Virus record (IMG/VR): IMGVR_UViG_2537561859_000010
Source: a virus
Lineage: Duplodnaviria > Heunggongvirae > Uroviricota > Caudoviricetes
Reading direction: 5' to 3' (one strand)
DNA length: 7,855 nt
Shown here: positions 1-7,855 of the stretch, in pieces
Numbering within the stretch: the stretch's first letter is position 1
Layout of the letters: each line of letters starts with the position of its first letter
Notes under the pieces: model-generated
Seen by the model: the letters and a program-made list of their open reading frames with translations, nothing else
What the model was told of the DNA's origin: nothing
The model's database searches: none
Program-made: the position numbers and the translations under genes

Positions 1-80
1 AGATCAGTGAAGGTAATTTAAAAACGGTTCTGTGAAAGTGACACGAACCGATCTCCATCGATGTTACTCACCGATCTCCT

Positions 81-587
81 TCACGGTAATACGCAGTCAT
101 CCACAGAAGCCGCGTCAGGCCTGAATCCGATAGTCGTTAAAATGTCGCTATCCTGTGCGGAATAATTAATTTTTTCACCCTTCGCAAGCCAGGACAGGAG
201 GGCTTCACGCAGGGCATCTGTGGCACGCTGTATGGCACAGTTTCGGGCAATGGCCGTCAGCTCACTGTAGCCCATCAGCTCCGGTGCCAGTGCCGCCGCC
301 AGTGCTGTGCCGTGCTGCTGCATAAAATCATTCAGCCGGTCGCGGATGCTGATGTGCTGAACGGCTTCATGCGAACGAATATAACGACCGGCGGCCTGAT
401 TCACCTGCCATTTTCTGACTTCGATAATATTGCGTAATTCGTCCAGGCGGCTGACGTTTCTGCCTTCTCCTGACAGAAGCCGCAGATATTCCTGTTCGGC
501 CGCTGCCAGCTCATTTTTGCGTTGCAGCCATGCTGCTTTGTTATTCTGACAGGTGTCAAAGGCCTGCTGTAAGGCTGTGCTTTCCAT
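81..587 (-). CDS. psu: Psu (polarity suppression / capsid decoration protein, Rho antagonist); ORF ends at an in-frame TGA after 168 codons
   Basis: 168-aa ORF starting MESTALQQAFDTCQNNKAAWLQRK, which I recognise as the P4 Psu N-terminus. It lies last in a same-strand sid-delta-psu array. ATG at 585-587 is preceded by a purine-rich SD-like GAGAAAGAG. The stop TGA (81-83) is followed in frame by 21 sense codons to TAA at 18-20. Confidence 0.8.
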   Translation of the reverse strand: MESTALQQAFDTCQNNKAAWLQRKNELAAAEQEYLRLLSGEGRNVSRLDELRNIIEVRKWQVNQAAGRYIRSHEAVQHISIRDRLNDFMQQHGTALAAALAPELMGYSELTAIARNCAIQRATDALREALLSWLAKGEKINYSAQDSDILTTIGFRPDAASVDDCVLP

Positions 588-660
588 CGTTATCTCTTTC
601 TCATCATGCTGAAGAATAAAAATACGGTGTGCGGCGACGGCCGGGGTTAACCGGCAGCCC

Positions 661-1161
661 TCATTCCAGACGCAGCGAATATGATTGTGTTTTTAACCGT
701 ACTGGCGGCAGTTCCTGTTTTTCATGCAGGCGTTCTGCCAGTTCGTCCGGCGTGACCGGGCGGACAATGAAGCGGGTGATGGTCTGAAGCGTTTTAAACA
801 CCAGACCACAGCCCGGATCCGTGCACACATAAAAACGCTCGGTGACTTCCTGAGACAGACGCCGCGATGTTCTTGACAGTGCAAGGCCTTTACATCTCCG
901 ACAACAATATCCGGTAACAAGCATTCTTTTCGGGCGTTTCATACTGCCGGAGGCCGACGTCAGTGAATCGCGGTATCTCTGTTTGCCTGAAATGTATTCC
1001 ATTCCTGAATCTTTACTGTCAGAGAAAAAGCTTTCACTCGCTTCAAATGTCGCAGAGCAATAAATATTCCGGCACTGTGCAATCATTATCTTGGTGCCAT
1101 CGTCCATGAAATGTGCGCGACGGGTGTGAGCAACATGTCCACACGACGGGCAGTAAATCAT
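661..1161 (-). CDS. delta: Delta late-gene transcriptional activator (tandem Ogr-type zinc-finger protein)
   Basis: 166 aa with two Ogr-like halves, each carrying a Cys cluster (CPSCGHVAH...CRNIYCSATF and CCRRCKGLA...CTDPGCGLVF). Size and tandem architecture match P4 Delta. Its ATG (1159-1161) overlaps the sid stop as ATGA. Confidence 0.88.
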   Translation of the reverse strand: MIYCPSCGHVAHTRRAHFMDDGTKIMIAQCRNIYCSATFEASESFFSDSKDSGMEYISGKQRYRDSLTSASGSMKRPKRMLVTGYCCRRCKGLALSRTSRRLSQEVTERFYVCTDPGCGLVFKTLQTITRFIVRPVTPDELAERLHEKQELPPVRLKTQSYSLRLE

Positions 1162-1892
1162 GACAGCAGTCCTCTGGCCTTAAGCTCTGCTCCCTGCTGG
1201 TCTATTTTGTCCTGCCACACCTTGCGCTGTGCCGGTGTGCCTGCCACCTCATAATCCATGTGCGGGAGTGTTGCCGCTGACAGTCCGGTCAGCCGGAGAA
1301 CCGGCTCGCCGGTGAGGCTGATTTGCATCTGTTTAATTTTCTGTTCCAGCGATGATTTCACCTGCTGCATGACAGCTTTATCGGGTGCGACGTAGCCCTG
1401 ATGCCCGGTGGTGTTGGCGAGCGGATTTTCCTGTACCAGGATACTCAGATGCATTGCCCGGACAAGCGCCTCACAGGTTTCATTCAGGGCGTGTTCCAGC
1501 TCATGCTCTGCATACAGACTCAGCAGGTGATGATGTGCCTTCCGGTAGGCGGTGGCCGTGCTGTCACACGCCCCTTTCAGGCGTTCACGTTCGAAATTCA
1601 GCACCACGGCCAGATTGTCATATTCCTGTACCAGCTCCCGGCGTGCCACGCGCTCAATGTGGCGCTGTTTCAGCTCGTCGCTCAGGACACCACCGGCTGC
1701 ACGAAAGGCCGTGCGCCAGTCGTCAGCGTCGTTTCCGTCGGCCTGCGCCAGCGCATTTTTTTCCTGCTCTGCCCGTTCAATGGCCGTGACGGTCTCATCC
1801 ATCAGGCGGGCGTTCTCAAGGTGGGCGGCTCTGGCCTTTTCCAGTTGTGCCAGTGCGGGTTGCAGATATTCAGGGATGGTGTTGTCAGACAT
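1158..1892 (-). CDS. sid: Sid external scaffold / capsid size-determination protein
   Basis: Using the ATG at 1890-1892 (SD GAGGAG 8 nt upstream) gives 244 aa, starting MSDNTIPEYLQ. The protein is alpha-helical, charged and Ala/Glu/Leu-rich. It is first in the late operon, directly downstream of a TGT-N12-ACA site. The ORF-track start at 1958 lacks an SD and would overrun the promoter. Confidence 0.82.
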   Translation of the reverse strand: MSDNTIPEYLQPALAQLEKARAAHLENARLMDETVTAIERAEQEKNALAQADGNDADDWRTAFRAAGGVLSDELKQRHIERVARRELVQEYDNLAVVLNFERERLKGACDSTATAYRKAHHHLLSLYAEHELEHALNETCEALVRAMHLSILVQENPLANTTGHQGYVAPDKAVMQQVKSSLEQKIKQMQISLTGEPVLRLTGLSAATLPHMDYEVAGTPAQRKVWQDKIDQQGAELKARGLLS

Positions 1893-1964
1893 TTTCCGGC
1901 TCCTCGTCACTTCAGGTTGAGAAAATTGTGACGTACACCGGACAACAACACGACGCATTGCAGA

Positions 1965-1982
1965 TGTGCCAGCCCTGACACA
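1965..1982 (-). promoter_or_regulatory. P_sid late promoter activator site (Ogr/Delta-type TGT-N12-ACA dyad)
   Basis: TGTGCCAGCCCTGACACA is TGT-N12-ACA, centred about 80 bp upstream of the sid ATG. That placement fits the roughly -55 activator site of P2/P4 late promoters. No good -35 element is present, as expected for an activator-dependent promoter. Confidence 0.6.
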
Positions 1983-2061
1983 GGAGACTCATCCTCAGAC
2001 CGGCAAGCCAGGAAAAGGTCGCAGGAAAAACCGGCTTACTGTTTGTTTTTTTATATTTTAC

Positions 2062-2175
2062 TGTTCACCTCTGTTCACCATAAGAAAAAAGATAAGCAAT
2101 ACAGTAAGTTAAAGGGTGAACAATCGCAGTAATGACTGTTCACCGTCTGTTCACCACTGTTCACCACTGTTCACC
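2062..2175. repeat. Iteron cluster (six direct TGTTCACC octamers plus one inverted copy), consistent with P4 ori1
   Basis: TGTTCACC at 2062-2069, 2072-2079, 2137-2144, 2148-2155, 2158-2165, 2168-2175, and GGTGAACA at 2115-2122. An AT-rich tract follows (2181-2270). The same octamer recurs in the crr repeats downstream of alpha, about 4.8 kb away. Confidence 0.7.
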
Positions 2176-2311
2176 CGTTGATGGGCTTTTTGTGCTGTTT
2201 ATTACTTTTTATTTTTATTAATTCACTGAAATAAATAAGAAAAAACAATTTGTATTTCACTATAATTTTTTCCAGCCCCTTCCAGAGCGTTTTAAAGCTA
2301 TCTGGCGCTGA

Positions 2312-2328
2312 TGTGCAAAAAATACACA
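2312..2328 (+). promoter_or_regulatory. Candidate P_LL activator site (Delta-type dyad, TGT-N11-ACA)
   Basis: ATGTGCAAAAAATACACAG shares the ATGTGC...ACACAG arms of the P_sid site but with a spacer 1 nt shorter. It sits about 130 bp upstream of vis and about 415-450 bp upstream of the putative P_LE. Confidence 0.4.
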
Positions 2329-2453
2329 GCCATTGTAAGACAGCCTGAACAAATCCCCCCTGTTGCGTCTGCTGAAAATATTCACAAAATAAAGCGCTAC
2401 CCGAAGCCGGACGGACTTATCCGGTGCTGTATGGACATTAACGAGGTAGCCCG

Positions 2454-2720
2454 ATGCAAGCTGTTTTTTCTTCCCCGTCTCCCGCTCCTGTAACGCCACT
2501 GATTCCGCTGCCGGACATCACGCAGGAGCGTTTTTTACGTCTGCCGGAAGTGATGCACCTGTGCGGCCTGTCACGCTCGACCATCTATGAACTCATCCGT
2601 AAGGGGGAATTTCCGCCGCAGGTGAGTCTTGGCGGTAAAAATGTGGCCTGGCTGCACTCTGAAGTCACTGCATGGATGGCCGGGCGCATTGCCGGACGCA
2701 AACGGGGGTACGACGCATGA
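2454..2720 (+). CDS. vis: Vis / AlpA-family helix-turn-helix DNA-binding regulator (excisionase-like)
   Basis: 88 aa with an AlpA-like motif ([48 protein letters not shown]). SD GAGG lies 8 nt upstream of the ATG. It is the first gene of the rightward operon. Confidence 0.8.
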
Positions 2721-3307
2721 TGATGCCTGTTCTGCAAAAACTCCCTTTTTCTGGCTTGCCTTTTTCCGGCATTTGCGGATATAGTTTTTCCGCTGCCGCA
2801 AAATCGGCAGCCGGGCGTGAGAACCCGTGTAACTCGAAGGCGACATATGACGCGCCATGCGTCTTTTTTTGTGTCGCAATCAACGCCACAGAGCGCCAGA
2901 TTATGGTGTGGCGTGTGGTTTGCCGTGCAGGTATGATCCTGTTCGCAATCACATGTTATGCCACTGAGTCAATGGTAGCTCAGGCGGGGCAGCCTCCGGG
3001 CTGGCCGGTATTCTTCGAGGCCGGTATTCTCACCCCCGTCTGGGCTATCGCCATCGAGCGTGAGAACTCCGGCGATAGCAGTTATTTGCTACTCGAAGGA
3101 GGCTGCCTTATGGCTACAACCCTTACCCCCTCACACCCTGAATTTGTCTTTGTGTTTGCCGCTGTCCGTCGCGCAGACCGTCATCCCCGTATCTGCATGC
3201 TTCGCACCGTCGCCGGTGATGAACGCAGTGCCCGCCGTTCCCTTGTCCGTGACTATGTGCTCTCCCTTGCTGCCCGTCTGCCGGTGATGGGGGTGTCCCG
3301 TGCGTAA
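2717..3307 (+). CDS. eta: Eta (long ORF containing kil in frame; translated only from upstream P_LL transcripts)
   Basis: Three consecutive ATGs (2717, 2720, 2723) preceded by GGGGG; the first overlaps the vis stop as ATGA. The frame stays open through the putative P_LE and leader to the kil stop. This matches the published nested eta/kil arrangement in P4. The N-terminal part has odd composition, so real translation is uncertain. Confidence 0.55.
2756..2785 (+). promoter_or_regulatory. Candidate P_LE sigma70 promoter (TTGCCT - 18 bp - TATAGT)
   Basis: -35-like TTGCCT (2756-2761) and -10-like TATAGT (2780-2785). A 7-bp stem-loop (2792-2811) sits at the predicted transcript start. The position is about 320 nt upstream of kil. 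Confidence 0.4.
2978..3045 (+). ncRNA. Candidate CI-like immunity RNA in the P_LE leader (boundaries approximate)
   Basis: A 12-bp stem (2978-2989 pairing with 3034-3045, two G-U pairs) encloses about 44 nt. The enclosed segment carries tandem GGCCGGTATTCT repeats whose CTTCGAG and TTCTCAC cores are complementary to repeated GTGAGAA / CTCGAAG elements upstream (2815-2840) and at the kil SD (3058-3099). Inferred from structure only. Confidence 0.3.
3110..3307 (+). CDS. kil: Kil (65-aa protein, nested in frame at the 3' end of eta)
   Basis: ATG at 3110 with strong SD GAAGGAGG 7 nt upstream. 65 codons, matching the published size of P4 kil, and it shares the eta stop. Confidence 0.7.
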
Positions 3308-3587
3308 TAAAAAAGCCCCTCAGACCGTCTCAGCGCGTCATGACGCCCGTGAACACCTCAGCATTGAGGCTTACCATAAGCTCAACCGCGCCAGCGCCGT
3401 ATCCCAGTTTGTTGGGGGTGATTTGATTCACCGTGAACTCTCCGGCCTGCATCAGCTCTACATTCCGCATATTTTCAGCTACCTGAATGAGGATATTGAT
3501 TTTGTGCTGAATGAGCTGAAAGCCAAAGGCCTGTGCCGTGATTTTCTCGCCCAGCAGAAAGACCGGGGAGACAAGACGCATGTTTGA
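3300..3587 (+). CDS. epsilon: Epsilon-like protein (P4 derepressor of helper prophage), 95 aa from a GTG start
   Basis: The ORF has no internal Met, so it starts at GTG 3300 (G-rich SD-like run upstream), overlapping the kil stop. Its position between kil and orf151 matches the P4 left operon. Product assignment is by position and size. Confidence 0.6.
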
Positions 3588-4035
3588 TTTTCCCCAGCCC
3601 GGTGAGATTTACCGTTCTGCCGGTTTTCCCGATGTGGCCGTGGTCGGCATTCTGGAAGACGGTATTCCGTGGGAAATGCCGTACCGCTGCCCGGATATTG
3701 TCTGGAACCCGTACCGCCGTAAATTCAGTATCCTTGTGCGTATCCTCGCTGACGGACGCACCACAGACATCCCGCTGGGGCGTTTTCTGCGGGAATTTAC
3801 CTGTGACCGTCCTGACCTGTTTAAACGCAGCCCCGTAAACCGGCATGCGGTACTGAAAGAAATGGCCGGAGACCCGGAATTACAGAAATGGCGGGAGAAA
3901 TATCTGGATATTTACCCGCAGGCCCCTGTTCCGGTCAGCCGGGCGGCACCGGTGGCGCGGGAATGGCGGGAAATTCCCCGCACGGAGTCTGACCCGGAAA
4001 TCACCCCGGATAACAGTTACCGCAATTATCTGTAA
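3580..4035 (+). CDS. Orf151-like hypothetical protein (P4 left operon)
   Basis: ATG at 3580 gives exactly 151 aa and overlaps the epsilon stop (ATGTTTGA). GGGGAG lies upstream. The GTG at 3538 offered by the ORF track has no SD. Confidence 0.65.
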   Translation: MFDFPQPGEIYRSAGFPDVAVVGILEDGIPWEMPYRCPDIVWNPYRRKFSILVRILADGRTTDIPLGRFLREFTCDRPDLFKRSPVNRHAVLKEMAGDPELQKWREKYLDIYPQAPVPVSRAAPVAREWREIPRTESDPEITPDNSYRNYL

Positions 4036-4170
4036 TTAGAAAACGACACCCGAAAAATTAAATGTGCGTATTCGCGCAGGGATACGCACGTCTTCAGGAG
4101 ACGCAGATATGCCTTATCAGTTAATGCAACCGGCACGGAATGCAGTCATCTGTTACAGGGAGGAAAACAA

Positions 4171-4491
4171 ATGAAAACACCCTTACCGCCCGTCTTACGC
4201 GCTGCCCTTTACCGTCGCGCTGTCGCCTGTGCCTGGCTGACCGTGTGCGAACGTCAGCACCGCTACCCGCATCTCACCCTTGAGTCACTGGAAGCGGCCA
4301 TCGCCGCTGAGCTGGAAGGCTTTTATCTGCGCCAGCACGGTGAGGAAAAAGGGCGTCAGATAGCCTGTGCCCTGCTGGAAGATTTAATGGAATCCGGCCC
4401 CCTGAAGGCCGCGCCGTCGCTGTCCTTTCTCGGGCTGGTTGTGATGGATGAACTCTGTGCCCGTCACATAAAAGCGCCGGTACTGCACTGA
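4171..4491 (+). CDS. cnr: Cnr-like copy-number regulator (106 aa)
   Basis: 106 aa immediately upstream of alpha, with SD GGGAGG 8 nt before the ATG. Size and position match P4 cnr (orf106). Confidence 0.65.
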
Positions 4492-4505
4492 AGGAGAACA
4501 ACACC

Positions 4506-6839
4506 ATGAAAATGAACGTAACCGCCACCGTCAGCCATGCGCTCGGCCACTGGCCGCGTATCCTCCCGGCGCTGGGGATTCAGGTGCTGAAAAACCGTCA
4601 TCAGCCCTGTCCGGTCTGTGGCGGGAGTGACCGCTTCCGTTTTGATGACAGGGAGGGGCGCGGCACCTGGTACTGCAATCAGTGTGGTGCCGGTGACGGC
4701 CTGAAACTGGTTGAAAAGGTGTTTGGTGTTTCCCCGTCCGACGCGGCCGCAAAGGTGGCTGCCGTGACCGGCTGCCTGCCCCCGGCTGACCCGGCAGTGA
4801 CGGCCGCCGCCGGTGCTGAAACAGAAGCCGCCCGGAAGAACGCCGCCGCACTGGCACAAACCCTGATGGCGAAAACCCGTCCCGGAACCGGTAACGCCTA
4901 CCTGACCCGCAAGGGCTTTCCCGGCCGGGAATGCCGGATGCTGACCGGCACACACAGAGCCGGTGGCGTGAGCTGGCGCGCCGGTGATCTTGTGGTGCCA
5001 CTGTATGACGACAGCGGCGAACTGGTTAACCTTCAGTTAATCAGTGCTGACGGCCGTAAGCGCACCCTGAAAGGCGGACAGGTCAGGGGTACCTGTCACA
5101 CCCTTGAAGGACAGAATCAGGCCGGAAAACGTCTGTGGATAGCGGAGGGATACGCGACCGCACTTACCGTGCATCACCTGACCGGTGAAACGGTGATGGT
5201 GGCGCTTTCTTCCGTGAACCTCCTTTCTCTGGCCAGCCTTGCCCGGCAGAAGCATCCGGCCTGTCAGATTGTCTTTGCTGCTGACCGTGACCTCAGCGGT
5301 GACGGCCAGAAAAAAGCCGCCGCAGCCGCAGATGCGTGTGAAGGTGTTGTTGCCCTGCCGCCGGTCTTCGGTGACTGGAATGATGCCTTCACGCAGTACG
5401 GCGGGGGGGCCACCCGTAAGGCCATTTATGATGCCATCCGGCCACCGGCTGAAAGCCCGTTCGACACCATGAGCGAAGCGGAGTTTTCCGCCATGAGTAC
5501 CAGCGAAAAGGCCATGCGTATCTATGAGCATTACGGCGAGGCGCTCGCGGTCGATGCCAACGGCCAGCTTCTGTCCCGCTATGAAAATGGTGTCTGGAAG
5601 GTGCTGCCGCCACAGGACTTTGCCCGGGATGTGGCCGGGCTGTTTCAGCGTCTGCGCGCGCCGTTCTCCTCCGGGAAGGTGGCCTCCGTGGTGGACACCC
5701 TGAAGCTGATTATTCCGCAGCAGGAAGCCCCCTCCCGCCGCCTGATTGGCTTTCGTAACGGCGTGCTCGACACGCAGAACGGCACGTTCCACCCGCACAG
5801 TCCGTCACACTGGATGCGCACCCTGTGCGATGTGGATTTCACCCCGCCGGTGGACGGTGAAACGCTGGAGACCCACGCCCCCGCGTTCTGGCGCTGGCTT
5901 GACCGTGCCGCCGGTGGCCGTGCGGAAAAACGCGACGTGATTCTGGCCGCACTGTTTATGGTGCTGGCAAACCGCTACGACTGGCAGCTCTTTCTGGAGG
6001 TGACCGGTCCCGGCGGCAGCGGCAAAAGTATCATGGCCGAAATAGCCACCCTGCTGGCCGGTGAGGATAACGCCACGTCGGCCACCATTGAGACGCTGGA
6101 ATCCCCGCGTGAACGTGCCGCGTTAACTGGCTTCTCACTGATACGCCTGCCGGACCAGGAAAAATGGAGCGGCGACGGAGCCGGACTCAAGGCCATCACC
6201 GGCGGCGATGCGGTGTCCGTTGACCCGAAATACCGGGATGCGTACTCCACGCACATCCCGGCGGTGATTCTGGCCGTGAACAATAACCCGATGCGCTTCA
6301 CCGACCGCAGCGGCGGCGTGTCACGCCGGCGGGTGATTATTCACTTCCCGGAACAGATAGCCCCGCAGGAGCGCGACCCGCAGCTTAAGGACAAAATCAC
6401 CCGCGAGCTGGCGGTCATCGTGCGTCACCTGATGCAGAAGTTCAGCGACCCGATGCTCGCCCGGTCACTGCTTCAGTCCCAGCAGAACTCAGACGAGGCA
6501 CTGAACATCAAACGGGATACCGACCCGACGTTTGATTTTATCGGCTATCTGGAAACCCTGCCGCAGACCAGCGGCATGTATATGGGGAACGCCAGTATCA
6601 TCCCGCGTAATTACCGTAAATACCTCTATCACGCCTATCTGGCCTACATGGAGGCAAACGGCTACCGGAATGTACTCAGTCTGAAAATGTTCGGGCTGGG
6701 GCTGCCGGTGATGCTGAAGGAATACGGACTGAATTACGAGAAGCGCCATACCAAACAGGGGATACAGACCAACCTGACGCTGAAAGAGGAAAGCTACGGC
6801 GACTGGCTGCCAAAATGTGACGACCCTGCAACAACCTGA
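4506..6839 (+). CDS. alpha: Alpha primase-helicase replication protein (zinc-binding primase, Toprim, P-loop helicase, C-terminal origin-binding region)
   Basis: 777 aa. N-terminal CPVCGGSDRFRFDDREGRGTWYCNQC zinc motif. Walker A GPGGSGKS at about aa 500. SD AAGGAG 8 nt upstream. Followed by a terminator and by TGTTCACC iteron repeats. Length matches P4 alpha. Confidence 0.93.
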   Translation: MKMNVTATVSHALGHWPRILPALGIQVLKNRHQPCPVCGGSDRFRFDDREGRGTWYCNQCGAGDGLKLVEKVFGVSPSDAAAKVAAVTGCLPPADPAVTAAAGAETEAARKNAAALAQTLMAKTRPGTGNAYLTRKGFPGRECRMLTGTHRAGGVSWRAGDLVVPLYDDSGELVNLQLISADGRKRTLKGGQVRGTCHTLEGQNQAGKRLWIAEGYATALTVHHLTGETVMVALSSVNLLSLASLARQKHPACQIVFAADRDLSGDGQKKAAAAADACEGVVALPPVFGDWNDAFTQYGGGATRKAIYDAIRPPAESPFDTMSEAEFSAMSTSEKAMRIYEHYGEALAVDANGQLLSRYENGVWKVLPPQDFARDVAGLFQRLRAPFSSGKVASVVDTLKLIIPQQEAPSRRLIGFRNGVLDTQNGTFHPHSPSHWMRTLCDVDFTPPVDGETLETHAPAFWRWLDRAAGGRAEKRDVILAALFMVLANRYDWQLFLEVTGPGGSGKSIMAEIATLLAGEDNATSATIETLESPRERAALTGFSLIRLPDQEKWSGDGAGLKAITGGDAVSVDPKYRDAYSTHIPAVILAVNNNPMRFTDRSGGVSRRRVIIHFPEQIAPQERDPQLKDKITRELAVIVRHLMQKFSDPMLARSLLQSQQNSDEALNIKRDTDPTFDFIGYLETLPQTSGMYMGNASIIPRNYRKYLYHAYLAYMEANGYRNVLSLKMFGLGLPVMLKEYGLNYEKRHTKQGIQTNLTLKEESYGDWLPKCDDPATT

Positions 6840-6846
6840 CCCACCT

Positions 6847-6872
6847 GACCGGCATCTGCCGGTCTTTTTTTT
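6847..6872 (+). terminator. Rho-independent terminator downstream of alpha
   Basis: GACCGGC-ATCT-GCCGGTC (7-bp GC-rich stem) followed by eight T residues, starting 8 nt after the alpha stop. Confidence 0.8.
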
Positions 6873-6890
6873 ATCCCGACCTCCCCCGAA

Positions 6891-7197
6891 GGTGAACAAT
6901 CCACTGTTCACCCTTCACCGTATATTCACCCGTTATCACACTGAAATTAAAAGAGAAAAATGAAAGGTGAACAGTGTGAACAATCAAATCAAAAAAAACT
7001 TTTTTTCTCCCTGTGCGATTTTCAGTACGGGTGATTTATCACCGGTATGAGTCACACCGGCAGAATGCCGGAGGTGAAGAATCGAATGTTCACCCTTCAC
7101 CCATTATTCACCACCTATCATACTGAAATAAAAGGATAAAAAAGAAAGGTGAACAGTGTGAACAGTTCTTTCGAAAAAAAATTTTTTCCTGTACGAT
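6891..7197. repeat. crr-like cis replication region: two ~120-bp direct repeats with a 182-bp period, each bounded by TGTTCACC / GGTGAACA octamers
   Basis: Unit 1 about 6905-7019 and unit 2 about 7087-7197 align along their length (TGTTCACCCTTCACC...CTGAAAT...GAAAGGTGAACAGTGTGAACA...A-run/T-run...CCTGT). The architecture matches the published description of P4 crr. Confidence 0.75.
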
Positions 7198-7473
7198 ATA
7201 GCATCAATCCAAGTAAAAATGCGCTTTCATTTCACATTAACTTACAGCCATTGGTATACGATTAGGTATACGCACAAAAACTGAATTAAACAAAATCATT
7301 AAAAATCAAAGCAATACAATATCTATTCAAACTCCGCCAGCCCACCAATCATGATTGGACGGTGTAAGGACAACACCAACAAAAACAGGAAGTTAGCAGT
7401 CTCAGCAGGACACCGACCAGACGGTGAGGAGACAAAAAAGGATACGCAAAGGAGCCGCGGCTCCTGGCGACAT

Positions 7474-7498
7474 GAAAGCCCACAGATGTGGGCTTTTT
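7474..7498. terminator. Bidirectional intrinsic terminator-like hairpin
   Basis: AGCCCAC-AGAT-GTGGGCT stem-loop flanked by an A-run on one side and TTTTT on the other. It lies 10 nt downstream of the stop of the convergent minus-strand gene. Confidence 0.6.
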
Positions 7499-7507
7499 CG
7501 TTGATGG

Positions 7508-7855
7508 TCAGAACGACCAGTTCACACCAGCCACCGCGTTCCACGGGGATTCCACATCGGCACCGTTGCTATACCCCACCCCGAGATGCCCGCTTAACGT
7601 ACTGCTGAATGAGGCTTTAATACCTGCCTGGTATATTCCACGTCTGCCCGACAAATCATTGACGAAATTACCGTCATTATTCACCTTCACCCGGTTATCA
7701 TCGACAAATTCTTTGCGCACAGCCGCCTTCAGCCACGGCTCAACTTCCATACCGTTCCCCAGACGCATGTTGTAACTCAGCGTTGCACCCAGTTCACGAT
7801 ATATACTGCGGGTATCGACTGATTTCGATTCCATGCCATTGGATAAATGATAGTA
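7508..7855 (-). CDS. 3' end of an outer-membrane beta-barrel protein gene (autotransporter-type translocator C-terminus); 5' part outside the window
   Basis: The frame is open to the window edge (YYHLSNGMESK... upstream of the tracked Met). The C-terminus ...GIKASFSSTLSGHLGVGYSNGADVESPWNAVAGVNWSF shows alternating hydrophobic/polar beta-strand pattern and a terminal aromatic. It does not resemble a tyrosine integrase C-terminus. Confidence 0.5.
   Translation of the reverse strand, partial: YYHLSNGMESKSVDTRSIYRELGATLSYNMRLGNGMEVEPWLKAAVRKEFVDDNRVKVNNDGNFVNDLSGRRGIYQAGIKASFSSTLSGHLGVGYSNGADVESPWNAVAGVNWSF

Follow-up and report, generated by a model that had tools for sequence, protein, structure and literature searches.

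The shortened psu gene in the window, the whole 7,855-nucleotide stretch of satellite prophage DNA analysed here, is best explained, with a probability of about 0.95, by insertional truncation by ISEc12 after codon 164, with predicted loss of the Rho-binding part of Psu. In the proposed course of events, a P4-like satellite prophage with a complete psu of 190 codons would have received ISEc12 (2,581 bp, carrying istA and istB) by transposition, and the insertion after codon 164 would have duplicated the 6-bp target GATGAC. The psu frame would thereby run into the terminal repeat of the IS, gain four foreign codons (CVLP) and halt at a TGA supplied by the IS, with codons 165-190, the psu terminator and cos pushed 2.6 kb downstream. 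The short-read assembly would then have broken at the IS repeat, leaving a window that ends inside the element. The anatomy of the insertion and its exact reversibility in silico were observed directly, as described below. Gene disruption by insertion sequences is a well-known phenomenon.

The psu ORF occupied positions 81-587 on the minus strand, starting with ATG and comprising 168 sense codons (587 to 84) followed by TGA at 81-83, and the encoded protein ended in ...PDAASVDDCVLP (...SVDDCVLP). The next in-frame stop was TAA at 18-20, with the frame open between the two; these coordinates and the frame agreed with the sequence-only reading of the same DNA. That reading had, however, counted 21 sense codons between the stops and a total of 190 codons. 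The intervening bases 21-80 amounted to 60 nt, that is, 20 sense codons encoding the 20-residue peptide RRSVSNIDGDRFVSLSQNRF, and the hypothetical TGA read-through product would have 168 + 1 + 20 = 189 residues. The frame in the window reached 190 codons only when the TAA was counted, whereas in P4 psu the stop comes after 190 sense codons; the length of 190 aa that the sequence-only reading gave for P4 Psu itself was confirmed by the P4 record and the comparison with PDB 3RX6. The near-agreement of the read-through length with 190 is a coincidence. Since the chance of finding 20 open codons after a stop is approximately 0.38 (uniform codons), the open stretch is unremarkable in itself.

The 168-aa product was clearly recognized as a Psu homologue by Pfam PF07455 (262.9 bits against a cut-off of 27.4, E 1.5e-78), the match spanning only profile positions 1-161 of 182, and phmmer aligned it to chain residues 1-165 of PDB 3RX6 with an E of 2e-104. 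Residues 1-164 were the same as in P4 Psu (PDB 3RX6) except for V159A. A megablast search of window 700-1 against phage records showed 98.8% identity to P4 (X51522) over query 1-605 only, corresponding to window 700-96; the nucleotide homology to P4 psu thus ended at window base 96, 13 nt ahead of the TGA. Based on the P4 nucleotide identity, the 3RX6 alignment and the Pfam Psu match, the authentic P4-type psu codons 1-164 were assigned to 96-587 on the minus strand. In comparison with P4 Psu (PDB 3RX6, 8PEU-8PEY; PF07455), the product lacks residues 165-190, including R166, F169 and helix α7, and bears the foreign tail CVLP instead. The full-length relatives examined all ran on as ...VDDSREKFTPAQNMIFSRKSAQLASRQSV, with SREKF...RQSV at the place of CVLP. 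The complete Rho-contacting C-terminus of an approximately 190-aa Psu was therefore absent, all sequence after D164 being IS-derived, and the prediction of a shortened product devoid of its C-terminal tail was borne out by the alignment to P4 Psu, which ended at residue 164. The genes sid (244 aa), delta (Ogr_Delta) and psu were adjacent and co-oriented, psu being the last gene of the late operon, and the order sid-delta-psu followed by the terminator and cos was the same as in P4. Sequence and synteny place the gene in the Psu family, but it lacks the Rho-binding C-terminus, the functional hallmark of that family, and is best termed an IS-disrupted psu.

Positions 1-95 of the window (minus strand) were identified as the istB-proximal terminal 95 nt of ISEc12, a member of the IS21 family, with 100% identity to complete copies; the contig end cuts the IS. 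This segment matched the first 95 nt of the 2,581-bp copies in L004, L002 and L003 perfectly, and in the megablast search with window 700-1 the final 95 nt were also 100% identical in four unrelated 52-54-kb Escherichia phages. The 95-nt match in PhiR12_1, one of these phages, formed the edge of a two-gene transposase unit; this unit proved to be 2,581 bp long, with TG...CA ends and GGCGG as its target duplication. The IS end in the window begins with TGCGTATTACCGTGAAGG and bears repeated GGAGATCGGT motifs. A three-way alignment placed the switch from psu to the IS at ...GTG GAT GAC / TGC GTA TTA CCG TGA, i.e., GATGAC|TGCGTATT. The hexamer GATGAC at 96-101 (minus strand; codons D163-D164), found at both ends of the IS in L004, represents the psu-side copy of the 6-bp target-site duplication. 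The codons CVLP and the TGA that now end the psu frame (81-95, minus strand) were given by frame-0 translation of the IS end (CVLP*), and the 20 sense codons and TAA that would form the extension by read-through (18-80, same strand) lay wholly within the IS terminus and outside psu. When the extension was compared with Psu 165-190, only 2 of 25 positions were identical, and its local BLOSUM62 score of 14 was no better than the shuffle mean of 14.7; the downstream codons had been taken as a continuation of psu, and no such relationship was found. The homology of the extension to the C-terminus of the relatives, which read-through or recoding would need, was likewise absent. In the alignment at codon 169 to P4 psu, which the sequence-only reading had proposed, there was no colinear nonsense codon, the position lying in IS DNA. 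CVLP, the TGA and the 20 supposed read-through codons are accordingly IS DNA, unrelated to the true Psu tail.

Near-identical copies of the element are named "IS21-like element ISEc12 family" istA/istB in RefSeq, and the identity of ISEc12 was judged against such annotated copies, which differed among one another by 0-2 nt in 2,581; the copy in the scaffold KB733179.1 (L004) was 1 nt off them over the same length. Its terminal inverted repeat, TGCGTATTACCGTGAA / TTCATGAAAATACGCA, was 81% complementary over 16 nt, with longer imperfect arms of 53 nt and 5'-TG...CA-3' ends, and the ends were the same in seven further copies. The target duplication was 6 bp (GATGAC) in L004 and 5-7 bp in eight other insertions. 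All the features of ISEc12 as an IS21-family element with an istA DDE transposase and an istB AAA+ helper, namely, the length of 2,581 bp, the TG...CA ends, the imperfect inverted repeats with internal GGAGATC repeats and the 5-7 bp duplications, were matched. The inserted element is an ordinary ISEc12 with nothing unusual.

The exact 168-aa protein was on record from two NCBI assemblies, GCA_000326205.1 and GCA_000352925.1. It was encoded there on the draft contig of the window (ANXR01000050.1), which ends inside ISEc12, and on the 2.5-Mb scaffold KB733179.1, of which 7,852 bp matched the window with 100% identity. The scaffold contained the complete 2,581-bp ISEc12 at L004 10493-13073, including, outside the window, istB (PF01695, IstB_IS21 AAA+ ATPase, 248 aa) at L004 10578-11324 and istA (PF00665, DDE/rve transposase, 513 aa) at L004 11339-12880. 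The IS was flanked by ...CTGTGGATGAC|TGCG on the left and ...ACGCA|GATGACAGCCGT on the right, with GATGAC directly at both ends. In the right flank, GATGACAGCCGTGAAAAATTCACC...CGTCAGTCTGTGTAA, the duplication was followed by psu codons 165-190 and the stop, all intact, the sequence past the second GATGAC reading AGCCGTGAAAAATTC...CAGTCTGTGTAA. Beyond the psu stop lay the psu terminator hairpin and then the P2/P4 cos GGCGAGGCGGGGAAAGCAC at L004 13325. Removal of the IS and one GATGAC in silico restored a 190-aa Psu with V159A as the sole difference from P4 Psu. Because the real codons 165-190 lie 2.6 kb off across the IS, read-through of the TGA would not restore Psu. The psu/IS junction was found in none of 5,426 complete E. 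coli genomes, nor in the species-representative genome collection. Because the two assemblies with this allele may come from one isolate or from sister isolates, they confirm the junction independently only to a limited extent.

ISEc12 had inserted independently six times, with both orientations represented, within a stretch of approximately 115 nt at the psu 3' end and terminator in different E. coli: five times in complete genomes, each with a 2,581-bp copy and its own 5-bp duplication, and once in the lineage of the window, with 6 bp. The copies were located at L003 4685-7265, L006 4685-7265, L007 3923-6503, L008 3867-6447 and L009 3878-6458, in addition to window 1-95. In B1-56 and 4/2-1, ISEc12 was inserted at psu nt 571, inside the stop codon, with the duplications TGTGT and AGTGT, respectively, each giving a 200-aa Psu. 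The insertion in 160-11H1 was in the opposite orientation at psu nt 570 (duplication CTGTG; 194-aa Psu), and that in EC21Z-014, also in the opposite orientation, was at about psu nt 550 (duplication ATCAC), while in F163 the IS lay 43 nt past the psu stop, in the terminator hairpin (duplication CCATG). Three of the insertions thus fell at psu nt 570/571, and the insertions yielded Psu variants of 168, 194 and 200 aa. The insertions in B1-56 and 4/2-1 are independent events at the same nucleotide, because at either end of the IS the duplication shows the polymorphism of its own satellite (TCTGTG versus TCAGTG), the two satellites are distinguished by 21 differences in 1,492 nt, and the cargo past cos differs. 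The 4/2-1 satellite also contained an IS3-family element in sid (L006 1662-2875; annotated as a partial pseudogene), a second IS in one satellite. In a different P4-like element, that of O17_K12a, ISEc12 (L011 approximately 3214-5794, duplication TGATAAC) was located in the crr-like iteron region by the alpha primase. ISEc12 may be generally common in P4-like satellites.

Under uniform insertion, by a rough estimate based on a few thousand ISEc12-end matches in these genomes of approximately 5 Mb and not amounting to a formal test, fewer than 0.1 insertions would be expected in such an interval of approximately 115 nt. The interval (L004 10485-10492 and 13080-13200, restored psu nt 485-615, of which the window holds the first bases only, at approximately 96-103) showed an unremarkable A+T content and contained 7 roughly phased A/T-tracts of at least 4 nt in 130 nt, the maximum for the satellite, reached by 0.4% of windows. 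IstB of IS21 bends target DNA. We tentatively suggest, at somewhat less than even odds, that the segment comprising the psu 3' end, the terminator and the cos-proximal region is a preferred landing site of ISEc12, where IstB perhaps favours bendable DNA with phased A/T-tracts, and that recurrent capture feeds satellite decay or cargo exchange. A target consensus for ISEc12 was considered and rejected: three IRR-side flanks were loosely alike (ttctgtggatgac, ttttgtggctggc and tcagtgtgataac), but the other sites did not fit and the sample was too small. Judged by title and abstract opening, the 15 best-ranked of 23 papers mentioning ISEc12 showed no sign of treating its target preference.

The recurrence also bears on the possibility that the truncation is a selected, functional allele of benefit to the host or the satellite, either in that a Psu no longer poisoning Rho could still dimerise or decorate capsids, or in that the extra length immobilises a satellite that keeps its defence cargo. 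Expression of wild-type Psu is lethal to cells with wild-type Rho (PMC3737525), ISEc12 recurs at the psu 3' end in six contexts, and the SIR2-type cargo and the neighbouring integrase are intact, all of which would suit such an allele. Most of the recurrent insertions, however, keep all 190 Psu residues (the protein gains 10 aa beyond residue 190 in two cases and 4 aa in another, and one insertion is located after the stop), which speaks for a target preference and against selection for loss of Psu, and the 168-aa allele is known from the two assemblies only. Selection is therefore regarded as an improbable explanation. Still more improbable is an assembly artefact in which psu reads were joined chimerically to a repeated IS although psu is whole in the cell. 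A short draft contig ending in a multicopy IS is a typical place for misassembly, but the identical junction lies within the 2.5-Mb scaffold of the second assembly, a complete IS, its perfect 6-bp duplication and the complementary remnant of psu are together what real transposition leaves behind and a random misjoin does not, and five other genomes carry analogous bona fide insertions nearby. Finally, a colinear psu whose codon 169 was changed by a point nonsense mutation or a sequencing error, or programmed or leaky UGA read-through to a near-full-length Psu, as offered by the sequence-only reading on the strength of the further open codons and a total near the 190 of P4 Psu, has practically nothing left in its favour, since the psu homology stops ahead of the TGA, the downstream codons are an ISEc12 terminus identical at unrelated loci and without protein similarity to Psu 165-190, the true codons are intact beyond the IS, and the total is 189, not 190.

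Apart from the ISEc12 insertion, the element conformed to the known organization of P4-like satellites, the core set of int, an alpA-like gene, alpha primase, sid, delta, psu, cos, a C4-type immunity RNA and TGTTCACC iterons being present. Its layout in L004, in the order int, SIR2-type cargo, cos, psu, delta, sid, C4/isrK immunity RNAs, alpha, and ori and crr iterons, was the same as that of P4-like satellites having a psu-int defence hotspot by cos (PMC9122126; NAR 2026, PMC13586616); this psu-int interval next to cos is a known defence hotspot of such satellites (Rousset et al. 2022, PMC9122126). In contrast to the satellites described in those two reports, neither of which mentions transposases or insertion sequences at the hotspot, L004 has an IS between psu codon 164 and cos. 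The sole cargo of the hotspot was an intact SIR2-family gene (452 aa; L004 13531-14889, outside the window), convergent with psu, which matched the PADLOC candidate PDC-S25 (E 2e-84) and, more weakly, ThsA-type SIR2 proteins. On the plus strand of the window, Rfam searches detected the C4 antisense RNA at 2968-3055 (74 bits), isrK at 2792-2869 (71 bits) and the c4-a1b1 target at 2779-2831 (50 bits), and the satellite immunity region (window 2779-3055) looks intact from its sequence. Exact TGTTCACC iterons occurred 12 times, against 0.27 expected, at window 2062-2175 and 6886-7190: seven upstream of sid (ori-like), and five in two direct repeats of approximately 123 nt (6886-7008 and 7068-7190; 81% alike) right after alpha, an arrangement that fits the ori/crr layout of P4. 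The longest ORF of sid, at window 1158-1958 (minus strand), would encode 266 aa from an upstream ATG, while gene callers and P4 use the start giving 244 aa (1158-1892), and the 4-nt overlap (ATGA) of sid and delta was the same as in P4.

P4 itself sits at leuX, whereas the satellite of the window lineage adjoins ssrA. A search of the region from alpha to the autotransporter gene for an att duplication of the ssrA 3' end gave no exact repeat of at least 12 nt. A 23-nt imperfect repeat, CGTATACCTAA[T/A]CGTATACCAAT (22/23), bracketed the satellite at L004 3316-3338 and 16179-16201, 12,863 bp apart, with the former copy at window 7250-7272; the copy on the int side was embedded in a palindromic sequence that lies between int and the ssrA terminator. 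This repeat is a candidate att or integrase-binding site, and the element limits are tentative because it alone brackets the satellite. Directly past the satellite, window 7508-7834 (minus strand) encoded the C-terminal beta-barrel of an AIDA/pertactin-type autotransporter, which in L004 (1-3080) comprised 1,528 aa ending in ...GVNWSF, with a proline-rich repeat of 12-nt period at L004 2040-2146.

The functional consequences of the truncation can be predicted from what is established for P4 Psu. Its C-terminal region 170-190 interacts directly with Rho and cross-links to it, the substitutions R166C/P and F169V render Psu defective in Rho binding, and wild-type Psu is lethal on induction in combination with wild-type Rho (PMC3737525). 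Cryo-EM placed helix α7 (170-186) of Psu above the nucleotide pocket, in the cleft that separates adjacent Rho C-terminal domains (PMC11718236), and anti-termination requires the C-terminal 20 residues of Psu (PMC3821671). The literature thus agrees with the statement of the sequence-only reading that the C-terminal tail is needed for Rho antagonism. Considering that the Rho contacts R166, F169 and helix α7 are gone, the truncated Psu would very probably be unable to suppress polarity, and its Rho-dependent toxicity is expected to be lost. The central dimerisation knot and the coiled-coil are kept; the truncated protein may still dimerise through the former, and may retain residual Rho binding through R43 at the coiled-coil tip, which also touches Rho. 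Its decoration of capsids may be impaired. With psu closing the sid-delta-psu operon, the insertion is not expected to affect downstream genes by polarity. If the 23-nt repeats mark the limits, the IS would lengthen the satellite from approximately 10.3 to approximately 12.9 kb, compared with 11.6 kb for P4, and the added length could make it harder to package in small P4-type capsids.

Annotations should mark this psu as a pseudogene disrupted by an IS, or as a truncated allele, rather than as a recoding candidate or a natural short Psu, and the "190-codon" coincidence should not be passed on. The possible ISEc12 hotspot at the psu/cos boundary is only a mildly interesting by-product; if it is real, IS capture would repeatedly alter the Psu C-terminus, lengthen satellites and provide a substrate for recombination at the border of the defence hotspot. 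The present case adds one more instance of IS-mediated decay of a satellite prophage, in which the P4-like element of the strain is probably unable to antagonise Rho and perhaps poorly packaged, with its integrase and SIR2-type defence cargo kept.

Follow-up and report, generated by a model that had tools for sequence, protein, structure and literature searches.

Immunity Region of a P4-like Satellite Prophage of Escherichia coli, with a CI RNA and Two Targets Probably Differing in Specificity from Phage P4

Immunity Region of the Window

The locus described here is a P4-like immunity region, which most likely works as in phage P4; a probability of roughly 0.93 is given to this reading. It lies in a stretch of DNA of 7855 nt, the virus record IMGVR_UViG_2537561859_000010 of IMG/VR, which is called the window throughout. 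The region comprises a promoter, an upstream target (seqA), an intrinsic terminator, the gene of a structured antisense RNA (CI RNA) with its recognition element (seqB), and a downstream target (seqC) at the start of the small gene kil. Homology to P4, the fold of the RNA, the complementarity of the three sites and their covariation carry this reading. The system is already known, being the classic CI RNA/seqA/seqC switch of P4, of the same family as the C4 RNA of phages P1 and P7, and the window probably represents a natural specificity variant of it, and not a new kind of system.

An arrangement of the P4 type of RNA immunity had been proposed in a preliminary description of this DNA, and it is supported by Rfam, by the predicted fold, by covariation and by the alignment with P4. 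The proposal had been staked beforehand on three points, and all of them came out in its favour: the predicted duplexes are stable, the motifs are conserved among P4-like elements, and the cI region of P4 maps to this position. The features of the locus and the surrounding genes are detailed in Table 1.

Table 1. Features of the immunity region and gene context of the window, with positions in the window.
Feature	Position	Strand	Details or basis
PLE-type constitutive promoter	2756–2785	+	−35 TTGCCT (2756–2761), 18-nt spacer, −10 TATAGT (2780–2785)
Leader hairpin 1 (GCUGCCG-CAAAAU-CGGCAGC)	2792–2811	+	5′ end of leader/isrK-like RNA
seqA, upstream target, equivalent to P1 a1/b1	2812–2840	+	Rfam c4-a1b1 and pairing
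Intrinsic terminator matching P4 t1 (GACGCG-CCA-UGCGUC, then U7)	2849–2870	+	Directly 3′ of seqA
CI RNA gene (C4 antisense RNA family)	2973–3053	+	Rfam C4, fold, covariation
seqB, recognition element of CI RNA	3012–3033	+	Pairing boxes a′ and b′
seqC, downstream target	3058–3102	+	Motif positions, covariation, duplex
kil, ORF of 65 codons, first translated gene after PLE	3110–3307	+	Direct reading, near-identical to P4
eta, long ORF, ATG at 2717, 2720 or 2723	2717–3307	+	Pfam Phage_ASH, 78 bits
psu, delta, sid		−	P4-like order, collinear with NC_001609
vis (AlpA family), eta/kil, epsilon, orf151 equivalent, DUF5375, primase of 777 aa		+	Collinear with NC_001609

Element and Genomic Context

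Positions 2400–3400 were 94.2% identical over their full length to phage P4 (X02534, X51522, and NC_001609), and the alignment ran base for base through the promoter, seqA, t1, cI, seqC and kil. Pfam matches to Psu, Ogr_Delta, Phage_AlpA, Phage_ASH, Derepression, DUF5375 and primase domains were obtained in the window. Its gene order, which is that of P4, and its identity with P4 mark the window as a P4-like satellite prophage of E. coli. Positions 2756–3320 matched the chromosome of E. coli FDAARGOS_1058 with 100% identity, and similar sequence was present at 1256 places in 1048 of the 5426 complete E. coli genomes, about a fifth of these genomes.

The order and spacing of the promoter, seqA, the terminator, CI RNA, seqC and the kil start are identical to those of the P4 immunity region, and the nested kil/eta ORFs and the flanking genes are also as in P4. 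The window differs from P4 by a 9-nt in-frame deletion and a diverged patch of 35 nt just upstream of the CI RNA (2930–2965), and by paired +1/−1 indels in seqC that keep the frame of eta. The mapping of the window to P4 was made through alignment, old GenBank annotations, Rfam and secondary descriptions. The practical use of these results lies in annotation, as no RNA gene is annotated at this locus in RefSeq and the overlapping eta/kil ORF is labelled there as 'Icd-like protein'.

Promoter, seqA and Terminator

A single promoter-like site was found by a promoter scan of positions 2250–3400, namely the PLE-type promoter, whose sequence is the same as in P4 and whose TATAGT matches the '−10' feature annotated in X02534. 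Transcription probably begins near 2792, the first position of the isrK match. The first hairpin of the leader is paired in both the isrK and the c4-a1b1 models of Rfam and is present in the minimum-free-energy fold.

Two Rfam families matched this part of the leader over their full length: c4-a1b1 (RF03163) at 2779–2831 with 50.4 bits (gathering threshold 46.7), and isrK (RF01394) at 2792–2869 with 70.7 bits (gathering threshold 50). Within seqA, the a-box GUGAGAA (2817–2823) lies in the loop of a hairpin with the arms CGGG/CCCG (2812–2827), and the b-box CUCGAAGG occupies 2833–2840. The terminator that follows, which we take to be the CI-dependent t1 in the sense of Briani (2000), was found by a terminator scan, corresponds to the terminal hairpin of the isrK model and is nearly invariant in 39 P4-like loci. 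The promoter and the intrinsic terminator thus bracket seqA as P4-type immunity requires, and both are kept in P4. The leader had been said to carry two degenerate copies of the kil initiation region; the boxes do occur twice, but the upstream copy has neither a Shine–Dalgarno sequence nor an ATG and is followed by the terminator.

CI RNA Gene

The C4 model of Rfam (RF01695) matched positions 2968–3055 over its full length with 74.3 bits (gathering threshold 45; E = 1.5e−13). The RNA is made up of a closing stem of 17 bp (2973–2989 with 3034–3050), two internal hairpins and a 3′ CCA (3051–3053), which is kept as CCA or CCACC in relatives. The minimum free energy of positions 2973–3050 was −48 kcal/mol (z = −6.15), and in an alignment of 74 sequences compensatory changes were found at 12 of the 28 consensus pairs, a′ and b′ staying unpaired. 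By analogy with P4, the CI RNA of the window would be cut out as a stable small RNA, with mature ends placed by the covariance model at about 2973 and 3053. An RNA at 2978–3045 had been suggested earlier; there is indeed a structured RNA at that place, but its span is slightly wider. On alignment to P4 cI the changes within the CI RNA were confined to the b′ box. The old 'cI' CDS annotation of P4 spans the aligned stretch, so that the alignment, this annotation and the C4 match all place the cI region of P4 here.

Both halves of seqB are exposed in the fold. The b′ box UCUUCGAG (3012–3019) occupies the loop of the second hairpin, GCCGG/CCGGU, and the a′ box UUCUCAC (3027–3033) is single-stranded between this hairpin and the closing stem. 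They are unpaired in the C4 consensus of Rfam and in the alignment-based consensus fold, while the minimum-free-energy fold of the window's own sequence puts two weak pairs inside the b′ loop. These boxes are the sole variable parts of an otherwise conserved CI RNA, and they co-vary with seqA and seqC.

The tandem repeat GGCCGGTATTCT, described at 3003–3014 and 3019–3030, was found at exactly these positions, beginning at 3003 and 3019. It is a by-product: GCCGG and CCGGU are the arms of the hairpin and each is then followed by UAUUCU; the two copies of UAUUCU begin the b′ loop and the a′ single strand. The corresponding repeats of P4 are not identical (TATCCT vs TATTCT), unlike the exact repeat of the window.

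seqC, kil and eta

The a-box of seqC, GUGAGAA, is located at 3060–3066 and its b-box, CUCGAAGG, at 3092–3099. As had been noticed before, this downstream b-box, CTCGAAGG, overlaps the Shine–Dalgarno sequence of kil, AAGGAGG (3096–3102), with the ATG at 3110; the end given for the leader interval, 3112, is the end of this ATG. The ORF at 3110–3307, which we take to be kil as in Forti (1999), had 65 codons in 69 of the 73 scored P4-like loci and 64 in two more.

The eta frame includes seqA, t1, the CI RNA gene and seqC, and its last part is kil; it is translatable only from transcripts that begin upstream of PLE. In 71 of the 73 scored loci this frame had an open stretch of 357 nt or more ahead of the kil ATG, despite indels. 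Indels of 9 nt and of 12 nt and paired +1/−1 indels were among those tolerated by the frame through the RNA gene.

A hairpin within seqC that would sequester the Shine–Dalgarno sequence (CUCC at 3067–3070 with GGAG at 3098–3101) appeared in the minimum-free-energy fold and was rejected as not significant (z = −1.5). The columns of this CUCC/GGAG pairing were invariant in E. coli-type loci, and CUCC was not kept in more distant relatives.

Complementarity and Covariation of the Three Sites

The repeated motif had been reported at 2815–2840 and 3058–3099, and these coordinates were exact: GCGTGAGAAC was found in the window only at 2815 and 3058, and ACTCGAAGG only at 2832 and 3091. The complements CTTCGAG and TTCTCAC, claimed to face both targets in antiparallel order, were confirmed in that order; CTTCGAG was present only at 3013, and TTCTCAC at 3027 and, without relation to these sites, at 6132. 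Three occurrences of the bipartite motif GTGAGAA-N(5–30)-CTCGAAG were found in the window, at 2817–2839 and 3060–3098 on the plus strand and at 3013–3033 on the minus strand, with an expectation of 0.00 from 200 dinucleotide-preserving shuffles. seqB is exactly complementary to seqA and to seqC over 7 + 8 nt each, with one G:U included. This is the last pair of the b-box helix (G2840 or G3099 with U3012), and it makes the helix slightly weaker than in P4. The targets had been named seqA and seqB in the preliminary description, and this naming was wrong, as the targets in P4 are seqA and seqC and seqB lies within the CI RNA (PMC4825925).

Stable duplexes were predicted with both targets. The 26-nt stretch of seqB at 3009–3034 paired with seqA at −24.5 kcal/mol (z = −2.8; 13 of 1000 shuffles as good) and with seqC at −30.5 kcal/mol (z = −4.8; none of 1000 shuffles as good), and seqC was the best plus-strand target of this 26-mer in the whole window. 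A fourth target at 7046–7100 on the plus strand (−25.6 kcal/mol) was rejected as a chance match because neither box is present there and the surrounding sequence, after alpha, is replication-repeat-like.

IMG/VR was scanned with a conserved 26-mer of the CI RNA, which gave 73 P4-like loci. The E. coli-type set consisted of 70 usable sequences (67 of these loci, together with the window and P4), and in this set the boxes varied together at all three sites while the remainder was conserved. Covariation was analysed in an alignment of 39 distinct P4-like sequences. The 15 proposed pairs between seqA and seqB were paired in 98.6% of cells and the 15 between seqB and seqC in 97.9%; when the partner was slid by 1–3 columns, the paired cells fell to 37–54%. 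Compensatory changes, on both sides of a pair, were observed at 9 of the 15 pairs. Cells changed on both sides numbered 130 for seqA–seqB and 123 for seqB–seqC, against 44 and 41 in shuffles, and the observed counts were reached by none of the 500 shuffles.

The layout was also found beyond the E. coli-type set. One genome per species was scanned with a permissive pattern, which gave 120 loci, and in 81 of them both cognate targets were present with at most one mismatch per box. These belonged to Erwinia, Serratia, Pantoea, Kosakonia, Enterobacter, Citrobacter, Yersinia, Edwardsiella, Pectobacterium, Aeromonas, Pseudomonas and others. When the box type of another locus was substituted, both targets were present in 17 of 1620 tests. 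In a matrix of 12 × 12 types, the cognate duplex ranked first in stability in all 12 seqA rows and in 11 of the 12 seqC rows.

Proposed Mode of Action

By analogy with P4, the leader would be transcribed from the constitutive promoter, and the stretch at about 2973–3053 would fold in a tRNA-like form, whose closing stem is long and is followed by CCA at the 3′ end, and be excised as stable CI RNA. The processing of the CI RNA of P4 involves RNase P and PNPase. Once released, the CI RNA would present b′ in the hairpin loop and a′ in the adjacent single strand, and these would pair in trans with the a-box and b-box of the nascent leader at two places. Pairing with seqA (2817–2840) would promote termination at 2849–2870, with feedback control of CI RNA synthesis. 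Pairing with seqC (3060–3099) would mask the ribosome-binding site of kil; the untranslated transcript would then end ahead of epsilon (derepression) and alpha (primase), and the element would stay quiescent. The block at seqC would also stop superinfecting relatives of the same type. Transcripts from further upstream would translate eta through the region and in this way escape the control.

These steps, among them processing, action in trans and termination, are transferred to the window from P4. In the primary work on P4 by Sabbattini, Forti, Briani and their colleagues (1995 to 2002), pairing at seqA reportedly enhances termination at t1, by which CI autoregulates its synthesis. Pairing at seqC is said in the same work to block the translation of kil, upon which transcription stops at t4 and at the Rho-dependent timm; transcripts from the upstream PLL promoter are said to avoid this control, since eta is translated across the region. 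Every sequence element required by the P4 model is present and conserved in the window, and nothing in the sequence contradicts immunity of the P4 type. The CI RNA of P4 has been described as a processed antisense RNA that pairs with seqA upstream and seqC downstream of cI (PMC4825925); it is a member of the C4 model of Rfam, and IsrK and C4 are structural homologues of P4 seqA and CI RNA, respectively (PMC3632133).

All three elements are contained in 285 nt of a single transcript, where pairing in cis is physically possible, and neither the covariation nor the duplex computations separate cis from trans. The leader might accordingly be regarded as a cis-only attenuator, in which seqA, seqB and seqC are alternative partners within one nascent transcript and no processed RNA acts in trans. 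We consider this improbable, given that seqB is placed inside a very stable, co-varying, tRNA-like fold with a 3′ CCA from which only a′ and b′ are exposed, and such a fold is the design of a stand-alone RNA and of an RNase P substrate. Two natural recombinants, L028 and L070, speak against it as well, as they have a mismatched seqA but matched seqB and seqC. The CI RNA of P4 acts in trans, and so do the C4 RNAs of P1 and P7. Furthermore, the P4 homologues have been described as processed antisense RNAs (PMC4825925, PMC3632133).

The preferred reading, pairing of a processed CI RNA with two targets, was also weighed against the binding of a protein. Two direct copies and one inverted copy could serve as DNA operators for a repressor of matched specificity, and covariation in an inverted DNA repeat looks just like that in base-paired RNA. 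This is very hard to sustain in view of the departures from Watson–Crick complementarity in the box pairings: G:U wobbles made up 33 of these 46 positions, when about 17% is expected from random single changes, and wobbles are neutral for RNA pairing but are mismatches between DNA sites. Moreover, the sites lie within the gene of a structured RNA, downstream of the promoter. They co-vary with no gene of the repressor type, and the sole nearby DNA-binding gene is vis, of the AlpA type. That seqA and seqC reflect a peptide motif repeated in the Eta/Ash protein is scarcely credible. The ORF of this protein does cover all of 2717–3307, is open across relatives and gives the two a-boxes the same codon phase ((2817 − 2717) mod 3 = (3060 − 2717) mod 3 = 1), but the b-boxes are in phase 2 (seqA) and 0 (seqC) and hence encode different residues, and a coding repeat cannot yield a complementary copy in seqB or coordinated changes at three sites.

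Box Types and Immunity Specificity

The a-box of the window is the same as that of P4 (GUGAGAA/UUCUCAC). On the other hand, the b-box differs from P4 at seqA, seqB and seqC in a compensatory manner, with CUCGAAGG/UCUUCGAG in the window and UUCACAGG/CCUGUGAA in P4. The b-box reads CTCGAAGG at both seqA and seqC of the window and TTCACAGG at both sites of P4, and at seqB it reads TCTTCGAG in the window and CCTGTGAA in P4. The seqB 26-mer of the window gave −30.5 kcal/mol with its cognate seqC and −22.7 kcal/mol with seqC of P4; the 26-mer of P4 gave −32.4 kcal/mol with its own seqC and −26.9 kcal/mol with that of the window. Unrelated types and shuffles gave duplexes of about −16 kcal/mol. The difference at three sites and the weaker cross duplexes indicate that the immunity specificity of the window is probably unlike that of P4, possibly with partial overlap.

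Nine E. coli-type sequences out of 70, one of them the window itself, were of the window's type, UUCUCAC/UCUUCGAG. In this set, three a-box types (GAGA, GGAA and AGGA) were combined in 12 ways with b-boxes of at least seven types, and the 81 loci of other species showed 35 types built from 5 a-box and 25 b-box types. Some loci differed in hardly anything else. Loci L019 and L054 had 6 differences in 333 columns, all of them at a-box positions of seqA, seqB and seqC, and the P4-type loci L006 and L009 differed at 6 positions in the boxes and 2 others. The variety of types and such differences point to selection for new specificities, through concerted change at three sites or short-patch conversion.

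Heteroimmune relatives are known in principle, as with P4 and phiR73 or P1 and P7. We lean slightly towards the view that the specificity of P4-like satellites is a modular antisense code of two boxes that diversifies quickly, and that the window (a = GAGA, b = CUCGAAGG) would be wholly or partly heteroimmune to P4. From the pattern of boxes, loci of different types may be heteroimmune, and a single shared box may give partial cross-immunity. The natural series of alleles could serve as an existing collection of possibly orthogonal antisense/target pairs, and also as a clean case of a three-site RNA recognition code that switches specificity with its function retained.

In L028 and L070, the seqA type was unlike that of their own seqB and seqC, which fits a crossover between t1 and cI. 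Co-resident P4-like loci were found in two genomes only in the sample; one pair differed in type and the other was identical.

Comparison with Related Systems

By covariance model, the CI RNA of the window belongs to the same family as the C4 RNA of the immI region of P1 and P7 (RF01695, RF03163). The logic is the same: in these phages the RNA is processed from the leader of the operon that it represses and has two boxes, each of which pairs with an upstream (a1/b1) and a downstream (a2/b2) target, and the latter extends into the ribosome-binding site of a small, toxic gene that is Icd-like. The systems differ in what is regulated, the antirepressor ant (icd-ant) in P1 and P7 and the P4 replication and derepression genes epsilon and alpha in the window, and in the host element, which is a plasmid prophage in the former and a satellite in the latter. 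P1 and P7 themselves differ in immunity specificity.

The leader of the window also resembles IsrK of Salmonella Gifsy-1, as the isrK model matches it at 2792–2869. To our knowledge, no trans-activating role of the IsrK kind has been ascribed to a P4-type leader. In Gifsy-1, translation of orf45-anrP is activated by the short IsrK, whose target in trans is the long isoform; the seqA RNA of P4 has been considered a structural homologue of IsrK, and STnc1160 has been proposed to correspond to CI (PMC4825925). Finally, C4-like RNAs of the linear plasmid prophages of the N15 type, phiKO2, PY54 and related ones, showed 76–83% identity with positions 2972–3080 of the window.

Box-type differences among closely related loci

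The coordinates of the features considered in this section are collected in the table below. L numbers designate P4-like or C4 loci from the comparative scans.

Features of the window.
Feature	Position	Strand	Remarks
psu	1-587	-	99% identity to P4 Psu over 164 residues
eta ORF	2717-3307	+	Reads straight across seqA, the terminator, the CI RNA gene and seqC
Two-haplotype patch	2920-2965	+	Directly upstream of the CI RNA
Stretch rich in TTCACC-type repeats (crr-like)	7046-7100	+	After alpha

The P4-like loci L019:2210-2551 and L054:4057-4398 were found to differ at exactly 6 positions in 333 aligned columns, and all six were a-box positions of the upstream target seqA, of seqB in the CI RNA and of the downstream target seqC. 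At the sequence level, this difference is a switch of the proposed immunity type without divergence of the background. L006 and L009 formed a second such pair, with 6 differences inside the boxes and 2 elsewhere.

Two further loci, L028:8598-8939 and L070:3708-4049, carried one box type in seqA and another in seqB and seqC, and on this pattern they are putative natural recombinants. Since the box type of their seqA is unlike that of seqB and seqC, full pairing of seqA with the resident CI RNA is lost. The b' box of L027 and L037 fully matched neither target, and these loci look decayed.

The patch directly upstream of the CI RNA occurred as two sharply distinct haplotypes, a short one, present in the window, and a long one (+9 nt), present in P4. 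Each of them was found with several box types, a mixing that indicates mosaicism around the RNA gene. At the psu gene, the product encoded in the window diverged from P4 Psu after 164 residues and ended at 168 aa versus 190 (…ASVDD-CVLP-stop). The divergence point resembles a junction formed by recombination with the variable region that lies downstream of psu, and Psu of the window may be C-terminally truncated.

Targets and distribution in other genera

The three-part layout of C4 RNA and targets was also present in Pseudomonas (L085, L097, L098, L101, L119, L121, L141 and others) and Aeromonas genomes, with box types of their own, in which a' reads UUUCGAC or UUGCGAC and b' reads CCUCGGAC. 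In these loci, the G:U wobble in the seqA pairing differed from that in the seqC pairing.

For the repeat-rich stretch after alpha, the primase gene, a duplex with seqB of -25.6 kcal/mol was predicted; as a seqB target this stretch, which has neither box, was rejected and judged a chance match.

Annotation and the overlapping eta ORF

The RefSeq/PGAP annotation of NZ_CP065970.1 (2205654-2206244; L196, the identical E. coli locus) listed neither the CI/C4 RNA nor the isrK-like leader as an RNA gene. Its sole feature there was the ORF that overlaps them, under the name 'host cell division inhibitor Icd-like protein'. The eta frame, which ends as kil, was kept in 71 of the 73 P4-like loci scored, despite the loss of 9 nt near 2934 and of 12 nt in L008 and, within seqC, paired +1/-1 indels. 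The overlapping eta ORF is the basis of the Pfam family Phage_ASH.

Follow-up and report, generated by a model that had tools for sequence, protein, structure and literature searches.

A conserved hairpin predicted to share an arm with the closing stem of the CI antisense RNA in a P4-like satellite prophage

Comparison of homologues shows that the second of two competing helices in the immunity leader of a P4-like satellite prophage forms the base of a conserved hairpin (the seqC or a2 target hairpin, 3044–3079), which displays the antisense target seqC in an octaloop, CGUGAGAA. All positions refer to the window, that is, the whole 7,855-nucleotide stretch of viral DNA that was analysed (IMG/VR record IMGVR_UViG_2537561859_000010), and all features lie on its + strand. 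The 5′ arm of this hairpin coincides with the 9 nt at the 3′ end predicted for the CI RNA, and the shared-arm target hairpin is, as a structure, well supported by the comparative sequence evidence. We consider it about 60% probable that the complete reading holds, in which a C4-type CI RNA is combined with a shared-arm hairpin that would present seqC, contribute to the immunity block and delay CI maturation. A preliminary description of this DNA had reported the two helices and read them as a switch; the observation itself is confirmed, and its interpretation is partly supported.

The region proved to be the immunity centre of a P4-like satellite prophage, whose main feature is already known. 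Across 2600–3400 (800 nt), the window and phage P4 (X51522) share 93.5% identity, and within 2968–3079 the sole difference from P4 lies in the P3 loop, in the second internal hairpin of the CI RNA. The window is also 100% identical to the E. coli H10 chromosome, and related copies were found in 1047 of 5426 complete E. coli genomes, about a fifth. Its genes follow the P4 order of vis/ORF88, PLE, cI, kil/eta, epsilon and alpha, with ORF88 assigned to the AlpA family, epsilon to the Derepression family and alpha present as a 777-aa frame in the list of open reading frames. A promoter scan located PLE at 2756–2785 (TTGCCT, 18-nt spacer, TATAGT), and the P4 record X02534 carries an annotated –10 hexamer at the corresponding position. 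Downstream lies the leader, or IsrK-like short transcript, which carries the upstream targets and the terminator t1 (2792–2869; Rfam isrK, RF01394, 70.7 bits, GA 50), overlapped by a match to the c4-a1b1 model at 2779–2831 (RF03163, 50.4 bits, GA 46.7). The intrinsic terminator t1 (2849–2870), a GACGCG-CCA-CGCGTC-type hairpin followed by T7, constitutes the 3′ hairpin of the isrK model and is the only terminator-like site that a terminator scan found within 2650–3650.

Beyond the CI RNA, kil (3110–3307, 65 aa) forms the 3′ part of a long eta frame (2672–3307), which in 91% of homologues runs uninterrupted through CI. PGAP names the kil product a host cell division inhibitor Icd-like protein, and it aligns with Icd of P1, PY54 and phiKO2; searches with single Icd proteins returned no matches beyond close relatives of P1 and PY54.

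For comparative analysis, we gathered 80 P4-like loci from as many genomes via the alpha protein (57–99% identity, many Enterobacterales genera). These loci yielded an alignment of 75 distinct CI-to-kil sequences, which was enlarged to 104 distinct sequences by adding P4-like viral contigs and N15-like phages.

The stretch 2968–3055 matches the Rfam C4 family (RF01695) over the full length of the model (positions 1–87 of 87) with 74.3 bits (GA 45, E 1.5e-13), which, together with near-identity to P4, bears out the preliminary assignment to a P4-type CI RNA. This match, the P4 identity and the P4-like surroundings identify the 12-bp stem of the preliminary description (2978–2989/3034–3045) as the upper part of the known CI closing stem. 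Checked base by base, its 12 pairs are present as described, including G-U pairs at 2980/3043 and 2984/3039; they do not make up the full stem, which extends outward to 17 pairs. The complete P1 stem, supported by the Rfam C4 model, the fold and the base-by-base check, has its 5′ arm at 2973–2989 and its 3′ arm at 3034–3050, of which 3044–3050 is common to the seqC hairpin. It encloses the P2 hairpin (CAGCC-UCCG-GGCUG, 2990–3003), the P3 hairpin (3004–3025), which has an invariant stem and carries b′ in its loop (3009–3020), and the single-stranded junction seqB, or a′ (UAUUCUCAC, 3026–3033), giving the long P1 stem around P2 and P3 that characterises the C4 class.

Folded alone, 2968–3055 adopts this cloverleaf as its minimum free energy (MFE) structure (–48.0 kcal/mol, z –5.35), and the RNAalifold consensus recovers P1, P2 and P3 alike. 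Over the 75 homologues, 99.7% of cells are paired in the P1 stem, with three pairs changed on both sides, and pairing is 100% both in P2, where four of five pairs are compensatory, and in the P3 stem. CI is thus a C4-family antisense RNA that would be cut from the PLE leader transcript, in agreement with summaries of the seqA-seqB-seqC immunity system of P4, according to which P4 CI arises by processing of the leader, has seqA and seqC as pairing partners (PMC4825925), belongs to Rfam C4 and has a seqA equivalent to isrK (PMC3632133).

The ends of the mature RNA can be predicted from C4 of phage P1, which is annotated as 77 nt in the P1 record, starting at the G after AU and ending in ..CCACC. 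Transferred through the Rfam alignment, these ends would place mature CI at 2974–3052, a length of 79 nt; the domain of about 68 nt that had been likened in size to CI is what the inner 12 pairs enclose, and would not correspond to the mature RNA. An invariant CC (3051–3052) directly follows the base of the P1 stem in the 75-homologue alignment, which fits a processing route of RNase P excision at the 5′ end and trimming at the 3′ end.

The antisense elements of CI each have two targets: the junction seqB (a′) targets seqA and seqC, and the P3 loop (b′) targets b1 and b2. Upstream, seqA (a1) is held in a hairpin at 2812–2827, the second hairpin of the c4-a1b1 model, with a CGGG/CCCG stem and an octaloop at 2816–2823, and comparison of homologues places the b1 element, CTCGAAGG, complementary to the CI P3 loop, at 2833–2840. 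An exact upstream complement of seqB is present in 74 of the 75 homologues, and b1, with at most one mismatch, likewise in 74, its position fixed at 16 nt past the a1 start. Downstream, seqC (a2, GUGAGAA, 3060–3066) is identified by its complementarity to seqB and by covariation: the pairing of 3027–3033 with 3060–3066 is intact in 100% of cells, with six of seven pairs compensatory. The b2 element (3092–3100) covaries with P3 loop positions 3011–3019 (97.2% paired over the 75 homologues, six of nine pairs compensatory) and overlaps the kil Shine-Dalgarno sequence GGAGG (3098–3102), so that the feature as a whole spans 3092–3102. In all these elements, the sequence varies freely as long as complementarity is kept. 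As in the C4 class, a′ and b′ are thus each complementary to an upstream and a downstream site, with b2 at the ribosome site, and the downstream pairings together with a1 and b1 at fixed upstream spacing amount to the full two-site design of phage P1 (a′/b′ against a1/b1 and a2/b2). Neither the P3 loop nor its partners b1 and b2 have the P4 sequence (UAUUCUUCGAGG versus UAUCCUGUGAAG), so the b-type specificity differs.

The second helix is built from GCTATCGC (3044–3051) and GCGATAGC (3072–3079), which pair as the preliminary description had stated, with C3052–G3071 as a ninth pair. The resulting basal helix (3044–3052/3071–3079) was recovered by an inverted-repeat search as nine perfect Watson-Crick pairs, 18 nt apart, and of 2000 dinucleotide shuffles of 3034–3110, 12 contained a perfect hairpin with 9 bp or more; the seqC hairpin is not a chance occurrence. 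When this helix was forced and the rest allowed to fold, a 3-bp inner helix (3056–3058/3067–3069) closed the octaloop at 3059–3066, the same octaloop that the upstream seqA hairpin carries with a G-C closing pair. The segment 3044–3079 folded alone gives the hairpin as described here (–17.2 kcal/mol, z –3.2).

This architecture reverses one part of the initial interpretation, in which the second helix was thought to sequester the downstream element GTGAGAAC (3060–3067): the element lies in the 8-nt loop closed by the covarying 3-bp helix, and is accordingly displayed. The helix also does not abut the kil Shine-Dalgarno sequence, as had been proposed, but ends 18 nt before GGAGG (ATG at 3110), with a small hairpin between. 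The mutual exclusion of the second helix and the base of the CI stem is upheld, since both need 3044–3050, a competition that concerns 7 nt of the 17-bp stem and 2 nt of its inner 12 bp.

Covariation across P4-like homologues, which the preliminary description had named as a check, supports both helices. For the basal helix, 99.1% of cells are paired in the 75-sequence alignment, with three pairs changed on both sides, and 99.0% in the 104-sequence alignment, with four of nine pairs compensatory. The inner helix is 97–99% paired across the two alignments; two of its three pairs have changed on both sides among the 75 sequences and all three are compensatory among the 104, where pairing stands at 97.4%. 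Taken as a whole in the larger alignment, the hairpin is 98.6% paired, with 7 of 12 pairs compensatory, as against 26–58% pairing in slid controls. Individual double changes include 3050/3073 from A-U to G-C in the P4 clade, in Kosakonia (L033) and in an N15-like phage (L169), 3048/3075 from C-G to U-A in the P4 clade and in a further locus (L065), and 3046/3077 from U-A to C-G in several lineages, and phiKO2 carries one more; a haplotype table shows that such changes recur in unrelated backgrounds.

Since the helix partners resemble the arms at the base of the CI stem, a duplication could explain them, and the second helix might be a by-product of sequence history or chance without function. 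The repeated independent compensatory changes, the gap between the hairpin and its slid controls, and the retention of the architecture in distant hosts all count against this, and we consider it highly improbable.

The covariation is also specific to the second helix. Because 3073 lies outside a further hairpin downstream (hairpin 3, 3074–3093), and 3050 holds the 5′ arm by wobble only, neither of the other two helices can account for it. Of the pairs in the second helix, 94.4% are Watson-Crick and 4.6% G-U, compared to 79.5% and 20.2% in the competing 7 bp of the P1 stem: when the shared strand changes, its downstream partner follows exactly, while its upstream partner tolerates the change by wobble. 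The CC at 3051–3052 is paired with GG 3071–3072 in 95–99% of sequences.

Covariation reads the same for a hairpin formed in cis and for CI–target pairing in trans, as both partners are inherited together. The second helix could accordingly act in trans, with the 3′ arm of mature CI pairing with target positions 3071–3079 after the seqB–seqC contact and thereby locking the complex, and CI–target complementarity does extend beyond seqB (15 of 19 positions between 3020–3038 and 3055–3073). The order of the segments, however, with seqB followed by the arm and seqC followed by its partner, bars one continuous antiparallel duplex, the 17-bp stem would have to open, and a local hairpin is simpler and folds on its own; action in trans therefore appears improbable to us.

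Hairpin 3 (GAUAGC ... GCUACU) competes with the seqC hairpin for its 3′ arm. The register 3074–3079/3088–3093 is 75% paired, with three compensatory pairs, and other homologues use the register TAGCTG/CAGCTA. Because the seqC hairpin shares its 3′ arm with hairpin 3 and its 5′ arm with the P1 stem, the four segments allow two states, the first with the full P1 stem and hairpin 3, and the second with a shortened P1 stem and the seqC hairpin. As this 5′ arm is also the predicted CI 3′ end, which belongs to the seqC hairpin as well as to CI, a single unprocessed transcript can hold one state or the other.

The two states are close in energy. In the window, state 1 and state 2 were calculated at –50.6 and –53.5 kcal/mol, respectively; over the 75 homologues, state 2 lies on average 2.2 kcal/mol above state 1 (sd 3.2), the full-stem state being on average slightly more stable and state 2 favoured in 25% of sequences. 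The RNAalifold consensus corresponds to state 1, with the full cloverleaf. With 7 nt in common with the CI stem, the unprocessed leader thus has two near-isoenergetic folds, making a bistable leader plausible. Folding of 2950–3110, another check named at the outset, returned neither fold as the unconstrained MFE structure, and gave instead a structure in which seqB and the P3 loop pair with seqC and b2 in cis, a result that is informative and not decisive, as folding is co-transcriptional. Two further pairings were set aside: one between the freed 5′ arm (2974–2979) and 3088–3093 in constrained folds was taken as a side effect of sequence similarity, being absent in homologues with the other hairpin 3 register, and one between 3074–3078 and CUGCC (3103–3107), around the Shine-Dalgarno sequence, in RNAalifold shows one-sided changes, with one double change in one sequence.

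These results preserve one half of the original switch proposal, namely the alternative near-isoenergetic folds. An RNA that senses a metabolite or signal and uses the second helix to hide GTGAGAAC would equally have two mutually exclusive folds of similar energy, but that element lies in a loop and not in a stem, the window has no riboswitch match among Rfam hits with E up to 1, and no conserved unpaired pocket exists beyond the antisense-complementary elements. We give a ligand-type switch hardly any credence; the known effector here is the antisense CI RNA. The leader does have mutually exclusive, covarying helices that are similarly stable, and the region that would switch contains the antisense site, as in an antisense-controlled attenuator or bistable leader. 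The alternative fold may have a regulatory role, for which target presentation, gating of CI maturation and the terminator t4 are the candidates.

In P4, t4 was reportedly described by Briani et al. in 2000 as an atypical Rho-independent, CI-dependent terminator between cI and timm. The second helix could be the stem of t4, with the base of the CI stem as anti-terminator and hairpin 3 as a later competitor. In both the window and P4, UUAUUU (3082–3087 in the window) lies within 2 nt of the helix, an RNA begun near 2792 and ended near 3087 would measure roughly 296 nt, the three mutually exclusive helices follow the logic of an attenuator, and Weinberg et al. marked the equivalent hairpin at several C4 loci as a predicted terminator overlapping the 3′ half of P1. 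However, the scan of 2650–3650 calls t1 only, the loop measures 18 nt unless the stem is taken as interrupted, and at least five T among the 8 nt after the helix are found in only 6 of 75 homologues. With a U-tract in 6 of 75 sequences and the helix conserved in all, a terminator would be at most a clade-specific use. We consequently rejected intrinsic termination as the general function of the second helix (no scan call, 18-nt loop, U-tail in 6/75), and regard its identity with t4 as possible but doubtful.

The second helix might alternatively serve mainly to gate CI maturation, with no RNase P cut until a 3′ exonuclease, for example PNPase, has removed 3071–3079. This would agree with the need for PNPase in CI maturation, which is said to have been described by Piazza et al. 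in 1996, with the pairing of the invariant CC to GG 3071–3072 in nearly all sequences, and with the position of the 5′ arm at the RNA 3′ end, as placed by homology to phage P1. In addition, CI and C4 are both cited as hairpin-type RNase P substrates (PMC5499578). Set against this, hairpin 3 can free the CI stem without a nuclease, and RNase P recognition alone explains the conservation of CC equally well, and a mainly gating role is one that we would entertain only tentatively.

Among known systems, P4 is the closest, and the primary studies of its CI immunity are said to be those of Forti (1995, 2002), Sabbattini (1995) and Briani (2000). P4 and the window agree in every base of the CI stems and of the two arms of the second helix, and also have in common the layout of PLE, seqA, t1, CI, seqC, kil/eta, epsilon and alpha. 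The C4 RNA of phages P1 and P7 (RF01695, icd-ant operon) resembles CI in its cloverleaf, in its two-site antisense logic and in its location upstream of an Icd-like gene; the output differs, being repression of icd translation and of ant in P1, and premature termination of the replication operon in P4. In phage P1 too, a hairpin built on the last 9 nt of C4 encloses the annotated a2, although this hairpin is interrupted by a mismatch and a2 is partly paired.

Counterparts of the seqC hairpin were found in PY54 (–20.7 kcal/mol, z –4.0) and P1 (–17.0 kcal/mol, z –3.7), and phiKO2 folds likewise. In an Acinetobacter sequence and two further gammaproteobacterial ones, NC_009567 and NZ_AAZF01000005, taken with their flanks from the published C4 alignment (Weinberg et al. 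2010), a basal helix that uses the end of the P1 stem is followed by an internal loop, an inner helix and a2 in the loop, an arrangement that RNAfold reproduces. The same study of the C4 motif noted the overlap with the 3′ half of the P1 stem, as a possible constitutive terminator, and did so without covariation, an inner helix or a target in the loop; the overlap had therefore been seen before, in passing, and in the literature surveyed it appears only as such a remark, on a possible terminator.

A homologous leader is also found in Gifsy-1 of Salmonella, where IsrK is of the seqA type and STnc1160 of the C4 type, and where mutants and native gels demonstrated that the read-through transcript can adopt two alternative folds (PMC4825925), an experimental precedent for a bistable leader. 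The helices concerned form between IsrK and the 3′ end of orf45, act on translation, and are other than the second helix described here. Plasmids pT181, pIP501 and pAMbeta1 use antisense-driven attenuation, in which helices of the nascent leader exclude one another and an antisense RNA that binds a loop influences which of them forms. There, a canonical terminator follows, in contrast to the U-tract in 6 of 75 homologues here, and in the P4-like leader the transcript itself would be the source of the antisense RNA.

Returning to the shared-arm hairpin as our preferred reading, the nascent leader may present seqC in the hairpin loop, where the single-stranded seqB of CI made earlier could pair with it rapidly, paralleling the presentation of seqA by the upstream hairpin. 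With seqB bound to seqC, and b′ bound to b2 at the ribosome site, kil translation would be blocked and transcription would stop before the replication genes. Formation of the hairpin would also open the base of P1 and bury the invariant CC, at the place where RNase P-type substrates are recognised, and would in this way probably delay CI maturation until the 3′ trailer has been removed. As the P1 stem is transcribed first, the seqC hairpin needs strand displacement to form, and as seqC is accessible also without the hairpin, presentation in a loop may not be required.

A broader proposal, to which we attach rather low confidence, is that the 3′ arm of the P1 stem doubles as an arm of the target hairpin, such that antisense maturation and the target hairpin exclude each other in every primary transcript, that this arrangement has been kept in P4-, N15- and P1-like elements as far as Acinetobacter and other gammaproteobacteria, and that it could underlie both t4 and the need for PNPase.

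CI and C4 are textbook cases of RNA-only phage immunity, and a hairpin that merely presents a target would add nothing out of the ordinary to a known system. Should the shared-arm hairpin prove functional, however, two fates of the leader would compete, one as the repressor RNA and the other as the display of its target. It would then become testable how a terminator lacking canonical structure can depend on CI, and why a 3′ exonuclease is needed for P4 immunity, both of which are reported in the P4 literature.

The Rfam isrK model matched 2792-2869 of the window, which is the same extent as the predicted short transcript running from the promoter PLE (2756-2785) to the intrinsic terminator t1 (2849-2870), so the 'IsrK-type sRNA' of P4-like elements is the terminated leader, carrying the CI targets seqA and b1. 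In Gifsy-1, an RNA of this type works in trans upon the read-through transcript (PMC4825925). Compared with P4, the leader has diverged most in the 40 nt preceding the CI RNA (predicted at 2974-3052), and 9 nt present in P4 between t1 and CI are missing from the window at approximately 2935 (columns 196-204 of A1, our alignment with P4).

A long plus-strand frame (2672-3307) that ends in the Icd-like gene kil, and is called eta in P4, spans seqA, CI and seqC. Across 75 homologues, this frame is open beyond the CI 5′ end in 91% and beyond the promoter in 80%; the median open lengths of the other two frames are 132 and 27 nt. The CI RNA gene thus sits inside a conserved translatable frame.

RefSeq still annotates a 'transcriptional repressor' protein both on P4's old cI frame (NC_001609, our locus L261, 501-917) and, in phiKO2, on a frame that covers the C4-type RNA (L083, 526-702); the immunity factor at both positions is an RNA, and no RNA feature is annotated in the P4 record or in the E. 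coli genomes examined. Four short contigs with alpha proteins 97-99% identical (L003, L004, L005 and L039) are filed as metagenome-assembled genomes of Ferruginibacter, Clostridiales, 'bacterium' and Ruminococcus, and are most likely mis-binned E. coli P4-like DNA. One viral contig, L160, holds a kil-like gene that has lost its start codon and whose 150 nt of upstream sequence bear no relation to the CI region; this element has probably been rearranged or truncated.

Both targets of the CI segment seqB are presented in the same manner, as an identical octaloop, CGUGAGAA, at 2816-2823 (seqA) and 3059-3066 (seqC), closed in each case by a G-C pair, in two hairpins that are otherwise unrelated. 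Complementarity to the downstream target reaches past seqB, with 15 of 19 positions of CI 3020-3038 complementary to 3055-3073, including GCCGG of the P3 stem opposite CCGGC at 3069-3073, so that CI, on binding, could invade P3 as well as the upper end of the seqC hairpin. RNAalifold additionally paired GAUAG (3074-3078), which reads GGUAG in the majority of homologues, with a conserved CUGCC at 3103-3107. The CUGCC follows the Shine-Dalgarno sequence and precedes the AUG, and the pairing thereby encloses the ribosome site. Changes in this helix are one-sided except in a single sequence and so lend it weak support; 3103-3107 would be a fourth possible partner for the hairpin arm 3071-3079.

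The P3 hairpin loop of CI (3009-3020) is predicted to pair with b1 (2833-2840), located after seqA, and with b2 (3092-3100), on the kil Shine-Dalgarno sequence (columns 52-60/133-141 of A2, the CI-to-kil alignment). Covariation of the loop with b1 and b2 equals in strength that of seqB with seqA and seqC. E. coli shows reassortment between the a-type and b-type specificities: TTCTCAC, TTTCCAC or TTCCTAC, for instance, occurs together with no fewer than four distinct loops. This reassortment suggests that immunity types among P4-like satellites are combinatorial.

Follow-up and report, generated by a model that had tools for sequence, protein, structure and literature searches.

The short region between orf151 and cnr of P4-like satellites contains an inverted repeat and, behind it, a frame of 21 codons (here called the uORF) that runs into the start of cnr. 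It raises the question of whether this frame is a device for the control of cnr, and hence of alpha, or the trace of something else, and of what the inverted repeat in front of it does. The window analysed here is the whole stretch of 7,855 nucleotides of IMG/VR record IMGVR_UViG_2537561859_000010. It is a P4-like satellite, 97% identical to P4: over bases 96-7187 its identity to satellite phage P4 (X51522) is 97.2%, and this part holds psu, delta, sid, ori, orf88, the cI region, epsilon, orf151, ORF106 (cnr), alpha and crr. The spacer between the orf151 stop (4033-4035) and the cnr ATG at 4171 is 135 nt long, and the features in and around it are the following.

3580..4035, plus strand: orf151, 151 codons and TAA at 4033-4035, on the 5' side of the spacer; 97% identical to P4 ORF151
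4036..4061, plus strand: A-rich spacer, single-stranded, between the orf151 stop and the hairpin
4062..4091, plus strand: stem-loop with core dyad 4064-4071 / 4082-4089, 12-bp stem 4062-4073 / 4080-4091 and 6-nt loop GCGCAG
4096..4100, plus strand: Shine-Dalgarno (SD) sequence AGGAG of a putative ancestral 86-codon gene, now used by the 21-codon ORF
4109..4174, plus strand: 21-codon ORF and TGA, probably the in-frame deletion remnant of a p75/p86 gene
4158..4163, plus strand: cnr SD GGGAGG, 7 nt 5' of the cnr ATG and within uORF codons 17-19
4171..4491, plus strand: cnr (ORF106, DUF5375), its ATG overlapping the uORF stop as ATGA

The product of cnr, which is ORF106 of P4, matches Pfam DUF5375 (E 2.9e-63); that of orf151 matches phrog_10748 and, against Pfam, no family. 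An earlier sequence-only reading had placed the uORF start at ATG 4109, followed by 21 sense codons and TGA at 4172-4174, with the SD AGGAG (4096-4100) 8 nt 5' of the ATG, the stop overlapping the cnr ATG (4171-4173) as ATGA, and a dyad made of GTGCGTAT (4064-4071), a 10-nt spacer and ATACGCAC (4082-4089) further upstream; every one of these coordinates was verified in the sequence. To this we add the strong SD of cnr itself, which that reading had not mentioned; (G)GGAGG is found at equal spacing in the 75-86-codon genes that occupy this site in most relatives. P4 itself has the same arrangement as the window, with three base differences that all lie in the last six uORF codons. The uORF is unannotated in X51522, X02534, X05623, NC_001609 and the RefSeq E. 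coli records, and neither the uORF nor its 36-codon GTG-started form is among the called proteins in a collection of 15 billion proteins. GTG 4064, from which this longer form would begin, was rejected as a start, since it lies inside the stem and has no SD.

The two ends of the window are not of P4 type. P4 homology begins at 96, the first 95 bases matching PhiR12-type Escherichia phages at 100% identity, and the psu ORF (81-587, minus strand) has 168 codons here versus 190 in P4, its C-terminal end appearing to have been replaced in the region of the 95/96 junction. Downstream of crr, bases 7188-7855 are non-P4 sequence, in which 7326-7498 resembles the tmRNA pseudogene/attP region of phage LLS and a tandem GGTATACG repeat at about 7254-7275 may represent integrase arm sites. 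The sequence of this end suggests an integration module that differs from that of P4.

The hairpin between orf151 and the next gene

The P4 record X02534 of 1984 already carries the dyad as 'imp. region of dyad symmetry' at 3656-3690, which corresponds to 4060-4094 of the window. The perfection of the dyad means little: the window holds four perfect 8-bp inverted repeats with loops of 3-12 nt, versus a mean of 1.5 in dinucleotide shuffles, and at least one occurs in 67% of shuffles. What makes the dyad credible is instead its conservation in relatives. The sequence-only reading had called for a check of this conservation across P4-like elements; every relative with an orf151 of about 64% identity or more has an unchanged core stem. 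What comes next, be it an 86-codon gene, a mini-ORF or cnr, makes no difference to the stem, while the flanks and two loop positions vary; in the Cedecea element L063, the most distant one (orf151 50% identical), the hairpin is degenerate. Within the P4 lineage the hairpin has one variable site in 26, giving G.U, versus five in the 28 nt of 4036-4063, which comprise the A-rich spacer and two stem bases. The A-rich spacer is homologous in all orf151-carrying relatives and A/T-rich throughout, its sequence being variable.

As plus-strand RNA the hairpin has a folding energy of -17.5 kcal/mol and z = -4.2; the minus strand gives a weaker version of 8 bp around a 10-nt loop (z = -1.5 in context). 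In a count over 14 distinct variants, no pair had changed on both sides; four pairs had changed on one side, and all of these changes (U.G to U-A or C-G; G-C to G.U) preserve pairing. By our own reading of the five stem-column substitutions, all of them keep plus-strand RNA pairing and two break minus-strand pairs. A search for more divergent orf151-linked spacers that might show covariation, with the Cedecea L063 orf151 as query, gave no match. Since the stem holds no compensatory change, a role as RNA is not proven by these counts, and the invariance of the stem sequence fits a protein-binding site as well.

The dyad could accordingly be read as a palindromic DNA site for a P4 or host protein, or as an intrinsic terminator of the minus strand, where an 8-bp stem is followed by AUUUAAUUUUU. 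The invariant stem sequence without compensatory changes between variable flanks and around a variable loop agrees with such a reading, as do the conserved T-rich tract behind the minus-strand hairpin and the four occurrences of GTGCGTAT in the window against 0.21 expected. The additional copies, however, are not conserved: the third, at 3736-3743 inside orf151, is missing in all relatives checked and is for this reason probably due to chance, and the fourth belongs to the non-P4 att module, so that a set of GTGCGTAT half-sites forming an operator was rejected. Furthermore, the 18 bp between the centres of the half-sites do not make up an integral number of helical turns, the minus-strand stem is the weaker one and was not flagged by the terminator scan, the substitutions that break pairs do so on the minus strand only, and no minus-strand gene is known or seen at the hairpin. 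We regard an action of the dyad on DNA or on the minus strand as a somewhat unlikely alternative.

On the plus strand, an intrinsic terminator at the hairpin was rejected, because CUUCAGGAG instead of a U-tract follows the stem and because a scan of 3500-4600 shows no site. In this same interval the scan for sigma-70 promoters and intrinsic terminators returned nothing relevant, and the '-10' proposed by Lin in 1984 at window positions 4031-4036 is not backed by it. Rfam 15 gave no match at 4030-4175; its only matches in the window, at 2779-3055, are to known P4 immunity elements, namely the C4 antisense (CI) RNA (2968-3055), the c4-a1b1 targets (2779-2831) and isrK (2792-2869). No target of the CI (C4) antisense RNA was found in the spacer, which was among the weakest duplexes in what is a crude method of comparison.

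An intrinsic terminator or an operator is thus not a likely identity for the hairpin. With moderate to low confidence, we propose that it is an intercistronic stem-loop in the left-operon mRNA that may act on segmental stability or on processing. Stem-loops of this kind are the REP sequence in malE-malF, the processing site of papB-papA and the puf hairpins, which act in segmental stability. At the level of sequence, the P4 hairpin is like them in being a stable stem-loop without a U-tract between cistrons, in adjoining an A/U-rich single-stranded stretch and in its conserved position; it differs in that it is not a REP element and has no Rfam match. The hairpin would be the older, conserved part of the spacer from orf151 to the next gene, beside the A/U-rich single-stranded stretch, and it might set the balance between the upstream cI-epsilon-orf151 segment and the downstream replication genes. 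The early transcripts from PLE we take to be of 1.3 kb and 4.1 kb, and the -10 of PLE to lie presumably near position 8700 of X51522; the hairpin is at 7386-7411 in that record, and the 1.3-kb RNA would end near it, an agreement that has no part in our proposal.

Origin of the 21-codon frame

The uORF was compared with the genes found in front of cnr elsewhere. In E. coli, 919 genomes were found to have the P4-type spacer, and many more divergent cnr genes turned up in the same search. When one genome per species was scanned, 56 loci in many enterobacterial genera were obtained, or 61 with E. coli loci added. At 59 of these 61 loci, all found via Cnr, a stop codon overlaps the cnr start as xTGA. 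In 48 of them the frame that ends at this overlap is an ATG-initiated ORF of at least 70 codons, and in five further loci it is an ORF of 76-79 codons from a GTG or TTG start. The RefSeq annotation of five divergent E. coli elements likewise has a hypothetical gene, about 75 codons long, in 4-nt overlap with the start of cnr (DUF5375). This 75-86-codon gene is the 75-aa family of Moura de Sousa & Rocha (2021, PMC8628076), who located it between epsilon and alpha, reported it from 61% of P4-like elements and called it 'absent from P4'. Its product matches phrog_10110 (E 5e-43), with no match in Pfam, NCBIfam or the PDB, and the gene shows purifying selection (pN/pS 0.44-0.48). The full-length protein varies strongly in its N-terminal part, the conserved core of the family reads ..DLECLEHLRNVGQ(L/F)VG...LDGVVERCNQRW.., and the protein ends in ...RCNQRWLTGEGNV, its last codons holding the cnr SD (GGGGAGG).

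Seven of the species loci carry epsilon and orf151 as well. In six of the seven, the orf151 stop is followed by the A-rich spacer, the GTGCGTAT-N10-ATACGCAC hairpin, CAGGAG and an ATG at about the spacing found in P4; L063, the remaining one, has a diverged hairpin. From this ATG the epsilon-orf151 loci have an ORF of 85-90 codons that ends in ATGA at cnr, and several of these ORFs begin with ATGCCT. Spacer, hairpin, SD and ATG(CCT) as in P4 are found in the orf151 relatives L047, L049, L055, L057, L060, L066, L147 and others, and scans of viral and metagenome collections for orf151 relatives and the hairpin yielded 23 distinct full-length genes plus reduced forms. CAGGAG is unchanged in all 14 distinct spacer variants, at a distance from the uORF ATG similar to that in the full-length gene. 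We suggest that in satellites with orf151 the hairpin and the ribosome-binding site (RBS) together form a conserved unit through which the replication genes would always be entered. Where epsilon and orf151 are absent (L007-L011 and most of L016-L063), the left operon shows an unbroken chain of overlapping stops and starts, in the order HTH regulator, Icd-like gene, 75-codon gene and cnr, so that spacer and hairpin seem to move as part of the epsilon-orf151 module.

The sequence-only reading had taken the uORF for a possible leader peptide, to be checked by its conservation across P4-like elements. The small ORF is not conserved in them: relatives have ORFs of 86, 52 or 24 codons in its place, or none, and where orf151 is present the same RBS and ATG open a gene of 85-90 codons, which speaks against a dedicated leader or regulatory uORF. 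Most likely, judging from the aligned sequences, the uORF is an in-frame deletion remnant of the 75-86-codon gene (phrog_10110). Alignments with full-length relatives show both of its ends to be homologous by position, codons 1-2 (ATGCCT) on one side and the last 5-6 codons on the other, and in this test the slot, the RBS and start, and the ATGA end of the phrog_10110 genes are all present at the uORF. Gene and remnant thus have in common the site directly 5' of cnr, the RBS, ATG(CCT), the preceding hairpin where orf151 is present, the last codons that hold the cnr SD, and the ATGA overlap. Unlike the family, with its 75-90 codons, the uORF has 21 and neither the conserved core nor any profile similarity, and its 21-residue product is unconstrained; with the core missing, it was rejected as a functional member of phrog_10110.

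The origin of codons 3-16 is uncertain. The resemblance of codons 2-16 to the 5' part of the 86-codon gene is not significant, with 107 of 1000 shuffles scoring as high, and an nhmmer profile of the interior of the full-length gene found no match anywhere in the window. Such dissimilarity is unsurprising, given that the N-terminal part of the full-length gene is itself highly variable, and the remnant reading consequently rests on the positional homology of the two ends. The middle part may conceivably have come by recombination, for example as a chimera with a fused cnr 5' end like that of L174, which has CAGTTAA in common with the uORF.

The history that we propose starts from an ancestor with a phrog_10110 gene directly 5' of cnr, its stop overlapping the cnr start as ATGA and its last codons holding the cnr SD. 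The lineage of P4 would then have lost about 65 internal codons, the entire conserved core among them, by a deletion that kept the frame and brought the RBS, the start and some of the N-terminal codons next to the final 5-6. The uORF is probably still translated, because it has kept the RBS of a real gene, and ribosomes terminating at the ATGA would probably boost initiation at cnr somewhat and keep the spacer translated. This contribution would not be essential, as cnr can initiate from its own strong SD. That the uORF is such a remnant and that the hairpin is a conserved intercistronic stem-loop of the mRNA is, as a joint explanation, the best one that we have, and we consider it probable.

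That the dyad exists as a sequence feature has been known since 1984, and that P4 is without the 75-aa gene since 2021; a surviving stub of this gene, in the form of the uORF joined to cnr, appears to be unreported in the sources that were searched. An unannotated feature of a classic model genome would thereby be explained, P4 retaining the start and the end of a family gene described as absent. This would be an evolutionary footnote and not a new control device, with a wider consequence only if coupling to cnr is functionally required.

Selection on the frame and translation into cnr

Variable sites were counted among 94 distinct P4-type haplotypes, with the following results.

uORF (63 nt): 0 synonymous, 8 nonsynonymous (ATG->ATA in one contig included), 0 nonsense
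cnr: 21 synonymous, 9 nonsynonymous, 0 nonsense
orf151 (3580-4032): 33 synonymous, 36 nonsynonymous, 2 nonsense

Random single changes in the uORF are expected as 35 synonymous, 144 nonsynonymous and 10 nonsense, and against this expectation the observed pattern is neutral at the peptide level: the uORF peptide is without sequence constraint. Other loci add the nonsynonymous variants P2S, A12S and K21E, and one start loss per about ten events is what neutrality predicts for the uORF. For orf151 the counts suggest weak constraint in the P4 lineage, much more relaxed than that on cnr.

These counts bear directly on the leader-peptide control of cnr that the sequence-only reading had put forward, under which the expression of cnr and alpha would depend on a specific 21-residue peptide, through its translation or through ribosomes that stall on it. 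As in leader peptides and uORFs of the trpL type (attenuation) or of the ermCL and tnaC type (arrest), a short ORF with a good SD of its own lies directly 5' of a regulatory gene, whose start it overlaps, and a small hairpin (GUCUU-CAG-GAGAC) can cover part of the uORF SD. However, all eight variable sites among the 94 haplotypes change the peptide, as do the three variants seen elsewhere, and relatives have unrelated sequences of 24, 52 or 86 residues, or nothing, in this place. Nor does the uORF have the diagnostic codons or the terminator/antiterminator alternatives of such leaders: between the uORF and cnr there is no terminator, promoter consensus or significant alternative structure, no alternative pairing lies downstream, Rfam gives no match, and the fold of 4030-4200 is no better than that of shuffles (z -0.97). 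The leader-peptide reading is largely refuted by this lack of conservation, and we hold it to be highly improbable.

Translational coupling, the other proposal of that reading, stands differently. The uORF and cnr form an overlapping gene pair by their ATGA stop/start overlap, and the ATGA junction 5' of cnr is ancestral and almost universally conserved in P4-like satellites, which makes coupling a reasonable idea. The pair resembles the ATGA pairs trpE-trpD and trpB-trpA in the 4-nt overlap, in a downstream SD that lies inside the upstream ORF and in a junction kept in relatives; it is unlike them in that the upstream partner is a 21-codon remnant without a protein function of its own, and the likeness is one of sequence. 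Some coupling of uORF and cnr by termination and reinitiation is plausible on these grounds, and any dependence of cnr on the uORF would arguably be weak, given the strong SD of cnr and the lack of a masking structure.

A stronger form of this idea holds that the mini-ORF has been selected so that ribosomes from the conserved RBS reach the cnr start, whatever the peptide, either for termination-reinitiation or to prevent Rho-dependent polarity across an otherwise untranslated 135-nt gap, and that the ORF would in this way set the level of Cnr and hence the copy number of P4. The near universality of the ATGA junction agrees with it, as does the SD, spaced as in the full-length gene, and reduced forms of the gene give further indications. 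L240 has 52 codons, after a clean in-frame deletion of 34 codons relative to its sibling L238, and L145 has 24 (MPYKQNNDAINHNNPCSLTGEVNI); none of the three large deletions, the one leading to the 21 codons of P4 included, shifts the frame or destroys the ATGA. Three in-frame events out of three have a chance probability of about 0.04, a figure based on these three events only. Both complete losses point the same way: in L064 (2450-2821; a Scandinavium MAG) and L174 (an IMG/VR contig) there is no uORF, the small gene being wholly gone, and the hairpin-linked SD and ATG are fused in frame straight to cnr, whose own SD is lost, giving the new Cnr N-termini MMADQLTPVLR.. and MPVQLTPALR... The uORF is also intact in about 98% of P4-type copies, a figure that is uninformative on selection for the frame, as divergence within the P4 lineage is just 1-3%.

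Against such selection, cnr has a strong SD of its own at optimal spacing, and its RBS is not masked by significant structure (z -0.97). There are natural variants in which the relation is broken, with the uORF start lost (L130, ATG->ATA), with its stop lost in a P4-type copy (L349), or with the upstream ORF disrupted by a nonsense codon (L168), a frameshift (L033) or an interruption (L249), and disruptions within P4 occur at about the neutral rate. We judge a mini-ORF maintained for cnr to be unlikely, and a general rule by which satellites that lose the 75-86-codon gene must keep an in-frame ORF or fusion up to the cnr start, a 'ribosome relay', to be equally doubtful. The in-frame deletions and the in-frame cnr fusions are the sole hint of selection for continued translation into the cnr start; if the in-frame excess does reflect selection, the uORF would be more than a neutral vestige. 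Such a relay, if true, would together with the hairpin set the ratio of Cnr to alpha, and hence plasmid copy number and the control of P4 replication. The uORF offers a concrete and cheap way to ask whether the copy-number regulator Cnr depends on upstream translation.

In one P4-like element, L005 of E. coli O26 RM10386, the region upstream of cnr has been rearranged. An IS66-family element, ISCro1, lies within the left arm of the hairpin, at the equivalent of 4068/4069, so that homology to the window starts at 4069 and cnr-alpha is cut off from orf151; the breakpoint is common to at least three genomes.

Follow-up and report, generated by a model that had tools for sequence, protein, structure and literature searches.

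The right-end attachment site of a P4-like satellite prophage very likely integrated in the tmRNA gene ssrA of Escherichia coli

In the satellite phage P4, the attP region (NC_001609 3915-4174) runs in the order crr, a pair of arm repeats, an A+T-rich spacer, a core copied from an RNA gene, a second repeat pair with an inverted copy, and int; the repeat is GGGGGCA, the core copies tRNA-Leu (leuX), and the P4 record annotates the arm repeats at -73, -61, +136 and +148 from the core start, with the inverted one at +176. Islands that use the tmRNA gene, ssrA, as their target have also been described. CP4-57 of E. coli K-12, an island of 22 kb, has no P4 genes for replication or capsid size, and 14 bp at its right end, CCGCCAGCCCACCA, are annotated in RefSeq as the ssrA pseudogene psaA. 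For CP4So of Shewanella oneidensis and the other ssrA islands in Table 1 of PMC10107115 (after Williams 2003), the tabulated account gives a P4-family integrase, a tmRNA-end copy at attR that has lost sequence immediately behind CGCCAGC, and an excision that alters tmRNA; CGCCAGC-CCACCA is listed in that table as the attR-side version, and in several of the islands the loss is larger (-----CA, ----CCA). A P4-type attachment site at ssrA that resembles the attR of CP4-57 is known and ordinary biology.

The stretch of DNA analysed here (the window; 7,855 nucleotides) has ORFs for psu, delta, sid and a 777-aa alpha primase-helicase, named after their RefSeq relatives, and an immunity region at 2779-3055 whose RNAs all score above the Rfam gathering scores (Table 1); every feature by which we recognise a P4-like satellite was found, namely psu, delta, sid, alpha, crr and the CI/C4 immunity RNA. 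Nucleotide homology to P4 covers 6840-7187, which matches P4 X51522/NC_001609 4291-4635, annotated there as crr, at 94.8% identity, and it stops at 7187; the equivalent of crr in a close relative (L001) contains two repeats of about 120 nt. We regard it as highly likely that 7188-7348 is the attR of a P4-like satellite prophage of 10.6-11.5 kb, integrated in ssrA. Its integrase and attL fall outside the window, and we infer the left end of this copy from its relatives.

Table 1. Features of the window; positions are those of the whole stretch.
Feature	Position	Strand	Basis
c4-a1b1 target	2779-2831		Rfam
isrK	2792-2869		71 bits (Rfam)
C4 antisense RNA	2968-3055		74 bits (Rfam)
crr (cis replication region), last P4-homologous stretch	6880-7187	+	94.8% match to P4
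Element-specific right arm of the attachment site, corresponding to the crr-side arm of attP	7188-7325	+	307/5426 E. coli genomes
Two GGTATACG boxes, candidate integrase arm-type sites	7253-7272 (7253-7260, 7265-7272)	+	12-bp period; geometry as in P4
A+T-rich spacer from arm boxes to core; possible bending or IHF region	7273-7325	+	79% A+T
att core, degenerate tmRNA T-loop and acceptor 3' end, TTCAAACTCCGCCAGC-CCACCAA	7326-7348	+	alignment with ssrA; equivalent to K-12 psaA
Hairpins of the trailer	7345-7358; 7361-7377 (loop AGGAC); 7399-7433 enclosing 7411-7426; palindrome 7451-7464	+	
Native ssrA 3' trailer, chromosomal flank	7349-7474	+	directly after ssrA CCA end in empty-site genomes
Intrinsic terminator hairpin, AAAGCCCAC AGAT GTGGGCTTT, then TT	7475-7498	.	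folds, both strands
3' end of ypjA/ehaD, adhesin-like autotransporter, chromosomal, converging on the element	7508-7855	-	PF03797; RefSeq

The original prediction had placed an element boundary within 7198-7507 and taken the convergent beta-barrel gene for chromosomal flank, and genome comparisons bear out both points. The gene is real: the protein from 7511-7855 on the minus strand matches the autotransporter beta-domain PF03797 (E 9e-12), and RefSeq names it ypjA/ehaD. No database sequence matched the complete window at more than 98.6% identity, and its closest genomes (L001 and L382; E. coli 100181 and PapRG-06-5) run from smpB through ssrA, integrase, cargo, psu-delta-sid ... alpha and crr to the interval and ypjA. 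The integrase gene that the earlier note proposed to look for at the other end adjoins an intact ssrA there (L001 9103-10299; L382 2822-4015), and attL in both genomes is the intact ssrA end, so that the core is found at both ends of the element. The arm itself (7188-7330) was present in 307 of the 5426 E. coli genomes, in a single copy each and always in the chromosome.

For the empty site we used an in-silico junction, made of the last 159 nt of ssrA and window positions 7349-7560, as a probe at a coverage of at least 80%. By this measure 2519 of the 5426 complete E. coli genomes (PE164, for example) have ssrA joined straight to 7349-onward and ypjA, with no P4-like genes at the site and no right arm; the best match is 99.7% identical, its sole difference being an extra A at the join, which the chimera had omitted. 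K-12, with CP4-57 in the place of the P4-like element, shares the sequence from ACTCCGCCAGCCCACCA rightwards. Across 24 viral-contig copies from IMG/VR the arm is constant and the element always ends in ...TATTCAAACTCCGCCAGC / ...ATATTTATTCAAACTCCGCCAGC, whether the ypjA flank comes next or a further ssrA island begins there with its left end, CP4-57 included. Tandem arrays, with a second island's left end directly after the P4-like element, were seen at L006, L008, L015, L016, L020, L023 and L027, the second island being CP4-57 in L023 and L027. Scans of metagenomes and genome collections with the 16-mer TTCARACTCCGCCAGC were unspecific, most of the 240 loci being unrelated and about ten useful.

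The closest genomes, the empty site and the other copies of the element all agree, and for this reason we take the core at 7326-7348 as the boundary and place the satellite's right edge at 7348/7349, with chromosome from 7349 on; these comparisons establish the position of the boundary, the empty site and ssrA as the target. One would have to accept a true boundary further right if ypjA were cargo of P4-like elements and the interval internal to them, as the island-like look of the wider region might suggest, ypjA being followed by the recombinase pseudogene pinH and then by ileY. Such an arrangement is exceedingly improbable, given that the 2519 genomes without P4-like genes still join ssrA to this flank, that the same flank follows a different island in K-12, and that in the tandem arrays the element ends at the common core, with other islands instead of ypjA behind it. 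Neither of the two observations that would have spoken against the proposed boundary was made: the match to P4 does not continue past 7500, and ypjA is not a part of the P4-like elements.

The core, TTCAAACTCCGCCAGCCCACCAA, is 23 bp long and aligns with the ssrA 3' end (TTCAACTCCCGCCAGCTCCACCA) over 22-23 nt with two one-base indels. It had been overlooked in the earlier reading, which left the junction without an exact position and reported no recognisable tRNA 3' end; the sequence at this place is a degenerate tmRNA 3' end, and the target is ssrA rather than a tRNA gene. ARAGORN found no tRNA or tmRNA gene in the window, because the core is only a fragment. It does not contain T357 of ssrA, and is exactly the version found in CP4-57, with the T357-less core ACTCCGCCAGC-CCACCA identical in the two; CP4-57 differs in the base after TTCA, which is G there and not A. 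Many copies of the P4-like element have lost 2-10 bp immediately behind GCCAGC(C) at the attR core (the equivalent of window 7341-7356 in L005, L009-L014, L018, L019, L021, L022, L024, L028, L035, L087 and L382), while the window copy is undeleted; deletions similar to the larger ones of the CP4So type occur among these copies and are absent from the window. Such a series of microdeletions is no novelty, and we rejected it as one, since PMC10107115 already lists it, after Williams 2003. The islands of that table differ from the present element in their hosts and cargo.

Strand exchange can be bounded, by comparison of these sequences, to 7334-7348, and inside that span the evidence conflicts. 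On the one hand, the T-less core GCCAGC-CCACCA is retained at the internal junctions of tandem arrays, which suggests that the T-less segment travels with the element. On the other hand, one flank haplotype bears the same junction deletion beside unrelated phages (L290, L378), which suggests that the deletion is inherited with the host. When CP4-57 excises, T357 is lost from ssrA (Wang et al. 2009, as cited in the relevant passage of PMC10107115), whereby exchange would lie to the left of the T, and for CP4So the corresponding base is deleted on excision (PMC5148205). An exchange inside CCACCAA with an element-carried T-less segment was accordingly dropped as a firm claim, both on account of the T357 deletion given in that passage of PMC10107115 and on account of the identical junction deletions beside unrelated phages on one flank haplotype. 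Deletion of T357 inactivates trans-translation (PMC10107115). If the element behaves like CP4-57, precise excision of the satellite would leave an inactive tmRNA without U357 and so switch off trans-translation. The locus is another case of a mobile element holding the functional 3' end of tmRNA, and the effect would be of greater consequence in a satellite than in a cryptic prophage, since excision of a satellite is to be expected once its helper phage becomes active.

The right arm is A+T-rich (70% in 7188-7325, against 45% in the whole window), and the two GGTATACG boxes in it lie, like the palindrome and the hairpin further right, where the original prediction had put them. Within the window GGTATACG occurs at these two places only, both strands having been checked. 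Some 3.6 exact 8-mer direct repeats within 30 bp are expected by chance in 7.8 kb (7855 x 30 / 65536), and the pair, seen inside the window alone, is no more than chance. It becomes significant because in the 40.7 kb of L001, where about 1.2 exact copies are expected, there are five (9033, 9045, 9073 on the minus strand, 20105 and 20117), all of them clustered at the two ends of the element. At the other end, upstream of int, there are two direct boxes, one exact inverted box and one inverted box with a single mismatch. Measured from the core start, the boxes are at -73, -61, +137 and +149, and the inverted ones at +164 and +178; the positions annotated in P4 are nearly identical, the 12-bp period is the same in both, and the order of parts from crr to int is that of P4 attP.

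This geometry is not confined to one element: ten independent ssrA islands have a pair of boxes of 7-8 nt that are phased by 12 bp and begin 73 bp to the left of the core, and the recurrence and the geometry of the boxes are established by these comparisons. The box sequences are of four kinds, GGTATAC[G/C/A], GGTACAC, GGACCAA and TAGGCACC; CP4-57, with its pair at -73 likewise phased by 12 bp, has GGACCAA/TAGGCCCA, and the box sequence thus differs between the element's integrase and K-12 IntA. Arm-type sites that co-evolve with their integrase would be expected to keep their geometry and change their sequence, and the GGTATACG boxes are very probably integrase arm-type sites, to which the integrase would bind. 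It is very unlikely that they are chance repeats or have some other function, whether as operator at the int promoter or as binding site for a replication protein beside crr. The chance level of the pair within the window would fit the former, and the far-end copies just upstream of int are a possible place for an autoregulatory operator; yet copies at both ends keep the geometry of P4's annotated arm repeats, ten islands keep the position and period under changed box sequences, and the P4 alpha-binding ori/crr repeats are another motif, which ends at 7187. The roles of operator and arm-type site could also coexist. In the spacer no exact match to the IHF consensus WATCAANNNNTTR was found; a match with a single mismatch, at 7304-7316, carries no weight in the argument.

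The integrase is, over its full length, 60% identical to K-12 IntA and only 35% identical to P4 Int, and beyond crr there is no nucleotide homology to P4. We conclude that the element has retained the architecture of P4 attP and swapped its specificity. It has the P4 genes for replication, immunity and capsid size (psu, delta, sid, the CI/C4 RNA region, alpha and crr) together with a different integration module, with an IntA-like integrase and an attP that mimics the tmRNA 3' end rather than tRNA-Leu. The tyrosine integrase, encoded beside ssrA at the far end, would place its arm-binding domain on the GGTATACG boxes and its catalytic domain on the core, the A+T-rich spacer would allow the arm to fold back, and strands would be exchanged inside the tmRNA-derived core, somewhere within the bounds given above. 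After integration, the element would provide ssrA with its 3' flank and terminator at attL, and the original downstream DNA, that is the trailer with its palindrome hairpin, the terminator and the convergent ypjA, would have been pushed to the right end.

Besides the boxes, the original prediction had offered the palindrome and the hairpin as recombination or protein-binding motifs, and here it holds for the boxes only. The palindrome and the hairpin, both also present in K-12, are on the chromosomal side, and by that position they are the native ssrA trailer and terminator and not recombination sites of the element. The palindrome, GGAGCCGCGGCTCC, is perfect over 14 bp, for which the chance expectation is about 0.5 per window (7855 / 4^7). 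The terminator hairpin, at 7475-7496 with TT behind it at 7497-7498, folds on both strands (z -2.9 and -4.9); on the plus strand UU comes after a 9-bp stem that overlaps a UUUUU run, and on the minus strand the tail, UUUCAUGU, is weaker. A bidirectional terminator, as first proposed, is plausible from these folds. In empty-site strains the hairpin with its T-run is the first intrinsic terminator after ssrA, and it lies about 10 nt past the stop of ypjA on the other strand; in almost every context the trailer is still followed by a hairpin and T-run, and compensatory changes of GC to AU are seen. A consensus terminator scan did not list this hairpin on either strand, probably due to its stem being extended into the T-run, and flagged a weaker minus-strand hairpin at 7459-7445.

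In the window the whole element stands between ssrA and the trailer, and the alpha terminator (6847-6864) is upstream of the latter. The 7349-7465 segment of the trailer was found in 4170 of the 5426 E. coli genomes (77%), usually in one copy and never annotated. Phages LLS, phiNP and Ayreon have it in their attP regions, at 85-89% identity, and at least 120 viral contigs carry it, where it stands behind a tmRNA 3' end and in front of many unrelated phage sequences (other locations are L002 2500-2672, L270 1-142, L271 2501-2607 and the copies in alignment A2). Ayreon and a few contigs have the trailer without the tmRNA end, in Ayreon behind an annotated promoter. Gene conversion between the copies of host and prophage could also have maintained the likeness. 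Our own reading is that the segment represents a 3' trailer of pre-tmRNA, of which phages that replace the ssrA end would have to carry their own copy.

A six-helix structure was tested on an alignment (A2) of 79 distinct trailer copies, which are related to one another and were gathered by exact match to a 20-mer in the central part of the trailer, whereby conservation there is inflated. The structure has 95.4% of its cells paired, and 94 cells are changed on both sides, against 30.7 in shuffled alignments (0 of 500 shuffles) and 7-12 when the partners are slid by 1-3 columns; compensatory changes support four of the hairpins. The hairpin at 7361-7377 shows the pair types GC/AU and UA/AU/CG, and the palindrome, nearly invariant in these 79 related sequences, has CG changed to UA in six of them and GC changed to GU in fifteen. 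Frequent G-U variants pair on the plus strand only, which is the direction of ssrA. The motif AGGA is found six times in 117 nt of the trailer, where 1.46 are expected (0 of 5000 shuffles), at spacings of 20, 20, 20, 12 and 11, and once on the opposite strand; the supported structure leaves four of these motifs outside its stems, in loops or single-stranded stretches.

Structured segments of this kind have functional analogies in tRNA 3' external transcribed spacers that act as RNAs (3'ETS-leuZ) and in the CsrA-sequestering RNAs CsrB, CsrC and RsmY. These analogies concern the trailer only. By analogy with them the trailer is a structured segment directly after the mature 3' end of a stable RNA and has several A/GGA motifs, CsrB carrying more than the six found here. 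It is conceivable, if unlikely, that 7349-7498 represents a previously undescribed functional RNA, a conserved structured trailer of about 115 nt co-transcribed with tmRNA. Such an RNA could be released by tmRNA 3' processing and act alone, for example by binding CsrA or another GGA-reading protein, instead of serving processing and termination alone, and if a true functional RNA it would have been overlooked in most E. coli genomes and many temperate phages. Rfam searches of the whole window and of 7320-7510 (E up to 10) gave no family at threshold in the interval, with only terminator-level noise there; the RsmY model, whose gathering score is 57, reached 8.7 bits and did so on the terminator alone, and the CsrB-type models were unmatched. 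Literature searches found no described ssrA trailer RNA and no link to CsrA.

The same segment, 7349-7465 with its palindrome, might instead be a DNA-level relic of the attP arm of an LLS-like phage, with sites for Int, Xis and IHF, and not a functional piece of the ssrA transcript. We think this unlikely. Its presence in the attP regions of the three phages and an AGGA spacing near helical repeats are what such a relic would show, and pinH beside ypjA hints at an old prophage; but a relic does not sit well with the compensatory changes that keep four hairpins, with variants that are in many cases G-U pairs, workable on the plus strand only, or with the many unrelated right-hand contexts of the segment. 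In two phage contexts, moreover, the gene beside the trailer is not an integrase (an EcoRII restriction-modification system, for instance), and the more specific proposal of an integrase-proximal attP arm was rejected on this ground.

Coding potential in the trailer was also considered. The ORFs at 7326-7544 on the minus strand and 7351-7605 on the plus strand had no Pfam match, no ORF is conserved across the trailer variants, and the plus-strand ORF is broken in many of them, reading ATG ATT GGA CGG TGA. RefSeq lists a 73-aa hypothetical protein, WP_161399037.1, on the minus strand at window 7324-7545 (L001 20175-20396), which extends over trailer, terminator and ypjA stop; the annotation is very probably spurious, because the protein has no Pfam match and cannot be conserved where the trailer is found in contexts other than ypjA.

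The islands with P4-type integrases each bring their own short trailer and terminator for ssrA at attL (L001 8919-8990; L003 1457-1540). That of the present element begins with AATCATGAT and contains GGATACG and, as both recur in the native trailer, may have arisen from the latter by shortening.

Otherwise near-identical elements differ in the cargo slot that separates int from psu (L001 10322-12522; L382 4065-5648). It holds a single 527-aa hypothetical protein in L382, and in L001 a DUF4435 protein with an AAA ATPase, a pair which we take to be typical of the PARIS defence system. Positions 1-95 of the window probably belong to this variable slot, since most genome matches to the window begin at position 93-96. 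Some copies of the satellite are interrupted by an insertion of the IS21-family element ISEc12.
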